A DNA stretch of 64,000 bases, taken from Proteobacteria bacterium UBA6503 (GTDB lineage Bacteria; Pseudomonadota; Alphaproteobacteria; UBA1280; UBA6503). The position numbers were made by a program, and so were the translations under genes. Below the pieces are notes generated by a model. It worked only from the letters and a program-made list of their open reading frames with translations, was not told the origin of the DNA and ran no database searches. The stretch covers positions 265,743-329,742 of the forward strand of contig DJLZ01000005.1 in the NCBI GenBank assembly GCA_002436405.1, read 5' to 3'. Below are positions 1 through 64,000 of this stretch, in pieces (within the stretch, counting starts at the first letter, position 1; every line of letters begins with the position of its first letter).

Positions 1-1
1 C

Positions 2-439
2 GATGCCTACCACCTAAGCTCACCAGACCCTGACCACAAAGGTTCAGAGGCTGCAATGCGCATGGCACTTCAGCAAGCGGGTATTGATGCTTCAGAGGTT
101 GGCTACGTAAACGCCCACGCAACATCAACCCCAGCGGGTGACGAGATTGAATCAAAAGCGATTGAATCAGTATTTGGCCCTAACGTTTTGGTTTCAGCGA
201 CCAAGTCAATGTCAGGCCACTTGCTAGGTGCTGCTGGCGGTTTTGAAGCTGCTATTAGTATTATGGCTATGCGTGAGGGTATCCTACCGCCAACCATTAA
301 CCTTGATAACCTGAGCGAGTCTTGCAACCTTGACTACATTGCAAACACAGCCCGCGAGGTGAAGGTTGATAACATTCTATCTAACTCGTTTGGCTTTGGT
401 GGTACCAACGCTGCGCTTGTGTTCGGTAAAGCAGAATAG
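2..439 (+). CDS. fabF: 3-oxoacyl-ACP synthase II (FabF), C-terminal fragment truncated by the window start
   Basis: The ORF is open to the window edge. The C-terminal KAS motifs are present (NAHATSTPAGD, SATKSMSGHLLGAAG, SNSFGFGGTNAALVFGK). The fabF-mltG-gmk order is conserved. Confidence 0.8.
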   Translation, partial: DAYHLSSPDPDHKGSEAAMRMALQQAGIDASEVGYVNAHATSTPAGDEIESKAIESVFGPNVLVSATKSMSGHLLGAAGGFEAAISIMAMREGILPPTINLDNLSESCNLDYIANTAREVKVDNILSNSFGFGGTNAALVFGKAE

Positions 440-451
440 GGGCCACGTAAG

Positions 452-1447
452 ATGACAAGCCAAGGTATCATGAAATTCATTATCATTTTTATGTTGGCTG
501 TTGCGGCCGTATGGGGTGGTTTTACTTACTGGATGCAATCACTTAAAGCTACAGGGCCATTGCAGTTCCCTGCGGTTATTGTTATTGAACCAGGCGAAAG
601 CACTCGCAGCATTGCTAAAGACTTGCATGACAATGGCGTGATTGAAAGCGAATTTGTTTTCCGTCTAGCGGCCCGCGCAAGCTTGGCTGACCGTATTGTA
701 AAAGCAGGCGAATACAGCTTTGAACCGGGTGTTTCAGTACGTGGGGTTCTTAAAAAAATTACAGGCGGTGACGTTGTTCAACGCAGTATTACAATCCCTG
801 AAGGTTTGACCTACCAACAAGTGCGCCAAGTGCTACTTGATGAAGAAGGTATGCGTGGCCCACCACTTGAGTTTGAAGAAGGCGCACTCCTGCCTGAAAC
901 TTACGACTACCGCTGGAATGATAAACGCACCGACATCATGCGCCGTATGGCTCGTGCGATGACTGAAACTGTGAACATCGCATGGGAAAACCGCATTGAA
1001 GGCCTACCGTTTGAATCACCACGTGATTTGCTAACGATTGCCTCAATTATTGAAAAAGAAACACGTGTTCCAGCTGAATACCCATTGGTTGCAAGTGTTT
1101 ACATTAACCGCCTAAACCGCGGCATGCGCCTGCAGTCAGATCCTACAGTTATTTACGGTGCTTCAAACTACACGGGCGACATTACCTACGCCCACCTTAA
1201 AGAAGACCACCCGTACAACACTTACGTTCATAAAGGCCTACCGCCAAGCCCAATCGCAAACCCTGGCCGTGGTGCGATTATGGCTGCAGCAGCACCAGCA
1301 GATACTGATTACCTATATATGGTTGCTGATGGTTTTGGTGGGCATGTTTTCTCAAAAACTTATGCAGAACACAAAATTCATGTGGCAGCTATGCTTGCCC
1401 GTCAGAAAGAATTGCAAAAAGAACTAAGAACCGAAGGGAACAACTAA
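452..1447 (+). CDS. mltG: Endolytic murein transglycosylase MltG (YceG family)
   Basis: 331 aa with an N-terminal TM helix followed by a YceG-like domain. It sits immediately after fabF as in other proteobacteria. Confidence 0.8.
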   Translation: MTSQGIMKFIIIFMLAVAAVWGGFTYWMQSLKATGPLQFPAVIVIEPGESTRSIAKDLHDNGVIESEFVFRLAARASLADRIVKAGEYSFEPGVSVRGVLKKITGGDVVQRSITIPEGLTYQQVRQVLLDEEGMRGPPLEFEEGALLPETYDYRWNDKRTDIMRRMARAMTETVNIAWENRIEGLPFESPRDLLTIASIIEKETRVPAEYPLVASVYINRLNRGMRLQSDPTVIYGASNYTGDITYAHLKEDHPYNTYVHKGLPPSPIANPGRGAIMAAAAPADTDYLYMVADGFGGHVFSKTYAEHKIHVAAMLARQKELQKELRTEGNN

Positions 1448-2121
1448 TGGAAAAGAGAGACCTACACCAACGCGGTATGATGCTTGTAATTTCAGGCCCA
1501 TCTGGCTGCGGTAAAGATACAGTTGCTGACCTTCTTGGCAAAGATGAGCCTTTTATTGAGCGCACAATTACCACAACAAGCCGCTCGATGCGCCCAGGCG
1601 AGCAAGACGGTGTGGACTACAACTACGTGACCCGTGAAGAGTTTGAAGACCAAATCACTGAAGGTCACTTCCTTGAGTACAACGAATTTGTGGGTAACTA
1701 CTACGGTGTACCTCGTGGCCCAGTTGAAAAGAAATTGTCTGAAGGTAAAGATGTTATCTTCGTTATCGACTGGAACGGCGCACGTAAACTGCGTATGGCG
1801 ATGCCAGAAGATGTTGTAAGTGTATTCCTTCTACCGCCATCACTTGATGATCTGCGTGAGCGTTTGGTTTCTCGTGGTCGTGATGCGCAAGACGATATCG
1901 AAAACCGTATTAAACAAGGCAAGATTGATATTACCCACTACGACGAGTATGACTTTGTTGTTGTGAACGACGATCTTGATAGTGTGCTGCGTCGCTTTAA
2001 GCGTATTCTGCGTGCTGAGCGTCTTAAGCGCTACCGCCAGCCTTGGCTGAAAGACCTTGTGCAAGATATTCTGAAAGGCCATAAGCCTTCGCCAGAAATT
2101 ATGAAGGCCGCCTCAGAGTAG
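1447..2121 (+). CDS. gmk: Guanylate kinase
   Basis: P-loop GPSGCGKDT and guanylate kinase core motifs. The start overlaps the mltG stop (ATGA), suggesting coupling. Confidence 0.85.
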   Translation: MEKRDLHQRGMMLVISGPSGCGKDTVADLLGKDEPFIERTITTTSRSMRPGEQDGVDYNYVTREEFEDQITEGHFLEYNEFVGNYYGVPRGPVEKKLSEGKDVIFVIDWNGARKLRMAMPEDVVSVFLLPPSLDDLRERLVSRGRDAQDDIENRIKQGKIDITHYDEYDFVVVNDDLDSVLRRFKRILRAERLKRYRQPWLKDLVQDILKGHKPSPEIMKAASE

Positions 2122-2143
2122 TTTTTATAATAATCGCATTAAA

Positions 2144-2172
2144 AAACGCCCCAGCAAAACTGGGGCGTTTGT
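2144..2172. terminator. Rho-independent terminator between convergent gmk (+) and the EEP-family gene (-)
   Basis: GC stem acgcccca...tggggcgt followed by a T-rich tail. Confidence 0.5.
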
Positions 2173-2187
2173 CGTTAAAAAGGACCG

Positions 2188-3126
2188 TTAAAAGCTAAAG
2201 CTTACCTGATAACCATAATGGTCAGTGTCAGGCGCGCGCAAAGCACTGGCTTTATGCACAGTTGCCTTTTGGGGCAACAGCACAAAGTCAAACGGTGCTA
2301 CGGGCAGCAGCTTAAGGCGTACGCCCAAAAGGCGGAACTCAGCCGGCAAGGTTGCTTTGGGCAACGATGCGAGCTTCAAACCTTGAGCTTTGCTCACTTT
2401 GCGCACATGAACATCCCACGGCACGTTGTTAAAGTCGCCGCCAACCACAATGGGGTAGGGCGTCTTCACATCGCAAATCAGGTCCGTAATCGCATTGCGC
2501 TTATCGGTCCGTTGCGGCGTAAACGGCGCATGAGGGTGCAAGTGAACAAAATGGAAGGTACCATTCGGGTGGTAAACCTCGTAGTGCACCATGCGCCCAT
2601 TGGCATCAGTCTTCACGTGCTTTAGCGGCACTTTTGACAATATAGCCATGCTATAACCCAACACACTGTCGGTAATGCGAACCACATATTGGTGCGGGTA
2701 CATACTTTTCAGCTGTGCAAAGGCCTTGCGCATTTTGTTGTTCACTTCACAAAGGGCGAGAACATCGGCCTTTTGCTTTTTCAGAAAATTCACCTGTGCG
2801 GTCACGTCTTTATTGTAGGTATAGACGTTCAGCAACAGCATATTGATGTTTGGCTTGTTGTTGGGGTTTCCTTTGGGCTTTTCAGCATTCACGAAAACCT
2901 TAAAAGCAGGCCAATGTTTTGCCAAGGGGGCAAGTTTACGGCGCCATTTGGGCTGATGGATACCAGCTTTATAGAGGCACATAAACAAAATACCACGCCA
3001 CGGCGTCATAAGGGCGATTGCGGTGAACAGCAGTAGCCAATAGGGCGAACCTGGCAGCGAGAGCACAAGGCCCAGCAACCAGATAACTGCGCAAACCAAC
3101 GACACACCCAAGCGGATGTAGTGCAT
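2188..3126 (-). CDS. Endonuclease/exonuclease/phosphatase (EEP) family protein with N-terminal TM helices
   Basis: 312 aa with a hydrophobic N-terminus. The C-terminal half has an EEP-like pattern (GGDFN, histidine-rich catalytic region). Confidence 0.5.
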   Translation of the reverse strand: MHYIRLGVSLVCAVIWLLGLVLSLPGSPYWLLLFTAIALMTPWRGILFMCLYKAGIHQPKWRRKLAPLAKHWPAFKVFVNAEKPKGNPNNKPNINMLLLNVYTYNKDVTAQVNFLKKQKADVLALCEVNNKMRKAFAQLKSMYPHQYVVRITDSVLGYSMAILSKVPLKHVKTDANGRMVHYEVYHPNGTFHFVHLHPHAPFTPQRTDKRNAITDLICDVKTPYPIVVGGDFNNVPWDVHVRKVSKAQGLKLASLPKATLPAEFRLLGVRLKLLPVAPFDFVLLPQKATVHKASALRAPDTDHYGYQVSFSF

Positions 3127-3369
3127 AGTTTCACCTTAGGTTAGAGGGAAAGAAAGAAAAGGATATAAGATAGTTGCTTTAAGCCTGAGGATACCTGAAT
3201 CCATGTTAAAGCCCAAGCCTAATCCCGAACATAAATAAAAAATCTTTTAGAATCACGAGCTTGTAAATACAAAGAAAATTAAAAAAAATGCAAAAAAATC
3301 AATTTTTTCCTTTGAAGTAGCGTAAAAACTACCTATCTTTAAAAGTACGAGAAATCTTTTCCGTAACAT

Positions 3370-3417
3370 CTTACTTTCTTTTTCCCTTTTCTTTTTTTTC
3401 CTCCAAGGAGAATACCT
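3370..3417 (+). promoter_or_regulatory. Polypyrimidine (CT-rich) 5' leader with AAGGAG RBS in front of the ClpP-fold gene
   Basis: The sequence cttactttctttttcccttttcttttttttcctccAAGGAG lies 7 nt upstream of the ATG at 3418. A near-identical architecture recurs at 4717-4773. Confidence 0.4.
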
Positions 3418-4524
3418 ATGTTTACTGATAACCTCCCGCAGCCGACGACGCTGGAAGAGGCCGAGAAGGCATTCACCGATGCGGTGAACGCTTACCACAT
3501 CACCATTCCCGATGATTCGCATGGTGGCCGTGGCTTCGCTCTTCCCTCGATCATGTTCAAGCACCGCATCCTGTACCTGCACGGTCCTGTTACCCAGGAA
3601 GCCGTTCAGGCGCTCTGCATGCAGCTGCACTACCTGTGCAGTGAACCGGTGCTCAAGCAGCCGAACCGTTCGCGTCGCATCACGCTGTACGTGAACAGCC
3701 CTGGTGGTCTGGTGGGTGAGGGTCTGACCCTTTTCTACTACCTCCGTCAGGCGGAAGAAATCACCCGTGAACCGGTCGCCACCGTCATCCAGACGATGGG
3801 CGCCTCCATGGGTTCGTTCCTCCCGCAGGCGGCTACGCCTGGTTACCGGCTGATGATGCCGTATTCGCAGATGATGATTCACTCGCTCTCGTACGGTGTA
3901 CAGGGCAAGCGTGAAGATCACACTCGTAGTGTGGGCCAGACCCGCAATATGATGGCTGCGATGTACGAAGTCTACGTCGACAAGATGGCTGAAGCGCGCG
4001 TGCTCTTCGGCGGCAAGGAAGACACCCCGGAACTCCGTGGTGAAATCCTTCGCTGGCTGTTCGAGCAGATGGAAGACGACGATGTTTTCATGTCGCCTCT
4101 CCAGACGCTCGATGCCGATCTGACCGACTTCGTCGTGCACTCCGAGGCCGAGCAGTTCGAGTACTACAAGGCACTCGACTGGTACCACGGTCTGTACAAG
4201 GAAGGCCCGAATCCGGAAGAACCCGGCAAGACGACCCTGATTCGTGCGGAAGCCGATCAGCAGTCTGGCCGTGTGACGCCGTTCGAGCTCAGCGATGCTG
4301 AGAAGGCCCGTGCCCTCGCCGAGATCAAGCGCTTGCGCAAGATCAACCGTGAGAAGACGGTCGCTTTCGAAGGTCGCCGTGCACCGATCGAAGCTGCTCT
4401 GGCTGCTCTCGATACGGTTCGTATCCAGGAAGGCACCGGCACCCGTAAGGGTAACGGTCCGGCCTATGATACGGCTATCGAAGCGTTCGAAGCCGCTCTG
4501 AAGGGTTCGTCCAAGAAGAGCTAA
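3418..4524 (+). CDS. ClpP-fold (S14-like) serine peptidase with about 170-aa C-terminal coiled/acidic extension; compositionally foreign
   Basis: The ClpP core is recognisable: LYVNSPGG..GL (compare INSPGG), a GASMGSF serine motif, and a MMIHSLS histidine motif. The CDS is GC-rich with CTG/CCG/CGT/ACC/ATC-biased codons, unlike the flanking genes. Confidence 0.6.
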   Translation: MFTDNLPQPTTLEEAEKAFTDAVNAYHITIPDDSHGGRGFALPSIMFKHRILYLHGPVTQEAVQALCMQLHYLCSEPVLKQPNRSRRITLYVNSPGGLVGEGLTLFYYLRQAEEITREPVATVIQTMGASMGSFLPQAATPGYRLMMPYSQMMIHSLSYGVQGKREDHTRSVGQTRNMMAAMYEVYVDKMAEARVLFGGKEDTPELRGEILRWLFEQMEDDDVFMSPLQTLDADLTDFVVHSEAEQFEYYKALDWYHGLYKEGPNPEEPGKTTLIRAEADQQSGRVTPFELSDAEKARALAEIKRLRKINREKTVAFEGRRAPIEAALAALDTVRIQEGTGTRKGNGPAYDTAIEAFEAALKGSSKKS

Positions 4525-4538
4525 TAGCGAAAACGGAA

Positions 4539-4569
4539 AGCCGCCCCATTAGGGGCGGCTTTCTTTTTG
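4539..4569 (+). terminator. Rho-independent terminator after the ClpP-fold gene
   Basis: agccgcccc-atta-ggggcggct followed by ttctttttg. Confidence 0.6.
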
Positions 4570-4716
4570 CCTAAATAGGGGGGATTTAAAGGGCTTAACC
4601 TAGTGCGGCATATGCATGGATTTTCGGAATAAATATCGAATTTAATTAAAGTTTTAGCCCAAAAAGGCTTGGTCAATTGGCTTGATTTGGGGTAATGTGT
4701 ATACCAATTGTGTAGA

Positions 4717-4773
4717 TTTTCTTCTTTTTCTTTTTTTCTTTCCTCTTTTTACTTACATGCCTAGGAGTTTCTT
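4717..4773 (+). promoter_or_regulatory. Second polypyrimidine leader with TAGGAG RBS in front of the acidic/vWA gene
   Basis: ttttcttctttttctttttttctttcctctttttacttacatgccTAGGAG, then ATG at 4774. Confidence 0.4.
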
Positions 4774-6564
4774 ATGGCAAATCCCAATCAAGAGGCACTG
4801 AACCAGGTGCGTGCGCTTTTGCGTGCGTATGTTCGGTTTGGCGCCAGTATCATGGTCGACACCGAAGGTGTCGTTCCTGCTGAACTGTACCTTGTGTTGC
4901 AGCAGGTCCTGGGTATCGAACCCGGCCAGCCGCTTCCCAAGGAAATCATGGACGTGCTTCATGCACACGCCAAGTCGCTTGCTCAAGTTGAGTCAAGCCT
5001 TTCCGAAATGGAACGCAAAGAGCTTGAAGCTTTCTGGAACCGCCTGAAGGCGGCCAAAAACCAGAAGCAGCTCGAAGCCGCCGAAGATACGAAAGCCGAT
5101 ATGAGCCCCAATGCTCAGAAGGCTGTCGATCTGCAGCGTCGTCTGCGCCAGAGCATTGCAACGCAATTGCTTGATGCGTGGAAGGCGAAGAATGATCCTG
5201 AAGAGTCCGAAGAGGACCAGCAGGACGAAGGCGGTGATGACGATCAGCACTCCGATGCTCAGGACATGGACGAACCCTCTGAAGACGAAGCCGACGGCCA
5301 AGATGGCGAAGGCGACGACGAAGGGGACGACAAGTCTGACGGCTCCGGCGGCGGCGAAGGTGATGACGATGGCGAAAGCGATGGTCAGGGCCAGGACGGC
5401 GACGGTGAAGGTGAACCTGGCGAAGGTCAGGGGCAACCCGGAGATGGCAAAGGCCAGCCCAGCGATGGGAAGGGTCAGCCTGGTGATGGCAAAGGCGAAC
5501 CTGGCGAAGGCCAAGGTGAAGCCGGCAAGGGTGAAGGTCAGGGGCAGCCCTCCGATGGTGAATACCAGGAGAGCAACGCTGCCGAAGACAAACAGCCCGG
5601 CCATGACGAATGGATGGAACAGCTCCAGAAGGAGCTGGAAGAGCAGGCGCAAGCCGAAGCTGAAGCCGAGGCTGAAGCCGAAGGTGAAGGCGACGGTGAC
5701 GGCGAAGGCGATGGTGAAGGCGATGGTAAGGGTGAAACCGATACCACCGACCCCAACCGTAGCAAGGATGTTGAAGGTGTCTTTGACCTTTCGAACCTTG
5801 TGCCCGACCCGGCAGACGTCAACGCTGCAAAGCAGGCTCTGTCTCGGATGATTGCAAAGGGTCTCGATAACCCCACGCAGCTTCCGCGCTGGAAACTTGG
5901 CGAGTTCGTCAAGCGCCAGACCACGCTTCGTAACCTGAAGGGTGCAAAAAAGCCTACGCTGGAACGGAAAGCGGTGATGTTCATCATCGATAACTCGCCC
6001 AGTATGGCTCACTTGCAGGCTCAGTCGCGCGCCCTTGCGGCCGCACTGTCCGCCACCGGTGGTCCCGCAGGGGCCGACGTTGTGGTTGCCCTCAGCTTTA
6101 ACGGTCACTACAGCGACTCCAAGCCCCTGACTGAGAAAAATCAGGATGGTGCGTGGTTCCTTAACGGGAAGCTGATGGGGCAGTTGCCGAAGCCCAGTAA
6201 GTCCAGCGGTGTTGATGAAAAACACCATGGTAACTGCTGGAAGTGGTTCATCCAAAAAGTCTTGCCCAAGTACAAGGTGAATGTCCATCTGATCGGCATT
6301 TACGGCGACTACGACGGGACCAAGGAATGGTGCTACATCTCGAACGAGATGAAAGGCATTCAGACCCTCTGGTTTAACCCGGAAAACAAGGAGCTGGAAG
6401 GCGTTCTCGAACGCAAAAACCCCAACTTCTCTGAACGTTTGGGTTCCAGCTACGGTTACGTCAAAGGTGACCGTCGCTTTGAGCTTTTCCGAGGCACGTT
6501 CTTCACGCAAGTGGATACTGTCCAGGATATTGCCCAGGCCCTTCGTAAGGTCGCAGGCGTATAA
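4774..6564 (+). CDS. Large acidic low-complexity protein with C-terminal vWA-like domain; compositionally foreign
   Basis: 596 aa. The N-terminus is helical, residues about 140-330 are D/E/G-rich heptad-like repeats (DGKGQPG units, EAEAEA, GDGEGD), and the C-terminal block VMFIIDNSPSM (DxSxS MIDAS-like) ... VVVALSF ... VHLIGIYGD fits a vWA fold. GC and codon usage match the upstream ClpP-fold gene. Confidence 0.5.
   Translation: MANPNQEALNQVRALLRAYVRFGASIMVDTEGVVPAELYLVLQQVLGIEPGQPLPKEIMDVLHAHAKSLAQVESSLSEMERKELEAFWNRLKAAKNQKQLEAAEDTKADMSPNAQKAVDLQRRLRQSIATQLLDAWKAKNDPEESEEDQQDEGGDDDQHSDAQDMDEPSEDEADGQDGEGDDEGDDKSDGSGGGEGDDDGESDGQGQDGDGEGEPGEGQGQPGDGKGQPSDGKGQPGDGKGEPGEGQGEAGKGEGQGQPSDGEYQESNAAEDKQPGHDEWMEQLQKELEEQAQAEAEAEAEAEGEGDGDGEGDGEGDGKGETDTTDPNRSKDVEGVFDLSNLVPDPADVNAAKQALSRMIAKGLDNPTQLPRWKLGEFVKRQTTLRNLKGAKKPTLERKAVMFIIDNSPSMAHLQAQSRALAAALSATGGPAGADVVVALSFNGHYSDSKPLTEKNQDGAWFLNGKLMGQLPKPSKSSGVDEKHHGNCWKWFIQKVLPKYKVNVHLIGIYGDYDGTKEWCYISNEMKGIQTLWFNPENKELEGVLERKNPNFSERLGSSYGYVKGDRRFELFRGTFFTQVDTVQDIAQALRKVAGV
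5408..5563 (+). repeat. Imperfect 21-bp tandem repeats encoding DGKGQPG-type heptads
   Basis: cagcccagcgatgggaagggt / cagcctggtgatggcaaaggc / gaacctggcgaaggccaaggt and related units in tandem. Confidence 0.6.
5653..5736 (+). repeat. 6-bp tandem repeats (gccgaa/gctgaa then ggYgaM) encoding (EA)n and (GD/GE)n
   Basis: Direct reading of the sequence. Confidence 0.6.
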
Positions 6565-6579
6565 ACCATTAACGACTAA

Positions 6580-6607
6580 GGCCCCCAGCAATGGGGGCCT
6601 TTTTTTG
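6580..6607 (+). terminator. Rho-independent terminator after the acidic/vWA gene
   Basis: ggccccc-agcaat-gggggcc followed by tttttttg. Confidence 0.6.
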
Positions 6608-6719
6608 TGCTTAAACCTTGGGAAGTCTAAAATTTAGGCAGTTTAGATAAATAAAATGATAAAAACCTCATTTTTGCTATTGCAATGCGGTGCGGTTTTG
6701 GCTAAAAATACATCTCGTT

Positions 6720-6795
6720 GCGGGTGTAGCTCAGTTGGTAGAGCGCAACCTTGCCATGGTTGAGGTCGAGAGTTCGAGTCTCTTCACCCGCTCCA
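6720..6795 (+). tRNA. tRNA-Gly (anticodon GCC)
   Basis: GCGGGTG acceptor stem with CACCCGC-T-CCA at the 3' end. The anticodon stem-loop caacc-TTGCCAT-ggttg gives anticodon GCC. The T arm has GTTCGAGTC. Confidence 0.9.
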
Positions 6796-6800
6796 AATAA

Positions 6801-6836
6801 AAGCCCTTTGCTTAGCAGAGGGCTTTTATTTTTGCC
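6801..6836 (+). terminator. Terminator downstream of tRNA-Gly
   Basis: aaagccctttgc-ttag-cagagggcttt followed by tattttt. Confidence 0.5.
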
Positions 6837-6943
6837 GAATGTCTTAATATTCCTTCAAACTGCCCAGTTAAAGTACACCTCGGCTTGTGCCACCCCCTAT
6901 AAAGAACTAAGATATTTGCAAAAGAACAAAGGCAATAGCTCAT

Positions 6944-9646
6944 ATGTCTAACTGGCTTCGGGTGCCAACCTTACAAGATCCTCGTCCGTATGCTGCATCC
7001 TTGCAGCTTTCTTTCCTTGTGATTGGCATGTACCTATTAGGCTTTAACCGCACATGGGGGCAGGTGCTGTTTATTGTGGGTGCTTGTATTGTGCTCGACT
7101 TTATTCTGCACTTTGTGATTCACCGTAAGCTGCTCTTTCCGTTTAGTGCGCTGCAAACAGGTTTGTCGCTCGCTATTCTAACCAGCTTTGGTTTGGGCTT
7201 ATGGTTGGCGCTGGTGCCTGTGTTTTTATCAATCCTTTCAAAGTATGTGGTCACCTACAAAGGTCGCCATATTTTTAACCCGTCACTGTTTGGTCTTGCC
7301 GCTACCATTTACTTTATGGGCGACCTTATTGCCGTAAGCCCTGCAAAGCAGTGGGATGGCAGCGTAGGGGTGCTAGTTTATATTTTGGCGGGCGCCATTA
7401 TTTTTGTAATGCCTAAGATTAAACGTACGGCGCTTGTGTTGTCGCTATTGGGATTCTTTGGGTTGCAGGTATTGGCCCGTGCATACTGGCTTACGCCTGA
7501 AATTCCGTTAGAGACGATCTTTTACGGCTTGTTCTTCTCGCCAGCGTTTTACTTGTTTGTGTTCTTCTTTTTGACTGACCCTGCCACAACGCCGAATGAC
7601 CCTAAAAAACAAGTGGCCATGACGGCGGCCATTGTTTTGATTGATACGCTATTCCATGCGTTTCAAATTCTATCGAGTGTATTTTACGCGGGCTTTATTT
7701 ACTTTGCGCTTCGTTGGTTATGGCTTGTGGCAAACGACGCCCTGAAAGAGCCTGATCTTAAACACCGCCTTAAACGCCTTGCCTTACCAGTGGCTGGGCC
7801 TGTTGTGGCCATGGCTGTGCTTGTAGGCTTAAGCTACGGGGTGCATGAGGCTGCAAAGGCGCACCTGCCAACCGTACAGGCTAACTTTAAGCTAGAACGC
7901 ATGTATGTAGGCATTGAGGGCCGTAAGGGCGACACCCTTGATCAGATTGACCCCCGTGCAAAACACATTGCTAAATGGCTGCTGGCTGCGGGCGAGGGTG
8001 TCAATGTTGTGGATGTAAACAACGATGGCCTGCTGGATGTATTCTTGACCCAAACGCAAAAGCGTGGGGCTGACCGTGTGCAGCTTTATATTGCTAAGGC
8101 CCCATTTGTGTATGAGCAGTTTGCTTTACCTCAGTTGCAGCGCTACCGTGAAAATGAAAAACAAAACGGAGTGCCTGCCGGTGCTATGTTCTTTGATGCA
8201 GATAACGACGGCGATAAAGACCTGCTGATTCTTGCCCTTTCGGGTAAGCCAATGTTTTTGCAAAATATGCTCACTGAAACGGGTGAGCTTGGCTTTACCG
8301 AAGCACCACTACCTGGTGATGCCGCAGGCCATCAAAATGCCGTTGCCGTTACTGCGGCTGACTTTGATAACAACGGCTACCTAGATGTGGTGTGGAGTAA
8401 TTACTTCCCTAAATACCATGAGGCTTACCCTGGCGCGCAGCGCTTACTGAATATCTTTAACCTACCTGAAGCTGAATATGAGGGCGATAACCGCCCACAG
8501 CATATTTTGTACAACAGCTGGGCTAATGCCACTAACGGTGGCCTAAGCCGTTATATGGCAGGTGGTGCAGGCGGCTTTGAAGATGTGGGCGACCCTTTTA
8601 ACCGCACCACTTGGACGCTAGCACTTGGTGCAGCTGACCTTAACAACGATGGCCTGCAAGATATTTACTTTGCCAATGATAACGGCCCAGACGACATGTT
8701 TATGCAAAAAGCCAGCGGTAAGTTTATCCGCCTTATTGGCCTTAACCGTAGCGGTGTGGGTCGTGATACTTATAAAGGGATGAATGTCTCGTTTGCGGAT
8801 TTTGATAAAAACGGCATGCCCGATATTTATGTTTCAAACATGCATGAACCTACACTTGTTGAAGGCAGCATGCTGTGGCTGAATAATACAAAAGAGGGCG
8901 AGTTTAACGGCAATGCCTTTACAAACTCAGCCAGTTCAAAAGGAACTTGGAACGAAAAGCGCTTTGGTTGGGGCGCTGGCGTGGGGGATTTAAACCTAGA
9001 TGGCCAACCTGATATTGTGCAAGCGAACGGCATGATTGATACAAACTATGACTCACCACTACTGTGCACCAGCTATTGGTATGCCTCAGGCCTACTTACG
9101 GGTGCCGTATCACAAGTATTACCGTATGCCGATAAATGGCCGTCAATGGTGGATAAATGCATGTTTGCCGGTGAAAAGAACCGTGTATACCTTAACGAAG
9201 GTGGTTACTTTGCTGATGTTGCAGATGAAGTAGGTTTTGCAACGCCTAATACAGCACGTGCCATTGCCTTAGCTGACCTTGATAACGATGGCGACCTTGA
9301 CGTTATTGTAGCGCATCCAACAGCTGCCCCAAGCTTTTATAAAAACACCCGTAATGAACCCATGGGGGATTGGCTTGGCGTAAAGCTTGTGGGTAATGGC
9401 CAAACCTGTAACAGCGATGCTGTGGGTACACGTGTGCACCTAACCTATGGCGGTGCAGACCCTGTAACGCTTGAACAGCGTGTATATGCTACGCAAGGAA
9501 TGTCAGCCCAAGGCGACCAGCGCCTACTGTTTGGCCTAAATGGCTACAGCGGCATGGTGAAGCTAAAAGTTGATTGGTGCGGGCAGGGGGCTGATGTAAC
9601 AACGGCCCAAGTTGCCTCGGGCCGTTATACAACTTTAAAGCAGTAG
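6944..9646 (+). CDS. Polytopic membrane protein fused to FG-GAP/VCBS-like Ca-binding repeats and ASPIC/UnbV-like C-terminus (CRTAC1 family-like)
   Basis: 900 aa. The N-terminal roughly 300 aa carry several predicted TM helices. Repeated Dx[ND]xDGxxD motifs follow (VNNDGLLDV, DADNDGDKDL, DFDNNGYLDV, DLNNDGLQDI, DFDKNGMPDI, DLNLDGQPDI, DLDNDGDLDV). The C-terminus has the VGTRVHLTYGG ... Q tail typical of ASPIC/UnbV. Confidence 0.6.
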   Translation: MSNWLRVPTLQDPRPYAASLQLSFLVIGMYLLGFNRTWGQVLFIVGACIVLDFILHFVIHRKLLFPFSALQTGLSLAILTSFGLGLWLALVPVFLSILSKYVVTYKGRHIFNPSLFGLAATIYFMGDLIAVSPAKQWDGSVGVLVYILAGAIIFVMPKIKRTALVLSLLGFFGLQVLARAYWLTPEIPLETIFYGLFFSPAFYLFVFFFLTDPATTPNDPKKQVAMTAAIVLIDTLFHAFQILSSVFYAGFIYFALRWLWLVANDALKEPDLKHRLKRLALPVAGPVVAMAVLVGLSYGVHEAAKAHLPTVQANFKLERMYVGIEGRKGDTLDQIDPRAKHIAKWLLAAGEGVNVVDVNNDGLLDVFLTQTQKRGADRVQLYIAKAPFVYEQFALPQLQRYRENEKQNGVPAGAMFFDADNDGDKDLLILALSGKPMFLQNMLTETGELGFTEAPLPGDAAGHQNAVAVTAADFDNNGYLDVVWSNYFPKYHEAYPGAQRLLNIFNLPEAEYEGDNRPQHILYNSWANATNGGLSRYMAGGAGGFEDVGDPFNRTTWTLALGAADLNNDGLQDIYFANDNGPDDMFMQKASGKFIRLIGLNRSGVGRDTYKGMNVSFADFDKNGMPDIYVSNMHEPTLVEGSMLWLNNTKEGEFNGNAFTNSASSKGTWNEKRFGWGAGVGDLNLDGQPDIVQANGMIDTNYDSPLLCTSYWYASGLLTGAVSQVLPYADKWPSMVDKCMFAGEKNRVYLNEGGYFADVADEVGFATPNTARAIALADLDNDGDLDVIVAHPTAAPSFYKNTRNEPMGDWLGVKLVGNGQTCNSDAVGTRVHLTYGGADPVTLEQRVYATQGMSAQGDQRLLFGLNGYSGMVKLKVDWCGQGADVTTAQVASGRYTTLKQ

Positions 9647-10309
9647 TTATTTCTTCAAGAAAAAGCGTGCAAGCAGCACAAATACCATCGTAATAACCAG
9701 TACAGGAAGCATGTGGAAAATAGCCACGTGCTCTGGCGTGTCGAGGTAGCAGAAGTATGAAGTAAATACAAAAGAAAGTGCTGTTGAAGCTAAAGCCGCT
9801 GAAAGGCCAATAACGTATGGGCGCACCGGAAAACTATCATGCAGCATCACAAACATAAGGACGGTCATTGCTGAAGCGGATGCCGTGAGCACGCTAGCAC
9901 AACCAACGTGGCCTGAGTATGCCTCTTTTAGAAGGGCTTCGGCCGAAATATCGTACACTGTGTAGCCAAGTGAAATAAACCAAAACACAAGTGCGCCGTA
10001 GCACATGGCTGCCCAAATACGGTGTTTTGCTGGGCTATCAGGGATACCCAGTTTAAAGCCACTATAGGCACATACAGCAGACATAAAGAGCAATACTACT
10101 GACTTTACAAGGAACACACCTTCGTAAAGTTTATTGTCTTCAGGGCGCACCCCAAGCAGTAGGATAATAAGGCTAATCAGAATAACTGAGGCGACAAACC
10201 AAATAGCCATGTTTTTACAAGGGCGCTTGCACTTTACAGGCTTAAGGCCATCGCACATAGCTGCGATGATAGAATCAGTCTTTTGTTGCTTTGTATCGTG
10301 TTTCGTCAT
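9647..10309 (-). CDS. nrsF: DUF1109-family membrane anti-sigma factor (NrsF-like)
   Basis: 220 aa. The N-terminal TDSIIAAMCDGLKPV is followed by six hydrophobic segments. It lies immediately downstream of, and is translationally coupled to, the ECF sigma gene, with a 1-nt gap. Confidence 0.6.
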   Translation of the reverse strand: MTKHDTKQQKTDSIIAAMCDGLKPVKCKRPCKNMAIWFVASVILISLIILLLGVRPEDNKLYEGVFLVKSVVLLFMSAVCAYSGFKLGIPDSPAKHRIWAAMCYGALVFWFISLGYTVYDISAEALLKEAYSGHVGCASVLTASASAMTVLMFVMLHDSFPVRPYVIGLSAALASTALSFVFTSYFCYLDTPEHVAIFHMLPVLVITMVFVLLARFFLKK

Positions 10310-10310
10310 G

Positions 10311-10859
10311 TTATTGGCGTTCCAAAAATGTCTTCAACGTTTTATAGGCGCGGTGCGCAGCTACTTTAACTGTGGTTGGTTTCATACCCATCACTTTGCC
10401 AGCTTCGTCCGCTGTTAAACCATGTAGCTTCATCAGAATAACAGCCTGGCGAGGCTTTTCAGGAAGCTGCGCAAGAGCATTCATAAGGTCGTGCCTATCA
10501 AGCGCTTGCATTTGTTTATTCGCATCGTCTTGGAAAAAGGTTTCAATGTCTTCACCGGTTGAAAGCTCATCTTCTTTATTGCGGCCAACCTTACGGAAGG
10601 CATCAATGGTCTTATAGCGAATAATCGCATTAAACCAAGGCATGAAGGGCTTTGATGAATCATAGGTATGGCGGGCGTTGTGAATCCCGAAAAGAACTTC
10701 CTGAACGATATCTTCTACCAAAGCAGGGTCGTACACTTTGCTTCGTACAAACTTGGTAGCAACAAGGCGCATTTCGTTTAGCAGCTTATTATAAGCGGTG
10801 CTATTACCGTTTTGCGCTTTGACCATAAGGTCCTGCCATTGGTCAGTATTGGTGGCCAT
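10311..10859 (-). CDS. sigF: ECF-type RNA polymerase sigma-70 factor (SigF-like)
   Basis: 182 aa with sigma-70 region 2 (VQEVLFGIHNARHTYD) and region 4 (LTADEAGKVMGMKPTTVKVAAHRA). Confidence 0.75.
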   Translation of the reverse strand: MATNTDQWQDLMVKAQNGNSTAYNKLLNEMRLVATKFVRSKVYDPALVEDIVQEVLFGIHNARHTYDSSKPFMPWFNAIIRYKTIDAFRKVGRNKEDELSTGEDIETFFQDDANKQMQALDRHDLMNALAQLPEKPRQAVILMKLHGLTADEAGKVMGMKPTTVKVAAHRAYKTLKTFLERQ

Positions 10860-10905
10860 TGTGAGCAGCTATCATCCATAAAGTTAATAAAAAGTAACCA
10901 GTAAT

Positions 10906-10937
10906 AAAAAAGCAGCCAATTAAGGCTGCTTTTTGGA
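10906..10937 (-). terminator. Hairpin plus T-run downstream of tRNA-Asn (minus strand)
   Basis: aaaaaagcagcc-aattaa-ggctgctttttgg. Confidence 0.4.
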
Positions 10938-10940
10938 ATC

Positions 10941-11016
10941 TGGCTCCGATGGCAGGACTCGAACCTGCGACCCAATGATTAACAGTCATTTGCTCTACCA
11001 ACTGAGCTACATCGGA
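10941..11016 (-). tRNA. tRNA-Asn (anticodon GTT)
   Basis: The reverse complement reads TCCGATGTAGCTCAGTTGGTAGAGC...AATGACTGTTAATCATT...GGTTCGAGTCC...CATCGGAGCCA. The anticodon loop CTGTTAA gives GTT. Confidence 0.85.
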
Positions 11017-11118
11017 ATAACTAATAACCATTCTATGCCATTATTTAACCTGAAAGCCTAGCAAAAAATGACTCTGTGCTAAAAACTTGGGCAAAAAGTG
11101 CGTATATGGTTATTTAAG

Positions 11119-11195
11119 TGGAGGCGGAGACGGGATTCGAACCCGTGAATGACGGTTTTGCAAACCGCAGCGTTAGACCTCTTCGCCACCCCGCC
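11119..11195 (-). tRNA. tRNA-Cys (anticodon GCA)
   Basis: The reverse complement reads GGCGGGGTGGCGAAGAGGTCTAACGC-TGCGGTTTGCAAAACCGT-...GGGTTCGAATCCC...CCGCCTCCA. The anticodon loop TTGCAAA gives GCA. The exact ends are within about 1 nt. Confidence 0.8.
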
Positions 11196-11371
11196 GCCTA
11201 AAGTTCCCTAATGGGCAACAGCAACATGTTTAATAGATTGTTTAAGTTTCGTCAATGGTAAGTTTTGTAATCGTGCCTTTAAGGCGTAATTGAGTTGCAA
11301 AATAGGGCTTTTTTGCGTACAAATTAAGGACCTGCAAAACTTATAATGCAAATAATAAAAGTGTCTGATCA

Positions 11372-12037
11372 ATGCAAGCTGTAAAACTTACCTCAGAAGC
11401 CCGCCTAAATATGGTTGATAACCAACTACGTCCTAATAAAGTTGCTCGTGGCCCAGTGCTGCAACGCTTTATGGATGTCCCACGTGAACCTTTTGCTGAC
11501 GTTGGCTCGGCTGCCCAAGCTTACGTGGATAACCTTTTGCCAATGGGCCAAGGCCGCGTGATGTTTGCACCGCTAACCCTTGCACGTATGCTGCAAGAGC
11601 TTAACCTAACTGCTGAAGATAACGTGCTGATTGTTGCAGGTGGCACAGGCTACACAGCTGCGATTGCTGCACCACTTGTTAAAAAGGTAACCTTGGTAGA
11701 AGAAAACAACTACCTGCTTGATGTTGCCCGTAGCGCAACCATTGACCTTCACTTGAACAACATCGAATTTGTTAAATCAAGCCCAGAAGAGGGGCTTGCT
11801 AAAAACGCACCGTACAACGTTATTATCATCGATGCTGCTGTAGAAGAGGTGCCACAAGCCCTTATTGAACAGCTTGCCGAAAATGGCCGCATTGGTGCTG
11901 TAGTTGGTAAAGGTAAAGACCTAAAGCAAGCCACAGTTTACGTTAAAGTAGGTAAAACACTATTTGAAGAAAGCCTATTTGAGACTAAAGGCACCGTTCT
12001 AGATAACTTTAAACAAAAAGAAACCTTTGTTTTTTAG
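11372..12037 (+). CDS. Protein-L-isoaspartate O-methyltransferase-like protein (PCMT paralog, SAM-dependent MTase)
   Basis: 221 aa with a SAM-binding motif VLIVAGGTGYTAAIAAPL and overall PCMT-like layout. It is more diverged than the pcm at 29820. Confidence 0.55.
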   Translation: MQAVKLTSEARLNMVDNQLRPNKVARGPVLQRFMDVPREPFADVGSAAQAYVDNLLPMGQGRVMFAPLTLARMLQELNLTAEDNVLIVAGGTGYTAAIAAPLVKKVTLVEENNYLLDVARSATIDLHLNNIEFVKSSPEEGLAKNAPYNVIIIDAAVEEVPQALIEQLAENGRIGAVVGKGKDLKQATVYVKVGKTLFEESLFETKGTVLDNFKQKETFVF

Positions 12038-12078
12038 CCGCTTGAACGTTTAACCCAAGTCAAAAGAGAGTATGTATT

Positions 12079-12402
12079 ATGTTTAGTGAAATCACACCAT
12101 CAGACCTTAAAGAAAAGATTGCAAATAAGACTGAACTTCACCTGCTTGATGTTCGTGAAAGTGCTGAGCTTGATTTGGCTAAAATTGAAGACCACCCTTT
12201 GATTCACATCCCTCTAAACCAACTACCAGAACGCTACAAAGAACTACCTGCTGATGCTGAAATTACCATCATCTGTCGTTCAGGTGGCCGCTCAGGTCAG
12301 GCATGCCGTTACCTTGCCAGCATGGGCTACAAAGTGGTTAACTTAGAAGGGGGCATGCTTCGCTGGGCGAAGGACGTTGACCCTGAAATGGAAATTGAAT
12401 AA
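12079..12402 (+). CDS. Rhodanese-domain sulfurtransferase (single domain)
   Basis: 107 aa with the active-site loop CRSGGRSG. Confidence 0.8.
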   Translation: MFSEITPSDLKEKIANKTELHLLDVRESAELDLAKIEDHPLIHIPLNQLPERYKELPADAEITIICRSGGRSGQACRYLASMGYKVVNLEGGMLRWAKDVDPEMEIE

Positions 12403-12424
12403 ACCTACCCGGGGACATAACTGA

Positions 12425-13831
12425 ATGATTTTAAAGAAAATTGCGTTTTCTATTCCGCTAATTTTTCTGAGTCAGTCTGCGTCGGCGCTCACACTACCCG
12501 AAGCACTTGAATCTACTCTTGAAGCAAACCCAACGCTTGCTTCACAGCGCGAACTTACAAAACAATTTGAACAGCAAGAGCAAATCGACCTTGGCTACTT
12601 ATTGCCTGAGGTTTCAGCTGTCGGCTCGGTTACTGTAAAAGACGAGCGTAAATTTGGTGGCGGCACAACCGTTAATAACTCACCAAAATCGTATGGTCTT
12701 TTAGCTCGTCAGCCTTTGTTTATGGGTGGCGAATATACAAACCGTCTGGGCCGCTCAGAAAATCTTTTCGAATCTGCTGAAGCTACAATGCTGCAAACTG
12801 AGCAAGACACTTTGCTGCTGGCCGCCGAAGCCTACCTTAATGTTATGCTCAACCAACGCATTCTTGAACTTAATAACTTTCAGGTTGATGTTCTAAGTAA
12901 GCAGCTTGAAGCTGCAGATGCTCGTTTTGAACTGGGTGAGGTTACTAAAACCGATGTATCACAAGCGCAAGCCCGCCTAGCTGTAACCCGTGCAGCTGCT
13001 GTTGCTGCCCGTGGTAACCTTATTACTAGTAAAGCCGTATTCCGTGAGATTGTTGGCCTAGAAGCTGAAGACCTAAGTTGGCCTGAGGGCATCCAGTTTG
13101 ATCCGCCAGCTGACATTGAAGAGGCGCTAGACCGTGTATTGAACGAACACCCACAAGTGGTGGCCGCTCAAAAGAATGTAGATGCTGAAAAGCATGGCGT
13201 ACGCCAAGCCCGCAGCAGCTTTATGCCTGATGTAACAGCTGAAGCCCGCATTAACCGTGTAGAAGACGGTGTGTCATTCCAAGGTAATGGTTCAATTGAT
13301 GAAGTAAGCCTTGTTGTGAATGCTGAATTTCCGCTTTTCCGTGGTGGTCGTACAGTGGGTGAGGTTAAGCAAGCCCTTGCCACACGCCGTGAAGCTGAAA
13401 ACAACCTACATGCTGCTCGTCGTCTTGTGCAGCGTGAGCTTGTAGATGCTTTTAACAACTATCAAACAGTCCGTGCTGAGCTTATCTCACGTGAAGAAGC
13501 TGTGCGTGCGAACCTTGTGGCATACGATGGCGTAAGCCAAGAGTCTTTGCTAGGTGCTCGTACAACCCTTGACTTGCTAGACGCTGAGCAAGAATTGCTA
13601 CAAGCACGTGTAGACGAAGTAACCGCCCGCCATGGTAAGTTGCTGAGTACTTTCCGCTTACTTTCAGCAATGGGCCACCTGACAGGTGATCAGCTTGCGG
13701 CGATTTGGCCTCAGTTTGACTCAGGCCCAGATACGCCTGCACTTGAAGAGGTTAGCAATGATCCTCAAAACCCAGAAAATACTGAAGACCCTGAGGTTGA
13801 GGTTAAACCTACCGAAGCTACTGAAGAATAA
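12425..13831 (+). CDS. tolC: TolC-family outer membrane efflux protein
   Basis: 468 aa with a signal peptide and two TolC-type repeat halves (QARLAVTRAAAVAARGNL; LLDAEQELLQARVDE). A PCMT-like/rhodanese/TolC arrangement is recurrent in alphaproteobacteria. Confidence 0.8.
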   Translation: MILKKIAFSIPLIFLSQSASALTLPEALESTLEANPTLASQRELTKQFEQQEQIDLGYLLPEVSAVGSVTVKDERKFGGGTTVNNSPKSYGLLARQPLFMGGEYTNRLGRSENLFESAEATMLQTEQDTLLLAAEAYLNVMLNQRILELNNFQVDVLSKQLEAADARFELGEVTKTDVSQAQARLAVTRAAAVAARGNLITSKAVFREIVGLEAEDLSWPEGIQFDPPADIEEALDRVLNEHPQVVAAQKNVDAEKHGVRQARSSFMPDVTAEARINRVEDGVSFQGNGSIDEVSLVVNAEFPLFRGGRTVGEVKQALATRREAENNLHAARRLVQRELVDAFNNYQTVRAELISREEAVRANLVAYDGVSQESLLGARTTLDLLDAEQELLQARVDEVTARHGKLLSTFRLLSAMGHLTGDQLAAIWPQFDSGPDTPALEEVSNDPQNPENTEDPEVEVKPTEATEE

Positions 13832-13869
13832 AAAAAGAACCTGCCAAACGGCAGGTTCTTTTTTTTTAA
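13832..13869. terminator. Bidirectional rho-independent terminator between tolC (+) and the secreted operon (-)
   Basis: aaaaaag-aacctgcc-aaac-ggcaggtt-cttttttttt. Confidence 0.7.
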
Positions 13870-13882
13870 TAAATAGGGCAGC

Positions 13883-14290
13883 TTACTGCGAAGTTGTACC
13901 CACTGGGCAATCAGCAGCGGTACGGCTAATACCATCATCACCACGGATAACGCTAATACGGTCAACCTCGGTGCCATTGCTATAAAGCACAAGGGTTGTT
14001 GGGTTATTGGTGTTCGGCAGCCACTCGTGTGTAATACCAGCAAGGTCAACACAGTTGGTGCCGTCAAAGGTTTGGCCGTTTGCATTGCAGCTTTCTAGGC
14101 GACCTGCAAAGTTATCAAGGTCGTCAAGGCGGTCATCAATACGCACAAGCTCGTCCAGGCAGGCAGACTCTTGCGCTGCGTTTGAGCTCATACCACGGGC
14201 TGATTTGTTTTGTGCAACGGCTGTGCTTACGCTCAATGTCGCAAGTAGCAGGCCCAAGCATGTGTATTTAAAAGTGTTTTTCATCATCAT
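13883..14290 (-). CDS. Small secreted protein, MMMK-paralog 2 (unknown function)
   Basis: 135 aa with a signal peptide ending AVAQ and 4 Cys. It is paralogous to the upstream 142-aa gene. It starts ATGATGATG, preceded by GGGG. Confidence 0.5.
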   Translation of the reverse strand: MMMKNTFKYTCLGLLLATLSVSTAVAQNKSARGMSSNAAQESACLDELVRIDDRLDDLDNFAGRLESCNANGQTFDGTNCVDLAGITHEWLPNTNNPTTLVLYSNGTEVDRISVIRGDDGISRTAADCPVGTTSQ

Positions 14291-14298
14291 CCCCTAAA

Positions 14299-14727
14299 TT
14301 ATCCACCAAATGGCACAACGTTAACAGCGCCGTTTTCACCATCTAGGTTGTAGTAGCGTGCGTTTGAAGGGCCCGAGTCACCCATGTAGTTGCCGTTGGT
14401 ATCCTGAATGTACAGGCGCTTTTGCGTACCTGTATCTTCAAAGCGGATATCCACTGGCAGCAAACCGTTGGTGCAACTGCCGTCTTCTTCAGAAAGTTGG
14501 CCGGTTGCAGCACAGGCTTCAATTTGCGTAGTGATATCTGTGATGCGGGTCACCGTTAGGCCAAGGTCACGCACTTGTGGTGCCGCAACCGAAATAGCAT
14601 CGCTACCGGCGTTCACCCCGCGGCCCGATACAGTCTGAGCCATAGCAGAATTTGGAACCAGAGCAGGGGCCACGCCAACCGCTAATGCGGTGATTGTGAA
14701 AAGTGATTTATATAGTTTCATCATCAT
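14299..14727 (-). CDS. Small secreted protein, MMMK-paralog 1 (unknown function)
   Basis: 142 aa with a signal peptide ending AMAQ. It shares the C-x(3)-TGQ/NGQ ... DG-x-C core with paralog 2. It starts 6 nt after the stop of the 483-aa gene. Confidence 0.5.
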   Translation of the reverse strand: MMMKLYKSLFTITALAVGVAPALVPNSAMAQTVSGRGVNAGSDAISVAAPQVRDLGLTVTRITDITTQIEACAATGQLSEEDGSCTNGLLPVDIRFEDTGTQKRLYIQDTNGNYMGDSGPSNARYYNLDGENGAVNVVPFGG

Positions 14728-14733
14728 TACCCC

Positions 14734-16185
14734 TTACTGCTCACAGTATACTTTTACACTACCGCCACCCCATAGCAGCTTCTTATCTTGTGCGGCAGGG
14801 TCTGGTGTTATGTCTTCACAGCCAACTGAGGTGTGGTTCATCACACGTTCGATACGCTTGTTCGTCGGGAACATGTCTTTGTAAACAGTGCTCGCTACGT
14901 TCAGTTTATTAATGTCAGCACCACCAGCACCACCACTACTTACAGTAGGGTTGGTATCCGTCTTCCAACCACGTGGGTAGCTAGAGGCTGGCAAACACTG
15001 GTTACCGATAATGGCAGGGCCTTTAATATCGATAAACTTACCGCCTGCAAAGTTCTTCTTCTTGAAGATTTCAAGGCGTGTTTTAGGGCCAATGGCAATA
15101 AAGTCAAAGGTACCTGAGTTCGCCTTAGCAAACGGGACGGTTGCGTCAGGGTATGCGCCTGCACCAACGTGGTTACCTACAGAGTCACCACTCCAGCCCA
15201 CACTAGCGTAAGGCGGTGTTAGACCACTTACGTAGAAGAAACACTGCGAGGTAGGCGGTTGCGGCGTTGTTGGCAAGTCAGTCTCACAGCTTTCATACTG
15301 GAACGAGCCACTTAGGCTACCGTTTGTACAAACACGGTTTTCTGAGTTACAGCTACCACCAGCGCTTACACGCTCTACTTCATAGGCGGTAACACTGCCA
15401 CCATGAGGAACAGTTTCACCATTAAAGGTACATGGGTCTTCATCACCACATGTTGCAAACGCATATGTGCCGCTTAGGCTACCGTTGTTACATGTACGTG
15501 TCTGAGAACTACATGACTGGCCAGCACCTGGGTTGTCGGTTAGGTAAGCTGTTACGCTTTCACCATCCGCCAAAGTTTGGCCATCAAAGGTACAGTCGTT
15601 TGTATCGTTGCATGAGTCAAAGGCAAAAGAACCAGTAAAGGTACCGTTGTTACAGGTACGTGTTTCACGGTTGGTTGAGCTTTCACAGCTGCGGCCACCC
15701 AAAACAACGTCTTCACGGTAGGCCACAACACGGTCACCATGGTCGTATGAAGTTCCGTTGAATGTACAACCTACAGGGTCTTCCATACAGGTTACATTTG
15801 AACCGCGACGACCACCAACGCGAACAGCGGTACCGTTTGTACCGTTAGGGTTAACCAATGTCAGTGTGTCGCCAGAGTTATCATCAGCAAAAATGTGTTC
15901 TGGTGAAAGGGTTGGGCTCACACAAGCGCCTGAGCCTGGGTCGTACAATTGGCCTTGGTCATTACAGCGAAGCACACGGTTAATGCGCTGCTGAATAGTT
16001 AATGCACGCTCTTGTGAGCGTAGGGCGCCATCCTGACAGCGGTTAATACCGTTTTGGCTAGAGTTCTGAATCACACCTTTTGAACTAAAGATTTGAGCTT
16101 GCGCATCAGGAGCAACAAACACGACAAAAGCAAGCAACACGCTTGCCAGTGTATAAAACAAAGATTTCTTATTCTTATTCCCCAA
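14734..16185 (-). CDS. Secreted 483-aa protein with three tandem roughly 50-aa 4-Cys repeats and a C-terminal beta-rich domain (unknown function)
   Basis: Signal peptide AFVVFVAPDAQAQ. Repeats at aa 140-192, 198-246 and 252-300 follow CTF[ND]G-x(4,5)-[HD]G-x-[RS]V-x-AY ... GG-x-SC ... R-x-C-[NT]NG-[TS][FL][ST]G-[ST][FY]-x-[FY]-x-[ST]C. It is first in a coupled three-gene operon. Confidence 0.5.
   Translation of the reverse strand: MGNKNKKSLFYTLASVLLAFVVFVAPDAQAQIFSSKGVIQNSSQNGINRCQDGALRSQERALTIQQRINRVLRCNDQGQLYDPGSGACVSPTLSPEHIFADDNSGDTLTLVNPNGTNGTAVRVGGRRGSNVTCMEDPVGCTFNGTSYDHGDRVVAYREDVVLGGRSCESSTNRETRTCNNGTFTGSFAFDSCNDTNDCTFDGQTLADGESVTAYLTDNPGAGQSCSSQTRTCNNGSLSGTYAFATCGDEDPCTFNGETVPHGGSVTAYEVERVSAGGSCNSENRVCTNGSLSGSFQYESCETDLPTTPQPPTSQCFFYVSGLTPPYASVGWSGDSVGNHVGAGAYPDATVPFAKANSGTFDFIAIGPKTRLEIFKKKNFAGGKFIDIKGPAIIGNQCLPASSYPRGWKTDTNPTVSSGGAGGADINKLNVASTVYKDMFPTNKRIERVMNHTSVGCEDITPDPAAQDKKLLWGGGSVKVYCEQ
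15286..15768 (-). repeat. Three tandem in-frame coding repeats (about 150 nt each) inside the 483-aa secreted protein
   Basis: Protein-level repeats CTFNGTSYDHGDRVVAYRED... / CTFDGQTLADGESVTAYLTD... / CTFNGETVPHGGSVTAYEVE... Confidence 0.6.
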
Positions 16186-16305
16186 GTCCCATTGTTTGTT
16201 GGTTTTCCCCGTACATGCGCCTTAATAAATAAGTCACCGTAATACCTTATGAAGGGGCGTAATAATAAAAAACGAATAAAAACCTGACATTTTAGAGGTT
16301 TAGCG

Positions 16306-16336
16306 CAAAAAAAAGGCCTCCGAAGAGGCCTTTTAA
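16306..16336 (-). terminator. Terminator downstream of the LOG-family gene
   Basis: aaaaaaaaggcctc-cgaa-gaggccttttaaagc. Confidence 0.5.
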
Positions 16337-16340
16337 AGCT

Positions 16341-17432
16341 TTAAGCTTTCACTTTTTCACGTCGTGGACGTGGTGCGCGTTTGATTTCTTCTACTTCTGG
16401 TCGATCTTGACGACGTGTAGATGAGCTCAAAACTTCACGGTTAAGTGAACGAATAAGCAGGTACAAACCAACTGGTTTATGGCGGTTAGCCTTAATAACC
16501 AAGCGAGGTAGGTTTACCAAGTCAGGCTCGTCATGCTCTTCAGGAAGGGCAGCGTCATGCTCTTGGATACCAAAATCGCCTAGGAAGTCAGCGTATTCTT
16601 CGCGTAGCTCATCCAGTAGTGACTTAGGCACACGGGTGTTCAGGCGAATAACCACATTGTCGCCGATGTAGCGCATTGAGTGGTAGCGACGGTAGAAGTT
16701 ATGAATGTAATCAGCTGCTTCGTCTACGTCAGTAAAGCGGCGGAATAGGTACATATCTTCTGGGCTAATGTTACCTTTTTTCAGTAGGGCTTTTTTCACG
16801 TACTCAATCCATTCGTCCCAGTAGGTGCTACCAGGGTGGTCAAGCAGTACGAATGGTACTGGCATTGCACGACCTGTTTGGATAAGCGTAAGTACTTCAT
16901 AAGCTTCGTCCATTGAGCCGTAACCACCTGGGCAAATAACCACAGCGTCGGCTTCACGTACGAATGTAAGCTTACGGTTAAAGAAGTAACGGTATGTGAT
17001 CAGGTATTTGCTTTGTGCAATAAACTCGTTCACTGATTGCTCAAAAGGAAGAGCAATGTTCACACCGATTGAGTTTTCTGGGCCTGCGCCTTCGTGGCCA
17101 GCAGCCATAATGCCAGGGCCAGCACCTGTAATAACCATGTAGCCAAGCTGTGTTACACGCTTCGCAAATTCTTTACAGGTAATGTAGTCTGGATGGTCAG
17201 GCTTTGTACGCGCTGAACCGAAAATAGTAATTTTTGGACGATGGCGGATTTCTTTGAACATACGTGCTGTATGCGCAAGTTCGGCCACTGTGCTTGAAAT
17301 AAGTTTACGGTCGTATTCAGTGATTTCGTCACTTAGCAGCATTGCGGCTGCTTCTTCTGCGGTAACACGTGGTAGCGGTTCGCCAGCATCAGTTACCATA
17401 GCATCAAAGTTGATGTGCTTTTGTTTTTCCAT
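16341..17432 (-). CDS. LOG-family protein (PpnN/YgdH-like nucleotide 5'-monophosphate nucleosidase)
   Basis: 363 aa with a TIGR00730/LOG core (VICPGGYGSMDEAYEVLTLIQTG, PGxGGxxxE-type motif). Confidence 0.7.
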   Translation of the reverse strand: MEKQKHINFDAMVTDAGEPLPRVTAEEAAAMLLSDEITEYDRKLISSTVAELAHTARMFKEIRHRPKITIFGSARTKPDHPDYITCKEFAKRVTQLGYMVITGAGPGIMAAGHEGAGPENSIGVNIALPFEQSVNEFIAQSKYLITYRYFFNRKLTFVREADAVVICPGGYGSMDEAYEVLTLIQTGRAMPVPFVLLDHPGSTYWDEWIEYVKKALLKKGNISPEDMYLFRRFTDVDEAADYIHNFYRRYHSMRYIGDNVVIRLNTRVPKSLLDELREEYADFLGDFGIQEHDAALPEEHDEPDLVNLPRLVIKANRHKPVGLYLLIRSLNREVLSSSTRRQDRPEVEEIKRAPRPRREKVKA

Positions 17433-17651
17433 ATGTATGGGTCCTTAACAATTGTCTTTATCGTTTTTTTCGGTACCCATAATTGACCAATTTTGTATGT
17501 TTGTGCTAGAAAAAAAACACTTTTGCGCAATATTTTACGCTAAATGTAGGGCATAGCCTTGTTTTGGCTTTGTTTTTTTGCCCTCAGGCTGTATTGTGGT
17601 GAAATATTGTTTAAACACGTTTCAATCTAATATTTAAAGTCGGCTAATAAA

Positions 17652-18278
17652 ATGAACGAACAAAACGCCTCGATGGACGAAATCCTATCCTCAATCCGAG
17701 ACATTGTTAAAGAAGAAGCTGGAAGCGATGACGCTCAAGCAACTCCAACTGAAAAGAAGGAAGCTGCACCAGCCGCTGACTCTGCACCAACAACACCTCC
17801 AGAAGACGCTAAAGTTGATGACTCTGACATCGAAGCGATGATGGCTGCTGCCCAAGAAGAGGGCACAACAGAAGCTGCTGCTGAAGCGACAGACGAAGCT
17901 GAAGATGATGTTCTGGAGCTAACTGAAACTGTTGACGAATCAAACACACAAGCTACAGCAGAAGCCTCAGCTGAAGAGACAACACCTGACGAAACTCTTG
18001 CTGAAGAGCCTGCACCAGTTGCTGACCCTGAGCCACAACAAGAAGCTAAAGCTGAAGCACCTGCTAAGCCAGAAGCTAAAGTTGCACCAGGTTCAACAAA
18101 CGAACAAGTTTTCCTAAATGCTATGCCATCAGCAAAAGGCCTACAGTTGGCTTTCCCTGTTGAAGTACTAGCTGAAGCGCTACGCCCACTTGTTAAAGAC
18201 TGGGTGTCACAAAACCTACCTGATATCGTCGAGCGCTTGGTCCGTGAAGAACTTTCACGCCTCGTCGACAAAAAGTAA
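17652..18278 (+). CDS. popZ: PopZ-like polar organising protein (DUF2497)
   Basis: 208 aa. The N-terminal MDEILSSIRDIVKEE helix is followed by a long acidic Pro/Ala/Glu-rich linker and a conserved C-terminal LVKDWVSQNLPDIVERLVREELSRLV. It lies directly upstream of valS as in Caulobacter. Confidence 0.65.
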   Translation: MNEQNASMDEILSSIRDIVKEEAGSDDAQATPTEKKEAAPAADSAPTTPPEDAKVDDSDIEAMMAAAQEEGTTEAAAEATDEAEDDVLELTETVDESNTQATAEASAEETTPDETLAEEPAPVADPEPQQEAKAEAPAKPEAKVAPGSTNEQVFLNAMPSAKGLQLAFPVEVLAEALRPLVKDWVSQNLPDIVERLVREELSRLVDKK

Positions 18279-18343
18279 TCATACTTAAGGCGGCGCGAGC
18301 CGCCTTTCTTTAAACCTAAATCACAAATAAATTTAGATTTACC

Positions 18344-21001
18344 ATGCTTGAAAAACATTACACTCCGCAAGACGTAGAAACTCGCCTTTACACTAAATGG
18401 GAAGAAAAGGGCTGGTTTGAGCCTGATCTTTCAGCTGAAGGTAAGAAAAAAGAGCCTTTTGCTATCATGATGCCACCACCAAACGTGACGGGTACTCTGC
18501 ACGTAGGCCACGCCCTTGATAATACGCTGCCAGATATGTTGGTGCGCCGTGCTCGTATGGAAGGTAAAAACGCTATTTACCAACCGGGTACTGACCACGC
18601 AAGTATTGCGGTACACGTGGTGCTGGATCGTCAATTCCGTGAAGAAGGCACAAGCCGTTTTGAACTAGGCCGTGAAGAATTTATGAAGCGTGCTTGGAAG
18701 TGGAAAGAACACTCACACGGTGTCATTACAACGCAGATGCGCCGCCTTGGTGTTTCGTGCGCATGGCAGCGTGAACGCTTTACCATGGATGATGGTCTTT
18801 CTGATGCTGTTCAAAAGGTATTCATCGACCTTTATAACAAAGGTCTTATCTACCGTGGTACACGCCTTGTTAACTGGGACCCTAACATGCAAACGGCGGT
18901 TTCAGACCTTGAAGTAAAACATAAAGAAGTTGAAGGAAGCCTTTGGCACTTTAAATACTTCTTTGCTGAAGGCGAGAAGCCAGAAGGCTACGAATACGAC
19001 TACATTACCCTTGCAACCACACGCCCTGAAACCATCATGGCGGACTGCTGCATTGCCATTAACCCTGAAGACGAACGTGCAGCAATGCTTGTTGGTAAAA
19101 AGGTTATTGTGCCATTGATGGATCGTGAAATCCCGATTATTGCTGATGACTACGCTAAGCCAGAGTTTGGCTCAGGCATGGTGAAAATTACCGCAGCGCA
19201 CGACTTTAACGACTATGAAGTTTGGAAGCGCCATCACGAAGCGCTAGACTTGCCAATCATTAACCTTCTGAACAAGAACGGTACAATGAACGACAATGCC
19301 CACGCTGACTTTGTAGGCCTTGACCGTTTTGCTGCTCGTAAGAAGATTTTGGAAGTGTTGACCGAAAAAGGCCACTTCGTGAAAACTGAAAAGAACATCC
19401 ACCAAGTGCCACACGCCGAGCGTGACGATACGATTCTTGAGCCATTCCTCACACGTCAATGGTACGTAAAAGGCAAGCCACTGGCTGAAAAATGCCTAGA
19501 AGCTGCAAACACTGGCAAAGTGAAGTTTGTTAACAAGCGTGACGAAAACACCTACTACCGCTGGCTAGAAAACATCCAAGACTGGTGTATTTCGCGCCAG
19601 CTATGGTGGGGCCACCGTATTCCTGCATGGTTTAAAGGTGACGAGATTTACGTAGGCGCTGAAGCCCCAACAGGCGAAGGCTGGGAACAAGACCCGGACA
19701 TTCTGGATACTTGGTTCTCATCAGCCCTATGGCCATTCTCAACCCTTGGCTGGCCAGAGAAGACAGATGCACTAGAGCAGTTCTTCCCGCAGCACGCCAT
19801 TATGCCGGGCCGTGATATTCTGTTCTTCTGGATTATCCGCATGATGATGATGAGCCTTGAGTTCATGGAGGCGGTGCCATTTGAAACCATTTACACCCAC
19901 GCTATGGTGCTTGATGAGCAAGGCCAAAAGATGAGTAAGTCAAAAGGGAACGTGATGGACCCATTGGTACTTGCTGATAAATACGGTACTGATGCGCTGC
20001 GCTACGCACTTGTGCACCAAGCCGCTATTGGTCAAGACATTCGCCTGGGTGAACAAACCGTTGAGCAAAGCCGTAACTTCTGTACCAAGATCTGGAACGC
20101 CACACGCTTTGCCATGATGAACGGCGCTGAGTTTGACCCATCATTTGATGCAACCGCTGTACAGCATCCGTTTAACAAAGCGATTATTAGTAAGTTTGGC
20201 CAAACCGTTAAGGCCGTGAACGACGCTATGGACGCATACCGCTTTAACGAAGTTGGTCACCAGCTTTACCAGTTTACCTGGAACACCTACTGTGACTGGT
20301 ATCTTGAGTTAACAAAACCACTTGTTTACGGTGAAGACGCTAACATTAAAGCTGAAACCTTGAAGACGATGGGCTTTGTGCTTGAGCGTTTGATGCGCCT
20401 GATGCACCCAATGATGCCATACATCACCGAAGAGATTTGGCTAAAACTTACTGAAAACTGCCGCGATACTGCTGGCGAAACTATTATGTACGCTGGCTGG
20501 CCTAAGGCTGCTGATTACCCATACGCTGAACAAGCTGAAGAAAACTTCAACTTAGTTTCAGACGTGGTAACAGCCATCCGTAATGCCCGTGCTGAAAACA
20601 ACGTGCCCCCTAAGGGTGAGATTGAAGCCACTATCCGTGGTGAAGCCGCACTTGTTAAAGCCACGCAAGAGCTTGAGCCATTCATCGCATTCCTAACCAA
20701 GACCACTGGCTTTAAAGCCCACGAAGGTGACTTGGCGCAGACTGACGTTGTGGCGGTTGCTCGTGGTGCCGAAATCATCCTACCGCTTGAAGGCGTGGTT
20801 GATTTTGAAGCCGAGCGTGAGCGTATTGCCAAAGAAATTGCCAAGTTTGAAGCTGAGCTTCAAAAGATTAACGGCATGCTTAACAACGAAAATTTTGTGG
20901 CCCGCGCGCCTGAAGCCGTTGTGAATGAGCAAAAAGAACGCAAAGAAGCCCTAATGGGTGACCTTGCTAAGCTTAAGACGGTGCTTGACGCCCGCGCTTA
21001 A
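18344..21001 (+). CDS. valS: Valyl-tRNA synthetase
   Basis: 885 aa with class I HIGH (PNVTGTLHVGHAL) and KMSKS motifs and a C-terminal coiled-coil. Confidence 0.95.
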   Translation: MLEKHYTPQDVETRLYTKWEEKGWFEPDLSAEGKKKEPFAIMMPPPNVTGTLHVGHALDNTLPDMLVRRARMEGKNAIYQPGTDHASIAVHVVLDRQFREEGTSRFELGREEFMKRAWKWKEHSHGVITTQMRRLGVSCAWQRERFTMDDGLSDAVQKVFIDLYNKGLIYRGTRLVNWDPNMQTAVSDLEVKHKEVEGSLWHFKYFFAEGEKPEGYEYDYITLATTRPETIMADCCIAINPEDERAAMLVGKKVIVPLMDREIPIIADDYAKPEFGSGMVKITAAHDFNDYEVWKRHHEALDLPIINLLNKNGTMNDNAHADFVGLDRFAARKKILEVLTEKGHFVKTEKNIHQVPHAERDDTILEPFLTRQWYVKGKPLAEKCLEAANTGKVKFVNKRDENTYYRWLENIQDWCISRQLWWGHRIPAWFKGDEIYVGAEAPTGEGWEQDPDILDTWFSSALWPFSTLGWPEKTDALEQFFPQHAIMPGRDILFFWIIRMMMMSLEFMEAVPFETIYTHAMVLDEQGQKMSKSKGNVMDPLVLADKYGTDALRYALVHQAAIGQDIRLGEQTVEQSRNFCTKIWNATRFAMMNGAEFDPSFDATAVQHPFNKAIISKFGQTVKAVNDAMDAYRFNEVGHQLYQFTWNTYCDWYLELTKPLVYGEDANIKAETLKTMGFVLERLMRLMHPMMPYITEEIWLKLTENCRDTAGETIMYAGWPKAADYPYAEQAEENFNLVSDVVTAIRNARAENNVPPKGEIEATIRGEAALVKATQELEPFIAFLTKTTGFKAHEGDLAQTDVVAVARGAEIILPLEGVVDFEAERERIAKEIAKFEAELQKINGMLNNENFVARAPEAVVNEQKERKEALMGDLAKLKTVLDARA

Positions 21002-21016
21002 GCACACTAAATGTAA

Positions 21017-21050
21017 AAAGCCCCGCAAGGTTTTGCGGGGCTTTTTATTT
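21017..21050. terminator. Bidirectional terminator between valS (+) and the ABC exporter (-)
   Basis: aaaagccccgcaa-ggtt-ttgcggggctttttattt. Confidence 0.6.
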
Positions 21051-21060
21051 GGCGAATGAA

Positions 21061-23016
21061 TTAATACTCGTCTTCTAAGTCTTCAAGAGAAGGGCCGTTA
21101 TCAGGCTCTTCCTCGGTTTGGCTATTTACAGCGTTTGACTGCATGTTCCAAAGCTCGGCGTAGCGGCCGTTTTGTTCCATCAGCTCATGGTGGCTACCAT
21201 CTTCAACAACGCTACCGCCTTCCATGACAATAATGCGGTCCATGTTTACGATGGTCGATAAACGGTGCGCAATGGCAAGCACTGTGCGGCCTTGCATTAC
21301 TTTTTCAAGCGCTTGCTGAATGTGGTATTCAGATTCAGTATCCAAAGCAGATGTTGCTTCATCCAGTACCAGAATAGGGGCGTCTTTCAAAATAGCACGT
21401 GCAATGGCAATGCGCTGGCGCTGACCGCCTGAAAGTTTCATCCCACGGTCACCAAGTTGGGTGTCGTACTGGTTTTCAAGGTTCAGAATAAAGTCGTGTG
21501 CATGGGCTACTTTTGCAGCTTCAATCACTTCTTCATCGGTTGCGTCTAGTCGGCCGTAACGGATGTTTTCCATCACGCTACGGTTAAATAGGTTTGCGTT
21601 TTGCGGAATAACCGCAATGTTCTTACGCACCGAGTTTGGGTTCATTTTCGTGATGTTCTGACGATCAATAATAATCTCGTTATCATTCACGTCGTAGAAC
21701 TTAAGCAGCAAGTTAACAAGGGTTGATTTACCACTGCCTGAGTGACCAACAACACCAATCTTTTCACCTGCTTTTACGTGTAGCTGGAAGCCTTTAAATA
21801 GCTCACTCTCTTTGTTGTATGAGAATGAAAGGTTGTTAAAGATAATCTCACCTTTTTCGGCAGGGGCGTCTTTGTCTTGTGGTTCGCTTGGTGCTACAGG
21901 TACCGCAGCTGCTTTTTCCTTAGACTCGGCAACTTCTTCGTTAATTTGGTTCAGTGACTCTGCCATGCTGCCAACGTCTTCAGTAAATGTAATTACTTGG
22001 CTTGAGAAACTCCATAGGTATTCACTCAGCATCACAGCTGAACCTAGAATAAGGCTAATCTCACCAATGGTGATGCCTTGCTGTTGCCATAGCCAGTAAA
22101 TCAGAGCGGCGCTACCACCAAACAAAGTGATTTCAAGCAAACCTTGATAGGCGTGGATACCAAACACGGCAAGCAAGAATTTGCGACCTGCATTCGCTTC
22201 TTCACCGAGCATTTTTTGCAATAGGGTCATCTCGGTTTGTTTTGCAGCAAACAGTTTAACGGTTAAGTAGTTGGTAATACTGTCGGTAATCATGGCGCTG
22301 CCACGGCCTTTCTTTTCAGCAACCGATTCAATCAGGTTGCTAAGGCCAAGGGTCATGCCAACAATACCGCCAATGTATAGGACTAGCCATACAACAAGCA
22401 AAATTGAAAAGTACGGGTGCACCGTCATCGCCGTACCAATAAGGATGAATGATGTAATAAGTGGCTCCATGAATGACCAGCGCAGGTGGTCAATCAAGGC
22501 ATGCGAAGCACGAGTAATCTCGTTAATAGCGTGCACAAGACGGCCAGCAAACTTATCGCCTAAAAATGTCACTGAGCGTGACAGCGTATAGTCAGTCAAT
22601 CGCGCACGTGATAGGGCGCGGAATGCTGGCTCAAAGTTGGCCAGTACCAGCGAGTTTAAGCGGTAGAGAACTGTTGAAACCACAGCGATGCTCATAAAGA
22701 TAACGAGAACTTCAAAACTATGATCTGAAAACGTAAAGTCACCCACTTCAAAATCTTGCTGAAGGGCATCAAGCAGGCGCGACACCATAAATGGCAAAAA
22801 GCCGTTAAGCACAGTTGCCCCAAGGTAGGTTATAATATCTAAGGCAAATAGGCCTTTAAAAGGCTTTACGAGCTGAAAGAAAACTGAGCGTACGTTACGT
22901 AGGTTGGTTTCTAGCGGTGGGGTATCAAATGAAACAGCCTCGGTTTTTGGCTTAATGCGCTTGTAAGGGTTGTTTTTATGGCTACGGCTTCTTTTTAGTC
23001 TTCTTCCGATCAGCAC
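21061..23016 (-). CDS. ABC exporter, fused permease/ATPase (MsbA-like) with acidic C-terminal tail
   Basis: 651 aa with a 6-TM domain followed by Walker A GHSGSGKST, the signature LSGGQRQR and Walker B ILVLDEATSALD. The basic N-terminal approximately 50 aa may be upstream of the true start. Confidence 0.8.
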   Translation of the reverse strand: MLIGRRLKRSRSHKNNPYKRIKPKTEAVSFDTPPLETNLRNVRSVFFQLVKPFKGLFALDIITYLGATVLNGFLPFMVSRLLDALQQDFEVGDFTFSDHSFEVLVIFMSIAVVSTVLYRLNSLVLANFEPAFRALSRARLTDYTLSRSVTFLGDKFAGRLVHAINEITRASHALIDHLRWSFMEPLITSFILIGTAMTVHPYFSILLVVWLVLYIGGIVGMTLGLSNLIESVAEKKGRGSAMITDSITNYLTVKLFAAKQTEMTLLQKMLGEEANAGRKFLLAVFGIHAYQGLLEITLFGGSAALIYWLWQQQGITIGEISLILGSAVMLSEYLWSFSSQVITFTEDVGSMAESLNQINEEVAESKEKAAAVPVAPSEPQDKDAPAEKGEIIFNNLSFSYNKESELFKGFQLHVKAGEKIGVVGHSGSGKSTLVNLLLKFYDVNDNEIIIDRQNITKMNPNSVRKNIAVIPQNANLFNRSVMENIRYGRLDATDEEVIEAAKVAHAHDFILNLENQYDTQLGDRGMKLSGGQRQRIAIARAILKDAPILVLDEATSALDTESEYHIQQALEKVMQGRTVLAIAHRLSTIVNMDRIIVMEGGSVVEDGSHHELMEQNGRYAELWNMQSNAVNSQTEEEPDNGPSLEDLEDEY

Positions 23017-23037
23017 GAGGTGAATCTCCCTAGAGGT

Positions 23038-23436
23038 TTATAGGCTAAATGAGTTGCCACACCCGCACGAGCTGGTGGCGTTGGGGTTATTAATAACAAA
23101 TTGTGAAGCTTCTAGAGTTTCAACATAATCAATCACTGAACCCATAAGGTAGTTGTAGCTTACAGGATCAATTAAAACTGTGGTGCCATCTTTTTCAACG
23201 CGAACATCGTCATCGGCAGGGGTTTTCTCAAACATAAATTTGTAGCTGTAGCCGTTGCAGCCACCGCCATCAACACGCACACGAAGGTATTTTTCGTCTT
23301 CGGTTTTACGTGCCAAAATTTCAGTAATGCGTTGCGCGGCAGATGCGCTTAGTTCAACACCACCAGCACCAGCAGCGCCGTTATTTTCGACTGGTTCAAG
23401 TGTGTCTGGGGTATCGTCAAATGTGATTTTAATCAT
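23038..23436 (-). CDS. erpA: Fe-S cluster insertion protein, A-type carrier (ErpA/IscA, HesB family)
   Basis: 132 aa with C-terminal CGCGNSF and an upstream Cys (GGGCNGYSY). Confidence 0.8.
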   Translation of the reverse strand: MIKITFDDTPDTLEPVENNGAAGAGGVELSASAAQRITEILARKTEDEKYLRVRVDGGGCNGYSYKFMFEKTPADDDVRVEKDGTTVLIDPVSYNYLMGSVIDYVETLEASQFVINNPNATSSCGCGNSFSL

Positions 23437-23665
23437 TTTACTGCCGTACGTCTTACGTTTAATTACCTTCTAATATCATTAATATGCGCCAATTTGAGGC
23501 GTGTTTCAATCCTAGAAGGTCTGATATATGCAGTTTAATTTGCCTAAAACCTAAACTTTAGGCCAAATAGGGGGAAAAACTGTTTTGCAACAAAGGGCTG
23601 TGCGTCTATACTGTGGCGCATAATAATATTAAGACTGCTCTGTACAGACGAAGAAGGAAAACCCC

Positions 23666-24394
23666 ATGTTTAATAAAGACAACTCACGCACAACTTACAC
23701 CGTACAACCGCCATTGGCTTGGTTGAAAAAAGCCGTGCTTGTAGCCTCAATTGCAGGTTTTGCGGGCCTTATTTGGTATGTGGCAGCACAACGAGATTCA
23801 CTAAGCACCGAAATGGTTGAGCCTGAAATGGTTCGCGCCCCTAAGGTAGCTATTAAAGAGCGCCCAGACGCACCAGGCGGTATGGAAGTGCCTCACCAAG
23901 ACAAGCAAGTATTTAACCTTCTTGATGGTGGTGCCCAAGCTGAGCCTATCGCTGAGCCTGCACCAGAAGCAGAGCAACAAGCTGTAGCTGTTGCCCCTAA
24001 AGCTGAGGTAGTTCCTACACCTACACAGGCACCAGCCCCAGTAGCACCAGCTCCAATTAAAGTTGAAAAGAAACCTGAGCCTGCACCTGTGGCACCAACC
24101 CCAGTTAAGGTCGAGCCTAAGCTAGCAACAACAGTTGCAACAACTGCAAGCGGTTGGGCAGTACAGCTTGGTTCATTCCGTAGCGATGCTGATGCGCAAA
24201 ACGGTATTAAGATTATTCAAAAGAAATACGGCACAATGCTTGATGGCCTTAAGCCATACGTTCAGCGTGCTGACCTTGCGAAGGGTACATTTTACCGTGT
24301 GATGTTTGTGGGTCTTGAAAACAAGACTGCAGCTTCAAACCTATGTGCTGCTTTCAAACAACGCGGGCAGGGGTGCTTGCATGTTAACCTCTAA
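23666..24394 (+). CDS. SPOR-domain protein (septal peptidoglycan-binding), Pro/Ala-rich linker
   Basis: 242 aa with a TM anchor and a C-terminal SPOR fold (GWAVQLGSFRSDADAQ ... YRVMFVGL). Confidence 0.65.
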   Translation: MFNKDNSRTTYTVQPPLAWLKKAVLVASIAGFAGLIWYVAAQRDSLSTEMVEPEMVRAPKVAIKERPDAPGGMEVPHQDKQVFNLLDGGAQAEPIAEPAPEAEQQAVAVAPKAEVVPTPTQAPAPVAPAPIKVEKKPEPAPVAPTPVKVEPKLATTVATTASGWAVQLGSFRSDADAQNGIKIIQKKYGTMLDGLKPYVQRADLAKGTFYRVMFVGLENKTAASNLCAAFKQRGQGCLHVNL

Positions 24395-25421
24395 GAATAT
24401 TGCGCCCATTATCATGGGTTTTGACGGGTACACACTTACCCCTGAAACTCGTGAGCTTTTTTTGAAGCTTAACCCAGCGGGCTACATCCTATTTAAGCGT
24501 AACTGTAAAGACGCCGAACAAGTGAAAGCACTATGTGCTGAGCTTGGGCGTCTTTCGCCGTTTAAAACCCCTTTGATTTTTATCGATCAAGAAGGCGGTC
24601 GTGTGAACCGCATTCATTGGGACCCTTACATGGGCCCGACCCCACGTGAGATTGGTAAGATTTACGAACAATCGCCTGAAAAGGGCCTACGCGCTGCCGA
24701 ACTTAATGCCTACCTGATTGCCCGCCAGCTACGTGCTTACGGCATTACAGCAAACTGTGCCCCAGTTGCCGACTTGCTGATTGAAGGCGCAGACGACGTG
24801 ATTGGCGATCGTGCCTTTAGTGCTGACCCTAAAGTAATTTCAGCCCTATGTGCGGCCTCAATTAAAGGCCTGATGGCTGGTGGTGTATGGCCGGTGATTA
24901 AACACGTGCCTGGCCATGGCCGTGCAATGGCAGACTCGCACAAAGAACTACCCGTTGTAGATGCCCCGCTTGAAGAACTTAAGAAAGACTTTGAGCCATT
25001 TAAGGTAAATAACCAATGCCCATTCTTGATGACGGCCCACGTGCGTTACACCGCAGTAGACGAGGGGCGATGTGCAACAGTTTCATCACGTACGCTTAAC
25101 GGGCTTATCCGTGAAGACCTAGGCATGAACGGCCTTATCATTGCGGATGACATGTTTATGGAAGCGCTTGAAGGCTCACTGCTTGAACGTATTGAATCAT
25201 CACTTAGCGCAGGGTGTGACCTTGTTATTTGCGGCTCAACCAGCCACCTGACGGGTGAATTTACAGATAAATTCTGGCAGCAGATTAAAAACCTGCCAAC
25301 ACGCCTAAACCTAACACGTGAAGCAAAAGAGAAGCTTGAGAATCTACCTCAGCTCCCAAGTGATGACAGCCTAGACGCTGACGATATGCGCCAAGAAATC
25401 AGCAAGATTATGGCGGCATAA
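24381..25421 (+). CDS. nagZ: Beta-N-acetylhexosaminidase NagZ (GH3)
   Basis: GH3 N-terminal domain motifs (FIDQEGGRVNR, KHVPGHGRAMADSH). The start is taken at ATG 24381 (MLTSKNIAPIIMGFDG), overlapping the SPOR gene end. Confidence 0.8.
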   Translation: MLTSKNIAPIIMGFDGYTLTPETRELFLKLNPAGYILFKRNCKDAEQVKALCAELGRLSPFKTPLIFIDQEGGRVNRIHWDPYMGPTPREIGKIYEQSPEKGLRAAELNAYLIARQLRAYGITANCAPVADLLIEGADDVIGDRAFSADPKVISALCAASIKGLMAGGVWPVIKHVPGHGRAMADSHKELPVVDAPLEELKKDFEPFKVNNQCPFLMTAHVRYTAVDEGRCATVSSRTLNGLIREDLGMNGLIIADDMFMEALEGSLLERIESSLSAGCDLVICGSTSHLTGEFTDKFWQQIKNLPTRLNLTREAKEKLENLPQLPSDDSLDADDMRQEISKIMAA

Positions 25422-25423
25422 CC

Positions 25424-26110
25424 ATGACAGGCGGCACGCTAGACCCAACAACAATTTTGCAGGCAATCTCTATTTGGGGTGTACCTGTTTTGATTGCGAT
25501 TACCTTCCACGAGGCAGCGCACGGCTTTGTTGCCCGCCGCTGTGGAGACGATACCGCTTGGATGCTCGGTCGTGTAACCCTTAACCCGTTTAAACATATT
25601 GACCCTATCGGTACCATTGCTTTGCCACTGATGCTTTATATCTTTAGCGGCTTTATGTTGGGCTACGCTAAGCCTGTACCTGTGAACTTTCGACGTCTTC
25701 GTGATATTAAGTGGGACACTGTGCGTGTAGCAGCAGCAGGCCCGCTTATGAACCTTATTTTAGCCTTTGCCTCAGTGGCATTGCTATGGGTGGTTGTTTA
25801 CCTACCGCAGGCATTCTCAGTGCCATTGGCGAAGATGGTGGCCGCTTCGGTTGTGATTAATATTATTCTGATGGCATTTAACCTTATTCCGCTACTGCCG
25901 CTTGATGGTGGCCGTATTCTGCATGCGCTTTTGCCCATGCGCCTACAGATACCTTTCGGTCAGACCGAACGTTATGGTATCTTCATCGTATTAGGGTTGG
26001 CCTTTATGGGGTGGCTAGGGTTTATTATTTTGCCTGCGCTTAACCTAATTGTAGGCCTTTTGAACTATGTTTCGCCTGTTAACTTATTTTTAATTATCAA
26101 TAGCTTGTAG
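25424..26110 (+). CDS. Small M50-family (site-2 protease-like) membrane metalloprotease
   Basis: 228 aa with HEAAHGF (HExxH) in the first TM region and several TM helices. Confidence 0.6.
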   Translation: MTGGTLDPTTILQAISIWGVPVLIAITFHEAAHGFVARRCGDDTAWMLGRVTLNPFKHIDPIGTIALPLMLYIFSGFMLGYAKPVPVNFRRLRDIKWDTVRVAAAGPLMNLILAFASVALLWVVVYLPQAFSVPLAKMVAASVVINIILMAFNLIPLLPLDGGRILHALLPMRLQIPFGQTERYGIFIVLGLAFMGWLGFIILPALNLIVGLLNYVSPVNLFLIINSL

Positions 26111-26125
26111 TGCTAAATTTATAAA

Positions 26126-26926
26126 ATGCTTAAAGATATTCTGCTTTTCATATTTACCCCACCAGGCATCATCCTATGGCCGGGTATTTTGGCGCTATAC
26201 TTTTGGCGTAAAAAGCCTAAGCAAGCTTGGGGTTGGTTATTTATGGGCGTGCTGTTGGGGTGGATGTTCTCAACACCTGCGCTAGGCCGTGTACTTTCAA
26301 CAACGCTGATTTCAAACGTTAAAGCGCCGATGAACATCGTGCCCGAAAACGTAGACGCTATTATTGTGCTAACAGGTGGTATGAAGTACGTGGGTAATGC
26401 TGGGTGGATTCCGTCAGCAGCGTCATACCAGCGTGCGATGGTGGCTTATGATATTCAAGCCCGCGTAAACTCACGCGTACCTATTATTATTTCAGGCGGT
26501 AAAACAGCAGGGGTGCAATACCCGTCAGAAGCTAAAGTGGTGAGTGACCTTATTAACCGCCATAAAGCGCAGATTACGCCAACGATTTTGGAAGAAAACT
26601 CACTCAACACCTACGAAAATGCACAAGAAGTTGCCCGTATGGTGCGTGACCGTGGGGCTGATACAGTATTTTTGGTAACGGACGAGCTACACATGCTACG
26701 TGCGCTTGCAACGTTCCGTGCACGAGGGTTAGACCCTATGCCAATCCCTGTATTTACCATTAACCGTGGTAAACTTGATTTTTCAGACTTCATGCCAACT
26801 ATGGCAGGCGCTAAGGAAAACTATGCAGCAATGTATGAGTTATTAGGCCTTGCACGTTATATGATGGCGGGGTATGTAAGATGGGCAGACGTTTTTTATA
26901 CGCCTGCTGCAAATGAACTAAATTAA
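26126..26926 (+). CDS. DUF218 (YdcF/ElyC/SanA-like) envelope protein
   Basis: 266 aa with N-terminal TM helices and a DUF218-like core (IIVLTGG ... [13 protein letters not shown]). Confidence 0.55.
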
Positions 26927-26955
26927 TTAATAGCTTAAAGAAAGCGGAGGCTCAA

Positions 26956-27315
26956 ATGTTTGGTCTAGGTATCGGCGAACTACTTATTATTCTTGTTGTT
27001 GTACTTGTTCTGTTTGGCGCAGGAAAATTGCCAAACGTAATGGGTGATGTTGGCAAAGGCTTGTCAGAGTTCAAAAAGGGCATGGCTGGTATCTCAGAAG
27101 ATGAGAAAGAAGCTAAAGAAGAGCCTGCACCAACTGTTGTAAAAGCCACTGCTAAAAAAGCACCAGCTAAGAAAACAGCTGCTAAGAAGGCGCCTGCTAA
27201 AAAGACAGCTGCTAAATCAACAGCTAAAAAAGCGACAGCCACCAAAAAGCCTGCCGCTAAGAAAACAGCTGCTAAAAAATCTACAGCGAAGAAGTCAACC
27301 AAGAAGACTTCATAA
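26956..27315 (+). CDS. tatA: Sec-independent translocase TatA/E with a roughly 60-aa lysine/alanine-rich C-terminal tail
   Basis: [26 protein letters not shown] followed by an amphipathic helix, then (AKK/TAAKK) repeats. Confidence 0.8.
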
Positions 27316-27344
27316 GGCTTAACCTATAGGGCTTAAGGCTTAGC

Positions 27345-27554
27345 ATGTTTGATATTGGTCTCACCGAAGTTGCGTTAATCTTGCTCGTGGCAATTTTTGC
27401 CATCGGGCCTGAACGCATGCCTGAGGTTGCTCGTTTTTTGGTTAAAGCCAAGCGCATGCTAAACAAACTTACCCTTGATGTTAAAAGCCTTTGGGACGGT
27501 ATTGACCTGCCTGAAGACAACGTAAAAGACGTTAAGCATGACAGCAAAAAATAA
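27345..27554 (+). CDS. tatB: TatB (short form)
   Basis: 69 aa MFDIGLTEVALILLVAIFAIGPERMPE. It is the second TatA-family gene directly before tatC. Confidence 0.7.
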   Translation: MFDIGLTEVALILLVAIFAIGPERMPEVARFLVKAKRMLNKLTLDVKSLWDGIDLPEDNVKDVKHDSKK

Positions 27555-28350
27555 AACCCAAACCTCAGCAAAGCCTATTCAGGATGCCACGCAAGATACG
27601 GCACCTTTGGTTGAACACTTAAAAGAGCTGCGCACCCGCCTGATGATTGGCATTGGCGCCGTATTCGTAGGGTTTTTGGTGTGCTATGGCTTTAAGGAGG
27701 CTTTGTTTGTTTGGCTTACGGCACCGCTGTTTGAAAACTATGGCCATCAAATGGTGTTTACCGCACCGCACGAACTTTTCTTTACATACCTTAAGCTTTG
27801 TTTCCTTGGTGGGTTCTTTATTGGGATGCCATTCTTATTTGATCAAATCTGGCGTTTTGTGGCCCCGGGTCTGTACGCTGAAGAAAAGAAGGTTGTTCTA
27901 CCATTCTTACTAGCCACTCCAATTTTGTTTTACGCAGGTGGCTTGTTTTCATACTTCGTTATTATGCCGCTGGCGATTGAGTTCTTTTTTGGTTTTGCAA
28001 ACGAAGCCATTATGCCGCTGCCTTCAGCGCGTGAGTACTTAAGCTTTTTCATTAAGCTAACCTTTGGTTTTGGCTTGGCGTTTGAGTTGCCAGTTCTACT
28101 GCTTATCTTAGCCAAAGTAGGGCTTGTGAATGCTGACCGTTTGGTGTGGTTCCGCCGTTATAGCTGGTTGTGTATTCTTATCCTATCTGCGGTGCTGACA
28201 CCGCCTGATCCATTGTCGCAAGTGCTATTGGCACTGCCGATGGTCTTCCTTTACGAGGTTTCAATCTTCCTTATTCGCCGCAGTGAAAAGAAAAGCGAGA
28301 AGAAGGGCGAAAAGAAAGCCTCTAAAGCTTCTTCTAAATCATCCAAATAA
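27538..28350 (+). CDS. tatC: TatC
   Basis: 270 aa with a 6-TM TatC pattern and a lysine-rich C-terminal tail. Confidence 0.85.
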   Translation: MTAKNKTQTSAKPIQDATQDTAPLVEHLKELRTRLMIGIGAVFVGFLVCYGFKEALFVWLTAPLFENYGHQMVFTAPHELFFTYLKLCFLGGFFIGMPFLFDQIWRFVAPGLYAEEKKVVLPFLLATPILFYAGGLFSYFVIMPLAIEFFFGFANEAIMPLPSAREYLSFFIKLTFGFGLAFELPVLLLILAKVGLVNADRLVWFRRYSWLCILILSAVLTPPDPLSQVLLALPMVFLYEVSIFLIRRSEKKSEKKGEKKASKASSKSSK

Positions 28351-28521
28351 GCCCGTATAAAAGGCGCAAAATTGCTCAATTTTTCCTGCTGTTTTTAAGT
28401 AGGATAAAAAAGACGCACCCGTACCCCAAAACCTATGGGAAAAACATCCTCAAGGTGGTATTTTGAAGGCCCTCTTGTTAGGATTATGAATATAAATTTT
28501 TACAAATTTCTGAGTTATAAA

Positions 28522-29811
28522 ATGCACGATATTAAATGGATTCGCGAAAACCCTGAAGCTTTTGATGCCTCACTTGAAAAACGTGGCGCTCAGCCTCAAT
28601 CAGCTGAGCTTCTTAAACTAGACGAAGAACGCCGTACTTTGATGACGGAACTTCAAACGCTGCAAAGCAAGCGTAACGATATTTCAAAACAAGTGGGTAT
28701 TGCGAAGTCTAAAAAAGAAGATGCCTCACACCTGTTCGAAGAAATGAAGACCATTGGCCCAGCCGTTAAAAAGCTGGAAGAACAAGTGGCCGAGCTTGAT
28801 GAAAAGCAAACTGAAATTCTAGTAACGCTTCCAAACATCCTTGATGCCTCAGTGCCAGCAGGTAAAGACGAAGACGATAACGTAGAAGTGCTTAAATGGG
28901 GCGAGCCTAAAGACATCGCAAACCCACAAGCCCACTACGACCTTGGCGAAGCCCTTGGTATGATGGACTTTGAAATGGGTGCTAAACTAGCGGGTAGCCG
29001 CTTTGTTTGGTTGCAAGGTGGTTTGGCCCGTCTTGAGCGTGCGCTTACGGCATTTATGCTTGATACCCATACTCAGCGCCACAACTACACTGAAGTTTCA
29101 CCACCGTTTATGGTGAACGAAAAAGCACTATTCGGTACAGGTCAGCTCCCTAAGTTTGACGAAGATCTTTTCAAAACCGACATGAACTACATGCTGATCC
29201 CAACATCAGAAGTACCGCTTACAAACTCAGTACAGGGTGAAATTCTATCAGCTGAAACACTACCAATTAAGCTTACGGCGGCAACACCTTGCTTCCGTAG
29301 TGAAGCAGGCTCAGCAGGGCGTGATACACGTGGCATGATTCGTGTTCACCAGTTTACAAAAGTTGAAATGGTTCAGATTGTTCACCCAGAAAAATCATTC
29401 GAAGCGCTAGAAGAAATGCGCGGCCACGCCGAGCACATTCTACAGCAGCTTGGCTTGCCATACCGCGTTGTAAACCTTTGCAGTGGCGATATTGGCTTTG
29501 GGGCTCACAAAACTTACGACCTTGAAGTTTGGCTACCAGCCCAAGGCAAGTACCGTGAAATTTCATCAGTTTCAAACTGTGGTGCATTCCAGGCACGCCG
29601 CATGAAGGCACGCTTCCGCAGTGGTGAAAAACAAACCGAATTTGTACACACGCTAAATGGCTCAGGCCTAGCGGTTGGCCGTACGCTTGTTGCTGTTCTT
29701 GAGAACTACCAACTGGCCGACGGCAGCATTGCAATCCCTGAAGTGTTGCAGCCATACATGGGCGGCCAAAAGGTGATTAGCAAACCACAAGAACATAGCA
29801 AAGCAGGTTAG
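28522..29811 (+). CDS. serS: Seryl-tRNA synthetase
   Basis: The start is taken at [12 protein letters not shown]. It has an N-terminal coiled-coil and class II motifs ([29 protein letters not shown]). Confidence 0.9.
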
Positions 29812-29819
29812 GCGATTAG

Positions 29820-30560
29820 ATGTCGAACACCATGAACCTCCTCACACCTGAAGGCAAAATGGCTGCCGCGAAAGAGCGTCTGATTGACGAACTTCGTGCC
29901 GGTGGCATTGCCAATGAAAAGGTGCTTGAGGCTGTTCGTGCTGTACCTCGTGAAGCTTTTGTACCCGCACCATTCCAGCGTGATACTTACGCAAACCGTG
30001 CACTGCCAATCGGCGAGGGGCAAACAATCTCGCAGCCTTATGTTGTTACACTAATGACCTATGCAGCTCATGTTGAGCCGCATCATAAAGTACTCGAAAT
30101 TGGTACAGGCTCAGGCTACCAAGCTGCTATTTTGTGTAAGCTTGTACGTCGCTTGTTTACTATCGAACGCTTTGAGTCACTACGTGTAAAGGCCGAGCGC
30201 ACATTGCACAATATTGGCATTTTTAACTTTTCAAGTAAGCTTGGTGATGGTTCAAAAGGCTGGGCAGAACAAGCCCCGTTTGACCGTATTGTTGTAACAG
30301 CAGCATCGCCTAAGGTACCGCAAAGCCTGCTGAATCAACTTGCGCCTAATGGCGTATTGGTGATTCCGGTAGGTGAAACGGATGCCGAACAAAAGCTTAT
30401 GCGCTACACAAAAAACGCAGCAGGCGAGGTGGCTGAATACTGCCTAGGCCCTGTTAAGTTTGTGCCCCTTATTGGTGAAGAGGGTGCCCCTGACCATAGC
30501 GCAACAAACCAAACCATTGCCGGCCGTATTGCCAGCCTAACGATGAGAGGTTCTAAATAA
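29820..30560 (+). CDS. pcm: Protein-L-isoaspartate O-methyltransferase
   Basis: GEGQTISQPYVV...VLEIGTGSGYQAAIL, the canonical PCMT motifs. The serS-pcm-...-M23 peptidase order is conserved. Confidence 0.85.
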   Translation: MSNTMNLLTPEGKMAAAKERLIDELRAGGIANEKVLEAVRAVPREAFVPAPFQRDTYANRALPIGEGQTISQPYVVTLMTYAAHVEPHHKVLEIGTGSGYQAAILCKLVRRLFTIERFESLRVKAERTLHNIGIFNFSSKLGDGSKGWAEQAPFDRIVVTAASPKVPQSLLNQLAPNGVLVIPVGETDAEQKLMRYTKNAAGEVAEYCLGPVKFVPLIGEEGAPDHSATNQTIAGRIASLTMRGSK

Positions 30561-31144
30561 TGTTCCGCCAGCTATATAACCAAGTATTGCACCTTGCTGC
30601 ACACCCACGTGCCGAGCTTGCATTGTTTATTGTTGCTTTTGTAGAGTCTTCATTTTTCCCAATCCCACCTGATATGATGCTGATTCCGATGATTATCGTG
30701 AATCAAAAACGCGCCTTCCGTTACGCGTTCATCTGTACTGCAGGTTCAGTGATTGGTGGTATTTTTGGCTACTCAATTGGCCTGTTTGCCTACGATACCA
30801 TTGGCAAAACAGCCATTGCCTTTTACGGCCTACAAGAGTCGTTTAATACTCTGGCCGACTGGTACAGCAACTTTGATGTTTACATTGTGGCTGTGGCTGG
30901 TTTCTCACCGATTCCGTATAAAGTATTCACGCTATTTAGTGGCTTTATGCAGGCAAACTTTGTTGGCTTTGTGATGGCGTCGATTTTGTCACGTGGGGCA
31001 CGCTTCTTCCTGATTGCATGGTTGTTGTGGCGTGGTGGCGTATCGCTTAAAGGTTGGGTTGAAACAAACCTTTACCCACTCACAATGGCGGCAAGTATTG
31101 TGCTTATCTTTACGATTGTTTTAGTGAAGTACATTGCCCAATAA
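30560..31144 (+). CDS. YqaA-family (COG1238, DedA-like) membrane protein
   Basis: 194 aa with FVESSFFPIPPDMMLIPM. The start overlaps the pcm stop (ATGA). Confidence 0.6.
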   Translation: MFRQLYNQVLHLAAHPRAELALFIVAFVESSFFPIPPDMMLIPMIIVNQKRAFRYAFICTAGSVIGGIFGYSIGLFAYDTIGKTAIAFYGLQESFNTLADWYSNFDVYIVAVAGFSPIPYKVFTLFSGFMQANFVGFVMASILSRGARFFLIAWLLWRGGVSLKGWVETNLYPLTMAASIVLIFTIVLVKYIAQ

Positions 31145-31178
31145 CCCAAACCAATAACAAACTTAGAGATACAGAATA

Positions 31179-32240
31179 ATGACAAAAACAAAACTGACTC
31201 TCCCTGTTTTAATGGCGCTTACCGTTGCAGGTTGTGCAACCCAACCCCCTGCACCCGTAGAGCAAAGTTATTGGAATGCCAAAAACACCGACACACGCTC
31301 GGCGTTGCGTAGCACACCTAATGTTGTTGAAGAATACGAAGAGAAAACAACCACGGTTGAAACTTACCAACCACAAGGCAAGCAAGCCCTTTACCACGTT
31401 GTTCAAGAAGGCGACACTGTTTGGCGTATTGCCCAAAAATACGATACTGACGTTGCCACCATTAATGAGCTGAATAACATTGGATCTCGCCCAATTTACA
31501 AAGGTCAACGCCTTAAAGTTGCCGAAGCAACCGATGCTGCCGTTAGTGGTGACTACAGCCTAACGCGCACCACCACAACAACCACTAAAAAGGTAGCTGT
31601 AAGCGAAGCTTCAGCAGAAGCGCTTGCCGCAGTTGAACCTGAAGTAAACTACGAGCTTTACCGCGTACGTAAGGGTGAAAACCTATTCCGTATTGGTTTG
31701 AACTACCACGTTTCACCGCTTGATATTATGGCAGCAAATGATATGTCAAAACCTGAAGATTTGCAGGCAGGCTCTGTGATTAAGGTGCCAGTAGTTTCAA
31801 AAGAAGCAACGCCAACAGGTACAGCGATTGAGCGTACAATTAACGAAAAACTCGCCCGCCAAGAAGGCTTCATTTGGCCAACACGTGGTGTTGTAACCAG
31901 TAAGTTTGGCCGTCAGGGCGATGGTGTTGTGAACAACGGTATTAAAATCCGTGTGAAAGAAAGCACCCCAATTTACGCCGCAGAAGACGGTACTGTGATT
32001 TACGCCGATAGCGGCCTTAAAACATACGGTAACCTTATTTTGCTACGCCACAACAACGGCGTGATTACGGCTTACGCCCACAACAGCCAAAACATGGCTA
32101 AACGTGGCGAAAAAGTACAAAAGGGTGAGGTTATTGCCCTTGCCGGTATGACGGGTAACGCCACAGAGCCTCAGCTACACTTTGAGGTACGTCGTAATGC
32201 CCGTGCCATTGACCCACAAAAAGTACTACCAAAGCTATAA
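31179..32240 (+). CDS. LysM/M23 peptidase lipoprotein (NlpD/DipM-like)
   Basis: Lipobox LTVAGC, two LysM-like segments (YHVVQEGDTVWRIAQKY; YRVRKGENLFRIGLNY) and a C-terminal M23 (GIKIRVKE...HLHFEVR). Confidence 0.8.
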   Translation: MTKTKLTLPVLMALTVAGCATQPPAPVEQSYWNAKNTDTRSALRSTPNVVEEYEEKTTTVETYQPQGKQALYHVVQEGDTVWRIAQKYDTDVATINELNNIGSRPIYKGQRLKVAEATDAAVSGDYSLTRTTTTTTKKVAVSEASAEALAAVEPEVNYELYRVRKGENLFRIGLNYHVSPLDIMAANDMSKPEDLQAGSVIKVPVVSKEATPTGTAIERTINEKLARQEGFIWPTRGVVTSKFGRQGDGVVNNGIKIRVKESTPIYAAEDGTVIYADSGLKTYGNLILLRHNNGVITAYAHNSQNMAKRGEKVQKGEVIALAGMTGNATEPQLHFEVRRNARAIDPQKVLPKL

Positions 32241-32257
32241 GATAAGGAAATACCATA

Positions 32258-32770
32258 ATGGATCTTAAACAATACATCCGCGACGTGCCTAACTTCCCGA
32301 AAGAGGGGATCATGTTCCGTGATATTTCACCTCTTTTGGCTGACCCTAAAGCCTGGCAATACGCCATTGACCAAATGGCTGAACGTATTGCTGACTATAA
32401 GCCTGATATGCTGGCTGGTATTGATGCCCGTGGCTTTTTGCTAGCGGCACCTTTGGCCTACAAAATGGGTATTGGTTACTCAATGGTGCGTAAAAAAGGC
32501 AAGCTGCCTTGGCAAACCATCGATTACACCTACGAGCTTGAGTACGGTAACGACCATATTGAACTGCATGCCGATGCCTTCCCGAAGGGCTCACGTGTTG
32601 TGGTGTGTGACGACTTGCTAGCCACTGGCGGTACAGCAGGTGCAACGCAAATTCTTATCGACAAATGCGGGGCTTCACCAGTTGCTCTTGCTTGTTTGAT
32701 TGAACTTGAAGGCCTAGGCGGTCGTGAAAAACTAGGCGGTTTGCCAGTTGAAGCACTGCTTAAGTACTAA
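32258..32770 (+). CDS. apt: Adenine phosphoribosyltransferase
   Basis: PRPP-binding motif VVVCDDLLATGGT. Confidence 0.85.
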   Translation: MDLKQYIRDVPNFPKEGIMFRDISPLLADPKAWQYAIDQMAERIADYKPDMLAGIDARGFLLAAPLAYKMGIGYSMVRKKGKLPWQTIDYTYELEYGNDHIELHADAFPKGSRVVVCDDLLATGGTAGATQILIDKCGASPVALACLIELEGLGGREKLGGLPVEALLKY

Positions 32771-32782
32771 GCGATAACGTTT

Positions 32783-32815
32783 AAAAGCCCCCAGGTAGTA
32801 TGCTTGGGGGCTTTT
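32783..32815. terminator. Bidirectional terminator between apt (+) and nadK (-)
   Basis: aaaagccccc-aggtagtatgctt-gggggctttttatttgg. Confidence 0.6.
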
Positions 32816-32843
32816 TATTTGGATAAGCTATTTTAATATTGGC

Positions 32844-33749
32844 TTATTTGTTGCGCTTTGTATGCGGGCTATCCCAGCCAAACTTCTCACGCAGCACATC
32901 AAAGAAGTTATAATCTTCAGTCACTAAAATCTTCAGGCTATGTTCGCTCTTACCAATAAGCACTTCGTCGCCAGCTTGCATAGGGATGGTCTTACGGCCA
33001 TCAACACTCATGTGGGCAAGGGGGCTATCGTTTGTAATGCGAATATCAGACGGTGGAACCACAACCGGGCGGAATGACATGTTGTGCGGGCAAATAGGCG
33101 CCAAAACAATAGCGTCAATCTGTGGGTGCATAATCGGGCCACCTGCTGAAAGGTTATAGGCCGTTGAACCAGTTGGGCTTGAGATAATCAAGCCATCGGC
33201 ACGCATTTCAAGCACCTGCCACGTGCCGTGCTCAACTTTAAGGTTTAGCATTTTTTCGTCAGCGTTACGCTGAATCACAGCGTCATTCAAAAAGGGGCCT
33301 TGCCATACGTTTTTGCCATCACGGGTAAGTGTGGCTTCATAGTATGAGCGTTCTTGTACTTTAAAGTGGTCGGCTTTTAAATCGTCAATCAGGGTATCAA
33401 GCGTACCTGTGGTCAAAAACCCTAAGTGGCCAAGGTTTACACCCATAATTGGGCAATCGATACCGTATAGGCGTGTTGCGGCGTTTAAAAAGGTGCCATC
33501 ACCACCAAGAACAATAACGGCCTTAGCATCTTCAGCGATTGTACGTAAATCAGCTGAACGCAGACCATCTACCAGTGAACATACGTTCTTTTCGGTGGGT
33601 AGGTCTTTCAAGCTATCTTCCGAAACAATTGGCATAAAGCCCGCTGCCATGCAGTTTTCGGCAAAGGTAGCGGCTACGCCGTGGGCGCGTGGGTCGTTTG
33701 CACGAACAACAATACCAAGTGTAATCAGGTCTGAATTTTGAGAGGTCAT
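32844..33749 (-). CDS. nadK: NAD kinase
   Basis: GGDGT motif (VIVLGGDGTFLNA) and NAD kinase C-terminal beta-sandwich. Confidence 0.8.
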   Translation of the reverse strand: MTSQNSDLITLGIVVRANDPRAHGVAATFAENCMAAGFMPIVSEDSLKDLPTEKNVCSLVDGLRSADLRTIAEDAKAVIVLGGDGTFLNAATRLYGIDCPIMGVNLGHLGFLTTGTLDTLIDDLKADHFKVQERSYYEATLTRDGKNVWQGPFLNDAVIQRNADEKMLNLKVEHGTWQVLEMRADGLIISSPTGSTAYNLSAGGPIMHPQIDAIVLAPICPHNMSFRPVVVPPSDIRITNDSPLAHMSVDGRKTIPMQAGDEVLIGKSEHSLKILVTEDYNFFDVLREKFGWDSPHTKRNK

Positions 33750-33928
33750 AGGTTTAACCGTATTTCTTTTTGTTTAGCATCAAGGTTTTAGCTTGAGTCA
33801 CCATGGCATAAGTGTGCCTTTTTTTAATGCACTCGGCAAGGCTGTAACATAACCATGCTTGCTTATGCGATTAAACAAGAGTAAAAATAGTCATAATTTC
33901 AAACTAATATAATAAAAAGGCCTTTCAA

Positions 33929-34339
33929 ATGCTTATCGAAACTGCATACGCACAAACCGCAGCGGCCCCAGTTCAGGGTGACGCTATGATGACAATTTTC
34001 CCTCTAGTTCTTATGCTTGGTGTGTTTTACCTATTGGTAATGCGCCCACAAATTAAGCGTGAGAAAGAGAAACGCCAAATGCAAGACGACGTACGTCGCG
34101 GCGATAAAGTAATTACCCTAGGCGGTATCGTTGCTGAAATCGTTAAGGTTGAAGACGACCACTACCTAGAAGCTACAATCGCAGAAGGCGTAAACGTACG
34201 TATTGCAAAATCTGCTGTTGAAGGTGTTGTAACGAAGGGTATCCCTAAGGCAACTGCTGCTAAACCTGCTAAAAAAGCAAACGGCAAAACACCTGCGCCG
34301 AAAGCAAAGAAAACAGCTAAAAAGACAACTAAAAAGTAA
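33929..34339 (+). CDS. yajC: Preprotein translocase subunit YajC with lysine-rich C-terminal tail
   Basis: One TM helix followed by RGDKVITLGGIVAEIVKVEDD. It lies upstream of secDF. Confidence 0.8.
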   Translation: MLIETAYAQTAAAPVQGDAMMTIFPLVLMLGVFYLLVMRPQIKREKEKRQMQDDVRRGDKVITLGGIVAEIVKVEDDHYLEATIAEGVNVRIAKSAVEGVVTKGIPKATAAKPAKKANGKTPAPKAKKTAKKTTKK

Positions 34340-34380
34340 GTAATACTCAGGCTTTTGAGTACAGCTGACGGAGAATAAAA

Positions 34381-35967
34381 ATGCTGAACTTCCCACTTTG
34401 GAAAAAACTGATGGTTGGTGTCGTACTTGTTTGGAGTGTGCTTGCCGCACTACCAAACGTGCTAACACCTGCACAAATGGAAAACATGCCATCATTCATG
34501 CCAAGCAAAACCATTAACCTTGGTCTTGACCTTCAAGGTGGGGCGCACTTGGTTCTGCAAGTTGATATGGAAACTGCGCTTAAACAGTCATACGAAAAAA
34601 TGGAAGACGATGTTCGTGCTGCCCTTCGTGACCGTTCAAGCGGTACTCGTATTAACTACCGTGGCCTACGCTCAAACACTGAAACTGGTATTCACTTTAC
34701 TGTTCTTAACCCTGCGGATGTTCCAACGGTTAAAGAAAAGCTACACAGCGCCCTTACAGGCGTGTTTGTGCTAAACGAAGGGACAAATATTGCTGTGGCT
34801 TACACCCCAGAAGAACTTACAAAAATGCGTAAGCATGCTCTTGAGCAAACGCTTGAGATTTTGCGTATGCGTGTTGATGAGTTTGGTGTGTCTGAGCCGC
34901 TGATTCAGCGTCAGGGTGATGACCGTGTGATTATTGAGCTTCCAGGTGTAACTGATGTTAGCCGCGCGAAAGACATTATCGGTCGTACAGCGCAGCTAAC
35001 GTTCCACCTTGTTGACGAAAGCGCACGTGCTGGCCACCGTTTGCCAGCAGGTACAGGCGTGTTCTACGAACTTATTAAAGACGAAGCAGGCACCGTGCTT
35101 GATAAAGTGCCTTATTTCCTTGTTAAGCGCCCAGCACTAACAGGTGAAAACCTAAACAATGCAAGCTCAGCCTTTGACCAATACGGCAACCCAGTTGTAA
35201 GTATTACTTTTGACAGCCGTGGTACACGTAAGTTTGGCGATATGACCAAAGAAAACGTAGGCCGCCGCATGGCAATTGTACTTGATGGTAACGTTTACTC
35301 AGCCCCAGTACTGCGTGAGCCTATCCTTGGTGGTAAAGCGCAAATCTCAGGTAACTTTACAGTGACTGAAGCAAACGACCTTTCAACAGTTCTGCGTGCT
35401 GGTGCACTACCTGCGCCAATTAGCATTATTGAAGAGCGTACAGTAGGGCCATCACTTGGTGCAGACTCTATTGAAGCTGGTCGTATTGCAGTGGTTTACG
35501 GCTTTATTGCCGTGCTTATTCTGATGGCTATTTTCTACGGTGGTTTTGGTATGGCTGCAAACGTTGCATTGCTGTTTAACGTAGCGCTAATCCTTTCAGT
35601 GATGACATTCCTTGGTGCCACACTAACCTTGCCAGGTATCGCTGGTATTGTGTTGACCATTGGTATGGCAGTTGATGCGAACGTGCTTATTTTTGAGCGT
35701 ATCCGTGAAGAAACACAGCGTGGCCTAAGCCCAATGCTAGCTATTGATACGGGTTTCCGTTCTGCGTTCTTAACTATTTTGGACGCCAACATCACAACGC
35801 TAATTGCAGCGGTTGTTATGTTTGGTATGGGGTCAGGCCCCATTAAAGGTTTTGCGCTAACACTATCAGTAGGTATTTTGGCCTCAATGTTTACCGCTAT
35901 TTTGGTAACACGTTGGCAAATCCTTGCGTGGCTAATGCGTGCCCGTCCTAAAACACTAAAAGCTTAA
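34381..35967 (+). CDS. secD: Protein translocase subunit SecD
   Basis: 528 aa with a periplasmic domain and a 6-TM C-terminus. Confidence 0.9.
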   Translation: MLNFPLWKKLMVGVVLVWSVLAALPNVLTPAQMENMPSFMPSKTINLGLDLQGGAHLVLQVDMETALKQSYEKMEDDVRAALRDRSSGTRINYRGLRSNTETGIHFTVLNPADVPTVKEKLHSALTGVFVLNEGTNIAVAYTPEELTKMRKHALEQTLEILRMRVDEFGVSEPLIQRQGDDRVIIELPGVTDVSRAKDIIGRTAQLTFHLVDESARAGHRLPAGTGVFYELIKDEAGTVLDKVPYFLVKRPALTGENLNNASSAFDQYGNPVVSITFDSRGTRKFGDMTKENVGRRMAIVLDGNVYSAPVLREPILGGKAQISGNFTVTEANDLSTVLRAGALPAPISIIEERTVGPSLGADSIEAGRIAVVYGFIAVLILMAIFYGGFGMAANVALLFNVALILSVMTFLGATLTLPGIAGIVLTIGMAVDANVLIFERIREETQRGLSPMLAIDTGFRSAFLTILDANITTLIAAVVMFGMGSGPIKGFALTLSVGILASMFTAILVTRWQILAWLMRARPKTLKA

Positions 35968-35972
35968 TTGAA

Positions 35973-36929
35973 TTGGAGACTAGCAAAATGGCTTTGCGTC
36001 TTGTTCCGACAACTACAAACCTAAACTTCCTGCGTTGGCGCTTTTTGTGTGCGGCCGTATCACTTGTCCTGATTATTGTGACAGGCGCACTGCTTAGCAC
36101 GAAAGGCCTTAACTTCGGTATCGACTTTGCTGGCGGTACTTTGGTGCAGGTACAAATTGAAAAACCAACACCAGTCTCAGACATTCGTGGTGCCATGCAA
36201 CGCGCAGGCTGGGAAGGGCTTGTGATTCAAGAGTACGGCTCACCGAATGAGATTCTGATCCGTATGCCTGGTGATCTTCTGGATCCATCACAAGCAGGTA
36301 GCATTGCATCTGATATGTCAGAAGCTTTGGTACCAGTAGCGGGTGAAATTGAAGTTCGTCGTGTTGAATACGTTGGTCCGCAAATTGGTGACGAACTAAA
36401 GCGTAAGGGTTTGATGGCGATTATCCTTTCAGCCATTGCCATTCTGATTTACGTAAGTGTGCGATTTGAATTCCGCTTTGCGGTAGGTGCCGTTGTGGCG
36501 TTGATTCACGATATTGTGCTGACTGTAGGCCTATTCAGCTTTACGCAAAAAGAAATTTCAATGCCGGTACTGGCAGCACTTTTGACCATTATTGGTTACT
36601 CGCTGAACGATACCATTGTTGTGTTTGACCGTGTGCGTGAGAACATGCGCAAATTCAAGAAGAAGCAACTTACTGATGTGCTAAACCTTTCAGTAAACGA
36701 AATGCTAAACCGTACCCTAATGATGACCCTTACAACCTTGGTTGTATTGATTGCATTGTTTGTTTACGGCGGTGAAGTGATTCACGATTTTGCCTTCGCT
36801 TTGATTGTTGGTGTTGTTGTGGGTACATACTCTTCAACATACATCGCAGCACCTGTTGTTTTGTGGATGAATAACAAAAACAAAACAGCCGAACAGCAAG
36901 CGCTAGAAGAAGACGCAAATAACATTTAA
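35973..36929 (+). CDS. secF: Protein translocase subunit SecF
   Basis: 318 aa with the SecF TM pattern. The true start is possibly at MALRLV. Confidence 0.9.
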   Translation: METSKMALRLVPTTTNLNFLRWRFLCAAVSLVLIIVTGALLSTKGLNFGIDFAGGTLVQVQIEKPTPVSDIRGAMQRAGWEGLVIQEYGSPNEILIRMPGDLLDPSQAGSIASDMSEALVPVAGEIEVRRVEYVGPQIGDELKRKGLMAIILSAIAILIYVSVRFEFRFAVGAVVALIHDIVLTVGLFSFTQKEISMPVLAALLTIIGYSLNDTIVVFDRVRENMRKFKKKQLTDVLNLSVNEMLNRTLMMTLTTLVVLIALFVYGGEVIHDFAFALIVGVVVGTYSSTYIAAPVVLWMNNKNKTAEQQALEEDANNI

Positions 36930-36980
36930 TTAAGGAACTTTTTTTGTGGTAACATGTTGGGCATGGAAAAAGTGCTAACA

Positions 36981-37721
36981 ATGAAAAACATATCACGAAG
37001 AAATTTCATTGCGGCTACAGCGGCAACCACCGCGCTTATTGCAAGCGGGGGGAAGGTGGCTAAAGCCCAAACAAAGAAAAATAATAAACTTGTTAAGGAG
37101 CATTCGATGACTTACACCGTCCGCGAAGAACTTAAACCATCAAACCTAAACGGCATCAGCGCTGACCAAATCGAACAGCACTGGGGTCTATACAAAGGTT
37201 ACGTTGCACAATCAAACGGCCTTAAAAAAGAACTAGACGAGCTACGTGCTGCTGGCAAAGGTGACTCACCAGCTTACGCTGACCGTCGTCGTCGCTTCGG
37301 TTTTGAATTCTGCGGTATGACACTGCATGAATACTACTTCGGTAACCTAAAAGCTGACGTTAAAGAAGATTCAGCAAAGAACTTCAAAGAAGCTGTTGAA
37401 AAGCAGTGGGGCTCATTCGACGCCTGGAAAGAAGACTTTGCAAACGCTGGTAAAACACGTTCAATCGGTTGGGCTATCTGCTACATGGACCCAATGACTG
37501 GCGACATTAACAACCACTTCATTCAGCTACACGAAGAAGGCAACATCCCAGGTTACGAACCACTAGTGGTTATGGACGTTTGGGAACACGCCTACATGGT
37601 TGACCACGCCGCTTCAGGCCGTGGCGACTACATCAAGGCATTCTTTAGCAACATCGACTGGGACGCTGTTGAAGCGCGCCTACGCGACGCTAAAGCTAAA
37701 GCCGCTTCTAAGCGCTTTTAA
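36981..37721 (+). CDS. Fe/Mn superoxide dismutase-family protein with twin-arginine (Tat) signal peptide
   Basis: MKNISRRNFIAATAATTALIA is a Tat-type signal. The C-terminal DVWEHAYMVDH...YIKAFFSNIDWDAV matches the SOD C-terminal signature, and candidate metal-ligand His/Asp residues are present. Confidence 0.65.
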   Translation: MKNISRRNFIAATAATTALIASGGKVAKAQTKKNNKLVKEHSMTYTVREELKPSNLNGISADQIEQHWGLYKGYVAQSNGLKKELDELRAAGKGDSPAYADRRRRFGFEFCGMTLHEYYFGNLKADVKEDSAKNFKEAVEKQWGSFDAWKEDFANAGKTRSIGWAICYMDPMTGDINNHFIQLHEEGNIPGYEPLVVMDVWEHAYMVDHAASGRGDYIKAFFSNIDWDAVEARLRDAKAKAASKRF

Positions 37722-37735
37722 TCGGAAGCGATAGG

Positions 37736-38245
37736 ATGATGTGGGCTAAAGTAATTGGTCTTACAACAGCAGCAGGGCTATGCCTTGCTGCTGTTCCTGC
37801 TTATAGCATGGACAGCGAAACCATGACTGAAATCCGTCGTTTAGATCAGAACATGTCTGACCTAAACCGTAAGATGGAAAGCATCATGCGCGACATCCGT
37901 GAGCTACAGCGTGGTATCGATAAAATCGGTAAAGAGTCTTCGCTGGCTTCTAAAAACGCAGAAGAGACTTCAGACGCTTTAACCCGTACGCAAAACACTG
38001 ACATTGCAAACCTAGTGGCTGTTGATAAGCAAATTGCTCAACGCCTAAATGCCCTTGCAAAACACATGGAAGAGCAAACCCCTACCTGGAACTGGGGTAG
38101 CGAAACACGCTCATGTGATGATGTTGGTAAGCATCAGCAAATTCAATCAGTTCGCAGTGCTGATGGCCAGTTTACATTGCGCTACTTGTGCTTTGACGGT
38201 CGTCCGTTGCACCTAGGGACTGAAGTAAACCTACCTCCACAATAA
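37736..38245 (+). CDS. Secreted hypothetical protein (coiled-coil, two C-terminal Cys)
   Basis: 169 aa with a signal peptide LCLAAVPAYS. No recognisable family. Confidence 0.4.
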   Translation: MMWAKVIGLTTAAGLCLAAVPAYSMDSETMTEIRRLDQNMSDLNRKMESIMRDIRELQRGIDKIGKESSLASKNAEETSDALTRTQNTDIANLVAVDKQIAQRLNALAKHMEEQTPTWNWGSETRSCDDVGKHQQIQSVRSADGQFTLRYLCFDGRPLHLGTEVNLPPQ

Positions 38246-38260
38246 TAGGAGTCTTCAACA

Positions 38261-38752
38261 ATGACTGACGAAAACTACGTACACGAAGAAACGCAGCTCG
38301 ACTGGCTATACCAAAGCTTTGACGATCTTGACCGTCGTGACCTTTACGCCGCTTTGGCGCTTCGTCAGCATACATTTGTTGTTGAACAAAAACTAAACTA
38401 TCAAGACGCTGACTGGGAAGACCCATACGCCATGCACCTACTAGGTAAGGCCGAAGGCGAGCTTGTAGTGTACGGCCGCTTGTTTATGCCACACGAAGGT
38501 GAAGACCACGTGCGCATTGGCCGCATTGTAACTGCACCGGCTTTCCGTGGTGAAGGCTTTGGTGATCAGTTAATGCATAAGCTATTTGATATCATCGAAG
38601 AAAAAGTAGGCTCATGCCGTGTTGTTCTGTCTTCACAGGTTTCAATGCAGAAGTTCTACGAGAAATACGGTTTCCAAGCCCACGGCGATACCTACCTCGA
38701 AGCGGGCACTCCGCACGTGCGGATGGTTCGTATGTTGGCAAAGGCTGCATAA
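38261..38752 (+). CDS. GNAT-family N-acetyltransferase (ElaA-like)
   Basis: 163 aa with an acetyl-CoA binding motif IVTAPAFRGEGFGDQLM. Confidence 0.75.
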   Translation: MTDENYVHEETQLDWLYQSFDDLDRRDLYAALALRQHTFVVEQKLNYQDADWEDPYAMHLLGKAEGELVVYGRLFMPHEGEDHVRIGRIVTAPAFRGEGFGDQLMHKLFDIIEEKVGSCRVVLSSQVSMQKFYEKYGFQAHGDTYLEAGTPHVRMVRMLAKAA

Positions 38753-38756
38753 TTTA

Positions 38757-38784
38757 AAAGCCCCCAGTCGGGGGCTTTTTTTAT
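38757..38784. terminator. Terminator after the GNAT gene
   Basis: aaaagccccc-agtc-gggggctttttttatg. Confidence 0.6.
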
Positions 38785-39356
38785 GCTGCCGCACTTGCTG
38801 CTGAAATATCTGAGATGACTCTATCAACACGGTCTTCAACACTGCCTTCAAGGAAGGTGTAGCTTACGCCGTATTCTGAAAGTAAGCCTTTTAGGTGGGC
38901 ATCAAAGTCGATGGCTTGAGCTTCGGTATGGAAGCGGATGCCATTATCTTCGTACGGAAATTCTCGGCTAAGGAAGTACAGATGGTCGTAGTTCTTAGCG
39001 TCTTCTTTAAAAAGTGTTTGTAGGTCTTTAAACAAAAGCTGTTGGCGCTCACAGTATTCGCTGGCGCACTTTTGCATGGCATACGCATAACCCAACAGAA
39101 GAGGGGCATCGGTCACAACAACGTCGTGCTTGCTCATCATCTCAAGCTCGCGGCGGCGCTGCATAAAGTTAAAGCGAAACTGTTCGTAAACCAAGTGCTC
39201 TTGCGAGGGGATGCCGTTCACGGGAATATCATCAGTCACAAACTCACGGCACCAGCCAGCGTTATGGCCTTGCTGTTGCAGGTTATCATGTAGGGCGGTA
39301 CAAATGGTGGTCTTGCCTGTGCAAGGCCCGCCAAGAAAGCCAATAAGTTTCGCCAT
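38781..39356 (-). CDS. P-loop NTPase (AAA_28/NadR-NRK-like kinase or ATPase)
   Basis: MAKLIGFLGGPCTGKTT Walker A. The start is taken at MAKLIG to avoid overlap with trmFO. Confidence 0.45.
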   Translation of the reverse strand: MAKLIGFLGGPCTGKTTICTALHDNLQQQGHNAGWCREFVTDDIPVNGIPSQEHLVYEQFRFNFMQRRRELEMMSKHDVVVTDAPLLLGYAYAMQKCASEYCERQQLLFKDLQTLFKEDAKNYDHLYFLSREFPYEDNGIRFHTEAQAIDFDAHLKGLLSEYGVSYTFLEGSVEDRVDRVISDISAASAAA

Positions 39357-39379
39357 ATTTCCCCCGTGATTATAAATGT

Positions 39380-40735
39380 TTACGCCGCAGATTTTGTTTT
39401 CTGAGGTTTTACATTTTCTAACCAAGTGGCAATGTCTGTCAAGGCGCGTTTACCATAAAGTGCTTTACGCTCTTTTTTGCTGTGCTTAAAGCCAAGCTCA
39501 GGCAATAGGCCGTAGTTGATATTCATCGGCTGGAATGTCTTTGCATCGGCACCGCCGGTAATGTGGCTAAGTAGTGCGCCAAGCATTGTGGTGTTTGGTG
39601 GTGGGGTGATTGCGTCGCCGTTAAGTTCGTGCGCAAACAGAATACCCGCAAGGGCACCCATGGCTGTGCTTTCAACGTAGCCTTCAACACCTGATACTTG
39701 CCCAGCAACACGCACATTAGGGCGTGCCTTTAGGCGCATCACTTCATCAAGCAAGGTTGGTGAGTTAATAAAGGTGTTTTTGTGGATAACGCCATAGCGC
39801 ACAATCTCAGCGTTCTCGAGGCCTGGGATTGTTTTGAAAATACGCTTTTGCTCGCCCCATTTCATGCGGGTTTGGAAGCCCACCATGTTGTAAAGGGTGC
39901 CAAGCTTGTTATCTTGGCGCAGCTGTACGACAGCGTAGGCCTTTTCGTCAGGCTTGTGTTTGTTGGTAAGGCCACGTGGCTTCATTGGGCCATAGCGTAG
40001 GGTTTCAACGCCGCGTTCTGCCATAACTTCAATCGGTAGGCACGCTTCAAAGTATGGGACATTGGCATCTTCTGGGTTGTGGCCAATGCTTTGCTCGGCT
40101 TTAACAATAGCGTCAACAAACTCAAAGTATTGTTCTTTGGTCATTGGGCAGTTGATGTAGTCGCTGCCGTCGCCTTTGTCGTAGCGGCTTTGCATCCAAG
40201 CAACGTCCATATCAATGGTATCGGCTTGAACGATTGGGGCAACAGCATCAAAGAATGATAGATGCTCGTCCGCCTCGGTAATTTCAATCAGGTGCTGGGC
40301 AAGGTCGCTGGTTGTTAGTGGACCTGTTGCTAGAATTACAGGAACATCAGTCGGCAGCTCAGTAATTTCTTCGTGCTTAATTTCAATTAGTGGGTGGGCT
40401 TGAAGGGCTGCGGTGACTGACTCTGAGAACATATCACGGTCAACAGCAAAGGCACCGCCTGCAGGAACGCGGGCTTTTTCACCGCACTGCATAATAAGGC
40501 TATCAATCTTGCGCAGTTCTTCGTGTAGCACGCCTACGGCGTTCTTTTCAATGTCGCCACCACGGAACGAGTTTGAGCATACAAGCTCAGCACAGTTACC
40601 TGTTTTGTGTACGGCTGTTTTAACCTTAGGTCGCATCTCATGGATAATCACGTTAATGCCACGGTTTGCAAGTTGCCAAGCCGCTTCACTGCCGGCAAGG
40701 CCGCCACCAATAATGTAAACAGTTTTATTTTCCAT
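39380..40735 (-). CDS. trmFO: Methylenetetrahydrofolate--tRNA-(U54)-methyltransferase TrmFO
   Basis: 451 aa with an FAD-binding [11 protein letters not shown]-terminus and TrmFO/Gid family length and motifs. Confidence 0.9.
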
Positions 40736-41792
40736 GAGTTTTAGTCCTTACTTTCATAAAAATAGGGTAGAGGATGGGTGCAAATGTAAACACCAGCATT
40801 GCTCTAAACAGTGCGTGGGTTGTAACAAAACCTACGTCAATATTCAAGGCTAATGCGATGAGGCACATCTCAATCATGCCGCCGGGTACAAACCCAAGCA
40901 TGATGCCATAAAACGGTAAGCCCGTCATGCGCCATAGTACCCATGCAAAGAGTACGGCTAACCCAATAAAGATAACCGAAAGCGCCATGCTCGGCACAAA
41001 AAGTGCTTTAATGCGGCGCAAACTGTAGCCTGAGAATCGTGTACCAAGGCTACAGCCCACAACAATCTGAGCAAACACAACCAGTACAAATGGTGGTTGG
41101 GCGGTTGTCCAGCCCATGTAGTGGAAGATACCACTAATCACCAAAGGGCCAGTTAGTGCGTGCGCTGGCAGCTTTACCCACTTGCCACCGTAGTAACCAA
41201 AGAGGGCGGCTGCAATCAGCAAGCCAGCATCAATAAGGCTAAGCTCAAGCAGGCCACCTGTCGACTGCGACATGTTGGCGCCTGTATAGCCTTCAAAAAT
41301 ACGGAAGTATAGTGGTACAAATATAACAATGAGGAGCACACGCATGGTGTGCAGCACCATAACGGCACGGTCATCACCGCCACGCTCACGGGCCATGATT
41401 GACATTTCAAGCAGACCACCCGCAGTGCCGCCAAAGTAGCGGGTCGCAAAGTTATGCTTTGACATTAAAAACTTTAAAACGGCCTGACTACATAGAAGCT
41501 GCGTAAAGACCAAAACTAACACCCCTAAAAGTGTAATGGTCCAACCGCTAATGGTCGAAGCTGATCCCGCCTGAAACCCACTACCAAGCAATACACCTAA
41601 AACAGCAAGCATCGCTTGACGAAAGTTAACGGGAATAACTAACTTTAGGTGCCCCCATAATGAGAGGCCTGCAATACAAATAAGGCTGCCCAAAATCCAG
41701 GGCAGGGGCATTGTGAAAAAGTAAAGTACAACACCACCCACAAACCCCAATATTAGGGTTAGGAAGATACTGCTGACCTTACTCATGCTCAT
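40725..41792 (-). CDS. AbrB-duplication family membrane protein (putative transporter)
   Basis: 355 aa, highly hydrophobic polytopic protein with an internal duplication. Confidence 0.5.
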
Positions 41793-44662
41793 TAGGCGGT
41801 CTTCTTCGTCTTGCTATCAAGCAGCGGCTTTAGGTAACGGCCTGTGTGGCTGGTTTTGTGAGCGGCTACATCTTCGGGTGTGCCCGCAACCATAACGGTA
41901 CCGCCAGCGTCGCCACCTTCAGGGCCCATGTCTACAATCCAGTCGGCTGTTTTAATAACGTCAAGGTTATGCTCAATCACAACCATTGTATTGCCGTCAT
42001 CCACAAGTTTATGTAGGGCTTTAAGCAGCACGTCAATATCGTGGAAGTGTAGGCCTGTTGTAGGCTCATCCAAGATGTAAAGCGTGTTACCTGTGGCACG
42101 TTTTGCCAGTTCTTTGGCAAGCTTAATACGCTGTGCTTCACCACCTGATAGGGTAGTGGCTGACTGCCCAAGGCGAATGTAGCTTAGGCCAACGTCCATT
42201 AGTGTAGATAGGCGCTTTTTAATCGCAGGGATGTCTTGGAAGAAGTTCAAAGCATCTTCAACTGTCATATCCAGTACGTCGGCGATTGATTTATCGCGGT
42301 AGGTAATCTCAAGGGTTTCACGGTTGTAGCGCTTACCCTTACAAACGTCACACTGTACGTAAACATCAGCAAGGAAGTGCATTTCAACCTTAATCAGGCC
42401 GTCGCCTTCGCAAGCCTCACAGCGGCCACCTTTAACGTTGAATGAGAAACGCCCCGGCTTATAACCACGGGCTTTGGCTTCAGGTAGGCCCACAAACCAA
42501 TCGCGGATAGGGCTCATCACGCCTGTGTAAGTGGCAGGATTTGAGCGTGGCGTACGACCGATTGGTGATTGATCAATTTCAATAATCTTATCTAGCTGGT
42601 CGGTGCCTTCAATCTTAGTGTGCTTACCAATCTCTTTCACCTTTAGGCCCATTTGGTGAGCCACGCCATTGTGCAATGTATCAAGCGTCAGGGTTGACTT
42701 GCCTGAGCCTGATACACCTGTTACACATGTAAGCGCATTCAGCGGGAATGACGCATCAACATTTTTCAGGTTGTTAGAAGTTGCGCCCTTAAGGTGTAGG
42801 GCATGTTTTTTAATATCAACCTTGCGGCGTTTTTCAGGCACAGCAATGCTGCGCTTACCTGATAAGAACTGCCCTGTGATTGACTTAGGCTCGGCTAGAA
42901 TATCTTCAACTTTACCTTCGGCCACAACTTCACCGCCAGTTTCACCAGCGCCTGGGCCCATATCGATTACCCAGTCAGCGGTACGGATAGCGTCTTCGTC
43001 GTGTTCAACTACGATAATAGTGTTATCCAAGTCGCGAAGGTTCTTCAGGCTTTCAAGCAGGCGGTCATTATCACGTTGGTGCAGGCCGATTGAAGGCTCA
43101 TCCAATACGTATAGAACACCCGTTAGGCCTGAGCCAATTTGCGAGGCCAAGCGAATACGCTGTGACTCCCCACCAGATAGCGTGCCTGACTTACGTGCTA
43201 GGCTTAGGTAGCCAAGACCCACATGCTCCAAAAAGCCAAGGCGGGCGTTAATCTCTTTTAAAATAGGTTTGGCAATGTCTTGGTTTTTGCCTTTAAGGCG
43301 GCCACCCATATCGGCAAAGTGTTCAACACACTCATGGATAGGGATGTTGTTTACGTGGGCAATGTTTTTGCCATCTACCAATACATGGAGTGCGTCTTTG
43401 TTCAAACGGTCACCCTTACAGCTTGGGCAGGCTGACTGACTACGGAACTGTGAAAGTTCATCACGCTGCCAAGGGTAGCGTGCCGTGCGCCAGCGGTATT
43501 CAAGCTGAGGGATAAGCCCTTTAAATTTACGCTTAATCTTGCGGCCGCTACGGGCGGTATCTTCAAGTACAATAGCAACGTCACCTGTGCCATACATCAG
43601 GGCTTCTTGGGCACCTTTACTTAGTGTGTTGTAGGTTTTGTTTTGGTTAAAACCCATTTCTTTTGAAAGTGTTACAAGGGTTTCTTCTTGTAAGTCATTA
43701 AGAATATCACCCCAAGGGATAATACCCCCAGCGTTTAGCGGTTTATCGGGGTCAATAATCAAATCAGGGTTAAAGAAAACCACTTGGCCAAGGCCGTCAC
43801 AGGTTTGGCAAGCACCATATGGGCTGTTGAATGAGAATGTGCGTGGCTCAAGTTCGGCAATGGTATGGCCACATTTGGCACAGGCATATTTTTCTGAGAA
43901 TGTAAGCGCTTCAGGCAGCTCTTCATCGCCTTTTGCTACAGGCTCGGCCATGGCCATGCCATCTGCTAGTTTAAGCGCAGTTTCGAGTGATTCTGCCAAT
44001 CGGCCAGCAGCGTCTGGGCGCACAACCAAACGGTCAACGATGATATCGATGGTGTGCTTTAGGTTCTTGTTAAGTTCAGGTGTATCGCCAATGTCGTAAA
44101 CTTCGTCATTAATACGTACACGGGTAAAACCTTTTTTCTGCCATTCAAGCAGCTCTTTTTTATACTCACCCTTACGGCCACGGATAACAGGGGCAACCAG
44201 CTGTAGGCGTGTGCCTTCAGGCCATTCAAGAATAGCATCAACCATCTGGCTAACGGTTTGGGCTGAAATTGGTGTTTTGTGCGTTGGGCAGTGCGGGATA
44301 CCTGTTTGCGCATAAAGCAGACGCAGGTAGTCGTGCACTTCAGTAATGGTGCCCACAGTTGAGCGTGGGTTTTTGCTGGTGGTTTTTTGATCAATCGCAA
44401 TCGCTGGTGAAAGGCCTTCAATACTATCAACCTTAGGCTTGTTTGATAGGTTAAGGAATTGGCGTGCATAGGCCGAAAGACTCTCAACAAATCGGCGCTG
44501 ACCTTCAGCGTAAATGGTATCAAATGCCAACGAAGATTTACCCGAGCCTGAAAGGCCCGTAATCACTGTTAAGGTTTGTTTTGGGATGTCGATCGAAACA
44601 TTTTTAAGGTTATGTTCGCCCGCACCGCGGATTTTAATATGACTTACCGTGCTATTTGCCAC
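41792..44662 (-). CDS. uvrA: Excinuclease ABC subunit A
   Basis: 956 aa with two ABC ATPase modules (GLSGSGKSSL, GVSGSGKSTL) and zinc fingers. Confidence 0.95.
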   Translation of the reverse strand: MANSTVSHIKIRGAGEHNLKNVSIDIPKQTLTVITGLSGSGKSSLAFDTIYAEGQRRFVESLSAYARQFLNLSNKPKVDSIEGLSPAIAIDQKTTSKNPRSTVGTITEVHDYLRLLYAQTGIPHCPTHKTPISAQTVSQMVDAILEWPEGTRLQLVAPVIRGRKGEYKKELLEWQKKGFTRVRINDEVYDIGDTPELNKNLKHTIDIIVDRLVVRPDAAGRLAESLETALKLADGMAMAEPVAKGDEELPEALTFSEKYACAKCGHTIAELEPRTFSFNSPYGACQTCDGLGQVVFFNPDLIIDPDKPLNAGGIIPWGDILNDLQEETLVTLSKEMGFNQNKTYNTLSKGAQEALMYGTGDVAIVLEDTARSGRKIKRKFKGLIPQLEYRWRTARYPWQRDELSQFRSQSACPSCKGDRLNKDALHVLVDGKNIAHVNNIPIHECVEHFADMGGRLKGKNQDIAKPILKEINARLGFLEHVGLGYLSLARKSGTLSGGESQRIRLASQIGSGLTGVLYVLDEPSIGLHQRDNDRLLESLKNLRDLDNTIIVVEHDEDAIRTADWVIDMGPGAGETGGEVVAEGKVEDILAEPKSITGQFLSGKRSIAVPEKRRKVDIKKHALHLKGATSNNLKNVDASFPLNALTCVTGVSGSGKSTLTLDTLHNGVAHQMGLKVKEIGKHTKIEGTDQLDKIIEIDQSPIGRTPRSNPATYTGVMSPIRDWFVGLPEAKARGYKPGRFSFNVKGGRCEACEGDGLIKVEMHFLADVYVQCDVCKGKRYNRETLEITYRDKSIADVLDMTVEDALNFFQDIPAIKKRLSTLMDVGLSYIRLGQSATTLSGGEAQRIKLAKELAKRATGNTLYILDEPTTGLHFHDIDVLLKALHKLVDDGNTMVVIEHNLDVIKTADWIVDMGPEGGDAGGTVMVAGTPEDVAAHKTSHTGRYLKPLLDSKTKKTA

Positions 44663-44803
44663 AGGATTTCACCGTCTAATTGTAGATTTTAATTGGCTTT
44701 CTTGATATACGCAGTTATAAAGGTACGCAGCTAAAACTTCAATGGTTACAGTTGATGTTTTAGTTTTTATTTTAAAGTACAGAATTCTGAGAGAGGGAAT
44801 ACA

Positions 44804-45280
44804 ATGGCAGGCAGCTTGAACAAAGTAACACTAATCGGTAACTTGGGTCGTGACCCTGAAGTTCGTTACACTAACGACAACCGTCCAATTGCCAACCTTA
44901 CTCTTGCAACCAGCGAATCTTGGAAAGACCAATCAGGTCAAAAACAAGAGAAAACCGAATGGCACCGTATTGTGATTTTCGGTAACCTTGCTGATGTTGT
45001 TCAAAAATACCTTAAAAAAGGTGACAGCGTTTACTTTGAAGGTAAGCTTCAAACTCGTAAATGGACTGACCAATCAGGCCAAGAGAAATACACAACTGAA
45101 GTTGTTGTAGATCGTGGCGGCACCATGGTTATGCTTGGTAAAGGTGGTAGTGCAGGCGCTTCAGGCGGCGATAACTACAACTACAACCAAGACGCTGGCG
45201 CTGGCCAAATGAGCGGTGGCGCTACATCTAAGCCAGCTGTTAGCGAAGACACAGCTTTCGACGACGATATCCCATTCTAG
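44804..45280 (+). CDS. ssb: Single-stranded DNA-binding protein
   Basis: An OB fold, a Gly-rich linker and an acidic DDDIPF tail. It is divergent from uvrA. Confidence 0.9.
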
Positions 45281-45325
45281 GCCTAAGATTAGGGCGACCT
45301 ATCTTAACCCTTTAGGTTTTGTGAA

Positions 45326-46262
45326 ATGAGCAAAGATCTTAAAAAAGAAACCCCCGATGTTCAGCATGATCATTCAATCGAAGATCTGCTGACCGGGGGT
45401 TCTTTTGATGAACCACCAAAGCGCACCATTGGTGGGCGCATTGTCGCGTTCATTAAACTAAACCTCTTTGCGGGTATTGTGGTGCTTGCCCCACTTGTGG
45501 TGACCCTTTGGCTTTTCAAAACACTTGTGATTGCTGTTGATGACTACCTGCTTAGCTTCATACCTGCGCAATACCACCTAAACAACGTTATTTATAACCA
45601 CTTTAATGTGATTATACCTGTTGACCCTCATGGCCTAGGCTTACTAGGTGGGGTGGTCTTCCTTGTGATTGTGGGCCTATTGGTGCGTAACATCTTTGGC
45701 CGTACACTGCTTAACTGGGGCGAGCGTGTTCTAAGCCGCATTCCTGGTGTAAGTGCCGTTTATAACTCGGTAAAGCAAATCACTGAAACCATTACGGCTT
45801 CAAACTCAAAGTCATTCCGTAAAGTTGTGATGGTTGAATACCCACGTAAGGGTATTTGGGCTGTGGGCTTTGTTTCTGGTACGACCCAAGGCCAAGCGCA
45901 AAACAAGATTGATAAGAAGCTGGTAAACGTTTTCTTGCCAACAACGCCAAACCCAACATCGGGCTTTTTGTTGTTCTTCCCTGAGGAAGACCTGATTGAA
46001 CTTGATATGACCGTTGACCAAGGCCTGAAGATGATTATCTCAGCTGGTATTGTGACGCCAACCAAAGCCGAAGGTTTGGCTGCGCTGAAGAAACAAAAAC
46101 AAGCGCAAGCCCATGCCGCTGCGCTTGAAAAAGCAGAAGCTGCAAAGGCTGATGCAAAAGCTGCCAAAAAAAGAACCAAAGCAACACGAAGTTGCTGAAG
46201 TGGCTAAGCCAAAGAAAGTAGCTAAAAAGGCTCCGAAGAAGACAACTAAGAAAAAGTCTTAA
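45326..46262 (+). CDS. DUF502 (COG2928) membrane protein with lysine-rich tail; apparent -1/+1 frame break in an A7 tract at 46166-46172
   Basis: The DUF502 core includes RIPGVSAVYNSVKQI. In the window the frame ends at 46198, but removing one A from the A7 run yields a continuous K/A-rich tail to the TAA at 46260-46262. Confidence 0.55.
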
Positions 46263-46267
46263 TTCTG

Positions 46268-46765
46268 ATGAACTCGACTCGTCAGCCATTTCAGGTTCTG
46301 GTTTTCCCATACACAACCGATAATAACGGTGAATATAAGTTTGCACTTTTTCAACGTTCAGATGAATACTACTGGCAAGGCATTGCTGGTGGTGGCGAGC
46401 ATAATGAAAAACCAATAGATGCCGCCAGCCGCGAAGCTTTTGAAGAGGCTGCAATTAGTGGCGAGATATTAGAGTTGGTTTCTACGGCTAACCTCCCGGC
46501 GCCTGCTGTGGCTGGTTTTTTGTGGGGAGAGGGTGTATTTATCATCCCTGAGTATTCGTTTGGCATAGCTGTTAATGCAGATGCTCCGATTAAAATCTCT
46601 AGAGAGCATACAACCTATCAATGGTTCACGTTTGGTGAGGCTATTGAAAAACTAAAGTGGGACAGTAATAAAACAGCCCTTTGGGAGTTGAGCTATAGGC
46701 TTACCCATAACGGTATTGACGGGTACCACAACCGGAAACTTATTCAGAGTTTTAGCCAGACTTAA
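46268..46765 (+). CDS. NUDIX hydrolase
   Basis: Nudix box GGGEHNEKPIDAASREAFEEAAI. Confidence 0.7.
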   Translation: MNSTRQPFQVLVFPYTTDNNGEYKFALFQRSDEYYWQGIAGGGEHNEKPIDAASREAFEEAAISGEILELVSTANLPAPAVAGFLWGEGVFIIPEYSFGIAVNADAPIKISREHTTYQWFTFGEAIEKLKWDSNKTALWELSYRLTHNGIDGYHNRKLIQSFSQT

Positions 46766-48722
46766 TCAAAGTCGCGGCCTCGTGGCGGTTGAATATCTCT
46801 AACAGAAAATCCAAGTTTGCTTTTTGCTCGTCACTCATGGGTTGGGCCATAAAGCGCTGGGCCACTTCACGCGCTTCTTGAATAAGCTCTTTATCCGATT
46901 CAAGGTTGGCGACTTTGGTCAGCCAGTGGCCAGCTTGTTGCGTGCCTAATGCTTCACCTGGGCCTCGAAGGTCTAGGTCTTTTTCAGCGATAATAAAGCC
47001 GTCGTCCGTATCACGCATCACTTGTAGGCGCTGAGTACTAAAGTGCCCAAGTGGTGGGGCATATAGCAAAATACAGTGCGACTTATCAGACCCACGGCCC
47101 ACACGGCCACGCAGCTGGTGCAGCTGGCTTAGGCCAAAACGTTCGGCATGTTCAATAATCATGGTGGTGGCTTGAGGGACGTCAATACCAACCTCAATCA
47201 CGGTGGTGGCCACCATAATCATGTATTTGCCGGCTTTAAAGTCGGCCATAACTTCTTCTTTTTCCGCAGGCTTCATGCGGCCATGCAGCAGCACAACTTG
47301 GTCGCCGTAGCGTTGTTGCAGTTGCTCAAAGCGTTGGGTAGCGGCGGCAAGGTCGCTCTTTTCACTTTCTTCAACCAGTGGGCATACCCAGTAGGCTTGT
47401 TCGCCTAGGTTAATCACACGCTCTAAAGCTTCAACCATTTGGCCAATCTTCTCAGTGGCCATCACTGTTGTATGAATAGGCGTACGGCCTGGTGGTTTTT
47501 CACGAAGGATTGAAATATCCATATCTCCATAAGCAGTCAGTGCCAAAGTGCGGGGGATAGGCGTTGCCGTCATCACCAGTACATCAGGCGTGAGGCCTTT
47601 ATCTGATAGGGCCAAACGTTGGCGCACACCAAAGCGGTGTTGTTCATCAATAATGGCCAAGCTTAGGCGGTTAAAGTTTACCTTTTTCTGGATAAGGGCA
47701 TGGGTACCAAACACAACCTGAATCTCGCCCGATTCAATCGCCGCAGTAATTGGCTTACGTTCAGCCGCCTTCATTTTACCTGTAAGCAGCGCACACTTAA
47801 TGCCTAAAGGCTCAAGCATCTTTTGGGCGTTTAGGTAGTGTTGGGTTGCCAAAATTTCAGTCGGGGCCATCATCGCAACTTGGTAGCCACCAGCAACAGC
47901 ACGCACAGCGGCGGCAAATGCAACAACGGTTTTACCCGCACCCACATCACCCTGCAGCAAGCGCAGCATAGGGGTAGGGCGCATCATGTCTTCATCAATT
48001 TCGAGGATGACCTTTTTCTGGTCGCCCGTAAGTTCAAAAGGTAGCGTTTCAAGCATCTTATGGCGCAAGTCCATAGCTGGTGGGTGTGCGACACCTGTTT
48101 TAACGGCCACGTGTTTACGGGCACGAATAAGGCCAATTTGCCATGCTAGCATTTCGTCAAAGGCAAGGCGTTGGCGGGCAGGGCCTTCGTGTTCAATATC
48201 GTCAGGGTCTTGCGGTTTATGGATGGTATGCAAGGCTTCGGCAAAGCTTGGCCAGCCTTTGTTTTTACGTAGCTCATCAGGTAGCCATTCGTTATGGCAG
48301 CGCACGTCAGCATTCATGGTCGCCATGGCAACGGCAACGGCTTTACTGGCGGTGGCTTGGGTCACGCCTGCCGTCAGTGGGTATGTTGTCCAGATGCGGG
48401 CAACGGTATTAGGCTGCATACTAGCGGGGAAGCTCTCAGGGTGGAGGATCTGCTTTTCAGTTAGCATAGCCTCAACCTTGCCAGATACATAAACCTCAGA
48501 CCCTACCGGGAATTTCTTTTCAATCCATTTACCTGCATTAAAAAAGGCGAGCTCAAGGTGGCCTGTGGCGTCTTCGGTATCAATCTTCCAAGGTGACTTG
48601 CGGTAACGTGGACTAGGAGTATGACCTAGCACTTTAACCTTAATGGTGCAAAGCTTCCCTGCCTCAGCTTCGGCTACGGTGCACAGGTTACGGCGGTCAA
48701 TACAGCCTGTTGGTAGGTGCAA
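46752..48722 (-). CDS. recG: ATP-dependent DNA helicase RecG
   Basis: 656 aa with an N-terminal wedge/OB domain and helicase motifs (GDVGAGKT, DEQHRFG). Confidence 0.9.
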   Translation of the reverse strand: MHLPTGCIDRRNLCTVAEAEAGKLCTIKVKVLGHTPSPRYRKSPWKIDTEDATGHLELAFFNAGKWIEKKFPVGSEVYVSGKVEAMLTEKQILHPESFPASMQPNTVARIWTTYPLTAGVTQATASKAVAVAMATMNADVRCHNEWLPDELRKNKGWPSFAEALHTIHKPQDPDDIEHEGPARQRLAFDEMLAWQIGLIRARKHVAVKTGVAHPPAMDLRHKMLETLPFELTGDQKKVILEIDEDMMRPTPMLRLLQGDVGAGKTVVAFAAAVRAVAGGYQVAMMAPTEILATQHYLNAQKMLEPLGIKCALLTGKMKAAERKPITAAIESGEIQVVFGTHALIQKKVNFNRLSLAIIDEQHRFGVRQRLALSDKGLTPDVLVMTATPIPRTLALTAYGDMDISILREKPPGRTPIHTTVMATEKIGQMVEALERVINLGEQAYWVCPLVEESEKSDLAAATQRFEQLQQRYGDQVVLLHGRMKPAEKEEVMADFKAGKYMIMVATTVIEVGIDVPQATTMIIEHAERFGLSQLHQLRGRVGRGSDKSHCILLYAPPLGHFSTQRLQVMRDTDDGFIIAEKDLDLRGPGEALGTQQAGHWLTKVANLESDKELIQEAREVAQRFMAQPMSDEQKANLDFLLEIFNRHEAATLIKSG

Positions 48723-48859
48723 GGCAATATCAGCATAGCGAGGACCACATAGCGAACGTACCCGGGCTGATAGTTTTTCGCCGATACCGGGGATCGTTTC
48801 AAAAATGTCGGTGAATTGATTAAGCGAGGCCAGTTTTCCTGTTCCCTGATGTATTCTTC

Positions 48860-49138
48860 TTGTATTCTTTAGTTCAGCGAATTATACACGATACTATGCA
48901 TACCGAGAGACTTAAAAAACAAATTTTCTTTCGTTCACGCCGTGGGCTGAAAGAAACCGATATGATTTTCACCCGCTTTTTGAAGAACGGGCTGGATGAC
49001 TATTCTGAAAAACAGCTTGAAGATATTGCAGCCCTTATGGAACTACCCGACCAAACGCTACTAGGTTGGTTTGTTGACGGTAAGCCCGTACCCGCTGAAT
49101 ACCAAGCCACTTACCAGATGGTAAAAGAGGCTCAGTAA
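48860..49138 (+). CDS. sdhE: FAD assembly factor SdhE (DUF339/YgfY)
   Basis: RRGLKETDMIFTRFLK...LLGWF motif. It lies between recG and mfd as in many alphaproteobacteria. Confidence 0.7.
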   Translation: MYSLVQRIIHDTMHTERLKKQIFFRSRRGLKETDMIFTRFLKNGLDDYSEKQLEDIAALMELPDQTLLGWFVDGKPVPAEYQATYQMVKEAQ

Positions 49139-49139
49139 G

Positions 49140-52100
49140 ATGAGCCAGAAATTTCAGGCATTCATCAAAAAGCTAAAGCAGGGCGACCATGCCCAGCTTA
49201 AGCACATTGACGACCATACCCTCCCATTTTTGGTGGCTGACGCTGCGGCCGAAGCTAAAAAACACGGTAATGGTGCAACGGTTCTTGTGGCCTCAAACCA
49301 CAGCCAAATGACTGAATTTACAAATATTCTTCGCTTTATTGCCCCACAGCTAACGGTATTGCCATTCCCCGCGTGGGACGTGCAGCCTTATGATCGTTTA
49401 TCAGCCGATGCTGATGTACAAGCCCAGCGTATGCGTGTGCTTTCGGCGTTGCGCCGTGCCACCCAAGGCCTTGTGATTGTGACTACGGTAGGGGCGATGG
49501 CTACCAAAGTGCCACCTGAAAAGCATATTGGCCTAAGCTTGCAACTTAAAGCAGGCCAACAAGTGAACCGCGACAAACTTGTAACTGAGATGACCGAAGC
49601 TGGCTACCGCCGTGTGAACACCGTGATGGAAGCGGGCGAGTTTGCAGTACGTGGTGCGCTGATGGATATCTTCCCAAGTTCAGCGGCAAATCCCATCCGC
49701 CTTGATTTTTTTGATAATGACCTTGAGGAAATCCAAACTTTTGACCCTGCCTCGCAGCGCAGTATTGATAAGGTGAATGCGATAGATCTTTTCCCCGCGT
49801 CAGAGGTTGTGCTTTCTGAAGAGGCTATTAGCCAGTTTAGAACGTCATACCGTTCAAACTTCCCACAAGGGATGAAAGACCCACTGTATGTTGATATTTC
49901 AGAAGGGCGCAGCAGCCCTTCGATGGGGCATTATTTGCCACTATTTTACCCTGAAGCGCTAAGTACGCTAGCCAGCTTCCTGCCTGATGAAACCACGTTC
50001 TTTGGTTTATCGTCATTCACCCGTGCTAAAACATTGTGGGATGAACAAGTGCGTGATGCTTATGAGGCCCGTAAAGAAATTGAAGACCTTTCAAACGATG
50101 AAGAGCCTTACCGCCCGCTGCCACCCGAACTGCTATACGTCACGGGTAATGGCTGGGATGACTTGCTTGATAGGGGCAAATGGCTATTCGCAAGCTTTGA
50201 GGATAAAGGCGAGGGCAAAGCCTTTGACCCCGCGCTAGAGTCACACCTCACTTTAGCTAGCCAAAAAACAGCTGATAAAACCATTGCCAAACTGCTGGCT
50301 GAAAAAGTACGTAAGCAAGGTACAGCAGGTGGTACGGTTGTTATTTCAGCATTCTCACTTTCATCGATTGAGCGCATTAAGCGTATTCTGCAGGAAGAAG
50401 GCATTCATGGCTTTGCCTCGTACGAGTACTGGCCAGAAGAGTTTGATAAGAAACTGGTAAACCTTGTTGTAAGCCCTGTGACTTGGGGTTTTACCGATAA
50501 CGAAAAGCAAGTATTGCTGTTTACCGAGCAAGACATCTTCGGTGAAAAACAGAATACCTCAGCCAAGCGCCCACGCCGTAAAGCGGAAGAGATGATTCAT
50601 CACTTTAGTGACCTGAACCCGGGTGACCTTGTTGTTCACGCCGAACACGGCATTGGTAAGTTTGTTGACCTGCGTACAATGGAAACAGGTGGGCAAAAGC
50701 AGGATTACATCTGCCTTGAGTATGATAAGGGCGATAAGCTTTACGTCCCCGTTGTAGCGCTTGACCTTTTAAGCCGTTACAGTAGCGAAGAAACCGCAGG
50801 CTCTAAGGTTGATCGCCTAGGCGGTGCCGCATGGCAAGCCCGTAAAGCGAAGGTGAAAAAGCGCCTGCTTGATATGGCCGAAGACCTTATTAAAACAGCG
50901 GCCCAACGTGCCCAGCGCACACGCCCGCCATACCAAAAACCCGAAGGACTGTATGACGAGTTTTGTGCAGGCTTCCCGTATGTGCCAACACCTGAGCAAC
51001 AACAAGCCATTGATGACGTAGAGTCTGACCTATTTAGTGGCCAACCGATGGACCGCTTGGTTGTAGGTGATGTAGGCTTTGGTAAGACCGAGGTTGCCCT
51101 ACGTGCTGCGTTTGTTGCAGCGGCTGATGGTCGTCAGGTTGCTGTGGTGGTGCCAACAACGCTACTAGCCCGTCAGCACTACCTTGAATTTAAGCGCCGC
51201 TTTGCCGGTATGCCTATTAACGTTAAAGGCCTAAGCCGCCTAACTGCAGGTAAAGAAGCCAAAGAAGTTAAAGAAGGGCTTAAGAAGGGGACGGTTGATA
51301 TCGTCGTCGGGACCCATGCCATCTTAAGTAAGAGTATTGAGTTTAATAACCTTGGCCTTGTTGTGATTGATGAAGAGCAACGCTTTGGTGTGGCCCATAA
51401 AGAACGTATGAAAGAGCTTCGCTCAACAGTAGACGTGCTTACCCTTACGGCAACACCAATCCCCCGTACGTTGCATATGTCAATGAGTGGTCTAAAAGAA
51501 CTCTCAACCATTACAACGCCACCTGTTGACCGTTTGGCCATCCGTACCTTTATGATGGGCTTTGATAGTAAGGTTATCCGTGAGGCTATCCAACGTGAGA
51601 TACACCGTAATGGGCAAGTATATGTTGTGACCCCACGTGTCAACGGTATGAACAGTCTTGCACAAAAACTGCGTGAGCTTGTACCTGAAGCAAAAATCCG
51701 TACAGCCCATGGGCAAATGGATAAGAGTAGCCTAGAGAACATTATGTCGGATTTCTATGACGGGAAGTTTAACGTACTGGTAGCCACAACTATTATTGAG
51801 TCAGGCCTAGATGTGCCTACTGCGAACACAATGATTGTGCATCGCTCAGATAGTTTTGGCCTAGCGCAGCTTTACCAGCTACGTGGGCGCGTAGGCCGTG
51901 GTAAGACCCGTGCTTATGCATACTTACTTATCCCACCTGGTGGCCGTATGACAGAAGACGCCCATAAGAGATTACAAATCCTCAGTAAGCTAGACCATAT
52001 TGGCGCAGGCTTTAGTTTGGCAAGCTTTGATATGGACCTACGCGGGCCGGGGAATATCTTGGGGTCAGAGCAAAGTGGCTTTATCCGTGAGGTAGGCTTT

Positions 52101-52637
52101 GAGCTCTATAACCAGATGCTTGCCGATGCTATTAGAAAACGTAAGAGCGGGGAAGGCGACCTAGAAGTAGATGATGCCTTTACTCCAGTGCTTAACCTTG
52201 GCCTAACGTACCGTATCCCAGAAGAGTACGTAGATGACCTTGCAACCCGTATGCGTCTATACCGTCGACTGTCATCACTCTCGTCAGTAGAAGATGTTAC
52301 AGATATGCAGAACGAGCTTATTGACCGTTTTGGTAAATTGCCTCCAGAGGTAGAAGCTTTGTTTAAAGTTGTAGCACTACGGAACAAATGCCGTGAGTTA
52401 AACATTGAAAAGATTGAGACCGGCGATAAAGGTGTACTGATTGGCTTCTATAAGGATACATTTGCTAACCCTGACGGTTTGTTGCATTATATCCTAGCGC
52501 ATCCAGGGGTGATGAGCCTACGTGCAGATCAAAAAGTACTATGGCATCGTCGTTGGCCTGATGGGGTAAGTCGCTTACAGGCTATTGAACGCCTACTTGA
52601 AGAATTTAAAGACCTTGCCGCAAAGAAAGTGGCATAG
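49140..52637 (+). CDS. mfd: Transcription-repair coupling factor Mfd
   Basis: 1165 aa with a UvrB-homology N-terminus, an RNAP-interacting domain, a RecG-like translocase module (GDVGFGKTE, DEEQRFGV) and a TRG motif. Confidence 0.95.
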   Translation: MSQKFQAFIKKLKQGDHAQLKHIDDHTLPFLVADAAAEAKKHGNGATVLVASNHSQMTEFTNILRFIAPQLTVLPFPAWDVQPYDRLSADADVQAQRMRVLSALRRATQGLVIVTTVGAMATKVPPEKHIGLSLQLKAGQQVNRDKLVTEMTEAGYRRVNTVMEAGEFAVRGALMDIFPSSAANPIRLDFFDNDLEEIQTFDPASQRSIDKVNAIDLFPASEVVLSEEAISQFRTSYRSNFPQGMKDPLYVDISEGRSSPSMGHYLPLFYPEALSTLASFLPDETTFFGLSSFTRAKTLWDEQVRDAYEARKEIEDLSNDEEPYRPLPPELLYVTGNGWDDLLDRGKWLFASFEDKGEGKAFDPALESHLTLASQKTADKTIAKLLAEKVRKQGTAGGTVVISAFSLSSIERIKRILQEEGIHGFASYEYWPEEFDKKLVNLVVSPVTWGFTDNEKQVLLFTEQDIFGEKQNTSAKRPRRKAEEMIHHFSDLNPGDLVVHAEHGIGKFVDLRTMETGGQKQDYICLEYDKGDKLYVPVVALDLLSRYSSEETAGSKVDRLGGAAWQARKAKVKKRLLDMAEDLIKTAAQRAQRTRPPYQKPEGLYDEFCAGFPYVPTPEQQQAIDDVESDLFSGQPMDRLVVGDVGFGKTEVALRAAFVAAADGRQVAVVVPTTLLARQHYLEFKRRFAGMPINVKGLSRLTAGKEAKEVKEGLKKGTVDIVVGTHAILSKSIEFNNLGLVVIDEEQRFGVAHKERMKELRSTVDVLTLTATPIPRTLHMSMSGLKELSTITTPPVDRLAIRTFMMGFDSKVIREAIQREIHRNGQVYVVTPRVNGMNSLAQKLRELVPEAKIRTAHGQMDKSSLENIMSDFYDGKFNVLVATTIIESGLDVPTANTMIVHRSDSFGLAQLYQLRGRVGRGKTRAYAYLLIPPGGRMTEDAHKRLQILSKLDHIGAGFSLASFDMDLRGPGNILGSEQSGFIREVGFELYNQMLADAIRKRKSGEGDLEVDDAFTPVLNLGLTYRIPEEYVDDLATRMRLYRRLSSLSSVEDVTDMQNELIDRFGKLPPEVEALFKVVALRNKCRELNIEKIETGDKGVLIGFYKDTFANPDGLLHYILAHPGVMSLRADQKVLWHRRWPDGVSRLQAIERLLEEFKDLAAKKVA

Positions 52638-52646
52638 AGAGTTATT

Positions 52647-53117
52647 ATGGCTAAGAAGAAAAAGAAACCCGAAAATTCGATTACCGAAAACCGTAAAGCA
52701 CGGTTTAACTACGAGATTATTGATACCTACGAAGCGGGTATCATGCTTATTGGTAGTGAGGTAAAGGCCCTACGTGAAGGTAAAGGTAACCTTGACGATT
52801 GTTACGGCGTTTTTAAAGACGATGAGCTTTACCTAATGAACAGCTACATTGGCGAGTATTCACACGCCAGTGTTTTGCCACACGAAGACCGCCGCACCCG
52901 TAAGCTGCTTTTGCATAAGCGCGAACTTGCCGAACTTAAAATGGCTCGCGAGCGTGAAGGCCTAACACTTATCCCGCTACGCCTATACTGGAAGAGCGGT
53001 AAAGTAAAAGTTGCCCTTGGTGTGTGTAAGGGTAAGAAGAAGCACGATAAACGCGATACCCAAAAAGACCGTGATTGGCAGCGTAGCCGCCATCGTATCC
53101 TAAAGCAGGGTGTGTAA
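52647..53117 (+). CDS. smpB: SsrA-binding protein SmpB
   Basis: 156 aa. ENRKARFNYEI...GSEVKALR are canonical SmpB motifs, followed by a basic C-terminal tail. Confidence 0.9.
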   Translation: MAKKKKKPENSITENRKARFNYEIIDTYEAGIMLIGSEVKALREGKGNLDDCYGVFKDDELYLMNSYIGEYSHASVLPHEDRRTRKLLLHKRELAELKMAREREGLTLIPLRLYWKSGKVKVALGVCKGKKKHDKRDTQKDRDWQRSRHRILKQGV

Positions 53118-53120
53118 CCT

Positions 53121-53846
53121 ATGGAACGTGTGATTACAGGTCGCCTGCAACTGGCCGAAGCTATCGAGCGCAGCATTGCGGGTATTCCTGATGCGTCAAT
53201 TTCGGTTGTGTTCGTCACGGGTGGCGCTTTAACCGCTGATGATGTTGTAGCCATCCGCGAAGCGACGCGCCTGTGCGATGTTGCCATTACCGTAGCGCTT
53301 GAAAAACCATTGCCGCAGCCTTTTGCTAAAATTGCTTTTGAGGCAGGCGCTGACCTTGTTTACACCCATAAAGCTAAACCAAACCTTGGGGCAGGGTGTA
53401 CAGTGCGCCAAAAAGGTGGCGGGGATATTACACTCTTCCTTGAAGCGCTATTGCTGATTATGCCATCAGCTGTTGTGGTGTCAGACGAAAACCTGAATGT
53501 GCTGCGTATTGTGCGTGCGTTAGAATCGACCTTTAATAACTTCTTTAGCATTGTTGAAACCACAACGCCTGCGGCTATCCTAAGCCAGCGCCAGCAAGAA
53601 CTTACCGCAACCCTTATGTTTGCCCAAGACGTTCTCGATCAAGGTGAGCGCCGAGCACGTGTTGTTATGCAGCAAGTGGTTGAAGCTTTAGAGCAAAATA
53701 ACTTCCGTGAGGTGAAAAACCTCATCCTACTTGATGCTGAGACATTAGCCGAAGTGCAAACAAACGTGCCGAAGCACAGCTTTTTGTATGCTGATGTGAT
53801 TGAAGGCGAGCATACATTCCGTCGTTCAGTAAAACTCAGCGCCTAA
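53121..53846 (+). CDS. Hypothetical protein (241 aa); possible degenerate HIGH-superfamily nucleotidyltransferase-like fold
   Basis: There is a faint resemblance to pantoate-beta-alanine ligase-like alpha/beta proteins (VVFVTGG...DLVY...KDxQ-like spacing), but no HxGH motif. The start is 4 nt after smpB. Confidence 0.35.
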   Translation: MERVITGRLQLAEAIERSIAGIPDASISVVFVTGGALTADDVVAIREATRLCDVAITVALEKPLPQPFAKIAFEAGADLVYTHKAKPNLGAGCTVRQKGGGDITLFLEALLLIMPSAVVVSDENLNVLRIVRALESTFNNFFSIVETTTPAAILSQRQQELTATLMFAQDVLDQGERRARVVMQQVVEALEQNNFREVKNLILLDAETLAEVQTNVPKHSFLYADVIEGEHTFRRSVKLSA

Positions 53847-54156
53847 TTTTTCCTATTTGGGTGCATCTTTTCCTTTTCCTGCCTTACTGCGCTGCTCAGG
53901 TAGGTTGACTACATTCCGCTGCTCGTTGCGTTGAAAAAGAAAAACCTGCATCCAAAACGCTTTGCTTAGAAAAAATAAAGTTTCGACTTTTTGCTTTTTC
54001 TTGAGTTTCTGGGCATTCGGGTGTTGAAATTATCTACCCAATAGATTATATAGGAGTTTGTGCACTAAAATTTAGGGCAGGCCTTATTTTTAGCTAAGGC
54101 ATAAAATTAAAGAGCTAAAACAAGTTTTAATAAAAAGTTTTTTGGAAGGTGTTTTC

Positions 54157-54639
54157 ATGGCCCGCGTTACCGTTGAAGATTGCATTGAAGTTGTAAATAA
54201 CCGTTTCAAACTGGTTTTGATGGCCGCACAACGTGCGCGTGACATCAGCGCTGGTCAAACCCCACTTGTTGACCGCGACAACGACAAGAACACTGTTATC
54301 TCTCTACGTGAAATCGCAGAGCGTTTGGTTGACATGGGCGAGCTTGAAGCACACATCGCACGTGGTGTTAACCGTCGTACTGAAGCCACAAGCGAAGACG
54401 ATATCCTAGCAAGCGTACAATCAGAAGGCTGGTTGACCGAACAACAACTATCAGAAATCACTGATAGCGCTGGTACAACTATCGAAGAGATTACTTACGA
54501 AGCTGGTGAAAAAGACCCTTCAAACGAAGCTGACGACGAAGACGGCGACGAAGACGAAACTGAAGTTGAAGAACCAACTGAAGACGAGTTGAAGTCAATG
54601 GAAGAAGAAAGCAAAGTGGCTGACGCTGCAAACGCTTAA
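54157..54639 (+). CDS. rpoZ: RNA polymerase omega subunit with acidic C-terminal extension
   Basis: [31 protein letters not shown]. It is upstream of spoT. Confidence 0.85.
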
Positions 54640-54662
54640 GTTTCTGACTTCGGTAAGAATTG

Positions 54663-54697
54663 AAAAACCTCCGCATTTGCGGAGGTTTTTTGTTTTA
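54663..54697 (+). terminator. Hairpin plus T-run between rpoZ and spoT (partial terminator/attenuator)
   Basis: aaaaacctccgca-tt-tgcggaggttttttgtttt. Confidence 0.5.
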
Positions 54698-54777
54698 GTA
54701 CGCTAAGCAATGTGGCACAATTAAACCCTCACAATAAGGCCAATAAGACTAATTTTTTGAAGTAACTGCACCAAGCA

Positions 54778-56958
54778 ATGATCCGCCAATACGAACTTAT
54801 CGATAAAATTCTGAAATATAATGAAAAAGCAGATATTGCGCTGATTAACCGTGCATATGTTTATTCAATGAAAGCCCACGGCAACCAAAAGCGTGCCTCG
54901 GGCGAGCCTTACCTTACGCACCCGCTAGAGGTTGCATCTATTCTGGCTGACCTTCAAATGGACGAAGCCACCGTATGTACAGGCCTTCTACACGACACCT
55001 TGGAAGACACTCTTACAACGTACGACGAACTTAAAGAGATTTTTAGCGAAGAAATCGCCGACCTTACCGAAGGTGTAACAAAGCTTTCGCGTATTAACTT
55101 CAACAATAAGTCAGTCGAGCAGGCCGAAAACTTCCGTAAGCTGTTTATGGCGATGACGAAAGATATCCGCGTGCTGCTTGTGAAACTGTCTGACCGTTTG
55201 CACAACATGCGTACGATTGACCACATGAAGAAGGAAACTTCTAAGCTACGCGTGGCAAAGGAAACTATTGATATTTTCGCACCGCTAGCTGACCGTATTG
55301 GTTTGTACGCCGTGAAGGTTGAACTTGAAGACTTGGCATTTCGCACCCTAAACCGTGACGAGTACGACAAGATTGAAGAGCGTAAAACATTCCTCCGTCA
55401 GCAGGATGACTTGATTTCACGTGTTGAGAGCGAGCTACAAAGCGAGCTTGAAGAACACAAGATTGAAGCACGAGTTTCTGGCCGAGAGAAAACCATCTAC
55501 TCAATCTACAACAAGATGGTGAAGAAAAACCTAACCTTTGATCAGCTGACCGATATCGTGGCGTATCGCATTATCCTTGACGATAAAGCTAAGTGTTACG
55601 AGGTTTTGGGTCTTATTCACAACCTGTACAAGGCTATTCCGGGGCGCTTTAAAGATTACATCTCTAACGCTAAGCCTAACGGTTACCAGTCATTGCACAC
55701 CTCGGTTATTGGCCCATACGGTCAGCGTATTGAAATTCAAATCCGTACCCAAGAAATGCACGACGTTTCTGAGTATGGTGTGGCCGCACACTGGCTGTAC
55801 AAGCAGTCATCAGGCAATATTAACCCATCGTCATACCGCTGGGTGAAAGAGCTTAAAGAAATTCTGCAAACCACTGAAGACCCAGAAGAATTCCTTGAAA
55901 ATACCAAGATGGACTTGTTCTCGGACGAGGTATTTGTGTTTACACCAAAGGGTGACCTTATTACGCTGCCATACGGCGCTACACCCCTTGATTTTGCTTA
56001 TAACGTGCACTCTGATGTGGGTAACAAAACCCACTCGGCCAAGATTAACGGCCGTATTGTGCCGCTAAAAACCCGCCTTAATAACGGCGACCAGGTTGAG
56101 ATTGTAACCCGCAAAGGGCAGGTGCCAAACCCAGGCTGGCGCGAAATGGTCACGACGGCTAAGGCGCGTTCAGCCATCAACCGTTACCTGCGTGCGCAAG
56201 AGCTTGATGCCCAAATTAAGCTTGGCCGTGAAATTCTTGAAAAAGCAATGCGCCGTGATGGTTACTCGTGGGTTGAAAAAGACCTTCAAAAAGTGGCCGA
56301 TGCACAAAAGCTGCAAGGCATTGATGATGTGTTTGCCGGTATTGCTCAGGGGCGTCTGTTCCCACGTCAGGTGGTGGCAGTGCTCTTCCCTGAAGTGGCA
56401 GAAGCCAAAGAACGTGAAGAACGCGCCAAGGCCGATACACCTGCCACAACATCAACAGGTGGGGCAGCACAGCGCTTGTCACAAATGGATGATGAGAACG
56501 CTATTGGTATCGATGGCTTGGTAAGTGGCCTAGCCGTACAAATTGCGGGCTGCTGTACACCACTACCGGGCGAACCTATCGTTGGTATTATCAACACCGG
56601 TAAAGGTGTGAACATTCACGCGAAGAACTGTAAAAACCTTGAGCAGTTCGCTGAAGACCCTGACCGCTGGCTACCAGTTAAATGGCGTGAAAAAGACCCA
56701 GAAGGCGGCAAGGGCAAGGCCTTTGTTGCACGTATGCGCCTTACACTTACACACGCACCGGGCGTGCTATCATCAGTAACAACAGCTATCTTTAACGTTG
56801 AAGGTAACATTGTTGACCTTCACATCGAATCACGTGGGACAGACTCATACGATATGCGCTGCGACGTTGAAGTGCAGGACTTGGACCACTTCAACCGTAT
56901 GCTTACTGCACTGCGTAATCTGAAATGTATTATTAATGTAGAGCGTCTACAGGGGTAA
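54778..56958 (+). CDS. spoT: Bifunctional (p)ppGpp synthetase/hydrolase (SpoT/Rel)
   Basis: 726 aa with an HD hydrolase (HPLEVASILA...HDTLED) and synthetase domain followed by TGS and ACT domains. Confidence 0.95.
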   Translation: MIRQYELIDKILKYNEKADIALINRAYVYSMKAHGNQKRASGEPYLTHPLEVASILADLQMDEATVCTGLLHDTLEDTLTTYDELKEIFSEEIADLTEGVTKLSRINFNNKSVEQAENFRKLFMAMTKDIRVLLVKLSDRLHNMRTIDHMKKETSKLRVAKETIDIFAPLADRIGLYAVKVELEDLAFRTLNRDEYDKIEERKTFLRQQDDLISRVESELQSELEEHKIEARVSGREKTIYSIYNKMVKKNLTFDQLTDIVAYRIILDDKAKCYEVLGLIHNLYKAIPGRFKDYISNAKPNGYQSLHTSVIGPYGQRIEIQIRTQEMHDVSEYGVAAHWLYKQSSGNINPSSYRWVKELKEILQTTEDPEEFLENTKMDLFSDEVFVFTPKGDLITLPYGATPLDFAYNVHSDVGNKTHSAKINGRIVPLKTRLNNGDQVEIVTRKGQVPNPGWREMVTTAKARSAINRYLRAQELDAQIKLGREILEKAMRRDGYSWVEKDLQKVADAQKLQGIDDVFAGIAQGRLFPRQVVAVLFPEVAEAKEREERAKADTPATTSTGGAAQRLSQMDDENAIGIDGLVSGLAVQIAGCCTPLPGEPIVGIINTGKGVNIHAKNCKNLEQFAEDPDRWLPVKWREKDPEGGKGKAFVARMRLTLTHAPGVLSSVTTAIFNVEGNIVDLHIESRGTDSYDMRCDVEVQDLDHFNRMLTALRNLKCIINVERLQG

Positions 56959-56961
56959 TTA

Positions 56962-57660
56962 GTGTTTTTATTTAAAGTTCCAAAACGCCGACCACGTGGC
57001 CTACACCGCCGCCGCCGTTTGCATTTTTGGCACCATTCACGTGAATGGATTTGGCCAAGCATGGGTATTAAACCCACGCTGCGCTGGATGGAACTTAAAA
57101 TTAAGCGCAGCCGTGGCACAGCTTATAAAGCAGCTATGGGTGCAGCCATTGGGGTAGGGGTTTGCTTTACACCGTTTTTTGGTTTTCACGTTATTCTGAT
57201 TTACCTTCTTACAAAGCTTTTGCGTGCCAGCTTTTTGGTAGGCCTTGTTATTAGCTTTGTGGGTAACCCTTGGACGTTCCCGTTCATTACCCTTTGGACG
57301 TATGAACTTGGCCACTGGCTATTAGGGAATGATGGTGGGCACCAACCTGCGCTTGAAACTGCCCCAGGCTTTCAGGATATCTTTTCAAACTACGTATACT
57401 TCTGGAATGAATACATTTGGCCGATGACAGTAGGCGGCTTGCCTACGGCTTTGGTTGTTGGGGCGATTGTATTCTTTACGCTGCGTGGGAACATCCGTCG
57501 TTACCAAAAGTACCGTATTCAACGTATTCGTGCAGCACGCCAGCGCAATAAAGAGCGCGCTGAAGAAAGCCGTGTTGCAGCATTGGCTGAAAAAATTAAA
57601 GAAACTGGCCACGCCGCAACCGATAAAGTGAAGACAATCCTTCACATCGACGAGGAGTAA
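56962..57660 (+). CDS. DUF2062-family membrane protein
   Basis: 232 aa. It sits between spoT and acpS, a conserved alphaproteobacterial position. Confidence 0.55.
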   Translation: MFLFKVPKRRPRGLHRRRRLHFWHHSREWIWPSMGIKPTLRWMELKIKRSRGTAYKAAMGAAIGVGVCFTPFFGFHVILIYLLTKLLRASFLVGLVISFVGNPWTFPFITLWTYELGHWLLGNDGGHQPALETAPGFQDIFSNYVYFWNEYIWPMTVGGLPTALVVGAIVFFTLRGNIRRYQKYRIQRIRAARQRNKERAEESRVAALAEKIKETGHAATDKVKTILHIDEE

Positions 57661-57665
57661 CCTCA

Positions 57666-58037
57666 ATGATTTACGGTATCGGGACTGACATGTGCGACGT
57701 AAAGCGCATTGAAAAGCTTCTTGAAAAACGTGGTGACGTTTTTATTAACAAGATTTTATCGGATGAAGAGCGCGCCAAAGCGCCTGAAACCATTACCCCC
57801 AACTGGCTTGCTAAACGCTTTGCAGCTAAAGAAGCGGTAGTTAAAGCTATGGGTACTGGCTTTGTTGATGGTTTGTTCTTTGGGGATATCAAAGTTTTTA
57901 ACAACGATGCTGGTAAACCTTATGTTGAGCTATCAGCTAAGGCGCAGGCAATGTTGCCACAACAGATGAATGTTTTTTTAAGCCTAAGTGATGAGAAAAC
58001 TTACGCTTTAGCCTTTGCTGTGCTAGAACAAAAATAA
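57666..58037 (+). CDS. acpS: Holo-ACP synthase
   Basis: MIYGIGTDMCDVKRIE, the 4'-phosphopantetheinyl transferase motif. Confidence 0.85.
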   Translation: MIYGIGTDMCDVKRIEKLLEKRGDVFINKILSDEERAKAPETITPNWLAKRFAAKEAVVKAMGTGFVDGLFFGDIKVFNNDAGKPYVELSAKAQAMLPQQMNVFLSLSDEKTYALAFAVLEQK

Positions 58038-58061
58038 CAGAATTATTGAAAGCTCGATCAT

Positions 58062-58838
58062 ATGAGTACACAACAAGAAAAAATGCCAAGCCTATTTAAG
58101 CGTGTATTTTACCCACGCCACGAAGGCCCATACAAAGTGTTTATGGAATATGCACGTGTTATTGGTGTGGCGCTGCTTATTGCTTTTGTGTTCCGTACGT
58201 TTGTGGCTTCACCTTACAAAATCCCATCAAGCTCAATGATGCCAACACTGCTTGTGGGCGATTACCTATTTGTAAGCAAATACAGCTACGGACTACCAAT
58301 CTTGTTTACCGATGGTGACCGTGTGAATGAAGTATTGCCTGAGCGTGGCGATATTATTGTTTTCAAAAAACACCTCCCTCGTGGCGGCGAGCAAAACTAC
58401 ATTAAGCGTGTTATTGGCGTGCCGGGCGATATGCTGGCATACCGCAACAAGCAAGTTATTCTGAACGGTGAGCCTTTGGCCCTTAATGATGTGAAGACTC
58501 ACACCTACGAATACCACGGTGAAACTATTGAGACCGCACGCTACACCGAAACTTTGGTTGATATGCAGCACCCAGTTTTGCACCAAGCCGTTGAAGGGCA
58601 AGATGTTGAGCCTATGCGTGTACCGCCAAACCACCTTGTTGTGATGGGTGATAACCGTGACAGCAGCTACGACAGCCGCTTTTGGCATTACCCTGGTTGG
58701 GGCTATGTTTCAATGGATGATGTTGTTGGCCGCGCTGAGTTTATTTTCTGGTCGTGGGATGAGCACTTCCAACCACGCCTTGAACGCATTGGTACATCAT
58801 TGCGTAAAGTTATTCTGAAAGATGAAAAGGATAGTTAA
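58062..58838 (+). CDS. lepB: Signal peptidase I
   Basis: S26 motifs (SSSMMPTL, GDNRDSSYDSR). Confidence 0.9.
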   Translation: MSTQQEKMPSLFKRVFYPRHEGPYKVFMEYARVIGVALLIAFVFRTFVASPYKIPSSSMMPTLLVGDYLFVSKYSYGLPILFTDGDRVNEVLPERGDIIVFKKHLPRGGEQNYIKRVIGVPGDMLAYRNKQVILNGEPLALNDVKTHTYEYHGETIETARYTETLVDMQHPVLHQAVEGQDVEPMRVPPNHLVVMGDNRDSSYDSRFWHYPGWGYVSMDDVVGRAEFIFWSWDEHFQPRLERIGTSLRKVILKDEKDS

Positions 58839-59549
58839 ATGACTGATGCAGCCGTTAAGAAGCTTCAAGAAAAAGTAGGCTATACATTTAAAAACCAAAA
58901 TTTGCTAGGCCAAGCTTTGGTGCATAGTTCAGCACTACAAGGTACACCGCACGAGCATGATAACGAGCGCCTAGAATTTTTGGGCGACCGTATTCTGAAC
59001 TTCTGCGTATCTGACCTACTGTTTAAAACCTACCGTGGTGATAGCGAAGGTGTTCTATCAAAGCGCCATGCAGCGCTTGTTCGTCAGGACACTTTGGCTA
59101 TTGTTGCGCGCCAAATTGGTTTGGGTGACTGCCTAACACTTGGCCGCGGTGAAGAGGCCACAGGCGGCCGCGAGAAGGATTCTATCCTCTCGGACGCTAT
59201 GGAAGCCTTTATCGCTGCCCTTTACCTAGATATGGAGCGTGAGGAAGACCTCACCACCGCATGGAAGTTTATTAAAAAGTTCTGGTCGCCAATCCTTGAG
59301 CAAGTAGAACTGAAAGACCCTAAATCACGCCTGCAAGAGCTGCTGCAATCAAAAGGCCAGCCACTGCCAGAATATAAAGTGATTGAAATGAAGGGCGAAG
59401 CACACAACCCAACTTTTGTAATGGAAGTGCACACAACCTCATTTGGCAACGCCGTGGGCGAGGGGCCATCAAAGCAAGCTGCCCAGCAAGACGCTGCACG
59501 TATGCTGCTTGATAGCCTGCCAGAAGAACTTACACAACAAACAGCTTAA
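58839..59549 (+). CDS. rnc: Ribonuclease III
   Basis: RNase III signature ERLEFLGDRIL and a C-terminal dsRBD. Confidence 0.9.
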   Translation: MTDAAVKKLQEKVGYTFKNQNLLGQALVHSSALQGTPHEHDNERLEFLGDRILNFCVSDLLFKTYRGDSEGVLSKRHAALVRQDTLAIVARQIGLGDCLTLGRGEEATGGREKDSILSDAMEAFIAALYLDMEREEDLTTAWKFIKKFWSPILEQVELKDPKSRLQELLQSKGQPLPEYKVIEMKGEAHNPTFVMEVHTTSFGNAVGEGPSKQAAQQDAARMLLDSLPEELTQQTA

Positions 59550-59571
59550 GCGTTTAGAACGGAGACATATT

Positions 59572-60495
59572 TTGCAAACACGTGCTGGTTTTATTGCCAT
59601 TGTTGGCGCACCAAACGCAGGTAAATCAACCCTGCTTAACGGCCTATTGGGTGAAAAACTCGCCATTGTAAGCCCTAAGGTGCAAACAACACGTACAAAC
59701 CTACGTGGTGTGCTAACCGTCGACGAAAAACAATACATCTTTGTTGATACCCCAGGTATTCACAAAGCCCGCCGCCAGTTTGACCAAGCCATGGTTGATG
59801 CTGCTTACCAAGCACTTATCGATGCTGACGTTCTGGTACTGGTTGTTGACTGCATGAAGGGCTTCAACAAAGAAACTATGAACATCGTTGAAACCCTAGA
59901 GAGCATTAAGAAGAACACCAAAAAGTTCCCACCTTTGCTGTTGGCTTTGAACAAGATTGATAAGATTGATAAAACAAAGCTTCTGCCAATGATGGAAAAA
60001 GCAGGCACTATTGGTATTTTTGACGATATTATTCCGCTATCAGCGCTTAAAGCCAAAGGGTGCGATATTGTGCTACAAGTTGTGGGGCAATACCTGCCAG
60101 AAACGCCATTCCTTTACGACCCTGACACCCTAACCGATATGCCGTCACGCCTATGGGCCGCCGAAGCTACGCGTGAGCGAGCCTTCTTGCTGCTGGGTGA
60201 TGAGCTGCCATACTCACTGAGTGTTGAGACGATGGCCTTTGATCAGCGTGAAGACGGTAGTGTTGAAATCCACCAAAACGTTTACCTTGAACGTGATGGC
60301 CAGAAGAAGATTATTGTTGGTAAAAACGGCCAAATGCTGAAGAAAATTGGCGAGCAGGCCCGTAAAGCAATGAGTGTGATGTTCGGTGGCGAGGTTCACT
60401 TGTACCTTCAGGTGAAGATCCGTCCAAACTGGGCGTCTGACATTCATCACATGCGTATGCTTGGGCTTGAGCCTAACACCAAAAAGCGTAAATAG
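59572..60495 (+). CDS. era: GTPase Era
   Basis: G1 GAPNAGKST, then DTPG, then a KH domain. The start is placed at TTG 59572, 7 nt after GGAG. The longer ORF from 59443 would overlap rnc in another frame. Confidence 0.85.
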   Translation: MQTRAGFIAIVGAPNAGKSTLLNGLLGEKLAIVSPKVQTTRTNLRGVLTVDEKQYIFVDTPGIHKARRQFDQAMVDAAYQALIDADVLVLVVDCMKGFNKETMNIVETLESIKKNTKKFPPLLLALNKIDKIDKTKLLPMMEKAGTIGIFDDIIPLSALKAKGCDIVLQVVGQYLPETPFLYDPDTLTDMPSRLWAAEATRERAFLLLGDELPYSLSVETMAFDQREDGSVEIHQNVYLERDGQKKIIVGKNGQMLKKIGEQARKAMSVMFGGEVHLYLQVKIRPNWASDIHHMRMLGLEPNTKKRK

Positions 60496-60503
60496 GGCAA
60501 CGC

Positions 60504-61226
60504 ATGCAGCGCGAGAGCGAAGGCATCCTGCTTGAAGTTCGCCCCCACGGCGAAAGCTCATGTATCTGCAAAGTCTTTACTGAAGAATATGGTTTGGTGG
60601 CTGGCCTTGTAAAAGGTGGCCGTAAAAAACGTGCCGAACTGACCGAGGGCAACCTTGTGCACATTACCCACGCCCGCCGGCTTGAAAACCAACTTGGCAC
60701 CATGCGTATTGAGGTTTTGCACAATAACGCCATTGCTATTTTTGATGCGCCTGACCGCTTAAATATGCTGCGCTACCAGTGCGAGCTTATGGCGGCACTC
60801 TTGCCTGAAGATGTTTCTCAACCGAAATTTTATGACCGTACAAAGGCTATGATTAGTGGCCTTGCAGCGCATCCAATCCCGTGGCAAGCCCTCGCTGAGT
60901 GGGAGGTTGATATTCTTTCAGCCGTTGGTTTTGGGTTGTCGCTGCACCCTGATGAGGCCGTCCCATGTGAAGAGGGTAGCCCACTTTATTACGTGTCACC
61001 AAAGTCAGGAAGAGCCGTTTCTCAGGCAATGGGAAGGCCATATCACGATAAAATGCTCATTTTACCCCGTTTTTTTGGGGGGCAAGTAGGCGAAATCCTT
61101 GACGTTTTCGCATTAACAGGGCATTTTCTTAAGCACGCGCTAGATGAACTCGCGCCATTTAAGAAAGAAATCACCAGCCGCAATCTGATTATCGATATGC
61201 TAATCGCTGGTGAATCTAAAGACTAA
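60504..61226 (+). CDS. recO: DNA repair protein RecO
   Basis: 240 aa with a RecO N-terminal OB fold. The position after era is conserved. Confidence 0.75.
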   Translation: MQRESEGILLEVRPHGESSCICKVFTEEYGLVAGLVKGGRKKRAELTEGNLVHITHARRLENQLGTMRIEVLHNNAIAIFDAPDRLNMLRYQCELMAALLPEDVSQPKFYDRTKAMISGLAAHPIPWQALAEWEVDILSAVGFGLSLHPDEAVPCEEGSPLYYVSPKSGRAVSQAMGRPYHDKMLILPRFFGGQVGEILDVFALTGHFLKHALDELAPFKKEITSRNLIIDMLIAGESKD

Positions 61227-61240
61227 AGGGGACAAACCAC

Positions 61241-63751
61241 ATGGCAACTACTGTATTGCAAGGCTCATTTACCGATGAAATGAAGAGCCGCTATTTGACC
61301 TACGCCATGAGCACTATTATGGCACGTGCGTTGCCTGATGCTCGTGATGGTCTAAAGCCTGTGCACCGTCGTCTTCTTTACGTTATGCGTACCCTTAAGC
61401 TGGACCCTGAAAAAGGCTACAAAAAATGTGCCCGTGTTGTTGGTGATGTAATTGGTAAATACCACCCACACGGTGACCAAGCTGTTTACGACGCTATGGT
61501 GCGTCTGTCACAAGATTTTGCCGTGCGCTACCCAATGGTAGACGGCCAAGGTAACTTTGGTAACATCGATGGCGATAACGCAGCGGCCATGCGTTACACT
61601 GAGGCCAAGCTAACCAAAGTTGCTGCATGGATGATGAAAGACCTTGAGTCTGGCACTGTTGACTTCCGTGCAAACTACGATGAAACAGAATCTGAGCCGA
61701 TTGTATTTACAGCGGCATTCCCAAACCTTCTATGTAACGGCGCTACTGGTATTGCGGTTGGTATGTCAACCAGCATCCCACCACACAACGTGGGCGAGGT
61801 TTGTAGCGCCATTAAAAAGCTTCTTAAAAACCCAGAAGTAAGCGAAGCTGCCTTGATGAAAAGCGTGAAGGGCCCAGACCTTCCGACAGGTGGTATCATC
61901 GCTGAAACTGAAGAGGCTATCCAACAATGCTACACCACAGGCCGTGGTAGCATCCGTGTACGTGCCCGTTGGGAAGTTGAAGAACTACCACGTGGCCAGT
62001 ACCAAATTGTTGTGACTGAAATTCCGTACCAAGTACAAAAAAGCCGCCTGATTGAAAAAATTGCCGACCTTATCAACGCCAAGAAACTACCTTGGCTAGC
62101 GGATATCCGTGATGAGTCAACCGAAGATGTACGTGTTGTGCTTGAGCCTAAGTCACGTACTGTTGATGCTGAAGCTTTGATGGAAGCGTTGTTCAAAGCG
62201 TCTGAGCTTGAAACACGCCTGAGCGTTATCATGCACGCCATTAACGGTAAGGGCGAGCCTGAGCTACTAACCCTTAAGCGTATCTGTGAAGAGTTTGTTG
62301 ACCACCGCCGTAACGTACTCCTGCGCAAAACCAACTGGCGCCTTGGCAAAATTGCCGACCGCTTGCACATTTTGGCAGCGTACAAGGTTGTGCACCTGAA
62401 CATTGACGAAGTTATCGAGATTATTAAAAAGAACGATAAGCCAGCCCCAATCATGATGGAGCGCTTCGACATTGATGAAGTTCAGGCCGAAGCTATCCTA
62501 AACATGCGTCTACGCCGTTTGCGTAAGCTTGACGAAATGGAAATTGTGAAAGAGTTTGATGAACTTTCAGCCGAGCAAAAAGAGCTGCAAGCTCTACTTG
62601 CTAGCGAAGACAAGCAAACCGAATCATTGATTACCGAAGTTGACGAAATCAAAAAAGAATTTGGCGATAAACGCCGTACCGACATTGAAGGCGCACCTTC
62701 AGCTGTGGTTATTCCGCTAGAAGCCCAAATCGAGCGTGAGCCTGTAACAGTTCTACTTTCAAAGCACGGCTGGATTAAGACCATTAAAGGCCATATGGAC
62801 GATGATGCTGAAGCCAAGTTTAAGGAAGGTGACGAAGAAGCCTTCCGTCTGATGACCCAATCAACATCTGACATTTGCGTACTTGCAAGTGGCGGTAAGG
62901 TTTACACCGTTAATGCCAACAAGCTGCCATCTGGCCGCGGCTTTGGTGAACCTCTACGCTTGATGGTTGACCTTGGCGACGAAGACGTTGTGAGCATGTT
63001 CGAACCTGGTAAAGAGTCTAAGTACCTTGTGGCAACAAAAGGTGGCCAAGGCTTTATTGCTGAAGGCGAAAACCTAACTTCACAAACCAAGAACGGTAAG
63101 TCAGTGCTGAACGTAGGTAAAGGCGATGCTGCTGCCTACTGCCGTGAGATTAAAGCCGGTGAAGATATGGTTGCCGTATACTCAACCGAGAACAACCGCA
63201 TGCTTGTATTCGCCCTTGAAGAAGTGCCAACACTAGCCCGTGGTAAAGGCGTGAAGCTAATGAACGTGAAAGACGGTACACTTGATGATGTATGTGTATT
63301 TAGTTCAGCTGCTGGCCTAGGCCTAGCAAGCGGCCGCGAGCGTGTGTTTAAAGATCTTGAAATCTGGATTGGTAAACGTGCCCAAGTTGGTAAACTACCT
63401 CCGCATGGCTACCAAACCAACCTGAAGTTCTTCGCCCCAGAAACTGATGCACCAAAAGGTGATGCTGAAGAAGACACATCAACTGAAGCTTCAACAGAAG
63501 AAAAAGTTGAGTCTAAGTCTGAAGAAAAAGCATCAGAGAAGAAAGCTGAGGCGCCAAAAGCTGAAGAAAAAACTGAAGCTAAGAAAGAAGACAAACCTAA
63601 GGCCGAATCAGACTCTGATAAAGAAGATGATAAAAAACGCCTAGGTGAGTTGGTTTCAGCCGTAAGCAAATTCGACGATGAAGACGAAGGCAAAGACAAA
63701 GGCGACGATGATGACGAGCCAAACCTCTTCAAGTTTATGGATGATGAGTAA
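61241..63751 (+). CDS. parC: Topoisomerase IV subunit A (ParC) with acidic/lysine-rich C-terminal tail
   Basis: GyrA/ParC N-terminal domain (active-site region AMRYTEAKL) followed by a beta-pinwheel. The last approximately 100 aa are E/K/D-rich and end DDDDEPNLFKFMDDE. Confidence 0.75.
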   Translation: MATTVLQGSFTDEMKSRYLTYAMSTIMARALPDARDGLKPVHRRLLYVMRTLKLDPEKGYKKCARVVGDVIGKYHPHGDQAVYDAMVRLSQDFAVRYPMVDGQGNFGNIDGDNAAAMRYTEAKLTKVAAWMMKDLESGTVDFRANYDETESEPIVFTAAFPNLLCNGATGIAVGMSTSIPPHNVGEVCSAIKKLLKNPEVSEAALMKSVKGPDLPTGGIIAETEEAIQQCYTTGRGSIRVRARWEVEELPRGQYQIVVTEIPYQVQKSRLIEKIADLINAKKLPWLADIRDESTEDVRVVLEPKSRTVDAEALMEALFKASELETRLSVIMHAINGKGEPELLTLKRICEEFVDHRRNVLLRKTNWRLGKIADRLHILAAYKVVHLNIDEVIEIIKKNDKPAPIMMERFDIDEVQAEAILNMRLRRLRKLDEMEIVKEFDELSAEQKELQALLASEDKQTESLITEVDEIKKEFGDKRRTDIEGAPSAVVIPLEAQIEREPVTVLLSKHGWIKTIKGHMDDDAEAKFKEGDEEAFRLMTQSTSDICVLASGGKVYTVNANKLPSGRGFGEPLRLMVDLGDEDVVSMFEPGKESKYLVATKGGQGFIAEGENLTSQTKNGKSVLNVGKGDAAAYCREIKAGEDMVAVYSTENNRMLVFALEEVPTLARGKGVKLMNVKDGTLDDVCVFSSAAGLGLASGRERVFKDLEIWIGKRAQVGKLPPHGYQTNLKFFAPETDAPKGDAEEDTSTEASTEEKVESKSEEKASEKKAEAPKAEEKTEAKKEDKPKAESDSDKEDDKKRLGELVSAVSKFDDEDEGKDKGDDDDEPNLFKFMDDE

Positions 63752-64000
63752 TAGCCTCAAAAATACCTTTCACAAAATTTCCTATGACGGGCTTAATGCC
63801 CGTCAGCAGGAGAATTACAATTTCCACAAAATAGCCGCAAAACTTGCAGATTATGGGTTTACCTCAATTAAGCTAAGCGATGATTGGCAGGGGGCAGACT
63901 TTATTGCTTGTCATTGTAATGGTCTAGATTCTATTAAAGTTCAGCTTAAAGGCCGAGTGACGATAGATAAGAAGTACCTTGATAAAGATATTTACATCGG
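63744..64000 (+). CDS. Partial ORF (85+ aa, runs off window), low-GC, PD-(D/E)xK-like motif
   Basis: ATG at 63744 overlaps the parC stop by 8 nt. The protein reads MSNSLKNTFHKISYDGLNARQQENYNFHKIAAKLADYGFTSIKLSDDWQGADFIACHCNGLDSIKVQLKGR... The motif GADFIA-x(n)-IKVQLKGR resembles D...(E/Q)xK nuclease cores. It is visibly AT-richer than the flanks. Confidence 0.3.
   Translation, partial: MSNSLKNTFHKISYDGLNARQQENYNFHKIAAKLADYGFTSIKLSDDWQGADFIACHCNGLDSIKVQLKGRVTIDKKYLDKDIYI

Follow-up and report, generated by a model that had tools for sequence, protein, structure and literature searches.

A hyper-acidic alphaproteobacterial protein with a vWA/MIDAS-like C-terminal domain, likely adaptor of a rare MoxR-type AAA+ system

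The open reading frame at 4774-6564 (+) of the 64-kb window (i.e., the whole stretch of DNA analysed) is a real gene and encodes a rare, unannotated protein of 596 aa made of three parts: a helical N-terminal domain, a hyper-acidic linker and a C-terminal vWA/MIDAS-like module. This protein is likely (probability of about 0.65) to be the adaptor subunit of a rare and uncharacterised two-component remodelling system of the MoxR-type AAA+/vWA kind. The basis of this reading is the domain architecture, a motif that is invariant in the family, the match in fold and the strict gene order of relatives, in which vWA follows AAA_5.

Results

Reading frame and alleles

The coding sequence was defined from the open reading frame list, the homologues and the AF2 model. 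It starts with ATG after a Shine-Dalgarno sequence (AGGAG, 4763-4767). A polypyrimidine (CT) leader, predicted to be unpaired, is located directly 5' of the latter (4715-4756, +). The gene is followed by an intrinsic terminator (6578-6610, +; 10-bp stem, then a T run) and by tRNA-Gly(GCC) (6720-6795, +).

The first-pass annotation, made from the sequence alone, took the plus frame as the gene and the 532-aa minus-strand frame (4993-6591, −) as an artefact of composition. The minus-strand frame is indeed present; it is long and begins with TTG. The chance that this hydrophobic frame is the true product is, however, virtually nil. A codon-register analysis on nine homologous loci shows that its codons align exactly with those of the sense frame, thus its stops correspond to sense TTA, CTA and TCA codons; since the sense gene has 0, 0 and 1 of these, respectively, the antisense frame is open. 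In the low-GC relative L001 the equivalent frame is interrupted by 17 stops, and in L027 by 15. Moreover, it is the plus frame that has a confident fold and homologues with E values from 1e-84 to 1e-207 across the C-terminal domain. Both interpretations are therefore supported: the antisense frame mirrors the sense codons and is not a gene.

The 13 complete alleles are all 596 aa long, with an intact reading frame and without indels, which does not bear out the expansion or contraction of the repeats suggested earlier. The identical protein occurs on at least 23 contigs. The number of variable sites per 100 aa is 3.4 for the N-terminal domain, 6.4 for the linker and 0.8 for the C-terminal domain, i.e., the linker is the fastest-evolving part within the species. 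The low value of the C-terminal domain with reference to the linker indicates purifying selection. Allele P0174 (621 aa) has a frameshift near the C-terminus.

Domain organization

The AF2 model used was built from 25 sequences (mean pLDDT 74); with 2 sequences the pLDDT was 44 and the model unusable. The block means are mostly 79-96 for the C-terminal module and <50 for the linker.

The N-terminal domain (aa 1-147; 4774-5214, +) is all-alpha, with helices 4-22, 36-45, 56-74, 78-93, 97-109 and 112-140 and 10-residue block means of 77-97 over residues 1-140. It is conserved across all full-length relatives (alignment A3). No known family matches this domain, and no consistent Pfam family was obtained.

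The linker (residues 148-334, 187 aa) contains 25% G, 19% D, 18% E and 11% Q. Its 68 D+E and 10 K+R lead to a net charge of −58. The earlier description of about 190 residues of almost pure D/E/G is thus roughly right, but the linker is not uniform, a family-conserved helix being located inside. Segment 1 (aa 148-274; 5215-5595, +) is acidic and disordered (pLDDT <50, net charge −39). It is made of G/D/E/Q heptad-like units encoded by imperfect repeats, for which Tandem Repeats Finder gives a period of 12 bp at 5307-5375 (64% matches) and of 21 bp at 5397-5540 (6.9 copies, 68% matches). The conserved helix (aa 275-304; 5596-5685, +) is modelled at residues 277-303 (GHDEWMEQLQKELEEQ...; block-mean pLDDT 83-85) and carries a GH..W...L motif, then an (EA)n run. 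It is kept in alignments A1 and A3, even in P0001, which has no N-terminal domain. Segment 2 (aa 305-334; 5686-5775, +) is again acidic and disordered (pLDDT <50) and contains a (GDGE)n run. A further array (5645-5736; periods 6, 12, 18 and 24; 70-94% matches) overlaps this segment and the 3' part of the helix-coding one. Imperfect 21-bp and 6-bp repeats had been read at 5408-5563 and 5653-5736, respectively, in good agreement with these arrays. Within the family, the acidity of the linker is kept (25-49% D+E, net charge −27 to −96), in contrast to its sequence and length (80-246 aa; nearly absent in P0001).

The C-terminal module (aa 335-596; 5776-6561, +) begins with two helices, followed by an alpha/beta vWA/MIDAS-like domain (about 346-596). 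In the model, the latter has the vWA fold, i.e., a Rossmann-like arrangement with a central sheet between helices. When compared with the PDB by Foldseek, its best match is the MIDAS domain of MDN1 (E 6.6e-5, probability 0.99), followed by the vWA domains of integrin I, CMG2, CLCA1 and ITIH1.

The DxSxS MIDAS motif, D406-N-S408-P-S410 (5989-6003, +), is found at the end of strand beta1 (400-406 in the model) and at the very place where a MIDAS-like motif had been noticed, i.e., in residues 399-411 (KAVMFIIDNSPSM), which hold DNSPS. Residues D406, S408, S410, N443, N464 and D512 are invariant in 21 family sequences, and G444 is nearly so. D512 (in IGIYGDYDG; 6307-6309, +), placed between the central strand 504-510 and helix 513-525, is a candidate for the second MIDAS aspartate. 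No conserved MIDAS Thr was found among the 21 sequences; the invariant N443 or N464 might replace it. N464 is also part of a conserved beta-hairpin, W461-F-L-N464-G465-K...G469 (6151-6183, +; strands 460-463 and 466-470). In the 10 closer relatives, G465 and G469 are invariant and W461 is nearly so. By likeness to NorD (PMC9976466, PMC13036017), this hairpin is a candidate pore-inserting «finger».

Sequence profiles give much lower signals. The curated vWA profiles PF00092, PF13519 and PF05762 have no significant match to the 596-aa protein, and VWA_2 reaches E 0.045-0.095 (13.8-14.8 bits, below the cut-off of 27). Among the 21 family members, weak matches are obtained with VWA_CoxE (11/21; best E 0.0043, sub-threshold), VWA_2 (5/21) and VWA (2/21). 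Scans of the protein with Pfam, NCBIfam, PHROGs and PADLOC gave nothing above threshold, and a profile search against PDB sequences gave no match. The first-pass annotation had considered that the lack of any vWA match in sensitive profile searches would refute its C-terminal vWA/MIDAS-like domain. By sequence this is nearly the situation, apart from the weak VWA_2 and VWA_CoxE values; the confident AF2 model, the fold matches and the invariant motif nevertheless argue for the domain.

Family and gene order

An exhaustive HMMER search among 1.84 billion proteins leads to a family of 25 representatives at E<=1e-3, with 12 at <=1e-10. A word-indexed search of 5.8 billion proteins found a single relative, and the exhaustive search was needed for the rest. 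The full-length members have a common layout, i.e., N-terminal domain, acidic linker and C-terminal domain. The family is found in marine alphaproteobacteria, and distantly related members occur in phages or integrative elements; Pfam, NCBIfam, PHROGs and PADLOC do not recognise it. The protein had no match by tblastn in phage and plasmid collections, and a metagenome scan with alignment A3 gave hits from the species of the window only. A candidate from the viral-contig scan with A3 (L016) was discarded as spurious, the match being limited to the acidic region.

In 15/15 other informative loci, of which 7 are cellular and 8 viral, an AAA_5 (MoxR-type) ATPase gene immediately precedes the vWA gene. 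The cellular loci are L001, L014, L018, L013, L020, L028 and L027. The viral ones are L031-L038, whose ATPases are homologous to the chromosomal ones (E 1e-12 to 1e-30). In the relatives the ATPase, of about 350 aa, is encoded as a protein of its own. Because this order holds in all 15 loci, the 596-aa protein looks like an adaptor of the NorD/CbbO/CobT type. No AAA_5 homologue was found in the 64-kb window, where a ClpP-like gene sits upstream instead. No close ATPase cluster had the contig counts expected for this well-sampled species, and no close orthologue was found among the contigs of the species. It must be noted that in L014 the vWA gene is likewise followed by tRNA-Gly.

Neighbouring genes, leaders and codon usage

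The neighbours of the gene are fab genes, mltG, gmk, a membrane-anchored endonuclease/exonuclease/phosphatase-family (EEP) gene (2188-3126, −; PF03372 at 1.2e-14), the ClpP-like gene (3418-4524, +; PF00574 at 2e-22) and tRNA-Gly. The ClpP-fold protein (368 aa) has a C-terminal extension, and its catalytic Ser and His align to those of solved ClpP. Its gene is a separate transcription unit, with a CT leader (3367-3406) and a terminator (4535-4564, 13-bp stem). In L022, L023 and L024 the ClpP-like orthologues are present without a vWA gene; orthologues with 66% and 46% identity adjoin genes for PfkB or DUF6356 and have no vWA gene in the vicinity.

The EEP gene has a CT leader as well (3138-3170, −). 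The leaders of the EEP, ClpP-like and vWA genes are the only intergenic polypyrimidine ones in 64 kb (36 matches vs. 0.24 expected), and several relatives have such a leader ahead of their AAA and vWA genes. The three genes also have in common an atypical codon usage unlike that of the host; that of the vWA gene runs opposite to the usage in the host ribosomal-protein and ACP genes. RNA folding of seven leaders revealed no conserved or significant structure, thus a role of the CT tract as RNA thermometer or in Shine-Dalgarno sequestration is unsupported. The Rfam scan of 3100-7000 gave tRNA only. A TATCTTT box was rejected as a sigma-32-type promoter since its distance from candidate −35 elements is not constant from locus to locus, and the sigma-70 scan gave no promoter-like site upstream of the ClpP-like or vWA gene. 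Nothing relevant was found in the literature on pyrimidine-rich leaders in Alphaproteobacteria. Finally, a recent island at tRNA-Gly was discarded as the sole cause of the atypical composition, since ClpP-like orthologues in other lineages have the same gmk-linked position and the same GC3 excess.

Discussion

Comparison with known systems

NorD, CbbO, ViaA and CoxE are the vWA partners of the MoxR-class AAA+ ATPases NorQ, CbbQ, RavA and CoxD. The family shares with them (i) the gene order in relatives, AAA_5 ATPase then vWA protein; (ii) a protruding vWA hairpin, here a predicted one; (iii) weak VWA_CoxE profile matches. In NorD itself, a specificity domain at the N-terminus is followed by a disordered linker and then by a C-terminal vWA domain bearing a MIDAS site (PMC9976466), a layout found again in the 596-aa protein with its DxSxS motif (AF2 model, alignment A3). 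The NorD finger and the binding of MIDAS to the target have been described (PMC9976466), and its linker has a functional role (PMC13036017). On the contrary, the 596-aa protein has no significant sequence similarity to any of the four, its linker is much more acidic, its locus lacks the ATPase, and no nor, cbb, cox or respiratory genes are near it.

The tail of Rea1 is composed of a linker, a D/E-rich region and MIDAS (PMC6286127). The 596-aa protein similarly has a D/E-rich disordered region directly before a C-terminal MIDAS domain, and midasin (Rea1/MDN1) has likewise an AAA_5-type motor. However, midasin unites six fused AAA modules and a long structured linker in one chain of about 5000 aa, and the sequence identity is only 10-15%. 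UBL-domain ligands are not known from bacteria. The resemblance to midasin is thus one of design and fold, not of membership.

The CobT/CobS cobaltochelatase and the BchD/ChlD-BchI magnesium chelatase also associate an AAA+ subunit with an acidic-linker vWA/MIDAS subunit. The 596-aa protein shares this arrangement of acidic linker and vWA/MIDAS domain as well as the overall size, about 600 aa. A viral ATPase has a weak match (7e-7) to phrog_249, annotated «porphyrin biosynthesis». Against the 596-aa protein, the Pfam CobT, CobT_C and Mg_chelatase profiles gave nothing above noise, NCBIfam likewise, and no cobalamin or bacteriochlorophyll genes were found in the neighbourhood.

Proposed mechanism

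Metal binding, pore insertion and remodelling activity may be proposed for the 596-aa protein from its likeness to NorQ/NorD, CbbQ/CbbO and the tail of Rea1/midasin. The MIDAS site (D406, S408, S410 and D512) would hold a divalent cation, the last ligand being an acidic side chain of the target protein, while the conserved hairpin (residues 460-470) would plug the pore of the AAA_5 hexamer. The vWA domain and the flexible polyanionic linker would then transmit ATP hydrolysis to this target, which would be remodelled, and target specificity would be given by the helical N-terminal domain. In the species of the window, the adaptor probably still works, either together with another ATPase whose gene lies elsewhere or, independently of ATP, as a MIDAS adaptor.

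Alternative readings

The ClpP-fold neighbour had been put forward as the partner. The 596-aa protein would then be a MIDAS adaptor that selects substrates for an ATP-independent or trans-activated peptidase replacing the AAA+ motor here. The two genes are neighbours on one strand, 249 bp apart, with the ClpP-like gene in the slot held by the ATPase gene in relatives. Their common leader and codon usage, the leader found ahead of AAA and vWA genes elsewhere and the catalytic residues retained in the ClpP-like protein also go in this direction. Nevertheless, the partnership is unlikely: a strong terminator lies between the genes, the orthologues occur without a vWA neighbour, a ClpP-like neighbour is found at 0/15 other vWA loci, where the partner is the AAA_5 ATPase, and the adjacency is confined to contigs from the species of the window. 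It is even more doubtful that the EEP, ClpP-like, AAA_5 and acidic-MIDAS genes are co-regulated as one dispersed module (TATCTTT box, polypyrimidine leader, non-host codons), with the ClpP-like peptidase replacing the AAA+ motor.

The 596-aa protein could also be a relic, decaying or already functionless after loss of the ATPase. The ATPase gene missing from its conserved position and not detected for the species, the frameshift of P0174 and the non-host codon usage agree with decay. Yet the intact frame of the 13 alleles, the retention of every invariant family residue, the purifying selection on the C-terminal domain and the presence of its own Shine-Dalgarno sequence, leader and terminator make it improbable. 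Since the protein is intact and its C-terminal domain almost invariant among alleles, it is probably functional. Very unlikely, too, is that the hyper-acidic region is the functional part, i.e., a polyanionic cation buffer, a scaffold or a nucleic-acid mimic titrating DNA- or RNA-binding proteins, the folded domains being of secondary importance. The charge of the linker and its family-wide acidity could be so explained, but its sequence and length vary, it is nearly lost in P0001 and it evolves fastest within the species. No specific support was found for the nucleic-acid decoy and cation-scaffold ideas of the first-pass annotation.

Significance

The gain in annotation is modest. If the dispersed module with a ClpP-like partner were true, it would be a MIDAS-targeted proteolysis system of an undescribed kind. 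MoxR/vWA machines act by inserting metal cofactors or by reactivating enzymes, among them nitric oxide reductase, Rubisco and the chelatases, and most of these machines have no known target. An adaptor that combines a D/E-rich linker with a midasin-tail-like MIDAS domain would offer a compact two-protein model for the role of an acidic tether in AAA+-driven remodelling. The orphan copy described here would offer a natural means of testing if adaptors of this kind can act without a dedicated ATPase.

Coding sequence, repeats and antisense frame

The target gene (4774-6564, + strand) is listed as an ORF of 596 aa with an ATG start; it is preceded by an AGGAG Shine-Dalgarno sequence (4763-4767, +) and followed by an intrinsic terminator (6578-6610, +). 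Residues 148-334 contain 25% Gly, 19% Asp, 18% Glu and 11% Gln, with a net charge of −58, while the motif KAVMFIIDNSPSM occupies residues 399-411. Tandem Repeats Finder detected imperfect coding repeats at 5307-5375 (period 12), 5397-5540 (period 21, 6.9 copies, 68% matches) and 5645-5736 (periods 6 to 24), i.e., close to where the first-pass annotation had placed such repeats.

The antisense ORF of 532 aa (4993-6591, − strand) is in exact codon register with the target gene, thus antisense stops can only arise from sense TTA, CTA and TCA. These codons are used 0, 0 and 1 times, respectively, against a total of about 26 expected from the codon usage of 18 other window genes. The equivalent frame is open in the GC-rich homologous loci L014 and L018; it is interrupted by 17 stops in L001, a low-GC relative, and by 15 in L027. 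For the + frame, homologues reach E 1e-207 and a fold is predicted with confidence. The annotation was thus correct in treating the antisense ORF as an artefact, and the target ORF is a real gene.

Variation in the population

The window sequence is matched by a contig of the marine MAG GCA_002295585.1, and one source name of the target protein leads to a mesopelagic sample of Tara Oceans. At least 23 contigs encode the identical protein. Over 3.8 kb, a second MAG (GCA_002707865.1) shows 6 substitutions relative to the window, and indels are absent. Its orthologue (L009, 11357-13147) is intact, and 3 of the 5 substitutions within the gene change an amino acid; the orthologue has no gene call in the source, which is probably an annotation gap due to the low-complexity region.

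All 11 further complete alleles from the 90% cluster have 596 aa. Per 100 residues, the linker has 6.4 variable sites, mainly through D/E or K/Q exchanges; the N domain has 3.4 and the C domain 0.8. These lengths and counts indicate that the repeats are not length-variable in this population, against the earlier suggestion of expansion or contraction, and that purifying selection acts on the C domain. A 621-aa allele is frameshifted close to its C-terminal end, which reflects either an error of assembly or a rare null allele. It must be added that the short-read contigs L003, L004, L006 and L007 end in or at tRNA-Gly(GCC) (6720-6795), at about 6754-6756; since several independent contigs do so, the tRNA copy may be repeated or the downstream sequence may vary between strains.

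Protein family

Nothing exceeded the threshold when the target protein was compared with curated libraries (top match VWA_2, E 0.095). A word-indexed search of 5.8 billion proteins gave a single relative, and when 1.84 billion representatives were searched exhaustively with HMMER, 25 proteins scored E≤1e-3, including 12 with E≤1e-10. Full-length members (539-676 aa) share three parts: (i) a helical N domain; (ii) an acidic G/D/E/Q linker of 80-246 aa, variable in length and sequence (25-49% D+E, net charge −27 to −96); (iii) a C domain of about 260 aa. A short linker helix with a GH..W...L motif is kept even in P0001, a member without the N domain. In the 21 aligned C domains, distant branch included, A391, D406, S408, S410, A424, N443, N464 and D512 are invariant and G444 is nearly so.

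Predicted structure

In the AlphaFold model, built with 25 sequences, confidence is expressed as means of 10-residue blocks. Residues 1-140 are all helical (77-97), confidence is below 50 for residues 148-274 and 305-334, the linker helix 277-303 reaches 83-85, and the alpha/beta C-terminal module is mostly at 79-96 with two short dips. The DxSxS motif is located at the end of strand beta1 and D512 after the central strand, within IGIYGDYDG; these modelled positions fit a predicted MIDAS site. The first Foldseek match in PDB is the MIDAS domain of human MDN1 (midasin; E 6.6e-5, probability 0.99), followed by vWA domains of integrin I, CMG2, CLCA1 and ITIH1. Among predicted viral structures, the two top matches are about 600 aa long, and one is annotated with a VWFA domain.

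Sequence profiles gave only recurrent weak matches among the 21 members, all sub-threshold (VWA_CoxE 11/21, VWA_2 5/21, VWA 2/21), and a profile search against PDB sequences gave no match. The vWA/MIDAS-like assignment of the first-pass annotation is supported by structure and gene context, not by sequence profiles.

Gene context

An AAA_5 (MoxR-type) ATPase gene of 278-397 aa is found directly upstream in every other informative locus. It is complete in L001, L014, L018 and L028, represented by its 3' end at the contig edge in L013 and L020, and overlaps the vWA gene in L027 (distant branch). This branch also occurs on viral sequences (8 IMG/VR contigs, the longest 168 kb), and in 8/8 of these contigs a homologous ATPase gene is immediately upstream (E 1e-12 to 1e-30 against chromosomal ATPases). 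In L031 the ATPase/vWA pair is located between an integrase and a module with a large helicase and a PAPS-reductase-like gene. The distant branch (L031-L038; proteins P0014-P0025) is carried by phages or integrative elements, always straight after the homologous AAA_5 gene. A motif, RPKGTDEVAPQS.NPS.DS.LHGGDG.SGEV, is strongly conserved in the N-terminal part of proteins P0014-P0025.

Only the window departs from this order: the gene upstream of the target encodes a 368-aa ClpP-fold protein, and no homologue of the ATPase was detected in the whole 64 kb. No close ATPase cluster shows the number or size of contigs that so well-sampled a species should yield. Downstream, the synteny of L014 is that of the window (tRNA-Gly, tRNA-Asn, tRNA-Cys, PCMT, rhodanese). 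The window also encodes (6944-9646) a 900-aa protein with an N-terminal RnfD/NqrB-like membrane region (PF03116, 2e-8), FG-GAP repeats and a C-terminal ASPIC/UnbV domain, an unusual fusion.

The ClpP-fold protein (3418-4524) matches PF00574 (2e-22); the catalytic Ser and His are kept, and the Asp is outside the aligned region. About 170 aa extend it at the C-terminus, and it scores nearly equally against cellular ClpP and phage head-maturation-protease profiles. Its own family is small (8 clusters, 46-99% identity), usually adjoining gmk and/or endonuclease/exonuclease/phosphatase-family (EEP) genes.

The first-pass annotation had proposed this protein as a partner of the vWA protein. A terminator with a 13-bp stem (4535-4564) separates the two genes, and the orthologues with 66% and 46% identity, placed after gmk or adjoining EEP genes, are followed by PfkB or DUF6356 and no vWA gene. 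The adjacency thus looks like a junction of two synteny blocks, not an operon or a conserved pair, and the proposed partnership is not supported. Both contigs with the 72%-identity orthologue stop about 310 bp past the gene. The region after it (L025, 4223-4531) and window 4525-4773 have a common short segment, cgaatttaatta; the L025 intergenic region contains about 150 nt of additional sequence, and its contig stops before any downstream gene.

Polypyrimidine leaders and codon usage

A functional link of the target to the ClpP-like gene may nevertheless exist. A polypyrimidine tract is located directly 5' of the Shine-Dalgarno sequence of three genes: the EEP gene (2188-3126, −; tract 3138-3170, −), the ClpP-like gene (tract 3367-3406, +) and the target gene (tract 4715-4756, +). 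The only other such tract in the 64 kb is inside a coding region. Overall, 36 overlapping 28-mer matches were counted, against 0.24 expected in 64 kb. The tract is predicted unpaired and matches no Rfam family. The same leader, often with TATCTTT at its start, is found 5' of many ATPase, vWA, ClpP-like and EEP genes in other lineages.

The three genes also have the highest GC3 of about 50 window genes (EEP 0.60, ClpP-like 0.71, target 0.62; the rest 0.31-0.52). Host ribosomal-protein and ACP genes are heavy in CTA and TCA and almost never use CTC or TCC; in the ClpP-like and target genes, on the contrary, it is CTA and TCA that are avoided and CTC and TCC that are used, with the EEP gene in between (CTC, TTG, CTG and TCG present, TCC absent). 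The host genome as a whole (window genes generally, L008 1118-5674, ribosomal-protein and ACP genes included) strongly prefers CTA/CTT for Leu and TCA for Ser (CTC 28/936 Leu codons, TCC 3/489 Ser codons), an unusual choice of optimal codons. The common leader and the GC3/codon signature suggest that the leader-bearing genes are under shared control, and the leader may mark a regulon.

Discussion

The family is placed among MoxR-type AAA+/vWA systems, as MoxR-associated vWA/MIDAS adaptors, by its domain layout, its fold and its invariant MIDAS-type motif, and by a gene order in which the ATPase strictly precedes the adaptor; the target protein is an unannotated member. In NorD, the best-studied example, a disordered linker connects an N-terminal domain to a C-terminal vWA domain; acidic residues of the NorD target are bound at the MIDAS site, the vWA finger enters the NorQ pore, and NorQ activity remodels the NorD linker (PMC9976466, PMC13036017). 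The family has the same layout. By analogy, the NorD mechanism is proposed for the family as well: the putative MIDAS metal site would bind a target, and the conserved hairpin 460-470 is a candidate finger into the ATPase pore. The Rea1/midasin tail combines a D/E-rich disordered region with a MIDAS domain, in a protein with an AAA_5-type motor (PMC6286127), and the family shows the same pairing.

As a working model, the target protein is in this genome an orphaned but maintained adaptor, which would either use another ATPase or act without one. The points of note are the rarity of the family, its midasin-like acidic tether, the missing ATPase, and the common leader with its codon signature.

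Follow-up and report, generated by a model that had tools for sequence, protein, structure and literature searches.

In the window, the 64,000-nucleotide stretch of DNA from Proteobacteria bacterium UBA6503 analyzed here, we identified a 483-aa protein that carries three tandem units of 49-53 aa, each with four invariant Cys residues in register. These units are almost certainly genuine members of a real family. This family is a large bacterial one, absent as a catalogued entry from all libraries searched; it clearly merits consideration as a new domain entry and bears on the surface biology of predatory bacteria.

Three tandem four-Cys repeats in a 483-aa protein

Based on the ORF list, its translation, and the orthologs, the gene at 14734..16185 on the minus strand has a TTG start and encodes a 483-aa exported protein; its NCBI version, identified by exact-sequence match, is a 475-aa "hypothetical protein" (MBA43692.1) from an uncultured mesopelagic bacterium, a Tara Oceans MAG with the NCBI label "Magnetococcales bacterium." The protein comprises a signal peptide, an N-terminal module (N-module), the three four-Cys repeats, a Pro/Thr linker, and a C-terminal four-Cys domain.

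The repeats occupy 15286..15768 on the minus strand, i.e., exactly aa 140-300. Repeat 1 (53 aa; aa 140-192; 15610..15768), Repeat 2 (49 aa; aa 198-246; 15448..15594), and Repeat 3 (49 aa; aa 252-300; 15286..15432), all on the minus strand, have the sequences CTFNGTSYDHGDRVVAYREDVVLGGRSCESSTNRETRTCNNGTFTGSFAFDSC, CTFDGQTLADGESVTAYLTDNPGAGQSCSSQTRTCNNGSLSGTYAFATC, and CTFNGETVPHGGSVTAYEVERVSAGGSCNSENRVCTNGSLSGSFQYESC, respectively. They align unambiguously, and the sole gap reflects a 4-residue insertion between Cys2 and Cys3 of Repeat 1, which is kept in the orthologs. The motifs CTF[ND]G, [HD]G, V-x-AY, R-x-C-[NT]NG, and [ST][FL][ST]G are present in the repeats, and in pairwise BLASTP, the repeats are 45-51% identical to each other with E values of 1e-16 to 3e-20. 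Against an HMM for which 138 repeats were taken from unrelated proteins, leaving out the window protein and its orthologs, Repeats 1, 2, and 3 scored 52.1, 72.1, and 74.6 bits, respectively (i-E 3e-15 to 3e-22), while the top score among 1000 shuffles of the window protein was 7.6 bits. The assignment of Repeat 1 also draws on the ortholog alignment. Thus, the three tandem four-Cys repeats proposed in the sequence-only reading are borne out by the independent HMM, pairwise BLASTP, and the motifs listed there, and the scores against the independent HMM give the periodicity statistical support.

Four Cys residues at positions 1, 28, 35, and 49, the near-invariant residues G5, G11, G25, R33, G38, L40, and G42, an HMM match, and a tandem order with short linkers in a signal-bearing protein are marks of the family that the window repeats share. 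They depart from the usual family residue in having A at position 25 in Repeat 2 and F at position 40 in Repeat 1; the latter is present in 4% of 743 family units. The linkers between the window repeats are acidic and 5 aa long, with a mode of 7 aa in the family. None of the other ORFs in the window contains the four-Cys unit.

We considered that the periodicity might be a chance or low-complexity effect, or that the ORF might not be a real gene. With 52-75 bits for the repeats against a maximum of 7.6 bits for the shuffled protein, syntenic orthologs at 48-67% identity, and thousands of family members, the probability of this reading is vanishingly small, and a chance artefact is excluded as the source of the periodicity. 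At the DNA level, the repeat copies are diverged (mean column identity 74%), and Tandem Repeats Finder detected nothing in the repeat DNA; the duplication is therefore old and not an assembly artefact.

The repeat family

A word-indexed search with the window protein returned 276 matches, most of which align only via the repeat. These repeat-only matches are proteins of 350-840 aa with 5-12 copies in a strict 56-aa period, made up of a 49-aa unit and a 7-aa linker. An exhaustive profile search that covered 1.84 billion cluster representatives identified 3371 proteins at E values of ≤1e-3, of which 2183 had E values of ≤1e-10 and 821 of ≤1e-30. Arrays usually have 2-15 copies, and one 2688-aa protein has 42-43. 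The number of copies thus varies from 2 to about 43 among homologs and is 2 or 3 among the orthologs, which answers the question, raised in the sequence-only reading, of whether repeat number varies.

Statistics on the unit were obtained from 841 full-length units from 120 listed matches. The unit is exactly 49 aa long in 743 of them and has exactly four Cys residues in 830, while the linker is 7 aa at 651 of ~720 junctions. The family consensus is CLFNGQTIAHGQSVTAYQNSSVPYGQTCQSETRTCNNGVLSGSYTYASC, also written CxFNGxTIxHGxSVxAYxxSxVxxGxxCxSExRxCxNGxLSGSYxxxSC. In the 743 units, C1, C28, C35, and C49 are invariant, and G5, G11, G25, R33, G38, L40, and G42 are near-invariant, with G38, G42, and R33 conserved at ≥98%. 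Polar positions are also nearly invariant (R33, 98%; E/Q31, 97%; N/D37, 94%), and H10 is conserved at 62%.

Based on protein names and genome titles, for the matches as well as for a contig scan with the consensus repeat, most members are from Bdellovibrio, Pseudobdellovibrio, and other Bdellovibrionota. Isolated members are found in Polyangiaceae, an Acidovorax chromosome, SAR324, and an alphaproteobacterial MAG, and a few in MAGs labelled CPR or DPANN, for which mis-binning is possible.

The usual architecture is an N-terminal signal followed by the array and a variable tail. A "QNC" lipobox-like motif is located within the first 70 aa in 122 of 238 members, and "F-Q-N-C" ends the signal peptide in about half of the members; from its sequence, this looks like a lineage-typical Bdellovibrionota variant of the lipobox with Asn at −1. 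The tails include BNR/sortilin propellers, PG_binding_1, and a PF26745-type domain, and precomputed annotation adds matches to PA-IIL, F5/8C, and PKD, i.e., including lectin-type domains. Some members are almost all repeat and have no tail of ≥80 aa (e.g., P0128, P0140, P0141, P0146, and P0206).

A ~195-aa C-terminal domain (GSPLMVHFNSD...DLNADPNY...KSVVKTKDG) follows the array in the Bdellovibrio-type proteins P0009, P0052, P0053, P0060, P0082, P0093, and P0131, the last of which was assigned this tail by BLASTP match alone, the search that yielded it giving no Pfam annotation. PF26745, a precomputed annotation in six relatives, was at first suspected to be the repeat; it was rejected, as it maps to the separate ~195-aa domain. 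In a literature search, no paper mentioned the accession PF26745.

Comparison with named families

The sequence-only reading did not recognize the repeat as a named Cys-rich module, and in agreement with this, no Pfam or NCBIfam model covers it; the assignment to a known Pfam domain that would have refuted that reading thus did not come about. Specifically, we found no model over the repeat in multi-copy relatives using a 2025 copy of Pfam-A and NCBIfam 20.0, no Pfam or NCBIfam match for the whole window protein, and none at E values of ≤10 for parts of the window protein or its orthologs. When 142 single repeats were scanned against Pfam and NCBIfam at E values of ≤10, no family matched more than three members; fn1, VWC, EGF, and TSP1 were absent, while Kazal_2 (E value of 0.078) and Sushi_2 appeared once each. 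Most of the 120 listed matches with multiple repeats likewise have no entry in the precomputed annotation, which is based on a newer Pfam version. A PDB profile search with the repeat gave 0 matches at E values of ≤10, and a literature search found no description of a 49-aa four-Cys module.

Predicted fold and nearest known modules

AF2 modeling of Repeat 3, for which 142 diverse units were aligned as input, gave an all-beta structure with four main strands at a pLDDT of 97.1, which is the single-repeat prediction that the sequence-only reading had suggested. Its idea of a small disulfide-stabilized extracellular module gains support from this compact all-beta fold, the Sec-type signal, and the even number of Cys residues. 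A full-length AF2 model based on 10 sequences had a pLDDT of 45.9 and was set aside for the fold search.

In the fold search with the module model, modules of the fibronectin type I (FnI), CCP, and VWC type were nearest, with scores below the usual significance. Foldseek found nothing significant in the PDB, where the best match was the sushi-like domain V of beta2-glycoprotein I (E value of 0.85), or among viral models. These predictions suggest that the module has the general shape of the FnI/CCP/VWC class, without demonstrable membership in it. The FnI structures among the nearest folds (fn1, PF00039) are 4bdx of factor XII, 3ejh of 8-9FnI, and 1tpn of the tPA finger. FnI modules consist of a two-stranded and a three-stranded antiparallel sheet and have 1-3/2-4 disulfides. 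In FnI, Cys2 and Cys3 form a C-x-C motif, whereas in the four-Cys repeat they are spaced by 6 residues, or 10 in Repeat 1. The four-Cys repeat also differs from FnI in lacking its Trp and Tyr signature, in being 49 aa long with an extra loop, and in being bacterial and mostly present in lipoproteins. In CCP/sushi modules, e.g., of factor H and beta2-glycoprotein I, a conserved Trp precedes Cys4; this Trp is absent from the repeat consensus. For the CCP/sushi modules and the VWC subdomains (CCN3, VWF C4, and NEL), no Sushi-family or VWC HMM matched, except for the one stray Sushi_2 hit.

These similarities in shape raise the question of whether the module is a true but very divergent FnI, VWC, or CCP homolog, by shared ancestry or horizontal transfer. 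We compared the repeat profile with an alignment of nine human fibronectin FnI modules, every residue of which was confirmed in PDB chains. Homology to FnI at the profile level was rejected, with an hhalign probability of 0.8% over 10 columns and no fn1 match in the 142 repeats. We consider such an origin improbable, and homology with the animal FnI/CCP modules is unsupported.

The flanking domains and the three-gene cassette

The predicted signal peptide (aa 1-30; 16096..16185, minus strand) was read from the sequence and, by eye, is of the Sec type: its n-region is basic (KNKK), its core is hydrophobic, and cleavage is expected at the motif A-Q-A (AQA|Q). After the predicted cleavage, the mature protein begins with an invariant Gln, at which the N-module alignment also begins. 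The Cys residues of the window protein total 20, all in sets of four, and this grouping fits an oxidizing compartment. The repeats are followed by the Pro/Thr-rich linker ETDLPTTPQPPTSQ (aa 301-314; 15244..15285, minus strand; read from the sequence), which is kept as DLPxTPxPPT in the orthologs.

The C-terminal domain (aa 315-483, ~170 aa, four Cys; 14737..15243, minus strand) was found in homolog searches to be lineage-restricted, being confined to the window lineage and two remote relatives. In one of these (P0299), the domain stands alone behind a lipoprotein signal, and in the other (P0300), it is fused to a peptidoglycan-binding OmpA domain. It had no Pfam match at E values of ≤10 and 0 PDB matches in a profile search. 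It is a rare stand-alone module with the motifs YVGAGAYPD, TFDxIAIGxxTRLVIYxxxxFxG, and WGGGSxKVxC, and we note that the stretch TRLVIYKxKNFKGG may resemble a beta/gamma-crystallin Greek-key motif.

The N-module (aa 31-139, ~109 aa, four Cys; 15769..16095, minus strand) was delimited by BLASTP against small neighboring proteins and by alignment. Two small genes downstream on the same strand, identified by BLASTP, alignment, and a gene order that is conserved in contigs L001-L003, encode exported N-module paralogs of 142 aa (14299..14727) and 135 aa (13883..14290), each consisting of the N-module only and a signal peptide. The first begins 6 bases past the stop codon of the large gene (14728-14733 lie between), and 8 bases (14291-14298) separate it from the second. 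The N-module of the large protein matches the 135-aa protein at an E value of 2e-9 and the 142-aa protein at 9e-5 by BLASTP, values to which the signal peptides contribute. The N-module regions in the three genes are 15769-16095, 14302-14637, and 13886-14212, all on the minus strand, and Q1, S4, G7, C44, G48, Q49, C58, G95, and G98 are invariant. All three products share the invariant predicted mature N-terminus Q-x-x-S-x-x-G; a long helix comes next, and then a hairpin of the pattern C-x3-GQ-x(6-8)-C. No Pfam match to the N-module was found at E values of ≤10, using parts and orthologs. A PDB profile search gave nothing significant, the best matches being the Sphingomonas "flagellin homolog" chains 2zbi and 3k8w (E values of 0.07-0.11). 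The helix-NGQ region resembles a flagellin D1 motif, a resemblance for which the PDB match is not significant.

Together, the three genes form a cassette (13883-16185, minus strand) between a TolC gene and a LOG-family gene, and the order of the neighborhood is PCMT-TolC-cassette-LOG-DUF2497-ValRS. In the diverged relative represented by L002 and L003, the cassette is located at the identical chromosomal site. On L001, a contig 99% identical to the window, it is tandemly duplicated (636-5238); the small genes of the two copies are identical, while one large gene encodes a 483-aa protein with three repeats and the other a 429-aa protein with two. The very short length of contigs with the second, 429-aa cassette type is what would be expected if assemblies break at the duplication. 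In a scan for promoters and terminators around the cassette, sites were no commoner than in shuffled sequence. The window contains an exported three-gene cassette that is conserved yet strain-variable.

Copy number in orthologs

We identified five collinear orthologs (P0001-P0004 and P0016) and, in addition, one split ortholog, of which P0113 is one half and P0121 the other. Identity of the orthologs to the window protein is 48-99%. A scan of genome contigs with the whole window protein found no relative. Orthologs at the same site have three or two modules and are otherwise collinear in the N-module and C-terminal domain; in those with two (P0004, P0016, and P0113), Repeat 2 is missing. In the closer orthologs P0002-P0004, Repeats 2 and 3 are 71-88% identical to those of the window protein, above the N-module and C-terminal domain (60-74%), and Repeat 1, at 58-72%, is comparable to these flanks. 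For P0016, identity is 55-67% in the modules and 58% in the C-terminal domain, both above the 37% of the N-module.

On L002 and L003, the large gene (4826-6098) is split into overlapping ORFs of 271 aa (P0113) and 165 aa (P0121). Five contigs with this ORF were covered, of which L002 and L003 are distinct and stem from different sequencing runs; the split is present on both. Either a genuine frameshift (or pseudogene) or recoding could account for it.

Other features of the window

A gene at 4774-6564 on the plus strand, in a region of raised GC (0.56), encodes a 596-aa protein, a long part of which is acidic, of low complexity, and rich in Asp, Glu, and Gly, with repeats of the GQPGDGK type. 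Its C-terminal motif IIDNSPSM conforms to DxSxS, a VWA/MIDAS-like pattern, and the protein had no Pfam match at E values of ≤1e-5. The antisense 532-aa ORF at 4993-6591 is probably spurious. In the region 6944-10859, a gene for a 900-aa FG-GAP/ASPIC-UnbV protein with an odd, weak N-terminal match to NQR2_RnfD_RnfE adjoins genes for an ECF sigma factor and NrsF anti-sigma pair, and this order is kept in L002.

A possible stalk and its alternative

Based on the architecture of the proteins, we think it somewhat probable that the repeats act as a disulfide-stabilized spacer or stalk in exported surface proteins. The 49-residue module is predicted to be all-beta and would presumably be pinned by two disulfides. 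Modules strung head to tail with short fixed linkers, as in nearly all members, after a Sec or lipoprotein signal and usually before a variable C-terminal domain, would form a stiff, protease-resistant stalk with a length set by copy number, and such a stalk would keep a functional head at a distance from the site of anchoring, either within the periplasm or at the cell surface. In the window protein, the three modules would join the N-module, via the Pro/Thr linker, to the lineage-specific 170-aa C-terminal domain; as the two small genes each encode an N-module on its own, this module may serve in assembly or anchoring. The analysis shows the family and the membership of the repeats in it, a confident fold prediction, varying copy number, export signals, and varied partner domains; how the disulfides pair, the role as a stalk, where in the cell the proteins reside, and any interaction with the small paralogs are what we infer.

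Several observations favor a stalk, i.e., the uniform unit length, the fixed short linkers, and the range of 2 to ~43 copies; the gain or loss of whole modules between orthologs; and a class of fold from which animal proteins form rod-like strings. Counted against it is that three copies would make a short stalk only. Moreover, near-invariant polar positions are more than a spacer alone would require, and a binding site could lie there. In the main rival reading, the modules themselves bind, and the array would act as a multivalent adhesin or in the manner of a lectin instead of as a passive stalk; a partner might be engaged by beta-strand addition, as in FnI, or via the conserved R/E/N/H positions. 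Besides these polar residues, the members consisting almost entirely of repeats, the binding function that the nearest folds (FnI and CCP) have in eukaryotes, and the expansion of the family in predatory bacteria, which must recognize prey surfaces, speak for such an array. However, the repeats are highly uniform within an array, most members have diverse dedicated C-terminal domains, and E31, R33, and C35 alternate on one strand, so that they may face the core and be structural. On this evidence, binding by the modules seems to us rather unlikely, and the stalk is the reading that we prefer.

A stalk built of such modules would share the logic of bacterial stalks of the Big, PKD, and CFSR type in adhesins and lipoproteins of the cell surface, in which nearly identical modules in varying number lie between a signal for export (or an anchor) and a functional head. 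Those stalk modules are Ig-like domains of 80-100 aa, usually without disulfides; in contrast, the four-Cys repeat is half the size and Cys-pinned, and no Pfam repeat family matches it. The stalk architecture thus follows a familiar principle.

Our overall proposal is a tentative one: the repeat would found an undescribed bacterial family of 49-aa, two-disulfide beta modules with a shape like that of FnI/CCP, which arose or was kept independently of the animal modules. Predatory Bdellovibrionota would have expanded it massively, using it as a stalk for lipoprotein "heads" with a possible part in recognizing prey or envelope. The window protein would be a rare case of its export, to a marine lineage labelled Magnetococcales, in which it became part of a strain-variable three-gene cassette. 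FnI, CCP, and VWC modules build elongated strings in animal extracellular proteins, and the family would add a bacterial example of small disulfide-pinned "beads on a string," an arrangement best known from such proteins. It comprises >3000 protein clusters and has a confident predicted structure, yet no Pfam or NCBIfam model and no solved sequence relative was found. The prey-recognition surface proteins of predatory bacteria are poorly understood, and with the family defined, thousands of surface lipoproteins now called "hypothetical," above all those of these bacteria, would gain an annotation.
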